From NCBI GenBank assembly GCA_965214755.1, contig OZ243979.1:344350-408349 (forward strand): a stretch of 64,000 nucleotides of DNA, given 5' to 3'. How positions within the stretch are numbered: position 1 is the stretch's first letter; each line of letters begins with the position of its first letter. Source of the stretch: an uncultured Candidatus Binatia bacterium. GTDB lineage: Bacteria > Desulfobacterota > Binatia > Bin18. This document shows positions 1 through 64,000 of the stretch, one piece after another. The translations under genes were made by a program, and so were the position numbers. The notes under the pieces are model-generated. The model saw only the letters and a list, made by a program, of their open reading frames with translations, was not told the origin of the DNA and did no database searches.

Positions 1-417
1 GGGCGTATTTCAGTCGCTACGCTCGGCCTGTCGTTGGCCGAAGCCTGCCTGGATTTGTCGCTCAGGCATGCTCTGGAGCGCAAAACCTTTGGTCAGCCCC
101 TGGCCTCTCATCAGGCTATCCAGTTCAAACTGGCTGATATGGCGACCCAGGCCGAGATGGCACGGCTGATGATCTACCGTGCCGCCACGCTCCGCGACGA
201 GGATAAACCCTATGCCAAGGAGGCGGCGATGGCCAAGCTGGCCTCGTCTGAAATCGCAGTCAAGACGGCAGAAGAAGCCGTCCAGATCCACGGTGGATAT
301 GGCTATATGCGCGAATCGCCCGTCTCTCGTTTCTATCTGGATTCAAAGATTCTCACCATCGGTGAAGGAACCAGCGAAGTACAGCGGATGGTAATTGCTC
401 GACAGTTGGGCTGTTGA
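1..417 (+). CDS. acyl-CoA dehydrogenase, C-terminal part (5'-truncated by window edge)
   Basis: Frame 1 open from base 1 (GRISVATLGLSLAEA...). Typical ACAD C-terminal motifs RKTFGQPL, QFKLADM, QIHGGYGY, IGEGTSEVQR. Confidence 0.95.
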   Translation, partial: GRISVATLGLSLAEACLDLSLRHALERKTFGQPLASHQAIQFKLADMATQAEMARLMIYRAATLRDEDKPYAKEAAMAKLASSEIAVKTAEEAVQIHGGYGYMRESPVSRFYLDSKILTIGEGTSEVQRMVIARQLGC

Positions 418-483
418 GACTAGGGATTGGAAACTGGGGATTCGGGATCAGCTCCCCAACCCTCAACCCCTAAAGGATTCCTA

Positions 484-1251
484 ATGACCCTTCCATATTT
501 TGACCTTTCCGGAAAAACGGCCATCATTACCGGCGGCAGTAAGGGCCTGGGCGAACAGATGGCCTACGCCCTGGCTGAGGCCGGGGCTGATGTGGCGCTC
601 GTCAGCCGGACGCAGGCCGACCTTGACGCCGTGTCTGCTGCGATCCGCCACGCCACCGGGCGCCGGGTCATCGGTGTTGCCGCGGACGTTACCAAAGACG
701 CCGAGATTCAGGCCATGGTGCACACGGTCATGGCTGAGTTCGGTCAGATCGATATCCTGATTAACAACGCCGGTATCGGAGGGACGACCCCGGTGCGCGA
801 TCTGAGCGAAGAGGAGTGGGACCGTTTTATGAATCTCAACCTCAAGGGTCCGGTGCTGTGCGCCAAGCACGTTGGGGTGGAGATGGCCAAACGCAAGCAG
901 GGCAATATTATTAATGTGTCTTCCTTGTTTTCGAAAATTGTTGCGCGCTATATGGCCGCCTACGGGGCGACCAAAGCGGCCCTGGTGTCCTTCACCCGTA
1001 CTCTGGCGCTCGAATGGGCCCGGGATAATATCCGGGTGAACGCCTTGTGTCCGGGCTATTTTGACACGCCGATGAACCACGAGTTTTGGGGGACCAAGGG
1101 CGGCAAGGGGATTATCGGCAAAATCCCGATGCAGCGGGTTGGCGACCCCAAAGAACTCAAACCCGCGATTATCTTTCTGTCATCGGACGCAAACACCTTT
1201 ATGACTGGCACGACACTCTTCGTCGATGGCGGGCATAGTTTGGTTGGGTAA
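484..1251 (+). CDS. short-chain dehydrogenase/reductase (SDR)
   Basis: TGGSKGLG, NNAG, YGATK (YxxxK), VDGG motifs. ATG at 484 follows AAGGA. Confidence 0.93.
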   Translation: MTLPYFDLSGKTAIITGGSKGLGEQMAYALAEAGADVALVSRTQADLDAVSAAIRHATGRRVIGVAADVTKDAEIQAMVHTVMAEFGQIDILINNAGIGGTTPVRDLSEEEWDRFMNLNLKGPVLCAKHVGVEMAKRKQGNIINVSSLFSKIVARYMAAYGATKAALVSFTRTLALEWARDNIRVNALCPGYFDTPMNHEFWGTKGGKGIIGKIPMQRVGDPKELKPAIIFLSSDANTFMTGTTLFVDGGHSLVG

Positions 1252-1277
1252 TCTGAGACAGAAACCGGGAGGAAAGT

Positions 1278-2591
1278 ATGGAACCCTGGCAGCATACGTA
1301 TAAGGACAAGCTCATCTCAGCCGAACAGGCCGCCGCCCTCGTCAAATCGGACAGTTTAGTCCGGCTGCATATCGGCAAACCGCCCGTCCCCATTCTGGAC
1401 GCCTTGGCCGCGCGCAATGGAGAGCTGGAACAGGTGACCCTCATCCAGTGTTACCCCTTGTACGAGCATCCCATCTGGAACGAGGCTGCCTACGATACCT
1501 CGTTCGAACGAATCGTTGACTATGTTGGGGTCGGCTGCCGGGAGGGCATGAAAAAGCACTATGTGGATTTCATGCCGCTCGATTATCCCCAGTATGCCAA
1601 GCAGGCCGAACAGGGACGGACCAATACCTGGAACGCTGATGTTTTCTTTGGCGTGGTCTCGCCGCCGGATGAAAAAGGCTATTGCAGCTTTGGCAGCGCC
1701 CTCTGGTATAACAAGGACGTGGCCAGGGCGGCCAAGTGTTTTGTCGCAGAGGTCGATCCGGCCTGCATTCGCACCCACGGCGACAACTGGATTCATGCGT
1801 CTGAGATCGATTATCTGGTCGAAGAGACCAAACCGTTTCCGGTTGGGACCCCGCCGCCGCCGGACGAGGAACATGGCACCTTGGAGGTCATTGGTGAATT
1901 TGCCTCAACCCTGATCAAGGACGGTGACACCGTCCAGATGGGCATTGGCGCCATCTCCGAAGCTATTGGCCTGTTTCTGATGGAGCGGAACGATCTGGGG
2001 ATTCATAGCGAAATCATGACCGCCAGCCATGTTGAGCTGGTCAAACGCGGCGTGGCGACCGGCACCTACAAATCGATGCATAAGGGCAAGGCGGTCGCGG
2101 CTATGGTCGTTGGTGGCGCGGACCTGGAATTCGTGAATAATAACCCGGCCTTTGAGTTGTACAGCGTGCTGTATACGAATTCGCTGCTGACGATTGCCGC
2201 CCAGAAGAGCCAGGTCGCGGTGAACAGTACCCTGTCCATCGACCTGACCGGGCAGGCCGCGGCCGAGTCGCTCGGCCCGCAAATGTACTCCGGTATCGGT
2301 GGGCAGATGACGTTTATGATGGGCTCGATGTACTCGGAGGGGGGTCGATCCATCATGGTGTTGCCGTCAACGGCGCGTAGAGGCTCGCTGTCCCGCATTG
2401 TTCCCATGCTGGAGCCGGGGAGTACGCTGACCACGCCACGCCAGTACACGGACTATGTGGTGACCGAGTTTGGCATGGTCAATCTTCAAGGCAAGACCCA
2501 ACGCCAGCGTGCCGAGGCCCTGATCAGCATCGCGCATCCCGACTTTCAGCCTGAGCTGAAACGCGCGGCAAAGAAAATGTTCTGGCCCTAG
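1278..2591 (+). CDS. acetyl-CoA hydrolase/transferase family (4-hydroxybutyrate CoA-transferase-like)
   Basis: QMGIGAI, LGIHSE, SIDLTGQ, SGIGGQ, DYVVTEFG, LISIAHPDF motifs. GGGAGG RBS. Confidence 0.92.
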   Translation: MEPWQHTYKDKLISAEQAAALVKSDSLVRLHIGKPPVPILDALAARNGELEQVTLIQCYPLYEHPIWNEAAYDTSFERIVDYVGVGCREGMKKHYVDFMPLDYPQYAKQAEQGRTNTWNADVFFGVVSPPDEKGYCSFGSALWYNKDVARAAKCFVAEVDPACIRTHGDNWIHASEIDYLVEETKPFPVGTPPPPDEEHGTLEVIGEFASTLIKDGDTVQMGIGAISEAIGLFLMERNDLGIHSEIMTASHVELVKRGVATGTYKSMHKGKAVAAMVVGGADLEFVNNNPAFELYSVLYTNSLLTIAAQKSQVAVNSTLSIDLTGQAAAESLGPQMYSGIGGQMTFMMGSMYSEGGRSIMVLPSTARRGSLSRIVPMLEPGSTLTTPRQYTDYVVTEFGMVNLQGKTQRQRAEALISIAHPDFQPELKRAAKKMFWP

Positions 2592-2616
2592 GCCGGACCG
2601 ACCTGAAGGAGAAACA

Positions 2617-3837
2617 TTGCGCGGACGTTGGTTCCGAACCCTTCCAAATACAAGCGTAGGGGCAGCCCCAGGAGGCTGCCTTTTTCGTCAGAGCGCCACA
2701 GGTCTGGCAGTGCTGCTCGTCCTGCTCCTGCCCGTGCCAACCTGGCCTCAAAGCGTTGCTGAACTGCTCTCGGACCCGGCCACGTTTGACAGGCAAGAGG
2801 TCACGGTGCCCGGCCAGGTCACAAGCCTCATCATTGAGGAAGGCGAAAAACCGTACACCAAGTTCAAGCTTGGCGACGCGGACAAGACGATCCCGGTCTT
2901 TATGCGCGGTGTCCGGGCGCTGACCGAGGGCGAAACGTATGAAGTTGGCGGTGTGTTTCTGGTCAAACCGGCCAGCGCCGGATCGACGCAGATCAGCGGG
3001 ATTGTGGGCCAGACCGTTCTCCCCTTGGCGGAGGAATCCCTGGCAGAAGAGGCGCTGGAGTTCGTGGAAGATGAAACGGCTGAGGGGTCCGATCTTCAGG
3101 AACTGGCGGACGAGCCGCTGGAGTCTGAAGAGCCGGCCATGGATGACATCCCAGGTCTATTGGTGGCCGACTTGTTAGAGGACCCTGCTGCGTTTGATCG
3201 GCTGGCGATCAGCCTTGCGGGTGAAGTCTCGACCCTGCGCGTCACAGACGGAGATAATCCCTCCACCAAGTTCAAGCTGCGCGATGCCAGCGGCGAGATC
3301 CCGGTGTTTATGCGGGGAGCCAGCCCCCTGAATGAAGGCGAGCCGTATGAGGTCGATGGGGTATTCCTGGTAAAGCCGACTAGCGACGGAACGGGCGAGG
3401 TGAGCGGGATTGTGGCCGGGACGGTTGAACCTGTCGCATCGGAACCCGCGCCCGTGCCGGTGGCCGAGGCTCCGGCCGACGAGCAGGTTGTGTCTCCCGC
3501 CTACACGGCCCCCATCTATGCGGTACGTGAGCTTCTCGCCGATCAGGCGCAATTTGATCGGCGCTTCGTCAGCGTGACCGGACAAGTGACAACCCTGACC
3601 ACCCGCTATGGGGCACGAACGTATCAGAAGTTCAAGCTCACAGATGGGAGCGGTACGATCCCGGTTTTCATTTCGGGCACCTCCTCATGTGAGCAGGGTC
3701 AGATTTGTAAAGTCACCGGCGTGTTCCTCATTAAAAGAACACAAGATGGCGAGTCCGAGATCAGTGGAATTAAGGCCGACGCGATCGAAAAGGTGGAAGA
3801 CGCGCCCTATCTGCAATGGACGAGCCTCGTGTTTTAG
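2617..3837 (+). CDS. exported protein with three tandem OB-fold-like repeats and acidic linkers
   Basis: Hydrophobic signal-like segment, then three ~90-aa repeats (LLxDxAxFDR...GxVxxL...KFKLxD...IPVF...GVFLxK...SGI). GAAGGAG precedes the TTG start. Confidence 0.7.
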   Translation: MRGRWFRTLPNTSVGAAPGGCLFRQSATGLAVLLVLLLPVPTWPQSVAELLSDPATFDRQEVTVPGQVTSLIIEEGEKPYTKFKLGDADKTIPVFMRGVRALTEGETYEVGGVFLVKPASAGSTQISGIVGQTVLPLAEESLAEEALEFVEDETAEGSDLQELADEPLESEEPAMDDIPGLLVADLLEDPAAFDRLAISLAGEVSTLRVTDGDNPSTKFKLRDASGEIPVFMRGASPLNEGEPYEVDGVFLVKPTSDGTGEVSGIVAGTVEPVASEPAPVPVAEAPADEQVVSPAYTAPIYAVRELLADQAQFDRRFVSVTGQVTTLTTRYGARTYQKFKLTDGSGTIPVFISGTSSCEQGQICKVTGVFLIKRTQDGESEISGIKADAIEKVEDAPYLQWTSLVF

Positions 3838-3930
3838 GAGCAACTGGGTGAACCGGGCTACAATTCCAGGCTGCCGGGCGGATATGCGCTTCCAGAATAA
3901 GGGCGACGTTCCCGTCGCCCTGACGAGATG

Positions 3931-4320
3931 TTAGCCAACCAGAATTTCTTTGGCGTGGATCGTATCCAGGTATTCCCGCACGGCTGTGATTTTGCCGTCC
4001 GATAATTCAATCAGAAAGTGATACTGGTTGTTATAGACCTTGCCGTTGGCCAACTCGCCATACGACTCGGCCTCAACCGCAACCCGGTCCCCTTCGGCAG
4101 TGACGCCTTTGGGCGTGATTTTCAGGCCGTTCGGCATCGCCGCGCCAATGCCTTTGACCAGTTCACCGAACTCCGCTTTGGTCTTGGTGCCGGACAGCTC
4201 GAACTTGCCGGCCACCCACCACGTGGCATCGTCGGTCATCAGGTCCAGTGCGGCGGAAAAATTCCCGGCGGAAAAATTCTCAAAGAAACCTAGGACAACA
4301 CCTTTATTCGCGTCACTCAT
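3931..4320 (-). CDS. NTF2/SnoaL-like (ketosteroid isomerase-like) protein
   Basis: MSDANKGVV...TAEGDRVAVEAES...YNNQYHF...VREYLDT. AGGAGG RBS upstream of ATG 4320. Confidence 0.9.
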   Translation of the reverse strand: MSDANKGVVLGFFENFSAGNFSAALDLMTDDATWWVAGKFELSGTKTKAEFGELVKGIGAAMPNGLKITPKGVTAEGDRVAVEAESYGELANGKVYNNQYHFLIELSDGKITAVREYLDTIHAKEILVG

Positions 4321-4480
4321 CTGGAGCCTCCTTTGCTGTGCACCGTCACACCGATGCCGATCCAAGTAAGATGTCCCCTTATAGCCCACCTGCCTGAGGC
4401 CGCGCAAGCGAAGCGGCGCGGGACCTGTCTCCGGGCTTCAGATACTTGTTGTGCCGAGCCGGTTCTCGTACGCTGCCGCG

Positions 4481-4774
4481 ATGAACTTTGAGTGGGACAA
4501 AGAAAAGAACAAGGAGAATATCAACAAACATGGATTAGATTTTGTCGATACGCAGAAAATGTTCGAGGCTCAGATGTTGACAGAGTTGGATACTAGGGAA
4601 GACTCTGGAGAGGATCGTTTTATTGGAATTGGTTTTCTCAAAAGCTATGTCGCGGTGGTCGTTTATACCGAGCCGGATGAGCAGACCATTCGTATCATCT
4701 CTTTACGAAAGGCCCTGAAAGATGAGCGCCAGAGATTTGAAAGAAGACTCTCAAAGCAATTGGGACAAGATTAA
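4481..4774 (+). CDS. brnT: BrnT family toxin (RelE-like ribonuclease)
   Basis: MNFEWDKEKNKENINKHGLDF...GEDRFIGIG...VVVYT...IRIISLRKA, the DUF497/BrnT signature. Confidence 0.92.
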   Translation: MNFEWDKEKNKENINKHGLDFVDTQKMFEAQMLTELDTREDSGEDRFIGIGFLKSYVAVVVYTEPDEQTIRIISLRKALKDERQRFERRLSKQLGQD

Positions 4775-7700
4775 TGAAATGACAGACAAAGATATTGATA
4801 CTTCCGACATTCCCCCCCTGGATGAAGCTTTTTTTGCGAACGCCAAGCTTCGACTACCAAGCGGCGGCATCAAGGTGAACAGGGTGCCCACGCCGAAGAC
4901 TGAGACTTTCTCTTTAGAGTTTTCACCCGGTCAGGTCGTGGTCTTGAGGTCCGACCCGTCCGTAAAGGGAGCGGTTGTTGAGGTGTTGCCGGGGCAGCCC
5001 GAAACCCGAGTCCGGGTCTTTGTGGCAGACAACGTTCAGACCTATTACGCCTCTCAGTTGCAGGCCGAAGACCACAGGAGTGAGGTCACTCCGCTTCCCT
5101 GTGAGGAATTCCACGCCTCCCTGACCGCGCAGCAAATACGGCATCCCAGCCTCTCGACCCTGTATTCACTCAACGCGGCCCGCGTTGATTTTATTCCCTA
5201 CCAGTTCCGTCCCGTACTCAGATTCATCCGGTCGGACCGGCCGCGCCTACTGATTGCGGATGGCGTGGGCGTCGGCAAAACAATTGAGGCCGGATTGATT
5301 CTGCGGGAGTTGCAGGCTCGGCGGGAAATCAACTCTATCCTCATCATTTGCCCTCGCCCATTGGTGACGGAGCGTAAGTGGGAACGTGAGATGAAACGCT
5401 TCGACGAACGTTTCACTCATCTGGATGGGAGAACTCTGAGATACTGCCTCAAAGAGATGGACCTTGACGGACAATGGCCCGACCAACATCGGAAAACGAT
5501 TTTGCCGTATTCGTTGTTTAACGAGGCGCTCCTGCGCGGTTCAGGGACCAATGGCAAGAAAAAGTCGGGAAAGGGCCTTTGGGACTTGGACCCGCCCCCA
5601 CGCTTTGATCTCGTGATCGTTGATGAAGCCCACCATATCCGCAATCAAAGCACCTATGCGCACCAAGCAGTCCGATTTTTCTGTGAGCACGCAGAAGCCG
5701 CGGTTTTTCTGACCGCAACCCCTATCCAACTCGGCAACCATGACCTGTTCGTACTGCTGAACACGCTTCGCCCCGACCTGATTTTGGATCAAGAGAGCTT
5801 TGAGCACCTGACAGAGCCCAACCCGTTCATCAATCAGGCTGTGAACCATGCACGGACTCAAAAGCAGGGCTGGACGGCTCAAGCAGTAGAAGCCTTGGAC
5901 CAGGCAGCCGCGACCGATTGGGGAAAAGCGATTCTTCAGCATAATCCTGCCTTCAAGCGAATCAGAAACCAGCTTGCTGAGGGAAGCGTTGCTGCTGACG
6001 AAAGAATCCAGTTCATCACGGACCTCGAAGCCCTGCATACCTTCTCGGGGATCATCAACAGAACGCGCCGGCGCGACATCGGCGCTTTCACCATTCGGAA
6101 GCCGGACACGGTCACGGTCGATTTCACTCCTGACCAACAACAGCTTCATGACGAGGTGCTCCGAGTCCAGGCCGAGATATTCAGTCGGCTGTACGGAGAT
6201 ATCTACGTGAAGTTTCTGATGACCACGATTCGACGTCAGGCCGCGAGTTGCCTATACGGACTCGCGCCTTTTCTCGAGGACATCCTGAAGCGCCATATCG
6301 ACGAATTGGCCTGGAACGAAGCTGATGATACGGGGACGGTCCCGTCAGGCGATATTATCGACTCAATCCAATCGCAAATTGAGTCGATTAGAGAGAAAGC
6401 CCAGTCCCTTGACCCCTACGATCCGAAACTGGAAGCGCTACGCAAGATCATCCGGGACAAGCAAAAGCTGCCGAACAATAAAATCATGCTGTTCAGCAGC
6501 TTTCGCCACACCCTTTCCTATCTGGATAAGCATCTCAGGGCCGATGGTTTCCGCGTCGGCATGATTCACGGCGGAACCCCGGATGAGGAGCGTATCGTGC
6601 TTCGGAACCGTTTCGAGAAGCCACGAGAGGACACCAACTGTCTTGACGTGTTGCTCTTCTCGGAAGTCGGCTGCGAAGGGCTGGATTATCAGTTCTGCGA
6701 CTGCATTGTGAACTATGACCTGCCCTGGAATCCCATGCGCGTTGAGCAACGTATAGGCCGTATTGACCGCAACGGTCAGCAGAGTGAGAGTGTCGCTATT
6801 GTCAACCTGATCACGCCGGGAACCGTAGACGCAGATATCTATGAGCGTTGTCTTCTCCGTATCGGCGTGTTCGAGAATGCCTTGGGGGGCAGCGAAGAAA
6901 TCCTTGGAGACATCGCCAGCGAGATCAAAAACATCGCGGAAAACTATACCCTTAGCGAAGAAGACCGGAGAGCCAAGCTACAACAGTTGGCAGACAACAA
7001 AATCCGGTTGATACAGGAACAGGAAAGACTCGAACAGCAGCAGATGGAGTTGTTCGGTATTCGTCTGCCCGAAGACCAGATGAAGAAGGAGATCGAAGAG
7101 GCGACCAGCTTTTGGCTGTCTCCGTCGTCACTTTATCGGCTGGTCACGCTCTATCTACAAAAAACCTGTGGGAAGGCGCACGAATTCATCCTGGGCGAGA
7201 AACCCCTGAAAACGCTACGCCTTTCGCAAGAGGCGCGGAACAGCCTGCTGCGAGACTTGCAGCAACTCCCCAGACAAAACACCCCTCCTTATCGAGAGTG
7301 GGAAACCTGGCTAAAGGGAAGTGAACAACATCTGCCCATCACCTTCGAGTCGAGCTGTGCGAGCCAGAGTCCGAAGGCCGCTTTCATCATGCCGCTTCAT
7401 CCTTTGGTCAAGCAGGCAGCCCTGTCGCTCGAAGCAACGCCCCAGGCGGCCACCACCTTGAAGGTGCAGACCAGCGAGGTTCCTGAAGGTCGCTACGAAT
7501 TTGTTATCTACCAGTGGCGATTTCATGGCCTTCGGGAGGATTTGGTCCTCAAGCCGATTGCCTCGGCCAAGGAATTAACACCTCATCTCAGTCGTCTGCT
7601 TGAAAAAGCAGTGGACGGCCTGCCTGATGATCCGGTGGACGGTGCTACTCCGGTGCCGGATGCGCTGGACGCGCAACATCAGAAACTGTGGTCCGAAGCC

Positions 7701-7964
7701 CGCGCGCAACATCAACAACACACACAAGAACTCGTTGCGTCTCGGAAAGAAAGCCTGTCAACCAGCCATCAGGCACGCCTGGCCCTTCTCCAGGACCAAC
7801 TCAACCAAGCCAGCAATGAGAACATTCAACGAATGCGGCGGTCCCAAATCGAGACGGCAGAGGCAGATTACGAACGACGTATTCAGGAGTTGGACAAGGC
7901 TCTGGAAAGAGCGGATATTCTCACCGAGCCAGTGGCGTATGGGGTTGTAAGTATAGGAGATTAA
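4722..7964 (+). CDS. SNF2/RapA-like helicase with an N-terminal BrnA-antitoxin-like segment
   Basis: aa1-46 NWDKINEMTDKDIDTSDIPPLDEAFFANAKLRLP is BrnA-like. Then PYQ, LLIADGVGVGKT, VDEAHH, LTATP, EVGCEGLDYQ, NYDLPWNPMRVEQRIGRIDR (SF2 motifs). Confidence 0.9.
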   Translation: MSARDLKEDSQSNWDKINEMTDKDIDTSDIPPLDEAFFANAKLRLPSGGIKVNRVPTPKTETFSLEFSPGQVVVLRSDPSVKGAVVEVLPGQPETRVRVFVADNVQTYYASQLQAEDHRSEVTPLPCEEFHASLTAQQIRHPSLSTLYSLNAARVDFIPYQFRPVLRFIRSDRPRLLIADGVGVGKTIEAGLILRELQARREINSILIICPRPLVTERKWEREMKRFDERFTHLDGRTLRYCLKEMDLDGQWPDQHRKTILPYSLFNEALLRGSGTNGKKKSGKGLWDLDPPPRFDLVIVDEAHHIRNQSTYAHQAVRFFCEHAEAAVFLTATPIQLGNHDLFVLLNTLRPDLILDQESFEHLTEPNPFINQAVNHARTQKQGWTAQAVEALDQAAATDWGKAILQHNPAFKRIRNQLAEGSVAADERIQFITDLEALHTFSGIINRTRRRDIGAFTIRKPDTVTVDFTPDQQQLHDEVLRVQAEIFSRLYGDIYVKFLMTTIRRQAASCLYGLAPFLEDILKRHIDELAWNEADDTGTVPSGDIIDSIQSQIESIREKAQSLDPYDPKLEALRKIIRDKQKLPNNKIMLFSSFRHTLSYLDKHLRADGFRVGMIHGGTPDEERIVLRNRFEKPREDTNCLDVLLFSEVGCEGLDYQFCDCIVNYDLPWNPMRVEQRIGRIDRNGQQSESVAIVNLITPGTVDADIYERCLLRIGVFENALGGSEEILGDIASEIKNIAENYTLSEEDRRAKLQQLADNKIRLIQEQERLEQQQMELFGIRLPEDQMKKEIEEATSFWLSPSSLYRLVTLYLQKTCGKAHEFILGEKPLKTLRLSQEARNSLLRDLQQLPRQNTPPYREWETWLKGSEQHLPITFESSCASQSPKAAFIMPLHPLVKQAALSLEATPQAATTLKVQTSEVPEGRYEFVIYQWRFHGLREDLVLKPIASAKELTPHLSRLLEKAVDGLPDDPVDGATPVPDALDAQHQKLWSEARAQHQQHTQELVASRKESLSTSHQARLALLQDQLNQASNENIQRMRRSQIETAEADYERRIQELDKALERADILTEPVAYGVVSIGD

Positions 7965-7982
7965 AGGTCAGAGGAGAGGGCT
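7782..7982 (+). repeat. direct repeat copy 1: helicase 3' end
   Basis: gcccttctccaggaccaactcaaccaagccag...gtggcgtatggggtt...agagggct recurs at 8646-8839. Confidence 0.95.
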
Positions 7983-8480
7983 GTGAACAGAGACATGGCC
8001 GAACGCCCCGTCGTGTACTTGGAGACGACGGTGGTGAGTTACCTTACCGCTAGGCCGAGCCGTGATGTCGTCATGGCAGGACATCAGCAATCGACCCAAG
8101 AATGGTGGGAGAATAGAAAGCAGGATTTCAGAGTTGTAGCCTCGCAACTTGTGCTCCAAGAGGCAGGTAGAGGCGATAGGCAGGCAACTCAGCGAAGACT
8201 GGATATTCTGGGGGGAGTAGAATTGGTTGAGATTACACCAAATGCAACGACCTTAGCGCGTGCTTTGATAGAAAACGGAATAGTTCCTGAAACTTCCCTT
8301 GAGGATGCTCTCCATGTTGCTATCGCCGTGGTCAACGGCTGTAAGTATCTGGTAACGTGGAATTATCGCCATCTGGCCGGCGCAGGCGTGAGGGCACGAA
8401 TCGAAGCGTTCTGTCGCGATGAAGGATACGAGCCGACGATCATCTGTACGCCAGAGGAACTTTTGGAGGATGAAATATGA
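7983..8480 (+). CDS. PIN-domain (VapC-like) toxin
   Basis: VYLETTVVSYL...EDALHVAIAVVNGCKYLVTWNYRHL...ICTPEEL. True start may be ATG at 7995. Confidence 0.88.
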   Translation: MNRDMAERPVVYLETTVVSYLTARPSRDVVMAGHQQSTQEWWENRKQDFRVVASQLVLQEAGRGDRQATQRRLDILGGVELVEITPNATTLARALIENGIVPETSLEDALHVAIAVVNGCKYLVTWNYRHLAGAGVRARIEAFCRDEGYEPTIICTPEELLEDEI

Positions 8481-8680
8481 AAGACGACCCTATCGTTGCA
8501 GAAGTCCGGCGCATCAGGCATGAGCACGAGGCGCGGTTCAAATACGACTTGGATTTGATCGCGGAAGACCTCAAAGCCCAAGAGCAGGCAAGCGGCCGGC
8601 TCTATATCAGCTTACCGCCCCGTCGCACGAAACCGAGAACGCGCAGCCCTTCTCCAGGACCAACTCAACCAAGCCAGTAA
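8477..8680 (+). CDS. small putative antitoxin partner of the PIN protein
   Basis: DDPIVAEVRRIRHEH...YDLDLIAEDL. ATGA overlap with the PIN gene and GGAGG RBS. Its tail runs into the helicase repeat. Confidence 0.75.
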   Translation: MKDDPIVAEVRRIRHEHEARFKYDLDLIAEDLKAQEQASGRLYISLPPRRTKPRTRSPSPGPTQPSQ

Positions 8681-8839
8681 TGAGAACGTTCAACGAATGC
8701 GGCGGTCACAAATCGAGACGGCAGAGGCAGATTACGAACGGCGCGTTCAGGAGTTGGAGAAGGCTGTGGAGAAGGTGGATATTATAGCCGATCCAGTGGC
8801 GTATGGGGTTTTGACTATAGAGGAGATGTAGAGAGGGCT
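8646..8839 (+). repeat. direct repeat copy 2: start-less alternative helicase C-terminus
   Basis: Open reading ALLQDQLNQASNENVQRMRRSQIETAEADYERRVQELEKAVEKVDIIADPVAYGVLTIEEM* (stop 8829-8831). Confidence 0.93.
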
Positions 8840-8857
8840 AATACCGATCCTTCCGAG

Positions 8858-9162
8858 ATGATTGAGGAGATAAGGGCTTGGATTGATGAATGCTTTCTGT
8901 CTTTGAATGCTGCTTCTTCGGATGAGGAAAAGAAGGATGAAGCAAAGGTAAGATACCGAACAGCGTGTTTCGGAATTGCCGCTCAAACTGAACGGACGTC
9001 AGCTTGTATCAAATCGGAGACTCGAAGAGGCAAGATTTCCTCGAGAACTAGACGGATACTCTATCGAAACGAATTCTAATACGGATTCAGAAGGCGAAAT
9101 GTCTTCGGCGGATTGCTGAGATGCTTCAGATTGGCGTTTCAGTCAATGTTAGCGATTACTAA
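8858..9162 (+). pseudogene. possible degraded hypothetical gene
   Basis: 73-aa ORF 8858-9079 in AT-richer DNA. Another frame continues LIRIQKAKCLRRIAEMLQIG to a stop at ~9162. No family recognised. Confidence 0.3.
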
Positions 9163-9208
9163 GCACGCCTCACAAAACAGCCTCTCATGAGGTTTCAGCC
9201 CCACTCTG

Positions 9209-9274
9209 CTGGATTCCCGTTGTCACGGGAATGACAGACCGGGTTTCGTCATACCTGCGCAAGCAGGCATCTGG
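9209..9274. repeat. paired palindromic REP-like element (ATTCCC-N8-GGGAAT type)
   Basis: ggattcccgttgtcacgggaatgac...gtcatacctgcgcaagcaggcatc. Related pair at 27668-27736. Confidence 0.7.
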
Positions 9275-9321
9275 ATTTCAGGAGGAAGGCGGAGCTTCGT
9301 GAGGAGCGCTAGGAAGATTCC

Positions 9322-12300
9322 ATGCAGAGCGACTATACACAAATAACGAAGTACAATGAGCGCCAATTGGGACAGGATACCGCGTCTCGAAAGACGCAAA
9401 TTTCTATGTACTCCGACCCGACCCACTTTGTCTATGAAATCCTACAGAACGCGGATGACTCTGGAGCAACAGAAGTAGTCTGCAAACTCTCGAAGAACGA
9501 GCTTCAGATTGAACACGATGGAGAGCCTTTTACCGAGGAGAACGTTAAAGCAATTACTTCCTTTGGCAAAAGTACAAGCCGTGACGATCTCGTCAAGACG
9601 GGACGTTTCGGCGTTGGTTTCAAGTCCGTCTTCGCCTTCACAGCAACACCAATAATCATTTCAGGCGACGAGCATTTTCAGATATACGGTTTGTACCGAG
9701 TCAAAGAGCATCCCTATCCAGATAATTTTTCACGTTCCCGTACTCGCATCGTTCTCCCGTTTAACCACGAATCCGAACAGCCGGATTATGTAGAAGACTT
9801 GATGTCGCAGGAAGAAGCCTACTCGAAGATTTCGACCTGCCTGACGACGCTAAATATGAATACCTTGCTATTTACGCGAAGACGCCATAAACGATAACGC
9901 CAGACTGACCACGATTACCGACGGAGAGCGGTTGAAGAAGTATCTTGTGTTTTCGCGGATTCCGCGGCGAGAGAATCAGGAATATAAAGCGGTAGAGATC
10001 GTCTTTGGCATTGATGCGAAAGAGCAAATCACGGCATCAGACGACTTCCTCTATGTCCTATTCGCTACAAAACAGGAGACTCGTTTACAGTTCATACTTA
10101 ATGGCCCCTACCGAACAAACCCGTCACGAGAGACAATTTCGGAAGATGACCCTTTCAACCTATATCTCATCAAGGAAACGTGTGAGTTGATGAGGGAGGT
10201 GCTTCTACAACTCCGAGAAAAGAAACTTCTGACGACCCAATTTCTGTCCGTACTCCCAAACAGAGACGATAATCTAAAAGATTTCTACGTACCCCTCTTT
10301 GAGACCATAGTCGAGACCTTTCACGACCGGGAATTAGTTCCGACAGACGATAATCGGTACGCATCGGCGGCCAATGTACTCCAAGGTCCGGCGCCAATCC
10401 GCGAAGTCGTCACAAAGGAGGAGTTGTCGTTTTTTATTGGTCGCCCTGGAGTCTGTTGGGCGAAAGGAGCTTGGCAGAACCCCCGTACCGCTGCCTTCCT
10501 TCGTTGTCTGGGTATTGAGCAGTGGGGCTGGGAGGAACTCCAGACAACGTTGTTGGACAAGTATGGTCGGAACTACTCACTGAATGACGAGGCTGACGCT
10601 TGGCTAGCCGCACGTGGCGATGCCTGGCTGCAAAAGTTGTATCTTCTTCTTGCTGATGCAATCAGAAGGGCCGAGTGTTCGGAATGGACGCTGAGGCGCT
10701 TGAGGCGCTGTCGTATCATACGAGTGCTCGAAGACGGCAGACAGAATCACGTCGCAGGTTCTGAGGCGTACTTTTCGAAACCGGGCTACGGAAAACTTCC
10801 TCGTATTAAGTCTGCCATCTTGAAAGGCAAGAATCAGCAAGAGAAGCAGAAAATACATGAAAGCCTTATCGCCTTGGGCGTTTCTAAAATAGGCGAAGAA
10901 AAACGAATAGATTCATTATTAGAGACTTTCTACAGTGATGAATCGGGTCCAGTGGTGTCAACTCAGCAACACTTACAGCACCTAAGGACTTTTATTAAAT
11001 GGTGGAAGAAAGAAAAAGATGCGAGCAAGTTTGAGAACTATGCCATTTTCTATACCAATGGGAAAAAAGAGCTGCGGCAGCCAAGCAAGTGTTTTCTTGA
11101 CTCGCCCCTCAGAAAATCCGGTCTGAGTGCTATCTATTCGCAAGACACTTCCGGCATCCCACGAAAACTCAAGCTGTGGAATGATTATCGAAGGATCGTT
11201 GGTGAAGGATTTTGCGACTTTGCCATTGCGTGTGGTGTTGTTGACCAGCTTCCTATTAAGCGCCAGTCCTGCCGGTCCCATGCTATGTGGTATGGGAGGA
11301 TAGAAGTATGGGGAGCACGTGAAACAGGGATGGGAAGAAATGAAGATTATTATATTCCAGACTTGAATAAACTTCTGAAGCCTCGGAGGCATGAGATCAA
11401 TTTGCTCATCTGGAACACTGTCAGCAAATCTGACCCTAAAGTATTTGAAGCGGTCTACAGCCCCAATAGACAGTACGAACGACGTAACGGACTACGTAGC
11501 CAAAAATCCTCTCTGATTTTAGGCCTGACTGACATTGAATGGATACCGGACAAAAAGGGGCGGTTCCACAAGCCAGGTGATCTGACAAAAGAACAGCTTC
11601 ACCGGGACTTCAAGTATGACAACCGTAACAGCTGGTTGGATGAAATCGATTTTGGAGAGAAAGCGAAGAAGGCAAGCGAGGAATACAAAAAGCGTAAGGA
11701 AAGCGCTTCTTCCCTCAGCGTTCCGGTTGCATGGGTCGAGTACATTTCCGCGTTATCTGAGGAGGAACGGGGAAAAGAGTCCAAAAAGCTAGAGGATTAC
11801 GTCAATCGTCAGAATGTTGAGCGTAAGCGTGCTCAACGTATGCAGCAAGAGAGCCTTCCTTACAACAAAGCCCTATCTGAAGCTTTCTCAGCACCCGGTA
11901 GGGATATATCTAGTAACGGTGGAGGAAGTAGAGGAAATGGAGGTTTGTCCCCAAATCCCTCACGCCGCCGAGAGAAAACTCAAGAAGACCTCGCCATCGC
12001 AATCGAAAACGAAGGTAAGAGTGAAGAACAGTTCTCCTTCACTCTTCGCAAGAAATGGAAAGGTAAAAACGACCAAGTTCGGATAAGCCTTGCCGAATGG
12101 TACGGCGGTCGGTGTCAGATTTGTGAGAAGACCTTTAAGCAGCGAAGCGGAGAGCCTTACTTTGAAGGTTTGTATCTCGTGTCTCGCACAACCGCTCAAT
12201 GGCGGGACCGAGTGGGCAATGTTCTCTGCCTTTGCGCTGAGCACAGTGCAATGTTTCAGTTCGGTCCGAGAGAAGTTGAAGAAGACATTATCCAGCAAGT

Positions 12301-12481
12301 AATGCGGCTTAAAGTAGAGGCAGAAGGTGGCGACAGCCCTCCCATGATTCGGATGAAGCTATGTGGAGAGCCAGTTGAAATTGAATTTGTAGAGAAGCAC
12401 CTGATTGATCTACAGGAAATGATTAAGAAGTCTCAGGAGTTGGAGTTAGAACCATCTACTTCAGCAGTTGAAACAGGGTGA
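9322..12481 (+). pseudogene. sacsin-like GHKL ATPase with C-terminal HNH-like nuclease, split by a frameshift near 9875
   Basis: 5' ORF: YEILQNADD, HDGEPF, GRFGVGFKSVF (GHKL boxes). 3' ORF (frame open from ~9860): FILNGPYRTNPSRE, then CQIC...GNVLCLCAEH (HNH-like). Confidence 0.8.
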
Positions 12482-12733
12482 ACACCGCTCCAGCCGTGGT
12501 GGCGCTCAATGCGGCGATAATGACCATCGCTCCGTTTAACAAACGCGCGTTGAGGGTGTCGAACTTGTCGGTCATTTCCTTGGTCAGGCGCAACTCGAAA
12601 TCTTTCAGGTCGGCCTTTGTGGCGGTATGTTCGTTGACTGCTTCGCCGACCGCTTCAAGGACGGCTGCTGCCTGGGCTTCACTGAACCCGGCTTGGCGAG
12701 CTTGATACCAGTATCCGATTTGTCGAAACCCAC
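12456..12733 (-). pseudogene. DUF1640/CCDC90-like coiled-coil membrane-anchored protein, frameshifted
   Basis: VGFDKSDTGIKL in one frame, QAGFSEAQAAAV...ATKADL...TM helix in the next. One base missing near 12698. Confidence 0.65.
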
Positions 12734-12866
12734 CGACGGGATTTGAAAACGATTCTGCAAAACTACGACGAGAGGTCGGCATAGGATTTTGCCGTGCTCT
12801 GAAAAGGCATCACTCAACGAAGCGACGGTTGCGATAATTCCTTCCAAACGCAAGGAGAAAATTCCC

Positions 12867-13136
12867 ATGCCCTATACCAAGTACACGCCTCAAGAAGTCG
12901 AATCACGAGGTGAGGCAACATATGCGCAACAGATTCGGGACAAGGTGGACCCTAAGCACAAAGGCAAGTTCTTAGTCCTCGACATTGAAACGGGTGATTA
13001 CGAAATTGACGCGGACGATTTGGTCGCAACGCAGCATCTCCTAACCACTCATCCCACTGCGGTCATTTATGGTTTGCGCATTGGTTTTCCAACTGCCTAT
13101 CGTATCGGTGGTGGCTTCTCGGTGGAAACACCATGA
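12867..13136 (+). CDS. small hypothetical protein (DUF5678-like) paired with an aspartyl protease
   Basis: AAGGAG RBS. HKGKFLVLDIETGDYEID...RIG pattern. ATGA overlap with the next gene. Confidence 0.7.
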   Translation: MPYTKYTPQEVESRGEATYAQQIRDKVDPKHKGKFLVLDIETGDYEIDADDLVATQHLLTTHPTAVIYGLRIGFPTAYRIGGGFSVETP

Positions 13137-13503
13137 TGATTGGACAGATTACGGCTAACCGAGAAGCTGTCATAGAATTGGAAGTTGTTGGCTCAGAGCA
13201 GAGAAAAGAAAAAGTTGAGGCAGTTATTGATACGGGCTTCAATGGCTATCTGACCCTGCCGGGTGATATGGTCAGCCGTCTCAAACTTCAACTGGCGGGG
13301 AATCGGCGGGCCATCCTTGGTGATGGGAACACCGTGGTGCTGGATGTGTATCTTCCAAGATGGTATGGCATAGCGACGAACGCGAAGTACTTGTTTTGCA
13401 AACAGGAGGCGGCTCGCTGATCGGCATGTCCTTACTCTATGGAAATCGCGTGACGCTAACGATTGTAAATGGCGGTGACGTAAAGATAGACCCTCTTCCG
13501 TAA
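13133..13503 (+). pseudogene. clan AA (retropepsin-like) aspartic protease, frameshifted near 13355
   Basis: AVIDTGFNGYLTLP active site. Shifted frame resumes KMVWHSDEREVLVLQTGGGSLIGMSLL...DPLP* (stop 13501-13503). Confidence 0.82.
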
Positions 13504-13508
13504 ACCTC

Positions 13509-13703
13509 TCATAAACGATTCCCCGGCGGGAGTTCCCGGTTCTGCTGTTGATAGGCTAAGACCATTTCATGCAGGGCATATTTGAGCATGCGTCGGCATT
13601 CTTCCAGGTCCCTGCCCTCGGTCACGATCTCCGGCTATTCGGTGACTTGCCCCATATAGCCTGCACCAATCCTGGTATAGGTAGCGGTATAATTGCGCGA
13701 CAT
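13509..13703 (-). pseudogene. HicB-family antitoxin with an internal stop
   Basis: AAGGAGG RBS. MSRNYTATYTRIGAGYMGQVTE*PEIVTEGRDLEECRRMLKYAL, TAG at 13635-13637. Absent from the ORF track. Confidence 0.78.
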
Positions 13704-13729
13704 ATTGCCTCCTTAGTGTACGCTTTCCA

Positions 13730-15415
13730 TCAATTGTTGTTCGGCTGGGTCACCGCGCCCTCGGAGGCGGAGGTGACCTGGGCCGCATACTTGGCGAACA
13801 CGCCGGAGGTGTAACGCGGGGCCGGTGGTTGCCAGTCGGCCAGCCGGGTTTGTATCTCGGCTGCGCTTAACTCAACGTTGAGTTGGCGATTTTCAATATC
13901 GATCACTACCAGGTCACCCTCCCGGAGAATGGCAATCGGACCGCCAACCGCGGCTTCCGGCGCAATATGACCGGCCATGAGGCCGCGCGTCGCTCCGCTG
14001 AAACGTCCATCCGTGATGAGGGACACGGAGTCACCAAGTCCTTCACCCACGATGGCTGCGGTCACGCCTAACATCTCTCGCATACCCGGCCCGCCCCTCG
14101 GGCCTTCATAGCGAATGACCACGACATCGCCGGCTTTGATGTGACGCTGCGTGACCGCGGCCATGGCGTCTTCCTCACACTCGAAGAGACGCGCCGGCCC
14201 GCGGTGATACGGACGCTCATGCCCGGCGACCTTGATGACACAGCCGTCAGGTGCCAAGTTCCCCCGCAGAATGACCAGCCCGCCGGTGTCTTTGAGGGGC
14301 TGGGCCAGCGGTAGAATGACATCCTGGTCCGGTGTTTCAACGGCTTTTGCGGCCTCGACCGCAAGGGTTTCTCCGCTGGCGTTCAGTTGCTCGCCGTCAA
14401 CGAGTCCGCCGTCAACCAGGCGCTGAGCAATCAGCTGGATGCCACCGGCTTTATCCACATCGGTGGCCACATATTTTCCGCCGGGTTTGAGGTCGGCTAT
14501 GAGCGGGGTACGGCGACTGACCGTATCGAAGTCGTCAATAGCGAGCGGAATCCCGGCTTCCCGCGCCATTGCCAGTAAATGCAGCACTGCGTTGGTTGAC
14601 CCGCCGGTTGCGGCCACACAGGCAATGGCGTTCTCAAATGCCTGGCGGGTCAAGATGTCCAGCGGTCGGATATTTCTGTTGAGCAGGTCCATGACGCGCT
14701 GCCCGCACCGGACCGCGACCGCGTCTTTGCGCCTGTCCGTTGCCGGGACACTGGCCGTGCCCATGGGGGACAGGCCGATGAATTCCATGACGGTCGCCAT
14801 GGTGTTGGCGGTATACTGTCCGCCACAGGCCCCGGCCCCCGGACAGGCGAAGTCTTCGATACGTTTGAGGTCGGTGTCGTTCATGCGTCCCGCGGCGTTG
14901 GCCCCAATAGCCTCGAACACGTCCTGAATGGTCACGTCTCTGTCCTGAAAGCGACCGGGTGCGATCGAGCCGCCGTACAACAACAGACCTGGAACATTGA
15001 GGCGAGTCAGGGCGAGCGCCCCGGCGGGAATGGTCTTGTCGCACCCCACGATAATGACCATGGCGTCAAACAAATAGCCCCGACCGACCAGTTCAATCGA
15101 GTCGGCAATGACTTCACGGCTGACCAGGGAGGCCTTCATGCCTACCGTCCCCATGGTGACGGCATCGCTGATGGAGATGGTATTGATTTCCATGGGTGTG
15201 CCGCCGGCCTCCCGCACGCCCTGCTTGACCTTGTCGGCCAGCCGGCGCTGATTGAAGTTGCACGGCATGGTCTCAATCCAGGTATGCGCCACGCCGACCA
15301 GCGGCTTGGCCAGATCGTCATCCGTAAAGCCGATAGCCTTGAACATGGAGCGCGCCCCGGCGCGGTCACGGCCTTCGGTAATGATGTGACTGGAGTGTTT
15401 GGGATTAAACGCCAT
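13730..15415 (-). CDS. ilvD: dihydroxy-acid dehydratase
   Basis: PCN, GCDKT, GACGGQYTANTM, GGSTN, YEGPRGGPGMREML, ITDGRFSGA. Confidence 0.97.
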   Translation of the reverse strand: MAFNPKHSSHIITEGRDRAGARSMFKAIGFTDDDLAKPLVGVAHTWIETMPCNFNQRRLADKVKQGVREAGGTPMEINTISISDAVTMGTVGMKASLVSREVIADSIELVGRGYLFDAMVIIVGCDKTIPAGALALTRLNVPGLLLYGGSIAPGRFQDRDVTIQDVFEAIGANAAGRMNDTDLKRIEDFACPGAGACGGQYTANTMATVMEFIGLSPMGTASVPATDRRKDAVAVRCGQRVMDLLNRNIRPLDILTRQAFENAIACVAATGGSTNAVLHLLAMAREAGIPLAIDDFDTVSRRTPLIADLKPGGKYVATDVDKAGGIQLIAQRLVDGGLVDGEQLNASGETLAVEAAKAVETPDQDVILPLAQPLKDTGGLVILRGNLAPDGCVIKVAGHERPYHRGPARLFECEEDAMAAVTQRHIKAGDVVVIRYEGPRGGPGMREMLGVTAAIVGEGLGDSVSLITDGRFSGATRGLMAGHIAPEAAVGGPIAILREGDLVVIDIENRQLNVELSAAEIQTRLADWQPPAPRYTSGVFAKYAAQVTSASEGAVTQPNNN

Positions 15416-15575
15416 AGTCCCCTCCTTAGTGGTAAAGAAATAGTGGCAATGCAAGTATATTCCCTTCCTGCTCTATAGTCTTGTCGGACGACTCAGTGCA
15501 AGCCTTTGCCCTTGACAGGCGGAAGTCTATGGACTGAACTGATGACCGTATCAACGTCAAAGAAAAGGGGAGAAT

Positions 15576-16406
15576 ATGCTTGAAACCATTGCCTCCGGGT
15601 ATGGACTGCTTGAAGGCCCGCGCGTGGATGACGCGGACAATCTCTACTTCAGCGATGTGACCAATGGCGGGGTGTACTGCCGCGCGCCAGGCGGGGAGAT
15701 CTCGACCGTTGTGCCACGCCGGCGCGGAGTCGGTGGTATCGCCCTGCATGCGGCTGGTGGCTTGGTCATCTCCGGTAAGAACGTGAGCCACGTCAAGGAC
15801 GGCACAACGCGTATCTTGTTCCAGCGCGACGATATTCCCGGCTTTAACGATCTCTTCACGGATTCTCAGGGCCGGGTCCTAGTCGGCTCGTTACGCTCCG
15901 ACCCCTTCAAGCTCAAGGTTCAGGTCCCTGGTGAGTTGTGGCGGCTGGCAGGTGAGGACTCGGCGGTCGAACTGTACGGCGACGTCGGTATCACTAACGG
16001 CATCGGGTTCTCGCCGGACGGGGGCAAGCTCTACCACTCGGACAGCGTGCCCCGTCATATTATCCTGCACGATGTTTCGGCTGACGGGTCGATGACGAAC
16101 CGCCGCGTTCTGGCCAGTCTGCCCGTCGACTGGGTGCCTGACGGTCTGGCGGTCGATGAGGACGGCTGTGTGTGGGTGGCGGTCTATGGCGGTGGCTGCG
16201 CCCTGCGTTACACGCCCGCGGGCAAGGAGGAGCGGAAGGTTGAGGTGCCGGCCAAGGCGGTCACGAGTTTATGTTTTGGCGGGGCGGACCGGCGCGACCT
16301 GTATATTGTGACGGCGGATAACACCGAAGAGCCGGACCGCAAGGGAACGATTTTCCGCACCCGGGTGGATACCCCCGGTCTGGCGGTCACGCCGGCGAGT
16401 ATCTAG
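15576..16406 (+). CDS. SMP-30/gluconolactonase/LRE family protein
   Basis: EGP, FND, NGIGFSPDG, PDGLAVD, TSLCFGG. Confidence 0.93.
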   Translation: MLETIASGYGLLEGPRVDDADNLYFSDVTNGGVYCRAPGGEISTVVPRRRGVGGIALHAAGGLVISGKNVSHVKDGTTRILFQRDDIPGFNDLFTDSQGRVLVGSLRSDPFKLKVQVPGELWRLAGEDSAVELYGDVGITNGIGFSPDGGKLYHSDSVPRHIILHDVSADGSMTNRRVLASLPVDWVPDGLAVDEDGCVWVAVYGGGCALRYTPAGKEERKVEVPAKAVTSLCFGGADRRDLYIVTADNTEEPDRKGTIFRTRVDTPGLAVTPASI

Positions 16407-16437
16407 CACGTAGGGTAGGGGCCTCAGGTAACCGACT

Positions 16438-17613
16438 TCACTCGACCTTCATAATACGGTCCAAGAGCCGCTCTCGGATTGCCGCGTCTGTCGCCAGATC
16501 AACCGCGGTCCAGGCCAGTGACAGGGCTCCGTCAATAATGGCTTTGTCCGCGGCCTCGGTTACGCAGTGGGCGGTAAACTCGGGCTGGTGGTTGACGGCC
16601 GGCAGCGAATCAATACCAATGGCGGGGTGAATGGCGGGCATGGCAAGAGAGACGTTCCCCATGTCCGTTGAGCCCGCCGCGCGTTTGAGAGACGCATCAA
16701 GGGTTGGAAAAACCCGTCCCAGCGCTTCGGCATTCTGACGATAGGCCGCGGCTATATCCGGGTCGTGCAGCATCTCCGCATATGGTTTTTCGCCGCCGTG
16801 GATTTCGAGCTTGGAGCCGGTTGCCAGCGCCCCGGCTTCAAAGCACCTGACGACTTTGTGTTTGATCGCATCGAGGTCCGCCAGGGTGCTCGCCCGGACA
16901 ATATACTTCGCCACCGTATGGGCGGGGATGATGTTGGGCGCGTCCCCCCCCTTGGTAATCATGCCGTGAATCCGGTCCGTGGAGCGGATGTGTTGGCGGA
17001 GCAGGCCAATGGCTGTTTGGGCGACGGTCAGGGCATCCGCGGCATTAATGCCGCGTTCGGGAAAGGCCGAGGCGTGGGCTTCTTTGCCGTGGTAGCAGAC
17101 CTCAAACATGGAGGCAGCGATAATGGGGAATTCGACCACGTCCTTTGGCGCGGGATGGACCATCATGGCCGCGTGCATGCCCTCAAACGCGCCGCGTTCG
17201 AGCAGGAGAATTTTTCCCCCGGCATCACACACTTCTTCTGCCGGGGTGCCGATCACGCTTACGGTCAGACCCACCTCATCCGCTATCTTTGCCGCGGCAA
17301 TCCCGGCCCCAACCGAGGCCGCGGCAATAATATTGTGACCGCAGGCATGGCCGATCCCAGGCAGGCTGTCGTATTCCGCACAGAGGCCGATATGTAGCGG
17401 TCCGCTTCCGGCTCGGGCGATGAACGCGGTCGGTAGATCGCAGATGCCCGTTTCAACCGAGAAGTCCGCATCGGCCAGCGTTTCCGACAGCCAGTGAGCG
17501 GCCTGCTCTTCTTCAAATCCAAGCTCGGGATGAGCGTGAATCCGGTGACTCAGGGCAATGAGATCGTCTCGCGCCCGGTCAAAGCGTTCGTGGGCTCCGG
17601 CCTTGGCATCCAT
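16438..17613 (-). CDS. M20 family amidohydrolase (ACY1L2/AbgB-like), paralog 1
   Basis: HPELGFEE, AEYDSLPGIGHACGHN, GTPAEE, GSTDMGNVS. Confidence 0.93.
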   Translation of the reverse strand: MDAKAGAHERFDRARDDLIALSHRIHAHPELGFEEEQAAHWLSETLADADFSVETGICDLPTAFIARAGSGPLHIGLCAEYDSLPGIGHACGHNIIAAASVGAGIAAAKIADEVGLTVSVIGTPAEEVCDAGGKILLLERGAFEGMHAAMMVHPAPKDVVEFPIIAASMFEVCYHGKEAHASAFPERGINAADALTVAQTAIGLLRQHIRSTDRIHGMITKGGDAPNIIPAHTVAKYIVRASTLADLDAIKHKVVRCFEAGALATGSKLEIHGGEKPYAEMLHDPDIAAAYRQNAEALGRVFPTLDASLKRAAGSTDMGNVSLAMPAIHPAIGIDSLPAVNHQPEFTAHCVTEAADKAIIDGALSLAWTAVDLATDAAIRERLLDRIMKVE

Positions 17614-17754
17614 AGCTGCTCCTTTTTCTCTTCCTGCCTTACCACACCTCCTTCTTCGGCGTCCAGAACAAAATATCCTTCCAAATTGACAAAAGAACGT
17701 GGTACATGAAGGCAAGGTGTCTGTGAGAGCGAGAAAGAAGAAGGAGGATTGCGT

Positions 17755-18147
17755 ATGGATACCGTCTGGTGTGGACAGCTCGCTGTTTCGGTCTTTTTTG
17801 CCATTGCTTTTTTACAATCAGCGGCCGACAAGTGGTTTGATAGCGCGGGGAATATCGAGTTTTTCAGCGGGCACTTTTCTAATAGTCCGCTGGCCAGCAT
17901 GGTCCCGGCGATGTTCTGGACCATCACGGTCCTCGAATCACTGGCCGGCGTGTTGAGCGGCCTTGGCGCGCTGATGATCCTGCTCGGTATGGGGACGAGC
18001 CTGGCCGTATGGGGACTGGTGTTCTCAACCGTCTCGTTGCTGTGCCTGTTCTTCGGCCAACGCCTGGCCCAAGATTATGCCGGCGCGGCAGTGATCGCTG
18101 CCTACTTTGCCGTGGCGCTGCTGGGCTTTGCCATCCTGGGCGGATAA
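17755..18147 (+). CDS. DoxX-like membrane protein
   Basis: Four hydrophobic helices, FLQSAADK, FFGQRLAQDYAGAA. AAGGAGG RBS. Confidence 0.8.
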   Translation: MDTVWCGQLAVSVFFAIAFLQSAADKWFDSAGNIEFFSGHFSNSPLASMVPAMFWTITVLESLAGVLSGLGALMILLGMGTSLAVWGLVFSTVSLLCLFFGQRLAQDYAGAAVIAAYFAVALLGFAILGG

Positions 18148-18151
18148 GGCC

Positions 18152-19333
18152 CTAGGCGTTCGTTCCGGAGGCTTTCCGCTGTATCAGTCGGTCGCGTATC
18201 CGCTCGTCTGTCGCCAGATCAATAGCCGTCCAGGCCATGGAGAGGGCGCCGTCTATCAGGGCTTTGTCCGCGGCCTGCGTCACGCAGTGTGCAGTGAATT
18301 CGGGTTGGTGGTTCACGGCAGGCAACGAGTCAATCCCGATAAACGGGTGGATTGAGGGGAGGGCCAAAGATACATTGCCCATATCCGTTGAACCCGCCGC
18401 GCGCTCAATTGCCGGACCACGCTCCGGAAATCTGCGCCCGAGCGCTTCCGCGTTGAGCTGATACAGATTTGCGATCTCCATATCGGAGCGGTGCTCCGCA
18501 TAGGGCTTGTCTCCGCCAACGATTTCGAGCCTTGCCCCGGTTGCCAGGGCGCCCGCTTCAAAGCAGCGCTGGACTTTTTCTTTGATGGGATCTAGCTCAT
18601 CCAAGGTCTTGGCCCGGACAATATATTTGGCCTCGGTCTGAGCGGGGATGATATTCGGGGCGTCCCCACCATGAGTAATAATACCGTGGACGCGGTCCGT
18701 TGAGCGAATGTGCTGCCGCAGCAGACCAATGGCCGTTTGGGCCACTGTCAAGGCGTCAGCCGCGTTGATACCGTGTTCGGGAAAGGCCGAGGCGTGGGCG
18801 GCCTTGCCCGTATAGCGCACGTGAAACATGGAGCAGGCGATGATGGAGGGATCAACCACATCCATGGGAGCCGGGTGGACCATCATGGCGACGTGAGCGT
18901 CGGTGAACGCATCACGTTCCAAGAGGAGAATCTTACCCCCAGCGTCCCCGGCTTCTTCGGCGGGGGTACCGAGAACACTCACGCTCAGACCTACCTCGTC
19001 CGCGACCTGAGCCGCGGCAATCCCCGCGCCCACCGCGGATGCGGCGATGATATTATGACCGCAGGCATGGCCGATGCCGGGCAAGCAGTCGTATTCGGCG
19101 CAGATGGTAATATGCAATGGTCCGCTGCCGGCGCGTGCCACAAACGCAGTTGGCAGGTCACAAATGCCGGTTTCTACGGCAAAGCCGGTGTTGCTGAGCG
19201 TTTCTGCAATCCAGGTGCAGGCTTTCTCTTCCTCAAAACCAAGCTCGGGATGGGCGTGAATACGATGACTCAGAGCAATCAGGTCATCTTGAGCTTGCGT
19301 GAATCGTTCCTGCGCGCCGGCCTTCGCATCCAT
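18152..19333 (-). CDS. M20 family amidohydrolase, paralog 2
   Basis: Same motifs as 16438-17613 and colinear with it. Both start MDAKAGA. Confidence 0.93.
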   Translation of the reverse strand: MDAKAGAQERFTQAQDDLIALSHRIHAHPELGFEEEKACTWIAETLSNTGFAVETGICDLPTAFVARAGSGPLHITICAEYDCLPGIGHACGHNIIAASAVGAGIAAAQVADEVGLSVSVLGTPAEEAGDAGGKILLLERDAFTDAHVAMMVHPAPMDVVDPSIIACSMFHVRYTGKAAHASAFPEHGINAADALTVAQTAIGLLRQHIRSTDRVHGIITHGGDAPNIIPAQTEAKYIVRAKTLDELDPIKEKVQRCFEAGALATGARLEIVGGDKPYAEHRSDMEIANLYQLNAEALGRRFPERGPAIERAAGSTDMGNVSLALPSIHPFIGIDSLPAVNHQPEFTAHCVTQAADKALIDGALSMAWTAIDLATDERIRDRLIQRKASGTNA

Positions 19334-19349
19334 GAGGTTCTCCTTATTT

Positions 19350-19513
19350 CCCTCTCCCCTGGAGAGAGGGCTGAGTTGAGGATTTGCTTCGCCCTAACAC
19401 ACCGGCGTAGCTGGCGTCCAGCGGGAGATGAAAATCGCTCTTGACTCCGTTACACTAGAGATGCCTGTCCGTCTCTGCGGAAGCCTCAATTTCCTCTCCC
19501 TTGGGGGAGAGGG
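19350..19513. repeat. two CCCTCTCCC...GAGAGGG palindromic REP-like units
   Basis: Units at 19350-19370 and 19493-19513. Another at 44668-44688. Confidence 0.65.
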
Positions 19514-19553
19514 CTAGGGGGAGGGGGCCGGCTCGAATATGAAAGGGGTATGA

Positions 19554-21833
19554 GTGGGGACTGTTCCCGAAACATTACAGCATCTCACTTCGGCCCGCAT
19601 AGGCATTCGCGGCATGCACTGTGCCGCGTGCGTTGCCAAGGTCGAGCAGGCTCTGTCCCAAACGCCGGGTGTCGTGCGGGCGAGCGTCAACCTGGCGAGT
19701 GAAGAAGCCCTAGTGGAATATCTGCCCGGTCAGGTCAGCTTGCCCGGCCTTGGCGCGGCGGTTGCCTCAACCGGCTTTGAAATAATCGAACGTGGAGAGA
19801 CCGCCGAAGAGGAAGTCGAACGCCAACACCGGGACGACTATCTCCTGCTGAAAAAAAAGCTGATCGTCAGCGCGGTGTTGACGGCGGTGATCCTGATGGG
19901 AACCATGACACCGCTGCTGTCTTTTCTGCCATTCGGCGCTCCGGTGTGGTTGTTCGTCCTCACCACTCCTGTCCAATTCTGGGTCGGCGGACAGTTTTAT
20001 CGAAGTGCCTGGGCCAGGGCACGGCACGGCTCCAGCGATATGAATACCTTGATCGTGGTCGGGACCTCGGCAGCCTATCTCTACAGTACGGTGGCGGTGT
20101 TTGCCCCTGGTTTTTTTGTGGCAGTCGGACAGCAGCCCCAGATGTATTTCGATACTGCCGCAGTAATTATTACCCTGATCCTGCTGGGTCGTTTGCTGGA
20201 GGCCCGAGCCAGGAGAAGAACGACGGAGGCCATTCGGCGACTTGCGCAACTGCAACCCAAAACGGCGACGCTGCTGCGCGGAGAAGGGGAACAAGAAACC
20301 GTTCCGGTCGAACAGGTACAGCTTGGCGACCGGGCCCTTGTCCGGCCTGGTGAGTCCATTCCCGTAGACGGCATCGTCCAGGCGGGCTCGTCCGCGGTTG
20401 ACGAATCCATGCTGACGGGTGAGAGCCTGCCGGTTGAAAAGCAACCTGGAGACAGCGTGACGGGTGCGACGCTCAACACAACGGGTGCCCTGACCGTGCA
20501 GGCGACCAAGGTTGGCAAAGAGACGGCCCTGGCTCGCATCATTGATCTCGTCCGCCAGGCCCAGGGCTCAAAAGCACCGATTCAACGTCTGGCCGACACG
20601 ATTGCGGCCTACTTTGTACCGGCGGTTATTGCGACTGCTGTTATCACGTTTTGTCTCTGGCTTCTGCTCGGACCGGACCCGTCTCTCACCTTTGCCCTCA
20701 TGACCTTTGTGGCCGTGCTGATTATTGCCTGTCCGTGTTCGCTGGGCTTGGCCACCCCGACCGCCATCATGGTCGGCACCGGACGCGGGGCCGAGTACGG
20801 TGTGCTCATCAAAGGCGGAGAGATATTGGAGCGGGCGCATACCCTGACCACCGTGGTCTTTGACAAAACCGGGACCCTGACCACTGGAAAGCCGGCGGTG
20901 ACCGAGGTCTTTCCGTCTGAGACGCTGCCCGAGCGGGCAAGGCTGAACAGCGAAGAGGTCCTGCGTGTGGCCGCGTGTGCGGAATGGCAAAGCGAGCATC
21001 CGCTGGGACAGGCCGTCGTGCAACAGGCCCAGGCGCAGGGCATGACGCTCGGGCCGGTCGAGTCGTTTGTGGCCCTGGCCGGACACGGCGTCGAAGCCCG
21101 GCTGGGGGAAAAGCTCGTCCTGGTTGGCAGCCAGCGCCTCCTTGCCCAGCGCGGTATTCAGGCCGGTGACATGCTGGAACAGGGCGAGCGCCTCTCGCGT
21201 GAGGGGAAGACGCCGCTCTACGTTGTGGTCAACCGGCGTGTCGTCGGCCTGGTCGCGATCGCCGATACGCTCAAGCCTCAGGCTGCCGAAGATGTCCGCC
21301 GTCTTCAGCGGATGGGGCTCGAAGTGGTCATGTTGACGGGAGACAATCGCCACACCGCCCACGCGATTGCCCGTCAGGCCGGCATCTCGCGGGTGCTGGC
21401 CGAAGTCTTACCTGAAGATAAAGCGGCCGAGATTGCGCGCCTCCAGGACAACGATGCTGCCGTCGCCATGGTCGGCGACGGGATCAATGATGCCCCGGCT
21501 CTGGCCCAAGCGACGGTTGGTATTGCCGTGGGCACCGGGACGGATGTTGCTCGTGAGGCTGCCGATATCACGCTGATGGGCGGTGAATTGAGCGGTGTGG
21601 CAACGGCAATTGAACTGTCGCGGCGAACGGTCCAGATCATCCGGCAGAATTTATTCTGGGCCTTTGCCTATAACACTGCCGGTATCCCGCTTGCCGCCGG
21701 ACTGCTCTATCCGTTCTTTGGGATTCTACTTGATCCCATGGTTGCCGCGTCCGCCATGGCCTTGAGTTCGGTCTCGGTGTTGACGAATTCCCTGCGATTG
21801 CGGACGATGTGCTTGAGAGAGTCCGCGGTGTGA
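19554..21833 (+). CDS. copA: copper-translocating P1B-type ATPase
   Basis: HMA motif [33 protein letters not shown] and MALSS. Confidence 0.95.
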
Positions 21834-21853
21834 GACGTCGGACGCAGAGTCGT

Positions 21854-23254
21854 ATGAGCTACTCTACCACCGTTCGTAGCCAGCGTTTTTCTTTTGCTGA
21901 CCTGCGGGAAGTCTTTGCCAAGGCCAATGAAGACAAGTCGGGCGATCGGTTGGCCGGGATTGCGGCAACCTCCGAGCAGGAACGGGTTGCGGCCAAGCTG
22001 GTGTTGGCCGATATCCCGTTGTCGGACATCGTGGCGAATCCCCTCATAGAGCCCGCTCAAGACGAAGTGAGCCGGCTTATTCTTGAGACCCATGACCAGG
22101 CGGCGTTCCGCCCGCTTGCCCATCTGACAGTCGGCGAGTTCCGTGAGTATATGCTGGACGAAGACCAGGATGGCGCCCGTTTGGGCGCGCTCCACTGGGC
22201 CATTATCCCGGAGATCGCAGCGGCTGTCACAAAGCTGATGAGCAATAAAGACTTGGTTGTGGCTGCCAGCAAAATCCGCAACATCACGCGCTGTCGCAAC
22301 ACCATGGGTCAGCCCGGCGTCCTGGGTATTCGGGTGCAGCCCAATCATCCAGCCGATGATCTCGGAGGAATCCTCCTGTCCGCGGTTGATGGCTTGCTGT
22401 TCGGGTGTGGCGATGCCGTCATCGGCGTGAACCCGGCGACCGAGTCCGTGGAAACGGTCAGCCGGATTCTGCACGGACTTCAGCGTTTGCTTGAAGCCTA
22501 TGATATCCCAACCCAATCGTGCTGCCTGGCACATATCAGCACGCAGCTCGACAGCCTTGAGCGTGGCGCGCCCGTGGACCTGCTGTTTCAGTCTCTTGCT
22601 GGGACGGAAGCGGCCAATGCGAGTTTTGGCATTAATCTGGACATTCTGCGTGAGGGCCGTGAGCGTGTCCGTGAACATCATCGGAGTCGTGAGGTGGCCT
22701 GGGTGGGCGACGCGGTCATGTATTTTGAAACCGGGCAGGGAAGTGCGCTGTCGGCCAATGCCCATCACGGCGTGGATCAACTCACACTCGAAGCCCGAAC
22801 CTACGGCGTGGCCCGCGCGTTTGCACCCTTTCTCGTCAATACCGTCGTGGGCTTTATCGGCCCCGAGTATCTATATGACGAACGCCAGATCGTTCGTGCC
22901 GGTTTGGAAGATCATTTTATGGGGAAGCTGCTCGGCCTGCCCATGGGCTGTGACGTGTGTTACACCAACCACGCCCAGGCTGACCAGAACTCGGCAGATA
23001 ACCTCTTGCTCCTGCTGACCGCGGCCGGCTGCAATTATTTTATGGGGGTGCCGTGCGCCGATGATGTAATGTTGAGCTATCAGTCAACCAGCTTTCACGA
23101 CGCCCTCGGCACCCGTCAGCTCTTTGGCTTACAGCCCGCTCCGGAGTTCTTGGCCTGGTTGGAGCAGATGGACATCTTTCGAAACGGAAACCTCGTGGCG
23201 TCGAGTCGTCTTGCCCGACAACGCCTCGAAGAAACGGTCAAGCGGATTGCGTAG
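21854..23254 (+). CDS. eutB: ethanolamine ammonia-lyase large subunit
   Basis: KSGDRLAG, QPNHPADD, GDAVIGVNP, YFETGQGS, GFIGPEY, GCDVCYTNH. Confidence 0.97.
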   Translation: MSYSTTVRSQRFSFADLREVFAKANEDKSGDRLAGIAATSEQERVAAKLVLADIPLSDIVANPLIEPAQDEVSRLILETHDQAAFRPLAHLTVGEFREYMLDEDQDGARLGALHWAIIPEIAAAVTKLMSNKDLVVAASKIRNITRCRNTMGQPGVLGIRVQPNHPADDLGGILLSAVDGLLFGCGDAVIGVNPATESVETVSRILHGLQRLLEAYDIPTQSCCLAHISTQLDSLERGAPVDLLFQSLAGTEAANASFGINLDILREGRERVREHHRSREVAWVGDAVMYFETGQGSALSANAHHGVDQLTLEARTYGVARAFAPFLVNTVVGFIGPEYLYDERQIVRAGLEDHFMGKLLGLPMGCDVCYTNHAQADQNSADNLLLLLTAAGCNYFMGVPCADDVMLSYQSTSFHDALGTRQLFGLQPAPEFLAWLEQMDIFRNGNLVASSRLARQRLEETVKRIA

Positions 23255-23262
23255 CTGTGAGT

Positions 23263-24051
23263 ATGACAAAGACTCCTGCGACATCGGACAGTCCCGACCC
23301 GTTGGCAGCAATCCGGACGCGGACCCCAGCCCGGATATTTACCGGTCGGTCCGGGTCGGCTTATCGGACGCAAACGCAGCTCAGCCTGCGCTCGGACCAT
23401 GCCTCAGCCAGGGATGCGGTGCAGACCGATATCGATTGGGAAGGGGACCTTGGGCCGAACTTTCTGCACGTGTGGGATGTGTTCGCCGTCTCCAGCCAGG
23501 CGCGGAGTAAAGCCGAATATCTGATGCGACCCGACCTGGGCCGCCGACTCACTGACTATGCCCAGGCAGAGATCGCGAGCCGTTGCACTGCTGGGGCTGA
23601 TCTTCAGGTTGTCATCGGCGACGGGCTCTCGGCTGCTGCCGTTATCAGACAGGTGCCCCACCTGTTGCCGCTGCTCCATGACGGGGCGGAAAAACGTGGC
23701 TGGGGCTTTGGCCAACCCTTTGCCGTCCGCTATTGCCGCGTCGGGGTGCTGAACGATATTGGTGAGCTGCTCGCTCCGGTCGTTCTGGTGCTTCTCATTG
23801 GAGAACGGCCCGGTCTGCTGACCGCAGAGAGCCTCTCGGCGTATATGGCCTATCGTCCCCGGAGCGGCCATACTGACGCCGAGCGAAATTTAATCTCAAA
23901 CATTCATGTCCGCGGCGTGGCGGTTGAGGAAGCCGCGGAGCGTATCCTGCGTCTGGCTGAGCGCATGCGGCGAGCACGACTGAGCGGAGTTGCGGTCAAA
24001 GAGGGGTTCGATGTGCTGGCGCAAAACGCGCCGCTCCTTTCTGACGAATAG
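23263..24051 (+). CDS. eutC: ethanolamine ammonia-lyase small subunit
   Basis: TPARI, DHASARDAV, YLMRPDLGR, IGERPGL, RNLISNI. Confidence 0.96.
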   Translation: MTKTPATSDSPDPLAAIRTRTPARIFTGRSGSAYRTQTQLSLRSDHASARDAVQTDIDWEGDLGPNFLHVWDVFAVSSQARSKAEYLMRPDLGRRLTDYAQAEIASRCTAGADLQVVIGDGLSAAAVIRQVPHLLPLLHDGAEKRGWGFGQPFAVRYCRVGVLNDIGELLAPVVLVLLIGERPGLLTAESLSAYMAYRPRSGHTDAERNLISNIHVRGVAVEEAAERILRLAERMRRARLSGVAVKEGFDVLAQNAPLLSDE

Positions 24052-24118
24052 CACTATCCGTTGCGGCTTCCGACAGCTTGTGATTTGAAGAGTTGATCTC
24101 ACCTCAGGAGGATTCGGT

Positions 24119-25090
24119 ATGGCAACGCCCGGTCTGTTGATAATGAGCAATATGGCTCCAGGTTCTTTGGATCAGTACACCTCCTATGTCAAAAAGGCAG
24201 AGGAGCGTGGGCTGCGCAATTTCCTGGTGACGGAATCGTTTACTGACTCTTTGGCGCTCGCTCAGCACTTGGCGACCGTGACCTCGAATATTCAGGTCGG
24301 TACGGGCATTACCAACCTCTATCTGCGCAACCCGCTCATTGCGGCCCTGCACGCCATGACCATAGATCGTCTTGCTCCGGGGCGGCTCCTGCTCGGCCTG
24401 GGCACTAGCCACGTCCCGTTAAACAGCATGTTCGGTATAGACATGGCCAAGCCGCTGACCGCCCTGCGGGAATATGTGCAGGCGGTACGGAACATCTTTG
24501 ATGGGAAAGACGAGGCCGCGGCAGCGCTTGGACTGCCGCCGATGCAAGCCGATAACAAGATTCCCATTTATCTGGCTGGTATTTCGCCCAAGAGCATTCA
24601 CCTGACCGGTGAACTGGCCGATGGCAGCCTGCCCTTAAATTACGCGCCGCACGGGCTGCACGAAGTGGTGGGGGGTATTGCGATCGGCGCCCAGGAGGCT
24701 GGACGTTCACCCGCGGATGTCCAGATTGGGCTCATCATGCACTGCTGCGTGTGCGCAGATAAAGCAGTTGCGCTCCGCTCCGTGCGACAAACCTTGTCTT
24801 TTTACGGACGCATGCCGTATTACAACCGTTTATTTGTCCGACAGGGATTTGAGAAAGAAGCGGCCGGTATTATCGCGGCGGCTGAAAAGAACGACATGGC
24901 CGCGGCAGCCGAAGCCGTGTCCGAAGAAATGGCCGCGCAGGTTGCCGCCCTGGGCAGCCCGCAGGAGTGTCAGAAGAAGCTTGACGAGTTCGAGCGGGCT
25001 GGAGCGTCGTATGTGATACTGTATCCGACCGCGATTGACGGTGATTATGAGCGGGGAGTCAACGCGGTCCTGGATGCGTTTGGCGGGTAG
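24119..25090 (+). CDS. LLM-class flavin/F420-dependent oxidoreductase
   Basis: IQVGTGI, PGRLLLGLG, PIYLAG...GELADG. Confidence 0.9.
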   Translation: MATPGLLIMSNMAPGSLDQYTSYVKKAEERGLRNFLVTESFTDSLALAQHLATVTSNIQVGTGITNLYLRNPLIAALHAMTIDRLAPGRLLLGLGTSHVPLNSMFGIDMAKPLTALREYVQAVRNIFDGKDEAAAALGLPPMQADNKIPIYLAGISPKSIHLTGELADGSLPLNYAPHGLHEVVGGIAIGAQEAGRSPADVQIGLIMHCCVCADKAVALRSVRQTLSFYGRMPYYNRLFVRQGFEKEAAGIIAAAEKNDMAAAAEAVSEEMAAQVAALGSPQECQKKLDEFERAGASYVILYPTAIDGDYERGVNAVLDAFGG

Positions 25091-25120
25091 GGCGACTCTC
25101 CGCCTGAGGTCTCTCCTCAT

Positions 25121-25534
25121 ATGGGCCGCAGAGCAAAAAAATCGCCTGACCTGGCACTCGATACGAGTACACCGGCGGTACGCGCTGACCGTTGGCTGTG
25201 GGCCGCGCGGTTTTATAAGAGCCGCTCGTTGGCGGCCGAGGCCTGCGAGGGCGGGAAGGTTGAGGTCAACGGGCATACGGCAAAACCGCACAAGCTGGTT
25301 CGGGTGGATGATACGCTTGCACTGACGCATCCGCATGGACTCAAGAAGCTCAAGGTCCGGGCGGTCTCTGAGAAACGCGGTCCGGCGACTGAAGCCCGCT
25401 TGCTGTACGAAGACCATTCGCCGCCGCAAGATGAGGTTTTTGATTTTTTTGCCCGGCCGTCTTCCCGGTCCCGGGGCAGCGGGCGTCCGACCAAGCGCGA
25501 GCGCCGCGAAACCGAATGGTTACGTGGACGCTAA
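25121..25534 (+). CDS. hslR: S4-domain ribosome-associated heat shock protein Hsp15
   Basis: RADRWLWAARFYKSRSLA, KRGPA...LYED, GRPTKRERR. Confidence 0.93.
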   Translation: MGRRAKKSPDLALDTSTPAVRADRWLWAARFYKSRSLAAEACEGGKVEVNGHTAKPHKLVRVDDTLALTHPHGLKKLKVRAVSEKRGPATEARLLYEDHSPPQDEVFDFFARPSSRSRGSGRPTKRERRETEWLRGR

Positions 25535-25567
25535 ACGAATGATGGCCGAGGACGTGAGGAAAACTTG

Positions 25568-26608
25568 ATGATTGATCTGCGGAGCGATACGGTCACCTTG
25601 CCGAGCCAAGCCATGCGTGACGCCATTGCGCATGCCGAACTGGGTGACGATGTCATGGGGGAAGACCCGACTGTCAATCGGCTGGAAGAACTTGCCGCGG
25701 AAAAGATGGGCAAAGAGGCCGCTCTGCTGGTGACCAGTGGAACCATGGGCAATCTGGTCGCCCTGCTGAGCCACTGCACCCGGGGACAGGACGTCATTCT
25801 TGGCGATCAGTGCCATATTTTCAAATACGAAGCCGGGGGGGCGTCGGCCCTGGGTGGGCTGGCTTTTCACACCGTGCCCACAGGTCGTTTCGGAGAACTC
25901 GCCCTGCCGGATGTGGAACGGGCCATATATCCGGCTGATGTGCACTACGCCCCGCCGGGTCTGATCTGTTTGGAGAACACGCATAATCGTTGCGGAGGGA
26001 CGGTCTTGCCGGTCGAGTATCTTCGCTCTGTTCGGAACTTGGCCGATACGGCCGGCGTGCCGGTGCATCTTGACGGCTCGCGTATCTTTAATGCCGCGGT
26101 GGCTCTGGGCTGTGACGTAAGGACACTCACCCAAGCCGTCGATACGGTCCAATTTTGCCTGTCCAAAGGACTGTCCGCTCCGGTCGGCTCTCTCGTGTGT
26201 GGAAGTCAGAAGTTTATCCAGCAAGCCCGGCGTTATCGGAAAATGGTCGGCGGCGGGATGCGTCAGGCTGGCATTATTGCTGCGGCGGGAATCGTGGCCT
26301 TAAATGAAATGGTGGAGCGCTTGGCCGAAGACCACCAGACCGCCCGGCGGCTGGCTGAGGGCCTGGCTGAACTGTCAGGCGTGCATATTGATCTTGAGAC
26401 GGTCCAGACCAATCTTGTGATCTTTTCCGTGCCGACACCCCACGCCAACGGCGGTTCTTTTGCCGAGGTGCTCGGACAGGCTGGCGTCAAAATCGGCGAT
26501 ATCGGTGGCGAACGCTTCCGCGCGGTGACGCACTACGGCATATCACAAGCGGATGTCGATGAGGCGTTGCAGATCATACGCCAGACCTGGCAGCCGGCTG
26601 CGGCCTAG
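25568..26608 (+). CDS. ltaE: low-specificity L-threonine aldolase
   Basis: IDLRSDTVT, SGTMGN, ENTHN, HLDGSR, CLSKGL, GGGMRQAG. Confidence 0.96.
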   Translation: MIDLRSDTVTLPSQAMRDAIAHAELGDDVMGEDPTVNRLEELAAEKMGKEAALLVTSGTMGNLVALLSHCTRGQDVILGDQCHIFKYEAGGASALGGLAFHTVPTGRFGELALPDVERAIYPADVHYAPPGLICLENTHNRCGGTVLPVEYLRSVRNLADTAGVPVHLDGSRIFNAAVALGCDVRTLTQAVDTVQFCLSKGLSAPVGSLVCGSQKFIQQARRYRKMVGGGMRQAGIIAAAGIVALNEMVERLAEDHQTARRLAEGLAELSGVHIDLETVQTNLVIFSVPTPHANGGSFAEVLGQAGVKIGDIGGERFRAVTHYGISQADVDEALQIIRQTWQPAAA

Positions 26609-26683
26609 TCGAATCACGCGCCTATACATCGCTTCCCGGCTGGGATAGAGAAAAATGATCAACATCATAGAGGAGGGAATGTG

Positions 26684-27655
26684 ATGGCAAAGGTACAAAC
26701 CGTTCTTGGCGACACCACCTCGGACAAGCTGGGGTTCACGCTCGTACACGAGCATCTGACGGCCGGCTTCCCCGGTTATGAATGGGACAATACCAGTTTT
26801 GATCGTAAGAAAGAAATCGATAGTGCGGTAGAAAAGCTCAAAGAGATCAAAGAGCTGGGAGTGACCTCGTTTGTTGATCCCTGCCCGATGGAATTGGGCC
26901 GCGACCCGGAATTCGCCGCCGAATGCGCCCAGCGGTCCGGTCTCAACGTCATCATTGCCACCGGCTTGTACAACGAAGCCCTGGGCATCCCACCGCATTT
27001 TCGGAGTCTCGGTGCGGACGATATTGCCGAGGTGTATGTACGTGAGATTACCGAAGGGATCGGGCATACCGGGATTAAGGCCGGTATCATTAAAACCGCA
27101 ACCGGTGGTATTCCGGGCATGACCGAGACGGCGACGAGTATCGGCCAGCACGAAGAGACGTGTTTGCGGGCCGCGGCGCGTACGCATAAGGCCACGGGTA
27201 TGCCCATTCTGTGCCACAACGACGAGCTGGGTCCGTTCGGGCGGGAGACTCTGGACGTTTTTGAAGACGAAGGGGTTGATTTTAACCGGGTGATGATTGG
27301 CCACGCGTGTGGTGTGGGTGATATGCGCTACTACTTTGACGTGCTTGAGCGGGGTGCATGGATCGGTTTTGACCGCTTTGGGGTCGAAACCATTGCTTCC
27401 GATAAAATGCGCCTGGCCTCCCTCATCGGTCTATTAGCCGTTGGGTATGACCGGATTATGCTGTCGCACGATGCCGTGCACTGCATGATGGGCCGCCCGA
27501 GCAAGGCGTGGGAGCAGTTCATCGAGGCCTGCCCAAACTGGAACTATTCGCACATCCTGAAAAATATCATTCCGCAGTTGAGCAGAGCGGGTGTGAGCGA
27601 GGGCACCATCCATACCATGACGGTTGAAAATCCCAAGAACTATTTTGGGGGGTAG
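26684..27655 (+). CDS. phosphotriesterase-like lactonase/amidohydrolase
   Basis: Metal ligands in HEH, GIIK, LCHN, IGHA, LSHD. C-terminal VENP. Confidence 0.92.
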   Translation: MAKVQTVLGDTTSDKLGFTLVHEHLTAGFPGYEWDNTSFDRKKEIDSAVEKLKEIKELGVTSFVDPCPMELGRDPEFAAECAQRSGLNVIIATGLYNEALGIPPHFRSLGADDIAEVYVREITEGIGHTGIKAGIIKTATGGIPGMTETATSIGQHEETCLRAAARTHKATGMPILCHNDELGPFGRETLDVFEDEGVDFNRVMIGHACGVGDMRYYFDVLERGAWIGFDRFGVETIASDKMRLASLIGLLAVGYDRIMLSHDAVHCMMGRPSKAWEQFIEACPNWNYSHILKNIIPQLSRAGVSEGTIHTMTVENPKNYFGG

Positions 27656-27667
27656 TGCACCGGCAAC

Positions 27668-27736
27668 TCGTCATCCCTGTGGAAGCAGGAATCCGGGCGG
27701 GTGGAACTGGATGCCGGATCAGGCCCGGCATGACGA
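27668..27736. repeat. paired palindromic REP-like element between convergent genes
   Basis: tcgtcatccctgtggaagcaggaatcc...ggatgccggatcaggcccggcatgacga. Confidence 0.7.
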
Positions 27737-27761
27737 GAGTACCGCTCACCCGTCAGGCTAG

Positions 27762-28091
27762 TCAGGATGTCAGCTTGACTAATGCGACGGTGAGGCTGAC
27801 CGTCAGGCCGACAATACCGGCGGACATTACCCACAGGTGGCGGTAGAGTCCAGTTTCCAATTCGGCAATATCGGCTTTTAACTCAGCTTTGACTTCGGCC
27901 AAGTCGGTCTTGACTACGGTAATATCGCTCTTGAGCTCGGCCTTGACTTCGGCGAGGTCGGCTTTGGTGGCAACATTGCCGCCGATAGCGTCACCGACTG
28001 TGGCAACGACGGCTTCGGCCAAGGCTTCGTCCGCCCCGGCTTCCCGAAGCGCTTTAACGGCCTTGTATGTGTCAAAGGCGAGGGCGGTCAT
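27762..28091 (-). CDS. DUF1640/CCDC90-like coiled-coil protein
   Basis: AFDTYKAVKALREAG...ATKADL, repeated DLAEVKAELK, C-terminal TM helix. Confidence 0.82.
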   Translation of the reverse strand: MTALAFDTYKAVKALREAGADEALAEAVVATVGDAIGGNVATKADLAEVKAELKSDITVVKTDLAEVKAELKADIAELETGLYRHLWVMSAGIVGLTVSLTVALVKLTS

Positions 28092-28258
28092 GGACTTCTT
28101 GTTACTGCACGCGGTCCAAGGCGTCAATGGCGAAGGTCGGCCCCGGTGCTGCTGAGTCATGGGCTGTGATTTATGAAGCTGTTAACTATAGGGTCAAGCA
28201 AATCGTAGGTATCGTTGTCATAGGAAAGGGAGCCGAAGCGTGAATCCATATGACCTAG

Positions 28259-28654
28259 CTACTCCTTCAACTCAATGGAAATCTGGCTGTAGCGCGTGTC
28301 GCCGACATTGGTCAGCGTGTGGGTCACGCCTTTGACCGGGGGCATGATGACTTGGCCGGCCTCAGGGTAATGCGTCTGACGTTCGGGCTCCGGCCCGGCT
28401 TTCGTTGCCCTGAGCTTTGAACCCTCAAGGCAAATCACCACTTCGTCAAACTGATGGGTATGCTGCTTGGTGGACTGACCGGGCTCCAGCACGAGTTTCC
28501 AGACGGCGACGCGCTCGTGGTCGATAAGCAGGAGCGGTTTGACCGTGGTGCCGGCGGCACCCGCTGGCGTATAGACCAGAATCGCAAGGCCCGCTCCGAG
28601 ACCGCCCAGCGCCAGAATCAGGCCGACACCCAGCCCCAGGAAAAAACGTCTCAT
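28259..28654 (-). CDS. exported cupin-domain protein
   Basis: N-terminal TM/signal segment, LEPGQSTKQHTH...GVTHTLTN. Confidence 0.8.
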   Translation of the reverse strand: MRRFFLGLGVGLILALGGLGAGLAILVYTPAGAAGTTVKPLLLIDHERVAVWKLVLEPGQSTKQHTHQFDEVVICLEGSKLRATKAGPEPERQTHYPEAGQVIMPPVKGVTHTLTNVGDTRYSQISIELKE

Positions 28655-28674
28655 GCCCGGCGCGCTCGTTCGAC

Positions 28675-29238
28675 CTATTTGGCCCGGGAGACATATTCCC
28701 CGGTTTCGGTATCTACTCGAATGGACTCGCCAATGTCGATAAAGCCAGGAACGCGGACGACCAGGCCGGTTTCCATGGTGGCCGGCTTCAACTCGTTAGT
28801 GACGGTTGCTCCCTTCATGGCGGGTGGGGTGTCGGTCACGGTGAGATCGACCGTCTTCGGCAGGCTGATGCCGACAGGATTTTCTTCGTACAGATCGAGG
28901 ATGATCTTCATATTGGGGACAAGATAGTGAACCGAGTTGCCAAGCAGGTCTTTCGATAAGGTAATCTGTTCATAATCCTCGGAGTTCATGAAGCAGTATT
29001 CATCGCCGGATTCGTACAGATATTCCATTTCCCGCTGTTCGAGCGTGACCCGGTCTACTTTGTCGTTCGAGCTGAATTTATGCTCTGTTTGTAAGCCGCT
29101 CCGCAGATTGCGCAGTTTGGTCTGTACAAAGCCGCGTTTATTGCCGGGGGTCACGTGTATCAAATCCATGATGCGATGGAGATCGTTTTGATAGATGACA
29201 AGCGCCCCCACGCGCAGCTGAGTCGCTGGTATGAGCAT
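28675..29238 (-). CDS. efp: elongation factor P
   Basis: HVTPG loop, MEYLY, KPATMETG, VPGFI, DTETGEYVSRA. Confidence 0.96.
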   Translation of the reverse strand: MLIPATQLRVGALVIYQNDLHRIMDLIHVTPGNKRGFVQTKLRNLRSGLQTEHKFSSNDKVDRVTLEQREMEYLYESGDEYCFMNSEDYEQITLSKDLLGNSVHYLVPNMKIILDLYEENPVGISLPKTVDLTVTDTPPAMKGATVTNELKPATMETGLVVRVPGFIDIGESIRVDTETGEYVSRAK

Positions 29239-29321
29239 CCGTCCTATATCCTCCTGTTCGTGGCTCTTTTCAGTCGTGTTACTTTACCATTGGCCTGGCA
29301 AAGCGGGCAAGGCGAGTCGCG

Positions 29322-29738
29322 CTAATGAAGTTGATCTGCGGCCGGAGTTGATGGCGCAAAAATCGGCGAGCCATGGTGATGCACAATGAACCACTGACCA
29401 TCCTGCTTTTCAAACAGATTCGTCGTCAAAATCCGCGACCGGGAAGTGCCGTCCGGTCCGCTCGATTCGAGGTTTTCGATGAGGACCACCCAGCTCAGAT
29501 TTCCGGACACTTCGACGCGGACATCGGTCAAATCAAACCGCATGGATTGCGTATTGGCAAAAATCCGCTCCCAACTCGCCATAACCGGTCCCCAGCCGGA
29601 CAGGAGCGGCCACCCCGGATGGACGCATTTGATGTGGCTGGCTTGCAGCCAGACCTTTTCCATCTCTTTGATGTCCAGCGTTTCAAAGGCGCGGTAAAAG
29701 GCCTGGTTTGCCGCACTGACAGCGTCGCGTTCTTTCAT
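29322..29738 (-). CDS. NTF2/SnoaL-like protein
   Basis: ANQAFYRAFE, CVHPGW, TNLF...W..VHHHGSP. Confidence 0.9.
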   Translation of the reverse strand: MKERDAVSAANQAFYRAFETLDIKEMEKVWLQASHIKCVHPGWPLLSGWGPVMASWERIFANTQSMRFDLTDVRVEVSGNLSWVVLIENLESSGPDGTSRSRILTTNLFEKQDGQWFIVHHHGSPIFAPSTPAADQLH

Positions 29739-29747
29739 ATGCCTTCC

Positions 29748-30077
29748 CTATGACGGTTTTGGGGCCATAAAAACCAGGACGGTCAGTTGGTCGGCGCTGG
29801 TATTACTGACGCCGTGCTCGGCCCCGGACGGGGCCAGCGCAATGTCGCCAACTCCAAGTTCCCTGGTTTCCTGTCCAATCCGGACCGTGGCCCGTCCGTC
29901 AAGCACGTAATAGATTTTGTCGGAGCCGGTATGTATGTGAGGGGTCTGTTCTTGTCCGGGTTCAAAGCAGTACACATCGCAGAACATGCGATCGGTCGTA
30001 AACAAATTGACTTTTTTCATCTTCTCGGACGAAAAGGCAATCTGGTCGGCGATCTGCTTAAAAACATCCATTGTCAT
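29748..30077 (-). CDS. cupin-domain protein
   Basis: FEPGQEQTPHIH...DKIYYVLDG...EHGVSN. Confidence 0.88.
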   Translation of the reverse strand: MTMDVFKQIADQIAFSSEKMKKVNLFTTDRMFCDVYCFEPGQEQTPHIHTGSDKIYYVLDGRATVRIGQETRELGVGDIALAPSGAEHGVSNTSADQLTVLVFMAPKPS

Positions 30078-30318
30078 CCACCTTACCCGTCTCTTTTTGC
30101 CGGACGGCCGGTTCCGGTTGATATTGGTACGTATACACCCCAGGGATGCATACCACCTTTATTGTATAGCCAAAAGCCCTGATCCATACACCCGGGGAGA
30201 AGAGTGCCCCTTCTCAGCGGGTATAACGTCTTTAAAAAATTTCTTGTCTCTCAGACCCTTTCCCTGCCATACTATAAGATATAAGCTTAATAGATTACCC
30301 CTAGAGGTGGTGGCTGGC

Positions 30319-30525
30319 GTGAATCTTCCTCGATGTCGAAAGTGCCCAAAAGGAGTGCTTGTCCCCTTGTCCGATTACGGTCCACGAGGATCAGACCTTG
30401 AGTTCAAAGTCTGGGCGTGTACGAATCCGACCTGTTGCTTTACCATTCGGATTGACAAAGGGGTTGTTCGCTACAGCCTCCGTGAGGGCGAACCAAGACG
30501 CCACCACGAGTATCGTCGCTCGTAA
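30319..30525 (+). CDS. small Cys-rich (zinc-ribbon-like) protein
   Basis: GAGGTGG RBS and GTG start. CRKC...WACTNPTCC. Confidence 0.7.
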   Translation: MNLPRCRKCPKGVLVPLSDYGPRGSDLEFKVWACTNPTCCFTIRIDKGVVRYSLREGEPRRHHEYRRS

Positions 30526-30689
30526 GGACGATTCCCGGTCGGCCCATTCTTTTCCCTGCCTTCGTTCTCCCCGTTTTCTACGGTTCATATCGCTGCCAAG
30601 TGAGCGCTCATCCGCTCAGGGTCCCGCTTGTTTTGTTCCGCCCAGCCTTGGTATGAGAACGGCGAGCCTATGAGAAATGGGGGAAAGAT

Positions 30690-31895
30690 ATGAAACAAGC
30701 ACTCGCGGGAGTCTGCGTCCTGGAATTTACCCAGGTCATGGCCGGGCCGTTTTGCGCCATGCTCCTTGGGGACTTGGGGGCCGATGTCATTAAGGTCGAG
30801 CCGCCCGGCGGAGATACCACTCGGCGCATGGGGCAACGGCAGGGAATGGAGAGCACCGGCTATTGGGCGGTCAACCGGAACAAACGCGGGATTGTGCTCA
30901 ATCTCAAAGACCGTCGCGCCCAGGATATTGTGCGGACACTCGTGCGCCAGGCTGACGTTGTGGTGGAGAATTATCGTCCGGGTGTGATGGCCGGATTCGG
31001 CTTGGGCTATGACCATCTGAGCCAGGAGCGGCCCAGCCTCATCTACGCCTCGGTGTCCGGCTTTGGCTCAACCGGTCCGTACGCGCACAAAGGCGGCTTT
31101 GATCTCGTAGCTCAGGGCATGTCAGGCATTATGTCAGTAACGGGCGAGGAAGGCAGGCCACCAGTCAAATGCGGTATTCCGGTGACCGACCTTGGGGCCG
31201 GTCTCTTCGCCGAACAAGCCATTCTTGCCGCCTACATCCATCGTCTCAAAACCGGCGAGGGCCAATATATTGATACGTCGCTGCTGGAAGCGGGGGTTGC
31301 CCTGTCGGTCTGGGAATTGACCCAATATTTCTCAACCGGGGGTATCCCCGAGCCCATGGGTTCGGCTCATCGTATGTCAGCCCCGTATCAGGCGATTCGC
31401 TGCGCGGACGGCTATATCAATTTGGGTGCGGCCAATACCCGCACGTGGGAGAAGTTTGCTCACGCCGTTGGACGCCCCGAACTGGTGGACCGGCCCGAAT
31501 ATGCGGAAGATGGTCTCCGCGTCCAGAACCGCCATCAACTCACACGAGAAATAGAAGCCGTCACCACCCAGCAGCCGCGCTCGCACTGGCTCGCCGTGCT
31601 CGAAGAACTCGGCGTACCGTGCGGACCAATCTCAAATTACGCCGAGGTGTTTGCTGACCCGCACATTCAGGCGCGCGGCATGGTGCAGGAGATGAAACAT
31701 CCGGTTGGGGGAACCGTGCAGGTGTTGGGTCCAGCAGTGAAACTGTCCGAGACGCCAGCACGGCTGGCTCGCCGTTCTCCGTTGTACGGGGAGCATACCG
31801 CCGAGGTGCTCACCGAGATTGGCTGTACGCAGGCTGAGATTCAGGAGTTGGAAAAGGCCGGAGTCATAGCGACGTGGCCTGACGCTCCTCAATGA
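30690..31895 (+). CDS. family III CoA-transferase (CaiB/BaiF)
   Basis: AGPFC...LGDLGADVIKVEPPGGD, NRNKR, ENYRPG, GFDLVAQ. Confidence 0.95.
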   Translation: MKQALAGVCVLEFTQVMAGPFCAMLLGDLGADVIKVEPPGGDTTRRMGQRQGMESTGYWAVNRNKRGIVLNLKDRRAQDIVRTLVRQADVVVENYRPGVMAGFGLGYDHLSQERPSLIYASVSGFGSTGPYAHKGGFDLVAQGMSGIMSVTGEEGRPPVKCGIPVTDLGAGLFAEQAILAAYIHRLKTGEGQYIDTSLLEAGVALSVWELTQYFSTGGIPEPMGSAHRMSAPYQAIRCADGYINLGAANTRTWEKFAHAVGRPELVDRPEYAEDGLRVQNRHQLTREIEAVTTQQPRSHWLAVLEELGVPCGPISNYAEVFADPHIQARGMVQEMKHPVGGTVQVLGPAVKLSETPARLARRSPLYGEHTAEVLTEIGCTQAEIQELEKAGVIATWPDAPQ

Positions 31896-32629
31896 TGTGT
31901 CAGGAGCTGCGCTCCGTAGACAAACAGTACGCCCGCAAGGGTGGCCACTGGAAGCTGGCGTGAGTGACTGGCGTCATGCGCTGCGGGGAGGAGACTTCCG
32001 GCTCCCAGATAGAGAAAGACTCCACCAAACCATGCCAGCAGCAGGGCAAGTAACGCTGTCTGAAAGGTCACAAACGACTGGGCGTAGACGCCGGCAAGGG
32101 GGGCCAGCGCGGTAAGAACGAGCATGATTCTGGTGGCCCGAACGGTCTGCCGCGTCCCGAGCATGACGCCGGCAATACTCGCGCCGTCCGCTATTTTGTG
32201 AAGCGTGATACCCAGGGCAATCGCCCAGCCCACATGCTCGCCAGCGTGAAAGCCTTGGCCTATGGCAAACCCATCAAAAAGGCTATGCACCAGAATGCCG
32301 GTTGCACCCCAGATACCAGCGTGTGGGGCGTGGGCATGGTGGGCGGCTTGCTCAGCGGGTGCCTCTCGCTGATGGGTGAGATGTTCGACGAGATAGAAGC
32401 ACAGAAACCCTAAAGCACAGGACAATAAGATATGATGATGGTGGAAGGTTGAGCCGGTGGTCGAGAGCAATTCCAGCGACTCTGGAATCACTTCCATCAG
32501 CGCTCCGGCAATCAGTGCGCCCGCGCAAAAGGCAAAAACTATACCCTGGTAGACCTGGAGTCGTAAAACGATCAGCCCGCCACCAAGGGTCAGGACAAAA
32601 GTCGCGCCAGCTACCCAGAATGCTGTCAT
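31889..32629 (-). CDS. ZIP family metal transporter
   Basis: Multi-TM protein with His-rich loop, HSLFDG and HKIADG motifs. Confidence 0.88.
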   Translation of the reverse strand: MTAFWVAGATFVLTLGGGLIVLRLQVYQGIVFAFCAGALIAGALMEVIPESLELLSTTGSTFHHHHILLSCALGFLCFYLVEHLTHQREAPAEQAAHHAHAPHAGIWGATGILVHSLFDGFAIGQGFHAGEHVGWAIALGITLHKIADGASIAGVMLGTRQTVRATRIMLVLTALAPLAGVYAQSFVTFQTALLALLLAWFGGVFLYLGAGSLLPAAHDASHSRQLPVATLAGVLFVYGAQLLTHH

Positions 32630-32805
32630 GATCGCGTTCCACAGAAAGTCATGCCCGGAGAATACTCTGACCGCAGTGGACCAGCCCACCGGTTTGAAGC
32701 ATGCGACGTCATCCTCTCAGAGTCGCCAATACAAATCAACTGTAGCAGCTATCGTATTGTAAAGCTGGCTCATCTACAGAAGCAGTTCACCTGCGTAGAT
32801 ACATG

Positions 32806-33468
32806 TCACGAAGAACTGACGGACGCCTGGGCGACTCGTGACTCGGTTTCATGCTCCCTGCCCGACAGGCCCTCTAGTCCCTCTTTCACCAGCCAGGGGA
32901 TCATCAGTAGCGCCGCGACTGGGTCCGCCCACCACCAACTAAGCGCTGCATTGGCCCCAAGTCCCAATAAGAGGGTAAACGACAGATAGGAGCAGGCCAG
33001 CGTCTCTTTGGCCTCGGCCCGTAGCGCCTGACTGCCGACCTGTGTGGCCGCCCGCAACTTCCCGAACGAGACTAGGGGCATAATGATGAGTGAGGCCGTG
33101 GCCAGCAGCAGGCCGATATAACTCACGTTCGGGACCTCTTGCTGCCACAGCATCCAAACGGACTGGATCAGGACATACAGGGCGAGGGCCATAAAAGACA
33201 GGCCCACAAAGCGATGGACCATCAGGTCCGCGCGGACGACCCGGTCAGAATCCGCCCCGCGCGCCTCAAGGCGGAGCCGCCAGATGAGGACACTGGCTGC
33301 CACGATTTCAATGACGCTGTTGGAGCCAAATTCAATCAGGGCAATGCTCGCCGCTTCAACGCCGGCCCACATCGCAATACCGGCCTCCACCACGTTATAG
33401 AGCATGGTGGTGATAACCAGGATGATTCCCACCCGCAGCCAGTATGGGGAGCCCTGCGCTTTCTCCAT
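32806..33468 (-). CDS. cation diffusion facilitator-like membrane protein (TM domain only)
   Basis: YNVVEA...SIALI, SQALRAEAKE, WWWADPVAAL. Confidence 0.85.
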   Translation of the reverse strand: MEKAQGSPYWLRVGIILVITTMLYNVVEAGIAMWAGVEAASIALIEFGSNSVIEIVAASVLIWRLRLEARGADSDRVVRADLMVHRFVGLSFMALALYVLIQSVWMLWQQEVPNVSYIGLLLATASLIIMPLVSFGKLRAATQVGSQALRAEAKETLACSYLSFTLLLGLGANAALSWWWADPVAALLMIPWLVKEGLEGLSGREHETESRVAQASVSSS

Positions 33469-33548
33469 CCGTCGCCCTCCCTCTGTCTCTGCCCTCATAT
33501 CTTTTCATGGACGGAGAAGAAAGAAAAACTCGACAAAAGGAAGGGCCT

Positions 33549-34396
33549 CTAGCGCGGCCGCATTGCTCGAAAGAGCCAAGCTGCGGCCAACAGCAGGGCG
33601 AGACAGGCTGCGGCCATCTGGCCGGGGGGGTAATCGTACGCATTCGCCACAACAAAGGCGACAACACTCATACCGAGAGAGACCAGTGGGGCCAGGATGA
33701 ACAGGCTGCCGGCCGTCCGGCCCAGGCTCTTGGCAATCAGGGCCGGCAGCACCAGACTCGCAAAAGCAAACACGACGCCGGAAACATGTATGGCAAATCC
33801 GACGGTCAGACCCAGCCAGGTCGAGAGCAGGCCGTTCCAGAGCCCGGTTCTCAGACCGGCCGCGCGGGCCATGACCGGGTCGAGGGTGATCAGCAGGACG
33901 GAACGGTAAGACACAACCAAGGCCGAGCCAGTCAGCAGCGTCATACCGGCAAAAATCCAGACATCTTCGGTCCGCGCCCCAATGATCGTGCTGGACAAGA
34001 GGCGGTTGACTTCCTCCATGCCGTGCGGGCTGTGGGCGAGCAGCAAAATGGAGGCGCTCATCGAGAACAGAAAGACCCAGCCGGTGATGGCCTCGTGGGT
34101 TTCCTGACCGGCCCGCCGTCCGCCGCCGGTTGTGAGAAAGGCGGCCAGCACGGCAAACAGCCCGCCCATGAGGGAGTGGATCAAATCAGAATTCCACCAG
34201 GAATCCGGCCTGAGCAGGCTGCCAGACCAGATTGCCACGGCGATGCCCAACAACGACGCTTGTGAAACCGCCGCACCAATGAAAATCTGGTCACGGGCAA
34301 CCACCAGTACCCCGATCAGCGAGAGCAGAATGCCAATCAGCCAGCCGGACAGATAGGCGTTCTGGAAGAGCGGCCACGAACTCACGAAACTGTCGA

Positions 34397-34400
<4 letters not shown>
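33549..34400 (-). CDS. metal ABC transporter permease (ZnuB/MntB-like)
   Basis: IGVLVVARDQIFIGAAVSQ, DPVMARAAG, SLVLPA. Confidence 0.9.
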
Positions 34401-35149
<749 letters not shown>

Positions 35150-35163
35150 GAGTCCGTACCGTA

Positions 35164-35589
35164 CTAGTCGGAAGCCTGACACTGCAAGCAGGTCTTGCAC
35201 AGATGCCGGTTAAGCAGATGCCCGCCCGCCAGCAGCCCGGCTCCGAGAACAATACATACGACCTCAGACGTCTCTTCGGGAGAAAAGCGCCCGCCGAGGA
35301 TGAGCAGGAACGCTGCCCCGAGCAGCAGAAAGGTACGGCGCTGTTGATGAATACGAAATCCCCGGCACAGGCTCCCTACGGCCAGTACGAGTGAAGCGCC
35401 GAGAAGTGCCGTCTCTATGGATTCGCTAGCAAGAAAGCCCAGCCCCGCGAACGGCAGCAGAGACAGCAGCAGGGGGGCTGCCAGGCAGTGCAGGGCGCAG
35501 GCCAGTGATAGCCCCGCCCCGAACTGGTCAATCCACAGAGCGGTCGTACCCAACTGATGGGAAAGGGAGGGGGCTGGGTTTGAAAGCAT
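35164..35589 (-). CDS. MerC-domain membrane protein
   Basis: DQFGAGLSLACALHCLAAP...HLLN, four TM helices. Confidence 0.85.
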   Translation of the reverse strand: MLSNPAPSLSHQLGTTALWIDQFGAGLSLACALHCLAAPLLLSLLPFAGLGFLASESIETALLGASLVLAVGSLCRGFRIHQQRRTFLLLGAAFLLILGGRFSPEETSEVVCIVLGAGLLAGGHLLNRHLCKTCLQCQASD

Positions 35590-35610
35590 ACGTTTCGACT
35601 CGATGCCCTG

Positions 35611-36663
35611 CTAGGTCGTACCCGCTAAGGCCGCCGCGAGTTGCTTCACATTGTAATCTATCAGATCGAGATAGTGCGCTGTCCCAGGGCGAGAGTTGGC
35701 TTGTTCGGCCATAGGGACGATCGTAGCGTTAGAGTTCTCGGAGACGAATCGCGCATAGCGGGGGTCGTAATAGGTCGCTTTCAGAACGGCTTTCACACTG
35801 TTCGTTTTCATCAACCCGATCACCGTGTTCAGATGTTTCGTGGTTGGGAGCATGCCCGGCAGGGGTTCGAGATAGGCAACTATCTCGAACCCGAAGAGTT
35901 CGGCAAAGTACACCCAGGCGTTATGGTCGCCGACGAGCTTGTTGCCGGCATGGGGCCGCAGGCTGCCGAGCCAGCCGCCCAGCAGAGACTCCTGTCCCTG
36001 ACTCTTGAGAAAGCTGTCCAGCCGTCCATGCCGGGCCAATACTGCCAGTTTCTCGATCTCGAAGTCGTAGGCGTCGGCCAGCGCCTCGCCGACCAAGGCT
36101 ACGCCCAAGCGCCGCCGGAAGTCGGCATAGCGCTCGGCGAAATATTGGGCACTGGTCGGCCGGAGGGCGCTCAGCCGATCCCGCAGCAGCCGCGCGACAC
36201 GCAGGCCGTTCGTGGGGTCCAGCAGATAATGCGGATTGCCGAACGGGTGTATATCACCCATGGAGCGATCGACCGGCACACTGGGAACCTCAAGCGGAGC
36301 GATAGCCGCGGACGCATCGATATAGCCCTGGCCGCCGGGGAGAATATTACCGTTCCGGGCATTCTGCAGCAGGGGTGGCGCCCACCCAACCTCCAGGTCC
36401 AGGCCGATCTGAACATACACATCGCAGGCGCTCAGGGCCTTGATGAAACTCGGCTTGGGCACCACGAAGTGGGGGTTTTCCGTGCCTTTGGCAAAGACCG
36501 TCAGCGTAGTCTGCTCGCCGCCAATCTCCTGGACCAAGCTGCCGAGGTCGGGAACCGTGGCACAGGCTTTGAGCGGCTGTGCCTGAGCGAACGGGGTCAA
36601 CCACAAGCCGGCAACCAGACTCACGAGTGTTGTTACAGAGATAAGACGACGGATCATCAACAT
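35611..36663 (-). CDS. metal ABC transporter substrate-binding protein (ZnuA/TroA cluster A-I)
   Basis: Signal peptide, NPH, GLDLEVGW, GDIHPFGNPHYLLDP. Confidence 0.92.
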   Translation of the reverse strand: MLMIRRLISVTTLVSLVAGLWLTPFAQAQPLKACATVPDLGSLVQEIGGEQTTLTVFAKGTENPHFVVPKPSFIKALSACDVYVQIGLDLEVGWAPPLLQNARNGNILPGGQGYIDASAAIAPLEVPSVPVDRSMGDIHPFGNPHYLLDPTNGLRVARLLRDRLSALRPTSAQYFAERYADFRRRLGVALVGEALADAYDFEIEKLAVLARHGRLDSFLKSQGQESLLGGWLGSLRPHAGNKLVGDHNAWVYFAELFGFEIVAYLEPLPGMLPTTKHLNTVIGLMKTNSVKAVLKATYYDPRYARFVSENSNATIVPMAEQANSRPGTAHYLDLIDYNVKQLAAALAGTT

Positions 36664-36686
36664 AGGTCTATTCTCCTACTGTCCGA

Positions 36687-38345
36687 TTAGAAGTTGTGCG
36701 CGGCATGGGCACCGTACAGCCACTCGAAGCCGAGCCAGATGGTATGCGCGTCGTTCTTGAGATGGCTAGCCATATCGTAGTTGTACTGGAGCCGGATGCG
36801 CGAGAACTCGGATGGCCGCCAGACTAGCAACGGAGAGAGGCGGTGGCGGTCATCACGGAAGGGGTCGTTCTTGCGTCCGCCGATGCTCTGCCCACTCCCG
36901 CCGGCGTACTCATAGCGCAGGCCGGCGGCCCATCCGGTCCGAAACCCGTACAAAAGCTGGGTGTACAGGCCCCAGTCCTTGAGCGTGCGGCCCGGCAGGC
37001 TGGCGAAATCGCCGGTCTCGGTTTCCTGGGTGTAGCGGGCCACGTGATAGTCGCGCTTCATAAGTTCAGTCTGCCAAGTCAGGAACGGATAACCGAAATT
37101 GCCGGCCGGCTGCCAGCGCCACTTCATGTCCAGCCCATACAGCCAGGTGTCGGCATCCCGCCCGGTTGAGTTCGGCCCGTACAGGCCGGACAGGCCGAAC
37201 ACCGCAGTCACGTCGTCGGTGAAGTTGAACGAGTTTTCCAAACGGGTTAGATAGAGGAAGTCTCCAAAACCGCGCACGTCTTGAGCGACAATCGGCCGGC
37301 CGGCGATGCCGTCGCCCTGAATGCCGCCGGCCGGTTCGTCCGCGTGCGTGTCCCCTCCGTGGCCGTGTGCGTCGGCGGATTCATCCCCGTGTTCGTCGCC
37401 GTGCGCGTCGCCGTGCGCGTCGTGACCGCCGCCCCCGTGGGCATGGGCCAGTTCTCCGCCCAGGAAGCTAGCCATGGTCACGCCGCCCGCGTTCTGCATG
37501 CCGAAGTGGAACTCGGAGAACCACGGCGTGGGGGGAAGCCACGAGGCCCGAAAACCGGCTTGCCGCATGCCGTCTCCGCCGAACATGCGGGAGTTGACCA
37601 CCGGTTGATCGATCCAATCCCAGAAGTGGGGGTGTTGTGGGTTGATCAGCCCGAACTCGGTCAGGAAATGGCCAACCTCAAGCTGAAGACCGTAGGGCAG
37701 GGCCGACGAGGTGAGGAAGGCTTCTTCAAGCTCAAACGCGGTCTCGCCGGTGCTGGGGTTGACCGAGGTGAGGATATGCGCCTCGCCGGTAAAGTAGGGG
37801 TCGACCGCGCCGGACAGGGAAAGCTCGGCCTGACCCAGGGTAAAGCCTCGCTGTTTCGGGTCGTGGCTACCACCCTGTAGCGTCGAAATTGCCGCATCCC
37901 GCTCGCTGGAGCCGCCGGCGAAGAACAGCACATCGGCCGAAATGTCAATGAGGCGCAACTGCGTGTTCCCACCCAGTGGCTGTGACCACAGCGCCCGTCG
38001 GTCCGGTGCTGCTGGCTCAAAGTCCGGGACACCGAGCTCGTCCAGCGCCTGGTCTAATGGAGAGTCAACCCGGGTGGCTATACGGTCAACTTGTTGCCGC
38101 TGGATTGCCTGGACTTGTGCTTCTTGTGCCTCGACTTGTTGCTTGAGTGCCTGATCTCGCGAGGTCGAGTCCTTTTGCATTTGCGAGATGGTTTGCTGGA
38201 GTTGCTCGACCGTTTGCTGAAGACGGTCAACCTGACTGCGGAGTGCTTTTACCTCATCTGAGTCGCTGGCCTGTGCGCTGGTCTCTGGCTGGGCTAAAAA
38301 AATGGAGACGACCGAGATGAGAAAAATGACGATTATTCGGTGCAT
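36687..38345 (-). CDS. outer-membrane beta-barrel protein with N-terminal coiled coil and His-rich loop
   Basis: Signal peptide, coiled coil, GAVDPYF, HPHFWDW, His-rich insert, SEFSRIRLQY, terminal GAHAAHNF. Confidence 0.8.
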   Translation of the reverse strand: MHRIIVIFLISVVSIFLAQPETSAQASDSDEVKALRSQVDRLQQTVEQLQQTISQMQKDSTSRDQALKQQVEAQEAQVQAIQRQQVDRIATRVDSPLDQALDELGVPDFEPAAPDRRALWSQPLGGNTQLRLIDISADVLFFAGGSSERDAAISTLQGGSHDPKQRGFTLGQAELSLSGAVDPYFTGEAHILTSVNPSTGETAFELEEAFLTSSALPYGLQLEVGHFLTEFGLINPQHPHFWDWIDQPVVNSRMFGGDGMRQAGFRASWLPPTPWFSEFHFGMQNAGGVTMASFLGGELAHAHGGGGHDAHGDAHGDEHGDESADAHGHGGDTHADEPAGGIQGDGIAGRPIVAQDVRGFGDFLYLTRLENSFNFTDDVTAVFGLSGLYGPNSTGRDADTWLYGLDMKWRWQPAGNFGYPFLTWQTELMKRDYHVARYTQETETGDFASLPGRTLKDWGLYTQLLYGFRTGWAAGLRYEYAGGSGQSIGGRKNDPFRDDRHRLSPLLVWRPSEFSRIRLQYNYDMASHLKNDAHTIWLGFEWLYGAHAAHNF

Positions 38346-38357
38346 GGGAGTTCCTTG

Positions 38358-38374
38358 TTGCATAATAGTTGTAA
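38358..38374. promoter_or_regulatory. putative Fur/Zur-family operator, copy 1
   Basis: TTGCATAATAGTTGTAA just upstream of the beta-barrel/ABC operon start, with the same spacing as the other two boxes. Confidence 0.5.
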
Positions 38375-38432
38375 TAGAAACATCATTAAAGAATGACCAG
38401 GGATTGTCAAGCCGACCCGGGCCGCCATGGTT

Positions 38433-39371
38433 CTAGTGCGGGACGAGACAAGAAGCGAGCGCAGCAAGAAGCGCCGAGCGGTCAAACGCCGTGCCAATAA
38501 ACACCAGATGATCCTGAGGATGTGGGGTCAGGGATACCGGTCCGATAAAAAACTCTTTTCCGTTGTACTGTAGCTCCCACTGTTTCGAGGAGTCGTGAAA
38601 GCGAACGAAGCCCTTCGCCCGCCAGACTTCGTCGGGCAATGCTTGCATCACTTCGGCAAAGGGCTCCGGGATGAAGGAACACGGCGCGCAATAGGTCAGC
38701 GTGTGGAAATGGTCATGCTGAGGCGCGCGAGCGGTAGCGGGGGTCGCCTGAGTCCCCTGCTGACTCAGCACCCTAGAAAAGTCCACATCCGCGTACGTGG
38801 TCAGGAGGATTTTGGCCCGGGGGTTTTTGTGCTGAACTTCTTGAACCGCTCTTGCGAGCTGCATCCAATGGGCGAGGTCACATTTGTTAATCAAGACGAA
38901 GTCTGCCGTCTCGGTAAAGGAATGCATGCCATAGCCTGCCATCTGTTGAGATGAGCCTCGTGCGTCGATTACGGCAATCATTGAGGCAACAAACGCGTGT
39001 GACAGCATCTCTATCTGTGTGAGCTGATCCAACAGGCGGACGGGGTCAGCCAGTCCGGTTGCTTCGATAAAGATAACATCGGGCTGCTGGGTAATGAGAG
39101 CCGTGAGTGCGGAGGTCAGATCCGGCCGCAGCGTACAGCAAATACAGCCATCGGCAAACGTTTTGGTCGGATAGCCTTGCCCCCGGAGGCGTTCACTATC
39201 GGTGCTCACGTCTCCATAATCGTTAACCAGGATCGCAGGTTTGAGACCCCGTGACACGGCATAGGCCAAGAGGCCCTGCAGGAAGGTTGTCTTGCCACTC
39301 CCCAGGAAGCCGGAAATGACGTAGATGGGGATGCTGGGAGCGTGCTCGAATAGTGTTTTTACAGACAGCAT
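38433..39371 (-). CDS. COG0523/CobW-family G3E GTPase metallochaperone
   Basis: GFLGSGKT, GCICC, EATG, NKCD, RAKG, LVFIG. Confidence 0.93.
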   Translation of the reverse strand: MLSVKTLFEHAPSIPIYVISGFLGSGKTTFLQGLLAYAVSRGLKPAILVNDYGDVSTDSERLRGQGYPTKTFADGCICCTLRPDLTSALTALITQQPDVIFIEATGLADPVRLLDQLTQIEMLSHAFVASMIAVIDARGSSQQMAGYGMHSFTETADFVLINKCDLAHWMQLARAVQEVQHKNPRAKILLTTYADVDFSRVLSQQGTQATPATARAPQHDHFHTLTYCAPCSFIPEPFAEVMQALPDEVWRAKGFVRFHDSSKQWELQYNGKEFFIGPVSLTPHPQDHLVFIGTAFDRSALLAALASCLVPH

Positions 39372-39469
39372 AACGCAAAAGACAGCCGAGTGAGACAAAC
39401 AGGCACCCCGGACAGGGTAACAGGAGGGAAACCCTGTCCGGGGGCCGGGTAGGAAAGGCAGGCGCTCAT
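39359..39469 (-). CDS. possible 36-aa leader peptide overlapping the COG0523 start
   Basis: AGGAGG RBS. MSACLSYPAPGQGFPPVTLSGVPVCLTRLSFALCCL*. Contains a 13-bp perfect stem (39406-39418/39431-39443). Confidence 0.35.
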   Translation of the reverse strand: MSACLSYPAPGQGFPPVTLSGVPVCLTRLSFALCCL

Positions 39470-39547
39470 AGCACCTCCTCTTTTCTGCCCGGAGAGGGAT
39501 TGAGAGACGGCGAACCCTGGAAAAACGAAATGCGGTCCATCAAGGAT

Positions 39548-39589
39548 CTCCAATATCAAGTATTTGATGTATTTGCAACTATATTGTAA
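39548..39589. promoter_or_regulatory. 42-bp promoter/operator block with putative Fur/Zur box, copy 2
   Basis: ctccaatatcaagtatttgatgtatTTGCAACTATATTGTAA, 39/42 identical to 42900-42941. Confidence 0.7.
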
Positions 39590-39733
39590 AAATGTAATGC
39601 TATGGAGGTCTCACATAGAGGGAGAGGTATGGAATGGGGAGGCGCTCGGCCTTCCGTTGTCGGTCGCAAGCGGTGGGCCTGAGACACTTTTTTCTTGCCG
39701 GAAGCCACAGAAATCGGTAAAGTAGGTGACGCT

Positions 39734-40180
39734 ATGAAAAAGGAAAGGGTCGTTCGATCAATCGCAGAACTCCGCGCTCTGGTTCGATCCACTGGGCTGC
39801 GGAGCACAGGTCCCCGTGTTGCTGTGTTGCAGCGGCTTCAGCAGGCAGTTACTCCTATGAGCCATGCGGAGATCGCCGAAGCCCTGGAGCCAGCGGGACT
39901 GGACCGGGCGACGCTCTACCGGAATCTCATTGACCTCACTGATGTCGGCCTCTTGTCGCGAACGGATCATGGCGATCACGTTTGGCGTTTTGAACTGCGT
40001 GGCAATGCGTACGGCCAAGCCGAACAACATCCTCATTTTACCTGTATTGACTGTGGCGAGGTTGAATGTCTGCCCGATACGAGCATTGAGGTATCTGCAC
40101 CACACCGTACGCCTCGTGCGCTCCGAAATCACCATTTTGAAGTGCAACTCACCGGCCTGTGCGACCGCTGTGCGGCCTAG
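39734..40180 (+). CDS. Fur-family transcriptional regulator (Zur-like by context)
   Basis: GLRSTGPR, ATLYRNL, HPHFTCIDCG, LTGLCDRC. Confidence 0.92.
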   Translation: MKKERVVRSIAELRALVRSTGLRSTGPRVAVLQRLQQAVTPMSHAEIAEALEPAGLDRATLYRNLIDLTDVGLLSRTDHGDHVWRFELRGNAYGQAEQHPHFTCIDCGEVECLPDTSIEVSAPHRTPRALRNHHFEVQLTGLCDRCAA

Positions 40181-40187
40181 CTGCGGA
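40102..40187 (+). repeat. direct repeat copy 1: fur 3' end
   Basis: 86 bp, 82/86 identical to 40753-40838. Confidence 0.95.
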
Positions 40188-40270
40188 AGCTGCGGATCGC
40201 GGCCACTTCTCTAACCCAAAACCCCCCATTCCATCATGTCAAGCTTGGGCGCGAGAAGGGCGGTTCCTCA

Positions 40271-40441
40271 ATGAGACTACTCGAAGGCAGAACGAGCATC
40301 CTATTGACAGGAGGGCTTGTCAGTTGTCTGGTCTGCTCGCCCCGTTTGACACCTGCCACGGACTGTGCGGCCTGGAACAGCCGAGATTTTTTCGCGAACG
40401 AGGCCACGGTCGAGACTGTGACTACCTCCAACATCTCGTAG
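40271..40441 (+). pseudogene. gene remnant: signal-like peptide plus DCAAWNSRDFF motif (possible exported ankyrin-protein N-terminus)
   Basis: MRLLEGRTSILLTGGLVSCLVCSPRLTPATDCAAWNSRDFFANEATVETVT...*. Family assignment is from memory of similar N-termini. Confidence 0.35.
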
Positions 40442-40752
40442 CTGGAAGCCCTCAGCAGATCAGGTACGCCAGACCATACAACGTGCTCAGGTATGTCGGG
40501 CCAGGCAAGAGCGTGATGCGGAGTGGTATCGCAAAATTGCACCTCCGGCCTCAAGGGGCCTCCCCGCCCAAGGAGGCTGGGGCTAGTCCGACGACGGTAT
40601 TATGATTTCCGCAGTCTAGCAGAGCAAAGGCGCTGGCTGCGCTGCAGCAGGAGTATGACCTCTTCACTTTTTCTCGACCGGATGGGCAGAGGACCATGGC
40701 TGTCCAAATTGCCAAAAAGCCTAACCGAATAGGCATGCCGCCGTCAGCGCCT

Positions 40753-40838
40753 ACACCGTACGCCTCGTGCGCTCCGAAATCACCATTTTGAAGTGCAACT
40801 CACCGGCCTGTACGACCGCTGCGCCGCCTAGCTACGGA
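40753..40838 (+). repeat. direct repeat copy 2: orphan fur 3' end
   Basis: Encodes ...VQLTGLYDRCAA*, with the first Cys of CxxC changed to Tyr. Confidence 0.95.
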
Positions 40839-40896
40839 TTGTAGCCATCGTCCGCGCTGAGAGGCGAGGGGCGTGGCTGAGCGGTCACCCGCAACC

Positions 40897-42846
40897 CTAG
40901 CGTCCAATCGTGTCTGACAGCTTCATCTTTTTCTGAACAGCAGTGAGATAGCCACCGCCGTCCAGCGGTGTGGGAACCTCAAGCTGTTGGACGATCTTTG
41001 CCTGAGCCGTGTTGATGACCGAGATCAGGCCATCTCCGCCATGTGTGACAAACCCCCACTGTCCGTCTGGAGTCAGTGCCAGGAGTCGTAAATGCTGCCC
41101 CTCCGCCAGTGGCGGCAGGTCTGGATCAAGTGGCTCCTGTAAGGCAGGAAGCGCAATCGTGGTCATGATCTGCGTGAATGTCGGAGACTGAGGGTCGGCA
41201 TCAAGCAGGAATGCGAGATCGCTCTGCGGGCCTTGTAAAATGTAGAGCGCCACGGTTTTGGAGAGAGCAAAGCGGTGCAGCAACCCCGGACCGAGGGCGA
41301 CCCGGGTGACTGCCCCAGTTTCGATGTTGCCGATATACGCGTCGTTTGACCATTTGGTCCAATCGGTCGGATCTGCAGAATCATCCCGAATAAAAGAAAA
41401 AATCGTCCGTTGGTCATCGGCAAGGCGCACATACAACGCACGCCCCCCACTGCGCTCAGCAGTGTCATAGGGCAGGGTAACACCAGGCGTCAGATCACCG
41501 CCATCGATATCTGAACACTCAATGCCCATGTCAGTCGCTGAGCAATATACCTTCAGCTTATGGCTGATCACATCACCCTGAGGCCGGGAGCCTAATTCAA
41601 CATCGCTGAGGAATGCCTCTTCGTTTCTGATGAGGCGACTGAGACGAAAGGCTTCATGAATGCCTTCTTCATGATGTTCGTGCTCTTCCTCACCCTCGTG
41701 CTCGTGCTCTTCCTCACCCTCGTGCTCTTCCTCACCCTCGTGCTCTTCCTCGCCTTCGTGCTCTTCCTCGCCTTCGTGCTCGTGCTCTTCCTCACCCTCG
41801 TGCTCTTCCTCGCCTTCGTGCTCTTCCTCACCCTCGTGCTCTTCCTCGCCTTCGTGCTCTTCCTCACCCTCGTGCTCTTCCTCGCCTTCGTGCTCTTCCT
41901 CACCCTCGTGCTCGTGCTCTTCCTCGCCTTCGTGCTCTTCCTCACCCTCGTGCTCGTGCTCATGAGCCTGAGCGCTATACGCAAAAGGCAGCTCGCTTCC
42001 GAGGCGCTGTAAAAGCATGTCGGGGCTTCTGGCGATTGCTATGCCAGGCACTTCACTCTCAATAGGGTTGGTCACAATGGTGCTGTAGGACGAAGAGGTC
42101 CACCAGCGTAAGTCGACCACGGAGACAGCCCCTTCTTGAGCGCTCTCCTCGTCGTGGTCGCCATGCTCCCCTTCGTCATGGTCCTCATGGTCACCGTGCT
42201 CATCGTGGTCACCGTGCTCATCGTGGTCACCGTGGTCGCCATGCTCATCCTCGTCATGGCCACCGTCCTCTCCCTCGTTGTGATCATCCTCATGTCCATG
42301 CTCATCCTCGTCATGGTCGTCATGCTCACCCTCGTCATGGTCACCGTGACCCTCATGGTCTCCGTCCTCAGTGTGTACTGTGCCCGAAGCAACCGCAGCA
42401 AATTCCATTTTTGGATGCACAGCTATTTGGCCGGCCCCGCCTGTCCAGTTCACGACTGCGCGGCCAATGATGGCTGGTTCCCCTCTGAGATTCATCTTGA
42501 GTATGATCATTTCGCCGCTCGTACTGGCTTCGCTGTGGGTGTCAGCGTGGCCGGCTTCATCCTGGTGGTCGTGCTCGTCATGTGGGGCGGCTTCTTCATT
42601 GATAAAGATGAGCCGTTCTCCTTTGAGGGGAAGAAAGCCCGCCTGTGGAGCCATACGTATGTTATCGAACTCCGCTTGCAGGGTGAGTGCCGGGAGTTCA
42701 TACACGTAGAGCTTCTCTGCCGTAGGGTCGGCGACGATAAGCTGTCCATCGTTTCGGGCAAGAGCCGGTAGTGCCCAGATGAACAGCAAGAGGAAAGAGA
42801 CACTCCAGATGGTGAACCCTCGTAGGGATATACTCTTGTAGCGCAT
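40897..42846 (-). CDS. secreted His/Glu/Asp-rich putative beta-propeller metal-binding protein (AztD-like)
   Basis: Signal peptide (ALA), propeller-like blades (LTPDGQWGFVTHGGDGLISVIN), three His-rich inserts. Confidence 0.75.
   Translation of the reverse strand: MRYKSISLRGFTIWSVSFLLLFIWALPALARNDGQLIVADPTAEKLYVYELPALTLQAEFDNIRMAPQAGFLPLKGERLIFINEEAAPHDEHDHQDEAGHADTHSEASTSGEMIILKMNLRGEPAIIGRAVVNWTGGAGQIAVHPKMEFAAVASGTVHTEDGDHEGHGDHDEGEHDDHDEDEHGHEDDHNEGEDGGHDEDEHGDHGDHDEHGDHDEHGDHEDHDEGEHGDHDEESAQEGAVSVVDLRWWTSSSYSTIVTNPIESEVPGIAIARSPDMLLQRLGSELPFAYSAQAHEHEHEGEEEHEGEEEHEHEGEEEHEGEEEHEGEEEHEGEEEHEGEEEHEGEEEHEGEEEHEHEGEEEHEGEEEHEGEEEHEGEEEHEHEGEEEHEHHEEGIHEAFRLSRLIRNEEAFLSDVELGSRPQGDVISHKLKVYCSATDMGIECSDIDGGDLTPGVTLPYDTAERSGGRALYVRLADDQRTIFSFIRDDSADPTDWTKWSNDAYIGNIETGAVTRVALGPGLLHRFALSKTVALYILQGPQSDLAFLLDADPQSPTFTQIMTTIALPALQEPLDPDLPPLAEGQHLRLLALTPDGQWGFVTHGGDGLISVINTAQAKIVQQLEVPTPLDGGGYLTAVQKKMKLSDTIGR
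41678..41962 (-). repeat. in-frame 18-bp tandem repeat (HEGEEE about 14 times, with interspersed HE units)
   Basis: Plus-strand units tcgtgctcttcctc(accc/gcct). Confidence 0.97.
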
Positions 42847-42899
42847 GATTTTGATGTCCTTTTCTCACAAGGGAGTTTTTCTCCGCCCTTATAGATGGG

Positions 42900-42941
42900 C
42901 TCCAATATCAAGTATTCAATGTATTTGCAACTAGATTGTAA
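42900..42941. promoter_or_regulatory. 42-bp promoter/operator block with putative Fur/Zur box, copy 3
   Basis: ctccaatatcaagtattcaatgtatTTGCAACTAGATTGTAA upstream of the His-rich gene. Confidence 0.7.
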
Positions 42942-43058
42942 GAGTATTGCTGCATACCGGACCGGATAGGCGAGGAGCCAGAATTGAGAGATGGCTCAAG
43001 CTGGCGTGTGTAGGACTGTCCGGCGTTCTTCCGGGCGGAGCTGACCGGTAATAATGAC

Positions 43059-44642
43059 CTATAAGCCATGCCGGTCGCGAAGAAGGGTCGCGGCCTGGTT
43101 GATGGCTGCCAGTTTTTGTTCGGCAAGCGTGGCTGAGGCGATGGGGTTATCCGCAAACGTGGCAAAGCCGCAGTCGGGTGTCAGCAAGAGCCGCTCGGCC
43201 CCAAAAAGACGAATGGCTCTCTCCGCCTTTGCGACAATCTTGTCTACTGTCTCAAGGCTTTGCGTCTTCTGATTCACAACCCCGATACCGATGCGCCGGT
43301 CGTCCGGCAGACCGCGCAGCACGGCCTCATCTCCAGCCCGAGGCGTGCAGAACTCAAGCAAGAGCGAACCAACCTTGACGTTTTTCAAAAGAGGCAGGAG
43401 GGGCTCATAGTCGCCGGCCAGGGCCACGCTTTCATCTGGCGTCCAGTTGCCGCGACAGATATGCAGCGCCAGGCGTTCTTGGGGCAGGTCGGCGACCGTC
43501 CGGTTAATGAGCGATTCGGCAAAGGCCAATTCCTCAGCAGCCTCACGCTTCTCTCCCAGCGCACCGCACATAAACGTGCGATTGTTTGAGGTGCCGCTGA
43601 AGACGACCTCGGTCAAGACCGGTTCGTCCAGTTGAACCAGCGAGGCGCCGGCGGCGAGCAAAGAGTGGAGTTCCTCGCGCAAGACCCGAACGACATCTAT
43701 GGCGAGTTCCTCCCGCGTGTCGTAGGCCCGGTCGGAGATGCACTCCATCCACATTGTGCGGGTCAGCAGATAGGGGCCGGGCAGGGCGACCTTGAGCGGA
43801 CGGTCGGTCAGGCTGGCAAGAAAAGTTGCCTCGTGAACGGTCAGCGAGCGGCTTCGGCCCAGCGGCCCAAAAACGGCCGGATGGCGCACCTTGCCGGCCG
43901 GGACGTCCAAAGCACGCAACTCACGCTCGAACTCTTCGGGATCATCGACATACGGCAGCAGGTCGGTAATAGGAATCAACTGACAGTTGTCGAGCAGCCC
44001 ACCGACGAAGCTGGCGTAGTTATCCCGGCGCTGCTCGCCGTCGGTGAGCACATCGACGCCGGCCCGTTGCTGAGCGGCCACCGCCAGTCGCACGGCATCA
44101 TCCGCGGTCTGGTCAAACTCTTCAGCCGACATGCGGCCTTCGAGATGATCGTTGAGGGCGCGCAACAGCCAGGGCGGTCGCGGCCAACTGCCGACGCCCA
44201 TGACGGACAGAGGAGCAATGCTCGGAGCCGGAGCAGGCTGTGGAAGGTGGTCGGGAATCCCGACCTCGGCGATGGGCTGGGTAATCGGTGCGTATTCCTT
44301 TTCGCGCGCTGAACGATGTTTCGTCGTTTTTTTCTTTTTTAAGGGGGTCGCTGCCTTGGGTTCCGTGGGGCGGAGGTCTGGAGCCGAACCCTTTGAGACC
44401 AGAAAGCTGTTCTGCTTGCCCCGGCTGATATGGGAGACCAGATCGTTTCCGGTCAGACGGCACCAGGCCGGCAGGTCTTCAACGACCGAGGTTTCAGTGG
44501 ACAGGATTTCGAGCAGTTGGCCTGGGGCAAGGGGATCAATATGCTTGCGGATCAGCAGCAACAGGCCATTGCCACAGTCGAGGTCTCCACCGTCAAAACT
44601 ATCTGCCGGCTTATACGGGTGTGTCTGCGTATCGGAATCCAT
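43059..44642 (-). CDS. TusA/SirA-like domain fused to a core (single-barrel) cobalamin-independent methionine synthase-like domain
   Basis: N-terminal DGGDLDCG...GQLLEI...DLPAWCRLTGN. Then GSWPRP, TDGEQRR, PGP, QLDEP, HICRGN, PDCGF. Confidence 0.88.
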   Translation of the reverse strand: MDSDTQTHPYKPADSFDGGDLDCGNGLLLLIRKHIDPLAPGQLLEILSTETSVVEDLPAWCRLTGNDLVSHISRGKQNSFLVSKGSAPDLRPTEPKAATPLKKKKTTKHRSAREKEYAPITQPIAEVGIPDHLPQPAPAPSIAPLSVMGVGSWPRPPWLLRALNDHLEGRMSAEEFDQTADDAVRLAVAAQQRAGVDVLTDGEQRRDNYASFVGGLLDNCQLIPITDLLPYVDDPEEFERELRALDVPAGKVRHPAVFGPLGRSRSLTVHEATFLASLTDRPLKVALPGPYLLTRTMWMECISDRAYDTREELAIDVVRVLREELHSLLAAGASLVQLDEPVLTEVVFSGTSNNRTFMCGALGEKREAAEELAFAESLINRTVADLPQERLALHICRGNWTPDESVALAGDYEPLLPLLKNVKVGSLLLEFCTPRAGDEAVLRGLPDDRRIGIGVVNQKTQSLETVDKIVAKAERAIRLFGAERLLLTPDCGFATFADNPIASATLAEQKLAAINQAATLLRDRHGL

Positions 44643-44694
44643 GCCTGCCTATTCCCGTGCTCCGCTTCCCTCTCCCTCTGGGAGAGGGCCTTTC

Positions 44695-45057
44695 CTAATA
44701 CGACACGCTCGGTGTCCCACCGGCCAGGAACTCGACCAGCTTGGCCCCACCAACAATCTTGGCCCCCGGTACAAGATTGTTCTCGTCCAGGCCGCGTTTC
44801 TTAAAGCAGGGCGAACACACATACATCGTGCCGCCGGCTTCGGCAAAATTGGTCATCAGTTCCTTGAGCGGAGCAAAGCCGTCCTCATGAATATCGTCGG
44901 CATAGCCGTTGACGGCCAGCCGCACGCCCTCGGTGCTCAAGAAGACCAGGGTGTCCTGGTCCGAGCCGACCGCGGCGTTGGCAATCACAAAAGCGACGGT
45001 TGCCTTGTCGGTATTATCCTTTGAGTGGGTCAGCGAGACACAGAATTGTCCTGCCAT
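44695..45057 (-). CDS. DsrE-family protein
   Basis: VFLSTEGV, GGTMYVCSPCFKKRGL, 120 aa. AAGGAG RBS. Confidence 0.88.
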   Translation of the reverse strand: MAGQFCVSLTHSKDNTDKATVAFVIANAAVGSDQDTLVFLSTEGVRLAVNGYADDIHEDGFAPLKELMTNFAEAGGTMYVCSPCFKKRGLDENNLVPGAKIVGGAKLVEFLAGGTPSVSY

Positions 45058-45253
45058 AATATGTACTCCTTTGACGGATGTCGTTGGCGCAACGGCATCA
45101 TAGCCAGCCAGACTGGTGCAGACAATAAGGCCCGACCGAGCCGCGCATCATCCTCTCCCAAGAGGGGACAGGGAGAAGAGGAAGCCGTGTTATAGCCCTA
45201 TGCGCCGGAATCGGCTAAGACTGTGGGAGCCACGAAAGGAAGAGGAGAATCGC

Positions 45254-46552
45254 ATGGGCGTAGACGATACCAACGAACGCAAATACGGCTTTAATACGCG
45301 TCAGTTGCACGCAGGACAAAGCCCCGACCCAACCACGGGCAGCCGAGCCGTTCCGATTTACCACACCACGAGTTATCAGTTTAAGAACACCGAGCACGCG
45401 GCTAATCTGTTCGCGCTGAGCGAACCCGGCAATATCTACACGCGTATCATGAACCCGACCAATGATGTGCTGGAGCAGCGGGTCGCCGCGCTTGAGGGCG
45501 GGGTGGGGGCGCTGGCGGCCAGCAGCGGGCACGCCGCGCAGATGATGGCCATCATGGCGCTGTGTGGCCAGGGCGACCATATTGTGACCAGCAGTCGGCT
45601 GTACGGCGGCACGTTTAATCAGTTCGCGCATACCTTCCCGCGCATGGGCATTACCTCGACCTTTGTGGACCCGACCAAGCCGGAAGAATTTGAAAAAGCC
45701 ATCCAGCCGAACACCAAAATTATCTATGGCGAAACCTTGGGCAACCCGGATATTACCGTCTTTCCTTTTGATGAAGTATTGGCCATTTCCCAGGAGTATA
45801 ATATCCCAGTGATGATCGACAATACGTTTGCCACGCCCTATCTGTGTCGGCCGTTTGAGTGGGGCGCGCATATTGTCACCCACAGCACGACCAAGTTTCT
45901 GAGCGGTCACGGCACCGCCATCGGCGGCATGATTGTGGATGGCGGCAATTTCGATTGGACTAGCGGACGCTTTCCGAATTTTACCGAACCGGACCCGTCG
46001 TATCACGGCCTGGTATACGCCGACCTCGGAGCACCGGCCATGATACTCAAATCGCGCGTGCAAATCCTGCGCGACGTGGGCGGCTGCCAGGCGCCGTTTG
46101 ACAGCTTTACGACCCTGCTCGGGATCGAGACGCTGAGCCTGCGTATGGAACGCCACGTCGCAAACGCCCAGCAGGTCGCCGAGTTTCTGGAAGGGCATGC
46201 CGGCGTGAGCGCCGTCGCTTTTCCCGGACTGGCCAACAGCCCGGACCATGAAAAGGCCAAGAAGTATTTGCCGCTCGGATCCGGCTCGATCATGGGCTTT
46301 CAGATCAAGGGTGGCCGAGCCGCGGGTGAAAAGTTCATCAATAGCCTCAAGCTGCACAGCCACGTGGCCAATGTCGGTGATGCCAAGAGTCTGGCGATTC
46401 ACCCGGCCAGTACGACCCACAGTCAGCTCAACGAAGATGAGTTGATCAGTGCTGGTGCAACAGTGGATTTTGTCCGGCTGAGTGTTGGCCTGGAAGATAT
46501 TGACGACATTATCTGGGACCTGGAACAAGCCCTGCATGCTGCCACTAGGTAG
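45254..46552 (+). CDS. metY: O-acetylhomoserine sulfhydrylase (aminocarboxypropyltransferase)
   Basis: LHAGQ, GNIYTRIMNPT, IDNTFATP, HSTTKF, ANVGDAKSL, HPASTTH. Confidence 0.95.
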   Translation: MGVDDTNERKYGFNTRQLHAGQSPDPTTGSRAVPIYHTTSYQFKNTEHAANLFALSEPGNIYTRIMNPTNDVLEQRVAALEGGVGALAASSGHAAQMMAIMALCGQGDHIVTSSRLYGGTFNQFAHTFPRMGITSTFVDPTKPEEFEKAIQPNTKIIYGETLGNPDITVFPFDEVLAISQEYNIPVMIDNTFATPYLCRPFEWGAHIVTHSTTKFLSGHGTAIGGMIVDGGNFDWTSGRFPNFTEPDPSYHGLVYADLGAPAMILKSRVQILRDVGGCQAPFDSFTTLLGIETLSLRMERHVANAQQVAEFLEGHAGVSAVAFPGLANSPDHEKAKKYLPLGSGSIMGFQIKGGRAAGEKFINSLKLHSHVANVGDAKSLAIHPASTTHSQLNEDELISAGATVDFVRLSVGLEDIDDIIWDLEQALHAATR

Positions 46553-46589
46553 GCCGGGGTCGGTTCTGAGGAGCGTCACAGGATAGACC

Positions 46590-47798
46590 ATGAGCACGAA
46601 TGGCTCAGTCGGGCTCGTTCAGCCCCAGCGGTTGACCTTTGCTGAGGACGAGCCCCTTCAGTTGGACAGTGGGGCCACCCTGGGGCCGGTGATCGTGGCG
46701 TATGAAACCTACGGTCAACTCAACGCCGATCGGACCAATGCGATTCTTATTACGCATGCCCTGAGCGGCAGTGCGCATGCGGCCGGCTACCACCAGCCGG
46801 ACGAGGCGAAAACCGGCTGGTGGGATGACTGTATTGGGCCGGGCAAAGCCTTTGATACCAATAAATTCTTTATCATTTGCAGCAATGTCCTGGGCGGCTG
46901 CTACGGCTCGACCGGACCGTCAGCCCCTGACCCGGCGACCGGCAAACCGTACGGCATGCGTTTTCCGGTCGTGACCATCGGGGACATGGTGCGCGCTCAG
47001 GTCCGGCTGATCGATCATCTGGGCATAGACAGCCTGCTGTGCGTGGCTGGCGGCTCCATGGGCGGGATGCAGGCACTTGAGTGGGCAGCGCATTATCCGC
47101 AGCGGCTGAAAGCCGCCATTCCCATTGCGACCACCGCCCATCACAGCCCCATGCTGATTGCCCTGAGCGAGGTGGGACGGCAGGCGATTTATGCCGATCC
47201 GGCCTGGAATAATGGGGACTATTACGACGCTGGCCTCAAGCCTGACGCCGGTCTGGCGGTCGCCCGCATGGTTGGCCATATCACCTATCTGAGCGAAGAG
47301 TCCATGCAGCAGAAGTTCGGGCGTCGGCTCCAGGACCAGGTGCGGTACGGCTATGAGTTTCGTTCCGAGTTCCAGGTCGAGAGCTACCTCAAATACAAAG
47401 GCCATAATTTTACGCGTCGGTTTGACGCCAACAGCTATCTGTATGTGACCAAGGCGATGGACTATTTCGATCTGAGCGCCGCGACCGGCTCGGTGGCAGC
47501 CGCCTTTGCCAACTCGGCCGACCTGCGTTACCTGGTGCTGAGCTTTACCAGCGATTGGCTCTACCCGAGCTATCACAGTAAGGAGTTGGTCAGCGCGCTC
47601 ACCGCGGCCGGGGCGGACGTGACCTATTTGGATGTCCAGAGCTCATGGGGACATGATGCGTTTCTGCTTGAGGTCGAAACCATGACCAAGCTGCTCAGCG
47701 GCTTTCTGGAGCGTTTGGTCCAATCGGAGCGGGTGGCCCTCCCATTTCCGCCAGCCGCCTCACCAAAGGAGCAGTCAAAGACCGAGGCCGCGGCATGA
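46590..47798 (+). CDS. metX: homoserine O-acetyltransferase
   Basis: HALSG, NVLGGCYGSTGP, GGSMGG, RFDANSY, GHDAFL. Confidence 0.95.
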   Translation: MSTNGSVGLVQPQRLTFAEDEPLQLDSGATLGPVIVAYETYGQLNADRTNAILITHALSGSAHAAGYHQPDEAKTGWWDDCIGPGKAFDTNKFFIICSNVLGGCYGSTGPSAPDPATGKPYGMRFPVVTIGDMVRAQVRLIDHLGIDSLLCVAGGSMGGMQALEWAAHYPQRLKAAIPIATTAHHSPMLIALSEVGRQAIYADPAWNNGDYYDAGLKPDAGLAVARMVGHITYLSEESMQQKFGRRLQDQVRYGYEFRSEFQVESYLKYKGHNFTRRFDANSYLYVTKAMDYFDLSAATGSVAAAFANSADLRYLVLSFTSDWLYPSYHSKELVSALTAAGADVTYLDVQSSWGHDAFLLEVETMTKLLSGFLERLVQSERVALPFPPAASPKEQSKTEAAA

Positions 47799-48448
47799 GT
47801 GGTGAGACTGAACCGTCTGCGCCTCCGCGACCGACCCTGTCGAGCGGGAGTCCGGTCCTGTTGCGGTCAGACCTGCTCGCCATTGCCGACATGGTCCCGG
47901 CCGGGTCGCGGGTGTTGGACCTGGGTTGTGGGGACGGGGCCCTGCTCGAATATCTGGTGCGCAGCAAGCAGGTGACGGGGCGCGGTGTGGAACGCAGCGA
48001 AGAGGGCATGCTGGCCTGTGTCCGGCGCGGGCTGAGCGTACGCCAGGGAAACCTGGAAGAGGGCTTGGCCGATTACCCGGATGCGAGTTTTGACTCGGTG
48101 ATTTTGAGTCAGACGTTGCCCTTTCTGAACGATCCGGCCATGATCCTGAGTGAGATGCTCCGGGTTGGCAGCCGCGCGATTGTCAGCTTTCCGAACTGGG
48201 GCTTTTGGCGCTGTCGGATCGAAATGCTCGTTGCCGGCCGTATTCCGCAGGTTTTTGACCTAGCCGAACGCTGGTACGAAGCGCCGCGCTGGCAGGCGTT
48301 TACCGTGGCTGACTTTTGCGACTTTTGTCACCATCTGGGCTTCGGCATCCTGGAAGAGATCTATTTATCCCGAAGCCGGCGTTTGAAGAGCCTGCGCTAC
48401 AAAAACTTACGCGCCACCACCGCCGTCTTCGCGTTGCAGCGCTTTTAG
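47795..48448 (+). CDS. metW: methionine biosynthesis protein MetW
   Basis: SRVLDLGCGDG, VILSQTL, AIVSFPN. ATGA-coupled to metX. Confidence 0.93.
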   Translation: MSGETEPSAPPRPTLSSGSPVLLRSDLLAIADMVPAGSRVLDLGCGDGALLEYLVRSKQVTGRGVERSEEGMLACVRRGLSVRQGNLEEGLADYPDASFDSVILSQTLPFLNDPAMILSEMLRVGSRAIVSFPNWGFWRCRIEMLVAGRIPQVFDLAERWYEAPRWQAFTVADFCDFCHHLGFGILEEIYLSRSRRLKSLRYKNLRATTAVFALQRF

Positions 48449-48475
48449 GACGCCGGGTGACGTCCTCCAGCGAAC

Positions 48476-49285
48476 ATGGCCAACACCCGCCCATACCTCC
48501 CTGTGCTCCAACACAAAGCCTACGGCCGGCCATCGCAATTTGTCCCGGAAAATCTGCTGCGCGAAGCACGGCGTCAAATGGGCCTGCCGGAAGGCCAAGT
48601 ACCCGGTATCTGCGTGCTTGACCCGGACGGGGATATTGTCGCCAGCCTGCTGGACCAGGGCGAAGCCCAAGAACACGACACTTGGGCCTGTTACCACACG
48701 ACCTTACATCGGTTTACGCTCAACGGGCTTGAGATCGGCATTATCCGCCATGTGGTGGGCGCACCGTTTGCCGTGCTGGTAGCGGAAGAATTATTTGCCT
48801 CCGGCTGTCAGTTGCTCATTCATGTCACGTCCTCCGGGCAGATTGTCCAAAAAGAAGAGCCGCCGTTTTTCGTTCTGGTCGAAAAGGCTCTGCGCGACGA
48901 AGGCACGAGCTATCACTACCTGCCGCCGTCTGATTTCTCATTCTTGAAGCCGGACCTGTTGGACCTGTTTACCCGTGCCCTCTCAGGCGCAGACCCACCA
49001 GTCTATCGTGGAGCAACTTGGACAACCGACGCTCCGTTTCGAGAAACACAAGAAGCGATTCGGCAGGCGGAACAGCGCGGGATTCTTGCTGTTGAAATGG
49101 AAGCTGCCGCCCTGTACGCCTTCGCCCAGGCACGAGACAAGGCGGTCGTATGCTTTGCCCACGTCACCAATCAGATGGGCCAGGTCGAAGGCGATTTTGA
49201 AAAAGGCGAAGGGGCAGGTAGCCGTGACGCCCTGCGGCTGATTGCGGCGGTAGCTCGGGCGTGGATAGCTGCTCAGAAGGCGTGA
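48476..49285 (+). CDS. nucleoside phosphorylase family protein
   Basis: VGAP...EEL, ALRDEGTSYHY, WTTDAPFRET, VEMEAAA. Confidence 0.9.
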   Translation: MANTRPYLPVLQHKAYGRPSQFVPENLLREARRQMGLPEGQVPGICVLDPDGDIVASLLDQGEAQEHDTWACYHTTLHRFTLNGLEIGIIRHVVGAPFAVLVAEELFASGCQLLIHVTSSGQIVQKEEPPFFVLVEKALRDEGTSYHYLPPSDFSFLKPDLLDLFTRALSGADPPVYRGATWTTDAPFRETQEAIRQAEQRGILAVEMEAAALYAFAQARDKAVVCFAHVTNQMGQVEGDFEKGEGAGSRDALRLIAAVARAWIAAQKA

Positions 49286-49356
49286 TGGATCGCAGTACTC
49301 ATAAACGTTTTCAGGTGCGCAGCCCGTTCTGTCTTGATTGCGAGTCCTACGGACCT

Positions 49357-49392
49357 GACCTCCAGGAGTCTGAATTCAGACTCCTGGAGGTC
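49357..49392. promoter_or_regulatory. perfect 36-bp palindrome covering the RBS of the next ORF
   Basis: gacctccaggagtctgaattcagactcctggaggtc equals its own reverse complement. GGAGG at 49386-49390. Confidence 0.85.
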
Positions 49393-49395
49393 TGT

Positions 49396-49659
49396 ATGCG
49401 TATCCTGCCGCCGTTAGCTGAAGTAAAGGCAAAGCTGAGTCAATTAGTGGCTGACGTTGCGGCGACTGACGAAGAGGTCACGATCACCAAAAATGGCCAT
49501 GCCGCTGCCGTCCTTGTGAGCTATGGAGAGTTTGAGAGCTGGCAGGAGACCCTTGCGGCGGACTTGTTAGGGCAAAACGGATTCTCTTCTCTCCTGGTTC
49601 TGTCCGGCGGTATGCTCGGATGGACAGGAGCAGGGCTGCCCGTATCGCATAAAGCTTAG
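49396..49659 (+). CDS. chimeric ORF: Phd/YefM antitoxin N-terminus plus rhodanese C-terminal fragment
   Basis: PLAEVKAKLSQLV...VTITKNGHAAAVLVS..EFESWQETL joined to AADLL...GF...LSGGMLGWTGAGLPV. Confidence 0.7.
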   Translation: MRILPPLAEVKAKLSQLVADVAATDEEVTITKNGHAAAVLVSYGEFESWQETLAADLLGQNGFSSLLVLSGGMLGWTGAGLPVSHKA

Positions 49660-49860
49660 GCTCCTCCCCTTTTTTCTCAACGGGTAGCGGCGCAGGCCCC
49701 CTCGCCCACATCTGCTGGAGACACGCGCTGCAAAACTTGGGCCACGCGGACCGCGCAAGAAAAACTTCCAACCCACCAATGCCCCGGGGCGACACCACCT
49801 GACACTCCCTGCCGGAGCATGCTACATACAGCCGGAGGAAAAAATGAAAGGAGAGAAGAT

Positions 49861-50802
49861 ATGGCAGAAATACGTGAAATAACCTCCGGCCTGGAATTTC
49901 CCGAAGGCCCGATTGCCATGGATGATGGCAGCGTCATCCTGACCGAGATCAAGCGCGGCACGCTGACGCGGGTCAAGCCTGATGGCACCAAGGAAGTCGT
50001 GGCCGAAACCGGCGGCGGGCCGAACGGCGCGGCAATCGGGCCGGACGGCAAAATCTACGTGTGTAATAACGGCGGTTTTGAATGGATAGAAGCCGGTGGG
50101 CTGACCGTGCCGCACGGTATCCCTGAAAGCTATACCAACGGTTATATCCAACGGGCCGATATCGACACCGGGGCGGTGGAAACGATCTATACCGCGTGTG
50201 ACGGTAATAAGCTGTGCGGCCCGAACGATATTGTGTTCGATGCCCAAGGCGGCATGTGGTTCAGCGACTTCGGTAAGATCCGCGACCGCGACCGCGACGT
50301 GTGCGGCCTCTATTACGCCAAGACAGACGGTTCGCTCATCAAGGAAATCGTCTATCCGATCCATGGACCGAACGGTATCGGCCTGGCCCCTGGCGATGCG
50401 ACCTTGTATGCGGCCCAGACCTTTGAGGCCCGGGTGTGGGGCTGGAACATCACCGGTCCGGGCGAGTTGGAACGCGTGGAAGGGACGGGTGGTCCGCTCT
50501 TGGCCGGTCCGGGTGGTGGCGTCTTGGTGGCCGGTTTGCCTGGCTATCAGTTGCTGGATTCGTTAGCGGTTGAGGCCAACGGCAACGTGTGTGTGGCGAC
50601 CATCCTGAATGGCGGCATTACCGTGTTTGCGCCAGATGGCTCGTCGGTCGAGCATGTGCCCGTGCCGGGCGACCCGGTGGTGACCAATATCTGCTTTGGT
50701 GGACCGGACCTGAAGACGGCCTATATCACCCTGTCGGGCACGGGTAAGCTGGTGGCCATGGACTGGCCGCGGCCGGGCTTGAAGTTGAATTTTACGTGTT
50801 AG
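49861..50802 (+). CDS. SMP-30/gluconolactonase/LRE family protein
   Basis: GLEFPEGP, GGPNG, PNDIVFD, PNGIGL, DSLAV, TNICFGG. Confidence 0.93.
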   Translation: MAEIREITSGLEFPEGPIAMDDGSVILTEIKRGTLTRVKPDGTKEVVAETGGGPNGAAIGPDGKIYVCNNGGFEWIEAGGLTVPHGIPESYTNGYIQRADIDTGAVETIYTACDGNKLCGPNDIVFDAQGGMWFSDFGKIRDRDRDVCGLYYAKTDGSLIKEIVYPIHGPNGIGLAPGDATLYAAQTFEARVWGWNITGPGELERVEGTGGPLLAGPGGGVLVAGLPGYQLLDSLAVEANGNVCVATILNGGITVFAPDGSSVEHVPVPGDPVVTNICFGGPDLKTAYITLSGTGKLVAMDWPRPGLKLNFTC

Positions 50803-50858
50803 GCATCGCCTTTCGCCGGGTCTGTGGAAGAGAAGGGGGCAGCCGCTGCCCCCGACGT

Positions 50859-51338
50859 TCAGGCCAGATGCTCGTGGCCGGGCTTGTGATGATGCTCCTC
50901 ATGCGCCTGCGGACTGGTCGGGCGGACATCCCGGCCTTTCTCGTGGCTGAGGCAGATACGGCCCAGAAATTTGACATTGGCGCAGGCGTCAACCTCGCCC
51001 ACGTGGCACTCTGAAACGTTTGGAATAAAAAAACGATACGGCCCGCCTTTGTTCTCCGGCAGGGCGGTATCGTTGAGACGATAGGCGATAATGCCCTCCT
51101 GCACGGCTTCCAACGGCACACTGGCGGAGAATTTTCCGTCGGTGGACTCCAGGGTGATGTAGCGAACGGTTGCTTTTGGCTCGACCTGATCCAATACCGC
51201 TTGGAGGCGGACAGCGCTGCCTTCTCGACCGGGAATAAGCCGGCTCACGTCCTCAATCTGCTCCGATAGCGCTCGCAGCTCGGTAAAACCAAAGGCTTGG
51301 GGCGACCGGACTTCGCCTTCAATGTGTAATTGTGTCAT
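50859..51338 (-). CDS. molybdopterin-oxidoreductase-like single-domain protein with His-rich tail
   Basis: LHIEGEV, DGKFSASVPL, LPENKGGPYR, ANVKFL. Tail HEEHHHKPGHEH. Confidence 0.7.
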   Translation of the reverse strand: MTQLHIEGEVRSPQAFGFTELRALSEQIEDVSRLIPGREGSAVRLQAVLDQVEPKATVRYITLESTDGKFSASVPLEAVQEGIIAYRLNDTALPENKGGPYRFFIPNVSECHVGEVDACANVKFLGRICLSHEKGRDVRPTSPQAHEEHHHKPGHEHLA

Positions 51339-51482
51339 ACCTTCCTCCTCCGGTTCACAAGAGAGATGGTCCGTATTATACCCCGGCTAAAGGAAGCCGT
51401 CTCGTAGGGTAGAACGGGCCGTTGACCCTTCATAGCCGGTGGGGCAAGGTAGCGCTCAAGCTGCGTGGAGAGGAACACGGCG

Positions 51483-52355
51483 ATGCGGATTATTAGCTGT
51501 AACCTGAACGGCATTCGGTCGGCGGCGAGTAAAGGGTTTTTTGTCTGGTTGGAAAAACAAAGCGCCGACGTGGTGTGTGTCCAAGAACTCAAAGCCCAGG
51601 AAAAAGATATCATCCCGACCTATCAGGAAGTCGGAACCCTGACCGGAACGTTTCACTACGCGGAAAAGCCGGGTTATTCCGGCGTGGGCATCTATGCCCG
51701 GCGGCAACCGGATAGCGTCCGGGTTGGCTGGGGCTGGCCTGACGCGGACCGCGAAGGACGTTATCTGCGGGCGGACTTTGGCCGGCTTGCGGTGATTTCG
51801 CTCTACCTGCCATCCGGTTCGAGCTCCGAAGAGCGCCAGCGTGTGAAATATCAGTTCATGGACAAGCTCTTACCGGAGCTGAAAGCGCTGCGCGCCAGCC
51901 GCCGCCATGTCGTGCTGTGTGGGGATTGGAATATCGCCCATACCAGGAAGGATATAAAAAATTGGCGTGGCAATCAGAAGAACTCCGGCTTTCTGCCCGA
52001 AGAGCGCGACTGGATGACGCGGGTGCTTGACGAAGTCGGTCTTGTGGATGCGTTTCGACGGGTTAATCCGGAAGCGGAAGAATATACCTGGTGGTCGTTT
52101 CGCGGCCAGGCCTGGGCAAAAAACGTTGGCTGGCGGATCGATTACCAGGTGGTCACGCCGGGGTTAGCCAAACTGGCAACGCAGACCACGATCTACAGGG
52201 AAAAGCGTTTTTCAGATCATGCCCCGCTGAGTATCGATTACGACTATGCGTTTGACAGTTCACAGCCACGCAAGCGAGCCACGGCAGGTTCAAGAAGCGC
52301 TCGTTCACAGAAAGCTTCCGCAAAGAGCCCTGCCCGGAAGCGTCGGTCGGATTAG
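51483..52355 (+). CDS. xth: exodeoxyribonuclease III / AP endonuclease
   Basis: NLNGIRS, QELK, GYSGV, GDWNIAH, YTWW, GWRIDY, SDHAP. Confidence 0.96.
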   Translation: MRIISCNLNGIRSAASKGFFVWLEKQSADVVCVQELKAQEKDIIPTYQEVGTLTGTFHYAEKPGYSGVGIYARRQPDSVRVGWGWPDADREGRYLRADFGRLAVISLYLPSGSSSEERQRVKYQFMDKLLPELKALRASRRHVVLCGDWNIAHTRKDIKNWRGNQKNSGFLPEERDWMTRVLDEVGLVDAFRRVNPEAEEYTWWSFRGQAWAKNVGWRIDYQVVTPGLAKLATQTTIYREKRFSDHAPLSIDYDYAFDSSQPRKRATAGSRSARSQKASAKSPARKRRSD

Positions 52356-52640
52356 AGGGAGAAGAGGTAAGGAAGTAAGGTCCCTCTCAGGCTACCCCTT
52401 TTTTGCATTCCGTAGTTTAGAGAAGGTCCGCTTTCGACTCATGCGAAAGTATACCATACATTTGTCAGTCTGGGACCGTCCCAACGAGGGGTAGTGGGTC
52501 AGTTTGAAATCTCAACCTCTTGACATCCACGAAAAAATGTCGCCCGTTTCTCCCCCCGAGTGGGCGACCCGTCTCGATTGACAGGTTCAGAAGAGATAGG
52601 GTAAGGAATAAGGAAAAAGGGAGAGCATGAGTTCGCTGCT

Positions 52641-52916
52641 ATGAGTATCTACGCCGTCATTCTCACGCACCCTCGGAATGAAGTCTGGGCAAAACTGCAA
52701 GAGGAGTGGCCAGACCACCATTACTTAATGAAGGCGAATCCCACTATTGCCTTTGTCGCCCCTCCCGGTATCACCATAGAAACCGCAATCGGTAAGACAT
52801 TGGGAATCGACGATAATGGGGATGTGGCAGGGATGGTCGTTGAGATCATAGATTCTACGCACGGCTATGTTGAGGGCGCTTTAGTAGATTGGATTAAGAA
52901 GGCGCGCAATGGCTGA
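52641..52916 (+). CDS. hypothetical passenger protein (small alpha/beta)
   Basis: 91-aa ORF inside the cassette, overlapping the next ORF. TTGACA upstream. Confidence 0.7.
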   Translation: MSIYAVILTHPRNEVWAKLQEEWPDHHYLMKANPTIAFVAPPGITIETAIGKTLGIDDNGDVAGMVVEIIDSTHGYVEGALVDWIKKARNG

Positions 52917-53205
52917 GGAAAACGAATCATTAGAGGACATAAAGAAACTTCTTTCTGGCGAAGGCGCGGGCCTTGATTCCAACCTCACCCTGCTTGCCCT
53001 GCTCGAAGTCCAGAAGTCAATCGGAAAAACGGAAGCGAATGTGGCAACTCTTCTCAGAACGGTGGAGGGGCAAGGAAAAAGGCTGCTCCGCGTTGAGATA
53101 GCACTGGCATTTGCCGCTGGTGGGATCGGTCTTCTGATTTACTTGCTGAACCTCCTTGGCAGAAACATAGCGGCTATCCACGCTTTGCTTGCGTCATCTC
53201 ATTAA
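52909..53205 (+). CDS. hypothetical passenger protein (coiled coil plus C-terminal TM helix)
   Basis: LLEVQKSIGKTEANVATL heptads, then IALAFAAGGIGLLIYLL. Confidence 0.7.
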   Translation: MAEENESLEDIKKLLSGEGAGLDSNLTLLALLEVQKSIGKTEANVATLLRTVEGQGKRLLRVEIALAFAAGGIGLLIYLLNLLGRNIAAIHALLASSH

Positions 53206-53318
53206 ATCTGCATAAATTTCAAACTGACCCACTACCCAACGAGGGTGGGTCTTGCTCCTGAGGAGTGCGTCTTATACTAAAGGGAAGGACTGGGGGATTT
53301 GTATTGAAGCGGCTCTAT

Positions 53319-53729
53319 ATGACCCGCTGGCTCGTTCTACTGCTCGTCTTCGCCTTTATGGGTCAGGGCCGAGTCGGGCCGGGGCTCCAGTTGCTCCTCT
53401 TTGCAGACCAGCATGCCTGCTGTCAGACGAAACAGCACTGTCCCATCTCATACGGGAAGAAGATACACACGCATTCCTCCCATAGTCCGGCTTGTCCGCA
53501 TGCGCATCAGAAGTCACGGGCCAGCTTCCAGTGTGCTCTGCAAACCTGCCATCCGGCCGGGTCGGATGGACGGGTGTCAGCGCAGTCTCTCCGATTCGTG
53601 TTGACGCGGAGCGCTGGACTGCCTGGCCCTCAGAGTCAACGATGGTTCCAGTTTTCACAGCCACTCCGCTATGCCGAGTTGGCTATTACACCCCCCACGC
53701 CTCCGCCCCGTTCTCCACAGTTCGTGTGA
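53319..53729 (+). CDS. DUF2946-like His/Cys-rich exported ORF upstream of the TonB-dependent receptor
   Basis: N-terminal hydrophobic stretch, HACC...HCP...HTHSSH...CPHAH...CH, C-terminal PPTPPPRS. Confidence 0.6.
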   Translation: MTRWLVLLLVFAFMGQGRVGPGLQLLLFADQHACCQTKQHCPISYGKKIHTHSSHSPACPHAHQKSRASFQCALQTCHPAGSDGRVSAQSLRFVLTRSAGLPGPQSQRWFQFSQPLRYAELAITPPTPPPRSPQFV

Positions 53730-53864
53730 TCATCAATTGCGCTGTCTCAGCAGACAGCGCGCGTTAAAGGACCGCCCGCTCTTCGTGGCGAGAGTGCTGC
53801 CATACGAGCGGGTTGAGGTGCTGCACGACTCGCGCCCGGCCAACTGAAAGTGGAGAACAACACA

Positions 53865-56108
53865 ATGTTAGAACGGTACTCGTGCATCTGGAGAAAATGC
53901 GTCTGGAGTCTGGTTGCTCTGAGCTTGTCTGTAGCTATCGGAGAACGGGCGAGCTTTGCGCAAACCCAGGAAGCGACTTCAGACTCCAGAGAAGGACTCG
54001 CACAACCGGAAGCGGTTGAACTGGAAGACATGCTCGTCTCAGTCGAACGTATTACCCCTGTCAGCGGAGCGGCGACCGCTGTGGTGACGGCTGAACAGGT
54101 CCGGGAATATCAGGCCAAGGATGTTGCTGAAGCCCTGAAAAACAGGGTCCCCGGCGTGACCGGCAAGCGGAGCGGCGGCATCAATCTTGACCCGGTTATT
54201 CGCGGGCTGCGTGAAGACCGTCTGAGTGTCATGACCAATGGCACGAAGATATGGGGGGGAGGGCCGTTTCGTATGGACCCGCCGACCTCGCTGCTGGATG
54301 TGGATGAGTTGGAAGCCATCGAGGTAATTAAGGGACCGTACTCGGTGACGCGGGGTCCGAGTAGCATCGGCGGGACCATCAACTTGGTCACCAAGAAGCC
54401 GGAACTTTCATCGCACTGGGATGCGCATGGTTCGCTTGGAGCGGCCTATGCCAGCAATTACAACGGGTTTACCACCAAGGCGTCGGTCAGTGCCGGTGGG
54501 CCGGCCTTGGCGTTCCGGTTGGCCGGCAGCTACCGCGATTATCAGGACTATGACTCGGGTGACGGCGAGCGGATTCAGTCCGGATTTCAGAGTCAGTCGG
54601 TATCCGGCACCCTTCTGTGGCAACCGCATGATAATCATCGTTTTCTCCTGTCCATGAGCCGGGAATCCGACCGGGATACCCGTTTCGCTGCACTGCCGCT
54701 GCACATGGAAGAAGACGATGCCTATCTCGGCTCCGTGTCCTATACCATCAGCAAGCCGTTCCCGTTTGTGGAGAGCCTGCAACTCAGCGGCTACTACAAC
54801 TACGTGCACCATCGCATGAACAATGACCATAAGCCCTATCGGGCCGGGAGTGGCGCAGGCGGAGGCGGGCAGAAAGGCTCCGGCCCCGGTATGCGGGATG
54901 GCCACGGCGACACGATGGATAATAGGCATGGTGGGCATGGCGGACACGCACACCCGGTCCGGCGTATTATATTCCCATTGGACGCCCGAACCTTTGGTGG
55001 ACGGGTGCAGGCGAACATCCTGCCGGGCTTTGGGGGCCGCCTGTCTCTCGGCGGAGACGTGTACCGGCTCGAACGCGAGGGCACCAATCGTCTCTCGTTT
55101 CTCAGTGGAGACATGGCCGGCACCACCCGCTATTTCCACGCTTGGCCGGAGACGCACATCATGGACGGCGGTATCTTTGGAGAGTACGTCTATCTGCCGG
55201 CTCCGAAGTGGCGGCTGATTGTTGGCGCGCGGATCGATTTTGTTGATGCCGGTGCGAATCCGGGCTCGACCGAGCGCATGCAGTACCACAGCTATTACGG
55301 CGACGGTGCCGATGACGTGGACGCCTTTGAGGCGAATGTGAGCGCCAACGCCCGGCTGGTCTACTCGCCGGTGTCCTCGCTCAATCTGTTTGTCGGGGTG
55401 GGCCGCGCCGTGCGCACCGCGGATGCGACCGAGCGGTATTTGGCGTTGGGGCCTGGACCTGGCGGTTTTTATATCGGCAACCCTGGTCTTGACCCGGAAG
55501 AGAGCTTTGAGGTCGATACGGGCATCCATGCCCGGTGGGGTCGATTGGTTATGGACGGGGCCCTCTTCTACAACCGGATTGAGGACTATATGCTGCAATA
55601 CATTCTGGACCGGACATTCCAGTGTCCGCACGGACCGTGCAACTTGCGCGGGTTTCGTAATCTTGATCACGCCACATTGTTGGGGGCGGAACTGAGCCTG
55701 AGCTATGCGCTGCGCGAAAACCTGTCGCTGCACGGCTCCTTTGCGTATGTGCATGGAGAAAACGAGGAAGACGACCGGGCGCTGCCCGAAATTCCTCCTT
55801 TGGAGGGCCGGCTCGGGCTGCGCTATGAGCATCCGCACTGGGGCCTCTGGTTCAACCCGATGCTCCGCCTCGCCCAGAGTCAGCATCGTATTGACACCGC
55901 GTTCGGCGAAGACGCGACGCAGGGGCATGTGACCGTCGATATCGGCGCTGGCTGGCGCCTGTTCGGGCGTCACGAACTCATGCTGCATGTCGAGAACCTG
56001 TTCGACAAAAACTATAATGAGCACCTCACCCGAGAGAATCCGTTTACCGGCAGGGAAGTGTTCGAGCCCGGACGGGTTGTGACGGTCGGCCTGCGGACAA
56101 CGTTCTGA
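53865..56108 (+). CDS. TonB-dependent receptor, OprC-like (metal)
   Basis: Signal peptide, plug (DPVIRG...RMDPPT...IEVIKGP), ENLFDKNY, EPGR, terminal Phe. Confidence 0.92.
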   Translation: MLERYSCIWRKCVWSLVALSLSVAIGERASFAQTQEATSDSREGLAQPEAVELEDMLVSVERITPVSGAATAVVTAEQVREYQAKDVAEALKNRVPGVTGKRSGGINLDPVIRGLREDRLSVMTNGTKIWGGGPFRMDPPTSLLDVDELEAIEVIKGPYSVTRGPSSIGGTINLVTKKPELSSHWDAHGSLGAAYASNYNGFTTKASVSAGGPALAFRLAGSYRDYQDYDSGDGERIQSGFQSQSVSGTLLWQPHDNHRFLLSMSRESDRDTRFAALPLHMEEDDAYLGSVSYTISKPFPFVESLQLSGYYNYVHHRMNNDHKPYRAGSGAGGGGQKGSGPGMRDGHGDTMDNRHGGHGGHAHPVRRIIFPLDARTFGGRVQANILPGFGGRLSLGGDVYRLEREGTNRLSFLSGDMAGTTRYFHAWPETHIMDGGIFGEYVYLPAPKWRLIVGARIDFVDAGANPGSTERMQYHSYYGDGADDVDAFEANVSANARLVYSPVSSLNLFVGVGRAVRTADATERYLALGPGPGGFYIGNPGLDPEESFEVDTGIHARWGRLVMDGALFYNRIEDYMLQYILDRTFQCPHGPCNLRGFRNLDHATLLGAELSLSYALRENLSLHGSFAYVHGENEEDDRALPEIPPLEGRLGLRYEHPHWGLWFNPMLRLAQSQHRIDTAFGEDATQGHVTVDIGAGWRLFGRHELMLHVENLFDKNYNEHLTRENPFTGREVFEPGRVVTVGLRTTF

Positions 56109-56129
56109 TGCAATATGGGCTGAACTGCA

Positions 56130-56157
56130 GTAGGGGCGACGCACGCGTCGCCCCTAC
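56130..56157. repeat. GTAG-type REP hairpin / possible bidirectional terminator
   Basis: gtaggggcgacgcacgcgtcgcccctac between convergent genes. Confidence 0.75.
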
Positions 56158-56169
56158 GTCCCGGCAAAC

Positions 56170-56439
56170 CTAGTCCGATGCTCTGGGTTGGGGCAGGGGG
56201 ATGGCTTCGTCAATCAACATGACCGGGATATCGTCTCGAATGGGGTAGCAATAGCGCTGGTCTTCACGGACCAGGGCCGTGTCCATTGCCGTGGAGACAA
56301 TCTCGCCCACCCGGTTTTTGAGGGTGCCGTTTTGAATATGGGCGTTGAGTGTGTCTACCAGCTCGGTCGGAGCCAAGGCCACGGGCTGCTTGGTTTCCGG
56401 ACAGACCAGAATGGCCAATAGTTCCTGACTAACCGCCAT
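56170..56439 (-). CDS. Trm112-like protein
   Basis: ELLAILVCPETK...YPIRDDIPVMLIDEA. Confidence 0.92.
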   Translation of the reverse strand: MAVSQELLAILVCPETKQPVALAPTELVDTLNAHIQNGTLKNRVGEIVSTAMDTALVREDQRYCYPIRDDIPVMLIDEAIPLPQPRASD

Positions 56440-57892
56440 ACGCCTCCCCTCCTTCAGGAATAGCGTCGATAGACAGCACGACCTCAAGCAGCACCCGCAC
56501 GGCCTCCCGTAAGGCCGCCAGGGGCACCCGCTCGTTCAGGCCGTGTACGCCGCGAGCATCTTCCGCTGCAAGTGCCAAGCCTGAAAAGCCGTAACTGGTA
56601 ATGCCTTTTTCTCTGAAATAATGCGCGTCGGTGAAGCCGCCCAGGACGCTGGGGAGGACCGGAGCGTGCGGGTCTCTGCGTGCGGCAACGGAACGGATCG
56701 CCTCGAAGAGGAGCGTATCCGGGTCCGAGGCAACGGAGGAAAAGTTTAACAGAGTTGAGAACTGGATATTCGGATCATCCACCAACCGTTTGAGCTCTGC
56801 GATGAATTGTTGCGGGTCTTCCCCCGGCAGGAGGCGGCAGTCAAGGTGGGCGAACACCGAGGCCGGAACGACGTTGGTGTTCGGGCTGCCGTTGAGAACG
56901 GTCAGGGAGATGGTATTCCGCACCAGGGCATTATAGCCCGGCGTTGCTGTAAATTGCTTGCGAAACGCCTCGTCCCGGAGGGCCTGTTCAAGCGCCCGGT
57001 AGTGTCGCGCCGTTTCCGCATCCTCGGAGTCTGCCAGGGCACTGAAATACGCCTGGACCGCGGGCACGACCTTGAAGGCCGTCTCATGGCGACGAATTTT
57101 GTCTAAGGCTCGCACGAGACGGGTCACCGCCGTCTCAGGCTGCGGACTCGCTCCATGTCCTGCCGGTCCTGTCGCTTTGAGCTCGATCCAACACGGCGCC
57201 TTTTCCGCCACTGAGACGCGATACGAGCGCTTACCATCACGCTGTCGAATGCCGCCCCCTTCGGTCAGAAGAAACTCCGCGTCAGCAATGCGGTCGAAAT
57301 GCGTGTCAACAAACCAGCCGGCACCTTTTCTGCCACCGACCTCTTCATCCCCTGTGCCGAGAAAAATAATATCACGCTCAAACCGCAGGCCACTCCGTTT
57401 GAGTAAGGCCAGCGTAAGAAACTGGACGACCCCTACGCCCTTACAATCGATCGCGCCACGGCCGTGGACGTAGCCATCTTTGATAACCCCGCCAAATGGG
57501 TCGAACGCCCATTCCGCCGGGTCGGCGGGAACCACATCGAGATGATGCAGGAGGATGAGCGCCTTTTTCTTGCCGCTGCCTTTGAGCCGGCCATAGACGA
57601 TACCTCGACCCGGCTCCGACTCGTAGACTTGGGCCTGAATGCCTTCCTGGGTGAGGATGTTCTGCCAGAACTGTGCCGCGGCCGTCTCGTTCCCCGGCGG
57701 GTTGGACGTATCAATTTGTACGACCTGACTGAGCAACTCGCCAGCCTCTTTTTCAACCACCGACCAGTCTATGTCCGGGATGACCTGGGTCTCCGCCGGA
57801 AGTGGACGGACAAAGACGAGCGGGAAGACAAGAAGCAGAGACAGCCAGACACGGCGGTCCAGGCCTCTCAATTTTTGAGTCTGGGTTATCAT
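56429..57892 (-). CDS. exported M20/M25/M40 family metallopeptidase
   Basis: HLDVVPA, GRGAIDCK, DEE, TEGG, TDAHYFR, HGLNER. Signal-like segment after ATG 57892. Confidence 0.9.
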   Translation of the reverse strand: MITQTQKLRGLDRRVWLSLLLVFPLVFVRPLPAETQVIPDIDWSVVEKEAGELLSQVVQIDTSNPPGNETAAAQFWQNILTQEGIQAQVYESEPGRGIVYGRLKGSGKKKALILLHHLDVVPADPAEWAFDPFGGVIKDGYVHGRGAIDCKGVGVVQFLTLALLKRSGLRFERDIIFLGTGDEEVGGRKGAGWFVDTHFDRIADAEFLLTEGGGIRQRDGKRSYRVSVAEKAPCWIELKATGPAGHGASPQPETAVTRLVRALDKIRRHETAFKVVPAVQAYFSALADSEDAETARHYRALEQALRDEAFRKQFTATPGYNALVRNTISLTVLNGSPNTNVVPASVFAHLDCRLLPGEDPQQFIAELKRLVDDPNIQFSTLLNFSSVASDPDTLLFEAIRSVAARRDPHAPVLPSVLGGFTDAHYFREKGITSYGFSGLALAAEDARGVHGLNERVPLAALREAVRVLLEVVLSIDAIPEGGEAYGG

Positions 57893-58084
57893 GCGGGTGG
57901 TCCTATCTTGTACATAGGGGGAATCCGATCCGTAGCGCTTCCCCCTGACCTGTTCCGCGCTTATGCCACACTCAAACGACTTCTTCAACGGCGAAGGGCG
58001 CCCGGACCGGACGACTTGCCTTGTTCTGGCTGGAGAAGCTCGATACAAACAGGCTCCGAAAAAACGACAAGAAAAGGACAGGCC

Positions 58085-58849
58085 ATGAGCGGACCTAGTA
58101 TATTCGATGTCAGCGGCAAGAGGGGGTATGTCACCGGTGGCGGCTCGGGGCTGGGGCGTGCCATTGCCCTGGGGATGGCCGAGGCCGGTGCGGCGGTTGT
58201 GGTGAGCGATATCAATCAAGAGGCGGCCCGGAAAGTGGCGGAAGAGATCCGCGCTCAGCATGGGGAGGCGCGTTCCCTGGCTATAGACGTGTCGCAAAAA
58301 GACCAGGTAGAAAAGCTGATTCAGACCACAACAGAGGAACTGGGCGGACTGGACTTTGCCTTTAATAATGCCGGCATCCTCAAACTCGGGAAGCCGGAAG
58401 ATATCAGCCAAGCCGATTGGCAGGAAGAACTCAACGTTGACTTGACCGGCGTGTTCCTGTGTTGCCAGGCCGCGGGTCGCTATATGATGGACCATGGCGG
58501 CGGAAAAATTGTGAATACGGCCTCTATTTCGGGTTTGGTTGTCAACTCGGGGCTGACCTATTCGACCGCCAAGGCTGGTGTCATTCAGCTCACCCGGGTG
58601 CTGGCCATGCGGTGGGCGAGACACGGCGTGTATGTGAATTGTTTCAGTCCTGGCTATATTCGCACCGGAATGACGGCACCGCACCTTACCCGGCCTGAGG
58701 TCGAAAAAGAAATGCTGCGTCAGACCCCGTTGCGTCGTTTGGGGGAGCCGCGCGACCTGATCGGCGCGGCCCTGTTCCTGGCGTCCCCGGCTTCGGATTT
58801 TGTGACCGGTCAGAATATTATTGTTGATGGTGGGGTCACCTTGACGTAA
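58085..58849 (+). CDS. short-chain dehydrogenase/reductase (SDR)
   Basis: TGGGSGLG, NNAG, YSTAK, VDGG. Confidence 0.93.
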   Translation: MSGPSIFDVSGKRGYVTGGGSGLGRAIALGMAEAGAAVVVSDINQEAARKVAEEIRAQHGEARSLAIDVSQKDQVEKLIQTTTEELGGLDFAFNNAGILKLGKPEDISQADWQEELNVDLTGVFLCCQAAGRYMMDHGGGKIVNTASISGLVVNSGLTYSTAKAGVIQLTRVLAMRWARHGVYVNCFSPGYIRTGMTAPHLTRPEVEKEMLRQTPLRRLGEPRDLIGAALFLASPASDFVTGQNIIVDGGVTLT

Positions 58850-58892
58850 GGGGCTGCCCTACTTGCCACACCCAGCACATCCAACAACGGGA

Positions 58893-60635
58893 TCAGAGCA
58901 AGACTGCGTCCGCGCTTTGCTCTTGTTTAGCGGTCTGGGTGGCCCGTTTTCCGGCGCGTCGCTTTCTGGGTGTCGCCTTCTTCTTCGGACGGGATTTCTT
59001 CGGTTTTGCCTTGGGTGTTGGCCGTTTTTCGGCGATCTCAATTTCATACTGTTCAATATGAAAGTCGGAGTCAGTCCGAAAAAAGAAGCGCGTATTGAGT
59101 TGAGACTCAAGGGCATCCAACCATTCTTCTTCCTCTTCATATAAAAAAGCGAGAACGTCTGGATGGGCATAGACCGTGACGGCTTGGGCGTGTGGCTGAA
59201 GCCTGACTTCTTTGTGCAACTGGCGGATGAGATTGTAGGTAATAGTGGGAACCGACTGTCTATGACCCCGCCCGTCACAATATTCGCAGGGGGCGCAAAG
59301 TTGCTGCTGGAGGCTCTCCCGCGTTCGTTTACGCGTCATCTGAACCAGTCCGAGTTCACTGATCTTCCGCATATTGCTGCGAGTTTTATCTTTCTTCAGG
59401 GCTGCGCGGAGGGCTTCGGTGACTTTGGTGCGGTTGGCCGCGCGCTCCATATCGATAAAGTCAACGATAATGAGACCGCCAATATTGCGCAGGCGGAGTT
59501 GTTCGACCACGACCTGGGCGGCTTCCAGGTTGGTCTGGAGCATGGTCTCTTCTTGGGTCCGTTTCCCAACAAAGCGGCCTGTGTTCACGTCAATTGCAGT
59601 GAGCGCTTCTGTATGGTCAATCACGATATGGCCACCAGATTTGAGGGAGACGCGTCTGTCGAGCGCTTTGGTAATCTGCTGCTCAATTTTGTAGTGCTCG
59701 AAGATGGGGGTCTGTTTGTCGTGGAGCTTCACGCGACCGGTTAAACGCGGCATGAAGGTCGCGATGAATTCATTAATGCGTTCGTAATCATTCGCATTAT
59801 CGATAATGATCTCATTGATATCCGGCGTGAAGACATCGCGAATGATACGCAGGACGACGTCCATATCGTCGTGCACGAGGGTCGGGGCTGGGTGCTGATC
59901 GCGTTTTTTGGTAATCCTACCCCAGAGTTTGAGTAGGAATTTCATGTCGTCGTGAATTTCTTTTTTGGTCAGGCCCTCACAGGCGGTGCGGACAATAAAG
60001 CCACCCTCGGCCGGCCGCAGGCTGGCGACCGCTTCTCTGAGCCGGCTGCGCTCTTTGCTGTCCGCAATACGCCGGGACACACCAATATGTCCTATCGTCG
60101 GTGTGTACACCAACTGCCGTCCAGGCAGAGAGAGATGGGCGGTGAGTCGGGGACCTTTCGTCCCGATCGGCTCTTTGGCGACTTGGACAAGAATTTCCTG
60201 ATTCTCTTTCAGTTTTTGTTCGAGTGGAATACGCGGCTCGGAACGGGAGCGGCGGCGACCACGTGTGGGTCTGGGCTCGACACTCGAAGGTGACTCCTCT
60301 TCCTCTTCAAACTCGCTCTCAGGGTCGGTCAGGTCAAACGCACTCAGCAGATCGTCTGCGTCTGGGTCCTGGGCGTCGGTGTCATCAATCATACCGGAAG
60401 GTAACGGGCCGCCAAACACATCCGAAACATGGATGAAGCCTGCTTTTTCAAGCCCGATATCAACGAACGCGGCCTGCATGCCTGGGAGGACGCGATTTAC
60501 GCGCCCGAGATAGATGTTGCCCGCAATATTGCGCTGCTGAGCCCGCTCAATGTGAATCTCTACGAGCGCTTCGTTTTCAAGTAGGGCAACACGGGCCTCT
60601 TGGTGGGTCGAATTAATAACGATTCTTTGGCGCAC
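58893..60635 (-). CDS. ribonuclease E/G family
   Basis: GNIYLG...VLPGMQAAFVDIG, KEPIGTKG, IDVNTG, DFIDM, CEYCDG. Confidence 0.96.
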   Translation of the reverse strand: MRQRIVINSTHQEARVALLENEALVEIHIERAQQRNIAGNIYLGRVNRVLPGMQAAFVDIGLEKAGFIHVSDVFGGPLPSGMIDDTDAQDPDADDLLSAFDLTDPESEFEEEEESPSSVEPRPTRGRRRSRSEPRIPLEQKLKENQEILVQVAKEPIGTKGPRLTAHLSLPGRQLVYTPTIGHIGVSRRIADSKERSRLREAVASLRPAEGGFIVRTACEGLTKKEIHDDMKFLLKLWGRITKKRDQHPAPTLVHDDMDVVLRIIRDVFTPDINEIIIDNANDYERINEFIATFMPRLTGRVKLHDKQTPIFEHYKIEQQITKALDRRVSLKSGGHIVIDHTEALTAIDVNTGRFVGKRTQEETMLQTNLEAAQVVVEQLRLRNIGGLIIVDFIDMERAANRTKVTEALRAALKKDKTRSNMRKISELGLVQMTRKRTRESLQQQLCAPCEYCDGRGHRQSVPTITYNLIRQLHKEVRLQPHAQAVTVYAHPDVLAFLYEEEEEWLDALESQLNTRFFFRTDSDFHIEQYEIEIAEKRPTPKAKPKKSRPKKKATPRKRRAGKRATQTAKQEQSADAVLL

Positions 60636-60640
60636 GAGTA

Positions 60641-63505
60641 TTAGCCTGTTGTTGGAAGCGGTTCATGGTATTGGGGTTCTTGCTGAGGAGAGACCTCCGA
60701 GCGAAATTGTGTCACGGTTTTTGTCACCCGTAAGATTTTCACCTCTTGTGGGGACAAGGTGAGGAGGGCACTAATGAATTCATGGGGCTTAAGGGTACCC
60801 ACATTTGTCATAGCGATGTCGACCGAGAGCGTGCGCGGTGTTTCCAGAGAGATAGTTGAGACCAACTGTTTGGCGTCAAGGGTGCGTTCCCGATGACGGG
60901 TCCGTTTGCGGATGGGAAAGGTCTGTGCTTGATGAAACTGACCTAACCGCCCCTGCACGAAGCTCGGGTCACGTTTTTCCGGGGGAAGCGTGTCGAGGGC
61001 AACTTGGTAGCGCTGGGTGGCAATGCTCACAGCGATGCTGGGTCTGTCCAGGTCGATCGGCTGCACCTGCTGGAGCTGAAAGCCGCTCGGCAGCTCGGCG
61101 TTCAGGCGCTGCTGTATCTCTTTTGCCGGCATCTCTTCGTGCAGGAGGATATCAAGAAATTCCTCTTCGCTCTCCACGCCGACTGGAAGAGCCGGGCCAA
61201 AACTCATACGGGGCAAGGGATGAAAGCCTTGGCTGTAGGCCAGGGGCAGGCCGGCCCGACGACAGGAGCGGGCAAAGAGTGTCGCAACCTCTTTCGCACC
61301 CAGAAAGCGGGCCATGCCGAGCTTGCTATACTGCAGGCGAAAACGGACGACGGCCCGTTGCGGATTGCCTTGGCTCGCCGCAATGGTATTGGGGTCTCCG
61401 GCAAGCCATTCATCCGCGTTGCCCGAAATTGGATGCTGAGCGGCAGGGTTAGACGCCTCGGATTGAGTGGTGGGCAGTGCTCTGAGGGGGGGCGCTTTCA
61501 GTTGCTCTTCATTCAATACGCCACTATAGCGTTTGATCTTCACCTGCTGTTGTTCGGCTTTCTTCTGCTGCATCATCTGCCATTGCCGGGTGCCCCACAT
61601 ATCCTGGGCGGGTAGGGTCGCTTGCGCCCAGGGATCGACCTCCGGTCCTCTATGGTCAGCGCCTTTGGCGCCGTTCAGATGATAGGTGACATTGCGGACG
61701 CTCTTAAAGTCACACGCCCCACAATACGAACAGCGTTCGACGCTACAGTCGGGGGTGAGGGTACCTTCGAGTGCTTTTGCCAGATCTCGCTGGAGCCATT
61801 GTTTGGTGACACCACTATCCAAATGATCCCAGGGAAGCGGCTCATCAAGCAGGCGACGGCGGAGATGAAAATTGGGCTCGATACGGTGGGCACGAAAGGC
61901 CTGCTGCCACAGGTCGAGTCGGAATTGCTCTGTCCAACCGTCAAACCGACAGCCGAGTTGATAGGCGGTCAGGAGCGGGCCTCCCAAGCGACGATCGCCC
62001 CGGGCGAAAACACCCTCAAGGAAGGACAGGCGCGCGTCGTGCCATTTGAATTGAATACCGTAGCGTCGCAGTTCGCGCCGTAAGAGCTGCTGCCGGGCTT
62101 CAGTTTCCTCCAGGTCTACCTGAGCGGCCCATTGAAACGGCGTATGCGGTTTGGGGATAAAGGTCGAAACACTGGCCGTAACCTGGCGCTGATGCTTGCC
62201 GGCCGCAGAGACCTTCCGGCACAGGTCGACAATACCCAGCAGATCCTCTTCTGTCTCGGTTGGCTGGCCGAGCATGAAGTATAATTTGACGCTTTTCCAA
62301 CCCAGACCAAATAAGAGACGCGCGGCCTCAATCAGTTCTTCTTCCTGATATTCTTTTTGGATCACATCGCGCAGACGTTGGGAGCCGGCCTCGGGGGCAA
62401 GGGTAAAGCCCGTTTTTCGTACCCGACGGATTTCCTCCAGGATATGGGGGGAGAGGGCGTCTACACGCGTTGAGGGCAGAGAGACCGATACTTTGAGGTC
62501 TGAAAAACGATTCATGATCGCCCGCAGGAGCGGGTTCACGCAGCTGTAGTCGCCGGTACTTAAACTGAGCAGCGAAACCTCTTCATAGCCGCTTTTTTTG
62601 ACCAACTGGTCTATCTGCTCCTGAAGGGCGCGTGGGTCGCGCTCCCGCAAGGGGCGATAGATATACCCCGCCTGGCAGAAGCGGCAGCCGCGCACGCAGC
62701 CGCGCATGACTTCCGCGGCCACACGATCGTGCACGATGTTCACATTCGGCACGACCTGGGTAGTGAGCTGGGGAACAGTATTGAGGTCTTCAACGATTCG
62801 TTTTTTAACAACCGCATGGCCTGCATAGCAGGGGCGGATGCTACTCAACGTGCCGCTCGGGGTATATTCCGGCGTAAAAAAGGCAGGGACGTATACACCT
62901 GGAATGTGGCGCAACGCTTGGAGGAGAGACTCCCGGTCTTTTCCACCCCAGGCTAAATAGGTGTCACAGATATCAAAAATCGCCTCCTCGCCATCTCCGA
63001 GGAGGAAGGCGTCGATAAAGTCGGCGATGGGCTCTGGATGAAATGCACAGGGTCCGCCGGCAATAACCAGCGGATGAGACGCGCCGCGGTCACACGAGAG
63101 CAGGGGAAGCCCGCCAAGGTCCAGCATAGCCAGGACATTGGTATAGGTCAGTTCGTACTGGAGGCTGAAGCCAATAATCTCAAAGGCAGATAACGGCCGG
63201 TAGGTTTCAAGGGAGACGAGCGGCAAATGGTGCTGGCGAAGCTGCTCCTCCATGTCCAGCCACGGCGCATAGACGCGCTCCGCCTGAATATCGGGGCGAT
63301 TATTGAGTAAATTATACAGAACCTGTAAGCCGAAGTGGGACTGCGCGATTTCGTAGACCTCGGGGAAGGCCAGCGCGAAGTGCAGGCGTATATCCGCAGA
63401 GTCTTTGATGATGGTCCCGAGTTCGCCGCCTGTATAGCGAGAAGGCTGTTCAACCAACGGAAGAATAGTGGCGTACGCCTGCCGGAGGTCGGTCTCCTTC
63501 CTCAT
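60641..63505 (-). CDS. TIGR03960-type B12-binding radical SAM protein fused to a TIGR03936/DUF2344-like domain
   Basis: PSRYTGGE, LQYEL, RGCVRGCRFCQAG, PEAGSQR, PKPHTPFQW. C-terminal YSQGFHP..RMSFGPALPVG. Confidence 0.92.
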   Translation of the reverse strand: MRKETDLRQAYATILPLVEQPSRYTGGELGTIIKDSADIRLHFALAFPEVYEIAQSHFGLQVLYNLLNNRPDIQAERVYAPWLDMEEQLRQHHLPLVSLETYRPLSAFEIIGFSLQYELTYTNVLAMLDLGGLPLLSCDRGASHPLVIAGGPCAFHPEPIADFIDAFLLGDGEEAIFDICDTYLAWGGKDRESLLQALRHIPGVYVPAFFTPEYTPSGTLSSIRPCYAGHAVVKKRIVEDLNTVPQLTTQVVPNVNIVHDRVAAEVMRGCVRGCRFCQAGYIYRPLRERDPRALQEQIDQLVKKSGYEEVSLLSLSTGDYSCVNPLLRAIMNRFSDLKVSVSLPSTRVDALSPHILEEIRRVRKTGFTLAPEAGSQRLRDVIQKEYQEEELIEAARLLFGLGWKSVKLYFMLGQPTETEEDLLGIVDLCRKVSAAGKHQRQVTASVSTFIPKPHTPFQWAAQVDLEETEARQQLLRRELRRYGIQFKWHDARLSFLEGVFARGDRRLGGPLLTAYQLGCRFDGWTEQFRLDLWQQAFRAHRIEPNFHLRRRLLDEPLPWDHLDSGVTKQWLQRDLAKALEGTLTPDCSVERCSYCGACDFKSVRNVTYHLNGAKGADHRGPEVDPWAQATLPAQDMWGTRQWQMMQQKKAEQQQVKIKRYSGVLNEEQLKAPPLRALPTTQSEASNPAAQHPISGNADEWLAGDPNTIAASQGNPQRAVVRFRLQYSKLGMARFLGAKEVATLFARSCRRAGLPLAYSQGFHPLPRMSFGPALPVGVESEEEFLDILLHEEMPAKEIQQRLNAELPSGFQLQQVQPIDLDRPSIAVSIATQRYQVALDTLPPEKRDPSFVQGRLGQFHQAQTFPIRKRTRHRERTLDAKQLVSTISLETPRTLSVDIAMTNVGTLKPHEFISALLTLSPQEVKILRVTKTVTQFRSEVSPQQEPQYHEPLPTTG

Positions 63506-63713
63506 CCCCGCACTCAATAGATACCTCTCTTCATAACTCTTTATACCGGAAATCCTGATAGCCCCGCAAGGAGAAGACGACCCCTCTGGACGTGGCGTCA
63601 AGCCAGAGCGTTAAATTCTGGTGAAACCTTGACACATAGAACAGGGCTGGGTATACGGGTCCGATATTCTCAGTCAACGGAAAACCCTGTTCTTCTTGAG
63701 GGGTTAGGAGCAC

Positions 63714-64000
63714 ATGAGCGTTCTCAATACCAAGGTGCTCGTTCTCAACCGGTCCTATTTCCCGGTGCATATCACATCGGTCCGGCGGGCATTTTCCCTG
63801 CTCTATCAGGGCATTGCGAAAGCGGTCGATCAACAGTATCGCACGTTTGACTATGAGAGCTGGAGCGCACTGTCAGCAACGGTCCACAATGAGACCATTG
63901 GTCTCATTGGTCGCGCAATCCGGGTGCCGCGCGTTATTCTGCTCGTTTCGTATGATCGGGTCCCCCGACGCCAGGTGCGGTTCAGCCGGTTCAACGTCTT
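63714..64000 (+). CDS. HNH endonuclease, N-terminal part (3'-truncated by window edge)
   Basis: AGGAG RBS. MSVLNTKVLVLNRSYFPVHI...VPRVILL...VRFSRFNV. Confidence 0.85.
   Translation, partial: MSVLNTKVLVLNRSYFPVHITSVRRAFSLLYQGIAKAVDQQYRTFDYESWSALSATVHNETIGLIGRAIRVPRVILLVSYDRVPRRQVRFSRFNV

Follow-up and report, generated by a model that had tools for sequence, protein, structure and literature searches.

In a 64,000-nucleotide stretch of DNA from an uncultured Candidatus Binatia bacterium (the window; contig OZ243979.1 of assembly GCA_965214755.1), the gene for a BrnT-family RNase toxin is followed by a single open reading frame (ORF) in which the N-terminal segment of a BrnA-type antitoxin is joined through a linker to an SNF2 helicase. 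The fusion recurs in other assemblies, its segment is conserved, and pieces of this kind are paired with cognate toxin genes; relatives of the helicase carry other antitoxin or immunity pieces, or a HEPN domain, at the same place. Judging from these comparisons, the N-terminus of the helicase appears to be an exchange site for RNase effectors, a property that appears to be new here. We propose that the antitoxin piece tethers an RNase to the helicase and keeps it inactive there, at the position otherwise held by HEPN, and we consider this proposal evenly balanced between right and wrong.

The toxin gene, brnT, lies at 4481..4774 on the forward strand, as do all features described here, and its ATG at 4481, within an enclosing ORF of 4451..4774, gives a protein of 97 aa. 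This protein matches Pfam BrnT_toxin (PF04365) over profile positions 1-77 of 77 (1.5e-23; 83.3 bits against a cut-off of 34.5), and its relatives in the PDB include 7vd7 (6e-11) and the BrnT structure 3u97 (5e-6). It deviates at positions 24, 31 and 42, at each of which at least 90% of 36 aligned relatives share one residue. BrnT/BrnA is said to have been described as a type II toxin-antitoxin system by Heaton et al. in 2012. The window resembles that system in having the toxin gene first and an overlapping downstream gene with a BrnA-type N-terminus, but differs in that the partner is a 1080-aa SNF2 helicase without the RHH DNA-binding/dimerisation domain. The order of toxin then partner is also that of the four canonical BrnT/BrnA loci found elsewhere in the same genome. 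The overlap of 53 nt (4722-4774, with differing frames) that the initial annotation of this DNA had reported is borne out by the ORF coordinates and the sequence.

The fusion ORF (4722..7964, ATG start) encodes 1080 aa and has homologues of 73-87% identity. Residues 1-46 (4722..4859) form the BrnA-type, non-RHH segment, recognised by phmmer and alignment and presumed to bind the toxin; residues 47-65 (4860..4916) form a Pro/Thr/Ser-rich linker of ~19 residues, with pLDDT below 50 in a predicted structure that is poor overall; and residues 66-1080 (4917..7964) form the helicase core. No Pfam family was found for residues 1-60, even at E<=10, and the BrnA_antitoxin profile (PF14384) matched at six places in the genome and none in the window. 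When residues 1-66 were searched with phmmer against 1.84 billion representatives, 466 matches were obtained at E<=0.001 (best 5e-14). Nearly all of these are proteins of 45-130 aa whose own N-termini align to query residues 1 to ~52, and BrnA_antitoxin follows the shared segment in 6 of the 21 matches scanned. In the alignment, the canonical proteins run from the shared '...LRLP' into the RHH strand, and the window ORF runs from it into the Pro/Thr-rich linker and the helicase. The claim of a BrnA-type N-terminus without an RHH tail thus holds on the phmmer matches and the alignment: by sequence likeness, residues 1 to ~46 correspond to the N-terminal segment of BrnA-type antitoxins, and the RHH domain (PF14384 region) is absent from the fusion ORF by Pfam at E<=10, by the profile search of the window and by the alignment. 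Since this DNA-binding and dimerisation domain is missing, no BrnA-type autoregulation is expected. The linker contains in-frame GTG codons at 4875 and 4884, the second of them 6 nt after an SD-like AAGGTG, and an internal start at either could give a second, unfused form of the helicase. Short-read contigs from runs X1 (4300-5065) and X3 (4300-5500) span the junction without a difference and agree with the fusion across 4850-4920, the region singled out earlier for a read check; both runs are from one study, which may be the assembly's own source.

The frame continues, as first described, into an intact SNF2 helicase, with Pfam matches to SNF2-rel_dom (1.3e-16), Helicase_C (7.2e-21) and ResIII, and GxGKT (Walker A), DEAH, TATP and QRxGRxxR motifs legible in the translation. 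Most relatives of 1018-1021 aa begin at the point that corresponds to residue 66. The best PADLOC match is DrmD (PDLC02623; 1.5e-115, residues 66-1038), which is itself an SNF2 helicase, and the initial annotation had pointed to DISARM and Zorya. However, the helicase scores 322.5 bits against the NCBIfam DISARM_DrmD model (NF038317), under its curated cut-off of 610, and neither DrmA, DrmB, DrmC nor a methylase was found by Pfam and PADLOC in the surrounding island (~4.4 to 13.7 kb). We therefore reject DrmD as the identity of this helicase, and DISARM and Zorya as its frame, given also that a Tiamat-like GHKL ATPase is the partner conserved with it.

The helicase belongs to a widespread module of two genes, in which it comes first and a Tiamat-like GHKL ATPase gene second; in 72 of 80 homologous loci the latter follows directly. 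In the window, the GHKL (sacsin-type) gene (9322..12481) is displaced by 1.36 kb from the helicase and split into 9322..9897 and 9932..12481. Its pieces match PADLOC TmtA (2.6e-33 and 1e-22) and Pfam SACS/HATPase_c_3, with no Pfam family on the 849-aa piece. When intact homologues are aligned by tblastn they change frame near 9869-9882, where ~14 residues are missing. A Cys-rich motif is visible at the C-terminal end of the translation, where Tiamat proper (single-gene TmtA) would have a PD-(D/E)xK nuclease domain. Between helicase and GHKL gene lie a VapC-like PIN toxin gene of 165 aa (7983..8480; Pfam PIN at 3e-4, below the cut-off, and one PIN/VapC set, score 0.98, that takes in all 30 of the nearest ESM Atlas clusters) and its 67-aa partner ORF (8477..8680), with a 4-nt overlap. 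The product of this partner ORF is the N-terminus of a same-family helicase elsewhere, being 73% identical to residues 1-66 of P0027 (48/66, E 5e-28). The 3'-end remnant of a second helicase allele follows at 8646..8831 (direct repeat D1; 88% identical to 7775-7956), and its likeness to the helicase 3' end starts abruptly in the alignment. Together with small ORFs these genes make up the island, which is flanked by housekeeping genes. Among 24 genomes of the genus none has an orthologue of the helicase module; of 400 other genomes sampled from the class, 3 have a match.

The module in this genome is probably no longer complete. Signs of partial decay in the local copy are the frameshifted GHKL gene and, in a near-identical strain, a frameshift inside the BrnA-type piece. 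The latter falls at a C7 tract (4812..4818), whose C8 form leaves a frame of 34 codons. The additional C, behind 4811, occurs in a contig of run X5 (from a different study; ~97-99% identical) in which brnT remains open, and a 34-aa protein (P0243) is identical to the window segment over residues 1-32. The tract might even switch docking on and off.

The fusion is not peculiar to this genome and recurs in independent assemblies. A search with residues 1-60 alone, in which the long-protein part took in 706 candidates of 594-1890 aa, gave five long-protein clusters, all five being this helicase with the same fusion. The fusion is also present in 6 of the 14 members listed for the P0002 cluster. 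Among four fusion proteins the segment is 39-43/46 identical with no indel and the cores are 81-90% identical; by this comparison the BrnA-type segment is as conserved as the helicase core. BrnT homologues with 75-87% identity lie on contigs equal in size to those of four fusion helicases (108709, 16777, 4887864 and 499003). At the other extreme, P0008 retains only ~10 residues of the segment, and helicases in the same 90% cluster occur without any piece; given such close relatives, the helicase does not need one. A chance in-frame deletion, initially entertained, is unlikely as the whole story.

To place the fusion among its relatives, we use 80 species-level helicase loci, 67 of which have a same-strand ORF upstream. 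HEPN_Swt1 stands at the helicase N-terminus in 38 of the 80 (Pfam match 1.1e-17 in L013), in line with what the initial annotation had said of homologous helicases; the window ORF has no HEPN domain by Pfam, including a search at E<=10. 'Effector swap' is therefore a fair description, and the idea can be extended, since other antitoxin pieces with their own toxins occupy the same site. An in-frame antitoxin or immunity piece occurs in 13 of the 80 loci (DUF4926 in four, a second BrnA-type in six, the N-part of CopG_antitoxin in two and an XRE-type N-part in one), a list biased by its having been found by reading the helicase frame upstream. Six antitoxin or immunity families stand in frame at this one helicase site, each with a Pro/Ser/Thr-rich linker, and all the fusions retain either a part outside the DNA-binding domain or a whole small immunity domain. 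A cognate RNase toxin gene (BrnT, Gp49/RelE or DUF6883) is directly upstream in 7 of the 13. Conversely, among the 67 loci with an upstream ORF, the BrnT, DUF6883 or Gp49 families occur in seven, each time before the matching piece and never before HEPN or bare helicases. The toxin gene is absent upstream in the other six piece loci (L024, L033, L036, L043, L049 and L056), four of which have a 5'-truncated piece.

Single loci illustrate the pairing. In L007 a canonical pair of BrnT and full CopG antitoxin is followed 1.1 kb on by BrnT and a helicase fusion that retains only profile positions 2-26 of 79. On a plasmid, an annotated XRE regulator lies behind a RelE/ParE toxin gene, and its first ~40 residues are matched by the XRE-type piece (E 9e-3). 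The DUF6883 protein of L011 matches only 71 of 110 profile positions; in the available part of one preprint, DUF6883 is proposed to be a BECR RNase toxin whose immunity protein, DUF4926, is encoded downstream (bioRxiv 10.64898/2026.08.28.747851). When the N-terminal state is mapped on a tree of 200 helicase cores, 18 changes are required (minimum 8), the same piece types occur on different cores, and one starred set of 46 rows, which includes the window, holds three different antitoxin pieces as well as bare forms.

Based on these observations, we propose the following model. ORF 4722..7964 would be translated as one fusion, in which linker and SNF2 helicase replace the RHH domain. BrnT, made from the overlapping upstream gene, would be bound and silenced by the BrnA-type segment, and the RNase would therefore sit docked on the helicase, at the position taken up in about half of the homologues by a covalently fused HEPN RNase domain. 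For this reason, the helicase N-terminus would be the site at which RNase effectors are exchanged, some of them fused (HEPN) and others brought in by an antitoxin or immunity piece that has been domesticated. The pairs would be BrnT with BrnA- or CopG-type pieces, Gp49/RelE with the XRE-type and DUF6883 with DUF4926; PIN with the 'MKDD' protein is probably a further pair. Helicase and Tiamat-like GHKL ATPase would constitute a mobile two-gene candidate anti-phage module that may sense foreign DNA and release or activate the RNase, resulting in abortive infection. That the segment physically binds and neutralises BrnT is what we infer, and a model of the complex, called for in the initial annotation, mildly favours it. 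With residues 1-66 as the partner the model scores 0.55 (best of three controls, 0.00), which lies in a band where a guess that was not already likely proves wrong more often than right: 58 of 80 solved complexes reach the mark for such models, as do 2 of 110 mismatched pairs, but at scores of 0.60 or less it is reached by just 7 of the 80 and by both mismatched pairs. The runs, with alignments built in this analysis, agree in at least 78% of contacts, with a partner pLDDT of at least 62.

Other readings of the locus have to be weighed against docking. A missing base or a chimeric join might have opened the frame between a truncated brnA and the helicase, and the frameshift in the adjacent GHKL gene and the C7 homopolymer that differs in length in one run are in keeping with this. 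However, the X1 and X3 contigs, possibly from the source sample, show no difference, and the fusion is found in at least nine other distinct proteins from other assemblies (P0002, P0003, P0010, P0391, P0392, P0394, P0395, P0403 and P0409); an artefact is largely refuted and very improbable. We think it fairly unlikely that the pieces are non-functional carry-over from a cassette that recombines at a fixed 5' boundary, with in-frame leftovers, a helicase started internally, and a BrnT orphan that is attenuated or held by another BrnA. This would suit the bare helicases in the same 90% cluster, the toxin-less loci and 5'-truncated pieces, the mini-remnant of P0008, the C8 variant with its 34-aa product, the SD-like site before GTG 4884, the four canonical BrnA loci elsewhere in the genome and the three conserved positions at which the window BrnT is off. 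It would also suit L012, in which a truncated PIN_3 toxin gene lies immediately against the start of the helicase but out of frame with it, and L020, where the 'MKDD' ORF is out of frame; the MEMEF/MEMGF/MEIEF helicase start of L012 is found in L015, L016, L019, L030 and L031 as well, and L016, L019, L030 and L031 have an upstream 88-aa ORF in common. Yet leftovers would not be expected to stay as conserved as the core, free of indels and stops, across lineages 10-19% diverged, nor to come from six different families in frame at one site with similar linkers, always keeping the non-DNA-binding part or the whole small immunity domain. The 18 state changes on the tree and the sharing of piece types between different cores also count against carry-over.

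Alternatively, the piece may silence BrnT with the toxin serving not as an effector but as a guard, such that loss, truncation or destruction by phage of the helicase is lethal, which would stabilise the module or punish anti-defence. The architecture and the cognate pairing are the same as those expected of docking, and the patchy occurrence of a mobile module in genus and class fits addiction. Deletion pressure is real, given that the locus holds the remnant of a second, deleted helicase allele, and pairs of an ATPase-type antitoxin and a nuclease or RNase toxin are well established in phage defence, according to the accessible part of one survey (PMC10440598). On the other hand, addiction leaves unexplained the fused HEPN RNase at the same site in 38 of 80 loci, to which its logic is inapplicable, six loci keep the fusion though the toxin genes are lost, and the C8 variant truncates the piece while brnT is open. 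We regard addiction as unlikely.

The docking that we favour has partial parallels in known systems. The portion of a recent preprint available to us describes Tiamat-like proteins with helicase neighbourhoods, among them a direct toxin fusion in which the helicase bears a RelE-like nuclease domain; the Tiamat tested there was that of B. cereus (bioRxiv 10.64898/2026.09.30.754977). The helicase family and the partner are the same as here, including in the window, but the window and 13 of our 80 loci bear an antitoxin or immunity piece and a separate toxin gene, a form not found in that portion of the preprint. In the literature searched, we found no phage-protection experiment on the helicase-linked Tiamat-like form. 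PARIS and the NTPase 'antitoxins' found with NetFlax (PMC10440598, as far as the accessible text goes) are similar in that an NTPase would hold a nuclease toxin inactive until a phage cue. In contrast, the NTPase of the window is an SNF2 helicase rather than an AAA or ABC ATPase, docking would proceed via a peptide borrowed from a type II antitoxin, and the third partner is a GHKL ATPase. BrnT-like toxins directly upstream of RtcR-associated CoCoNuT systems have been proposed to aid cell death (PMC11090510, accessible sections), and there too a BrnT-family RNase gene is co-directional with, and in front of, a helicase-containing defence system. CoCoNuT is, however, McrBC-type, and those sections describe no antitoxin-derived piece on the downstream protein. 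HicA in non-canonical contexts (PMC10865869, available text) likewise presents toxin-antitoxin RNase toxins with enlarged partners lacking a DNA-binding domain, or beside defence genes (pVips), but it belongs to another toxin family, and the words 'helicase' and 'SNF2' are absent from that text.

The relation of toxin-antitoxin pairs to larger anti-phage systems may be approached through one helicase that has both a fused RNase and antidote pieces among its forms. As relatives bear HEPN or other antidote pieces at this site, the motor seems to carry exchangeable toxins, and HEPN and at least five antidote pieces, these with RNase toxins of their own, at the same site make a natural construct series on motor control of a free toxin. 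The helicase and Tiamat-like module thereby gains a candidate effector. BrnA-type N-terminal peptides are also fused to other C-terminal domains, and may for that reason be portable docking elements. More tentatively, and in a form that we think rather doubtful, type II antitoxins may repeatedly have been cut to toxin-binding peptides and grafted onto the SNF2-GHKL site, where the motor, and not antitoxin proteolysis, would free interchangeable RNase toxins (BrnT, RelE/Gp49, DUF6883/BECR and PIN). If true, this would offer toxin-antitoxin pairs a general way of becoming effectors in larger defence systems.

The 1080-aa open reading frame at 4722..7964 begins within brnT, with which it has 53 nt in common, and carries SNF2-related, ResIII and Helicase_C domains in Pfam; helicase motifs of the usual kind can be read in its translation. 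The brnT frame is listed as 4451..4774, and its ATG at 4481 (4481..4774) yields a 97-aa, full-length BrnT-family toxin (Pfam 1.5e-23) whose relatives in the PDB by sequence are 7vd7 and 3u97. No Pfam or NCBIfam model matched residues 1-60 or 1-66 of the fusion; the BrnA-type homology of its N-terminus was revealed by phmmer alone. With residues 1-66 as query, phmmer retrieved 466 matches at E≤0.001 from 1.84 billion representatives, nearly all of them proteins of 45-130 aa whose own N-termini align to query residues 1 to ~52; among 21 matches examined, chosen with a bias to longer proteins, six have a BrnA_antitoxin domain behind the shared segment. In the alignment, the canonical proteins pass from a common '...LRLP' directly into the RHH strand; in the fusion, a Pro/Thr-rich linker of 19 residues comes next, followed by the helicase, whose profile match begins at residue 66. 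Since phmmer, the alignment and this profile boundary all agree with it, the observation of the initial annotation, namely an overlapping gene with a BrnA-type start, no RHH and an SNF2 helicase in frame, is correct in every detail. Searched against PDB sequences, the N-terminal pieces of the window and of two other helicase loci, L039 and L041, returned nothing meaningful, and the AlphaFold model of the full-length fusion is poor (mean pLDDT 53.3, pTM 0.33), with residues 1-65 below 50. Promoter and terminator scans of 4100-5100 and 7800-9400 gave nothing above shuffles.

The helicase belongs to a large and remarkably conserved family: 7755 proteins scored at E≤0.001, with identities of 73-87% among the best 120. 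The initial annotation had cited DISARM DrmD as an example of SNF2-like ATPases in anti-phage systems, and the best PADLOC match of the helicase is a DrmD profile (1.5e-115). However, the NCBIfam DrmD model gives 322.5 bits against a cut-off of 610, and there is no other DISARM gene within the island, and we reject membership of DISARM. When one genome per species was scanned, 214 relatives were found, and the best 80 loci, which spread over many phyla, were retained. In 72 of these 80, a gene for a ~1026-aa Tiamat-like GHKL (sacsin-type) ATPase lies 3' of the helicase on the same strand, with a median gap of 3 nt from the helicase stop; the window too has a GHKL gene after the helicase on the same strand (PADLOC TmtA; Pfam SACS/HATPase_c_3). 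A 2026 preprint on Tiamat treats this pairing in general terms and describes Swi/Snf helicases, often fused to nucleases, as conserved neighbours (10.64898/2026.09.30.754977), and a 2013 survey of HEPN domains lists a HEPN-SWI2/SNF2 ATPase fusion (PMC3710099). In five loci (L044, L045, L059, L065 and L082), a HARE-HTH + Mrr_cat restriction-endonuclease gene stands directly 5' of the HEPN-helicase and may be a third component in that HEPN subgroup.

Following the frame of the helicase upstream, in each of the 80 loci, revealed a site at which quite different N-termini are exchanged. The initial annotation had mentioned an N-terminal HEPN domain on homologous helicases, and comparison of the N-termini bears this out: HEPN_Swt1 occupies the site in 38/80 loci (Pfam-checked on one of them, L013, at 1.1e-17). 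No recognisable N-terminal domain is present in 20 loci, 2 of which end at a contig edge, and a ~280-aa domain of no assigned family is present in eight. Antitoxin or immunity pieces account for others: a 'K-x-E-Y-D-F' piece (6/80), which by eye only resembles the stretch ahead of the RHH in two BrnA proteins of the window's own genome, a whole DUF4926 domain (4/80; 1.7e-26), the first third of CopG_antitoxin (2/80; profile positions 2-26 of 79) and a 'FSELTKDF' piece (1/80); in the one remaining locus the anchor motif was not found. The 'FSELTKDF' piece is matched (E 9e-3) by an annotated XRE regulator, over the first ~40 residues of the latter, that is encoded on a plasmid downstream of a RelE/ParE toxin gene. 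The L041 piece found no match among plasmids by tblastn. An additional type, the 'MKDD' protein, is fused in the database proteins P0026 and P0027. Every piece meets the core just ahead of a conserved 'EF', by way of a short Pro/Ser/Thr-rich stretch. L046, in which the match had seemed to begin at query residue 6, was rejected as a fusion; it is without the segment and has a stop just past the helicase start. The ~280-aa domain is found on Latescibacterota helicases (L021, L053, L061, L072, L073 and L077; shortened in L060 and L074); it has no Pfam or NCBIfam family, and the Atlas leads for it were all below 0.9, none being confident. In L012 (6562-7034), an 88-aa ORF and a PIN_3 toxin gene reduced to its first half enter the helicase start out of frame, and the 5' boundary of the cassette therefore cuts a toxin-antitoxin (TA) toxin gene. 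The same helicase start occurs in L015, L016, L019, L030 and L031, and the 88-aa ORF in L016, L019, L030 and L031; the PIN fragment was read in L012 only.

In some loci the gene upstream matches the piece. For each locus we took as a control the largest same-strand ORF ending between 300 nt before and 120 nt after the helicase start, which yielded 67 ORFs (13 loci had none), and compared all 67 with Pfam at E≤1e-4. Type II or BECR toxin families were found in seven, and each lies upstream of the piece that fits it. BrnT precedes the CopG-type piece in L007 and the second BrnA-type piece in L041, Gp49/RelE precedes the XRE-type piece in L039, and DUF6883 precedes DUF4926 in L008-L011, of which L011 matches just 71 of 110 profile positions. 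Among the same 67 ORFs, Pfam detected none of these families upstream of helicases that are bare or fused to HEPN. For the Gp49-type toxin of L039, no PDB relative was found by sequence. DUF6883 has been proposed to be a BECR RNase toxin and DUF4926 its downstream immunity protein (10.64898/2026.08.28.747851). L007 holds both arrangements side by side: a canonical pair of BrnT and full-length CopG antitoxin at 5313-5845 and, 1.1 kb downstream (6672-7141), a second BrnT whose partner keeps the N-terminal part only and then continues into the helicase. All of these toxins are RNases, known or predicted, as HEPN is; this carries only moderate weight, because RNases dominate type II toxins anyway. 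In 6 of the 13 antitoxin-piece loci, namely L024 and five related Latescibacterota loci, there is no toxin gene; in those five a dehydrogenase gene abuts the piece, and in four of them the first codons of the piece are gone.

The BrnA-type fusion recurs in independent genomes, where the initial annotation had suggested that it be sought. A search restricted to residues 1-60, among 706 candidates of 594-1890 aa, yielded five clusters that carry it, and all five are this helicase (P0001, P0002, P0003, P0010 and P0409). The P0002 cluster has 42 members; of the 14 listed besides the representative, six have the segment, one is a fragment, and the other seven begin at the core or close to it or have a different short N-terminus. 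Across four fusion proteins whose cores are 81-90% identical, 39-43 of the 46 residues of the segment and 14-18 of the 19 of the linker are identical, with no indel; the first 18 codons of the segment overlap brnT and are under extra constraint, and the remaining 28 lie outside it. BrnT homologues 75-87% identical are found on contigs of exactly the same size as those of four fusion helicases, from which we infer that brnT is adjacent there as well. In a FastTree of 200 cores, restricted to rows of 950 aa or more that have the anchor motif with at least 85 residues ahead of it, the N-terminal state needs 18 changes where the minimum is 8, a count that recombination inside the core may have inflated. 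The starred 46-row set that includes the window comprises 31 bare, nine BrnA-type, four XRE-type and two 'MKDD' proteins. The segment is also seen on non-RHH C-terminal parts in short proteins (P0251, P0349, P0290, P0292, P0294, P0280 and P0246), namely Hypoth_Ymh (two cases), 150-230-aa domains of no assigned family with an R-x5-H motif and a two-helix membrane tail, and it looks like a portable module.

Because brnT and the fusion gene form a cognate-looking TA pair, the prior for binding is high. The modelling of BrnT with the N-terminus that the initial annotation had proposed gave, for residues 1-66 and from our own alignments A1 and A2, a score of 0.55 against 0.00 for the best of three controls; at least 78% of contacts are shared between runs, and the partner has a pLDDT of at least 62. 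The model is classed as weak support. Of 80 solved complexes, 58 reach the mark, as do 2 of 110 mismatched pairs; only 7 of the 80, together with both mismatches, reach it with a score of 0.60 or under. What the model shows is at most a likeness to a binding pair.

Might the fusion be an accident of assembly? Contigs from two public runs of one study, X1 and X3, bridge the junction without a difference, as the read check suggested in the initial annotation required, and these runs may be the source sample; the same fusion also occurs in other proteins. We therefore reject an artefact as the main explanation and consider it highly improbable. A more serious alternative, which we nevertheless think rather unlikely, is that the pieces are a non-functional carry-over from recombination in TA-rich islands and that the helicase is made from an internal start. 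The six antitoxin-piece loci that lack a toxin gene speak for it, as does P0008, in which just ~10 residues of the segment are left. So does a contig of X5, a run from another study, which is ~97-99% identical and has an eighth C in the C7 tract at 4812-4818, giving a stop after 34 codons; its brnT has no indel at this site, and P0243, a protein of 34 aa, is identical over residues 1-32. It is possible that C7 and C8 represent slipped-strand on/off switching of the fusion. A GTG at 4884 sits 6 nt past AAGGTG and, since it is so preceded, an unfused helicase may also be made. Against carry-over stands the near-identity of the segment, without indels, across the four fusion proteins. An addiction or guard role for the toxin we regard as unlikely.

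The module in the window looks damaged, because its GHKL gene is displaced and frameshifted and its BrnT departs from three positions conserved in at least 90% of relatives. The GHKL gene (9322..12481) lies 1.36 kb away, with a frame change near 9869-9882 and ~14 residues missing relative to intact homologues; it is a true pseudogene unless the frame change is an assembly error. In an alignment of 36 relatives, at least 90% share Ala at position 24, Pro at 31 and Tyr at 42, and the window BrnT has Thr24, Gln31 and Ser42; the BrnTs that go with the other fusion helicases mostly retain the common residues. The interval between helicase and GHKL gene contains a VapC-like PIN gene (7983..8480) and, with a 4-nt overlap, a 67-aa ORF whose product shares 73% identity with the N-terminus of the P0027 helicase. 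It also contains, within the stretch 7983-8831, an abruptly starting duplicate, 88% identical, of the final ~180 nt of the helicase gene. On the simplest reading, 7983-8831 would be the stump of a second 'PIN + MKDD-helicase + GHKL' module, whose helicase had the 67-aa protein as its N-terminus, in the manner of P0026 and P0027, and has been almost wholly deleted; the BrnT-type helicase would then have been brought in beside it. The island (~4.4-13.7 kb) has a G+C content below that of its flanks. No helicase orthologue was found in the 24 other genomes of the genus searched; among 400 other genomes sampled from the class, 3 have matches to the helicase, none covering residues 1-41. Elsewhere in the same genome (G000:C1:4387328-4387513), a fragment 56% identical to helicase residues 57-118 has an internal TAG and is another decayed copy. 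At the island end (12789-13420), there are two overlapping small ORFs of 115 and 95 aa, the second with a weak aspartyl-protease match (E 0.02).

We propose that an RNase effector docks at the helicase N-terminus. HEPN would be the fused solution at this site, and the antitoxin or immunity pieces the non-covalent one, in which the toxin would be brought along and stay silent while bound; binding would lead to neutralisation and then to regulated release, a sequence of events that we infer. Docking of the toxin as effector is the most economical explanation, and we would give it about an even chance of being right. BrnT, BrnA-type antitoxins, HEPN-SNF2 fusions and helicase-linked Tiamat-like genes are already known. 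Earlier reports likewise describe NTPase 'antitoxins' such as those of PARIS (PMC10440598), TA RNases that neighbour defence genes (PMC10865869) and BrnT-like genes upstream of CoCoNuTs (PMC11090510). In the partial body of literature searched, we found no account of antitoxin pieces being grafted repeatedly onto this helicase.
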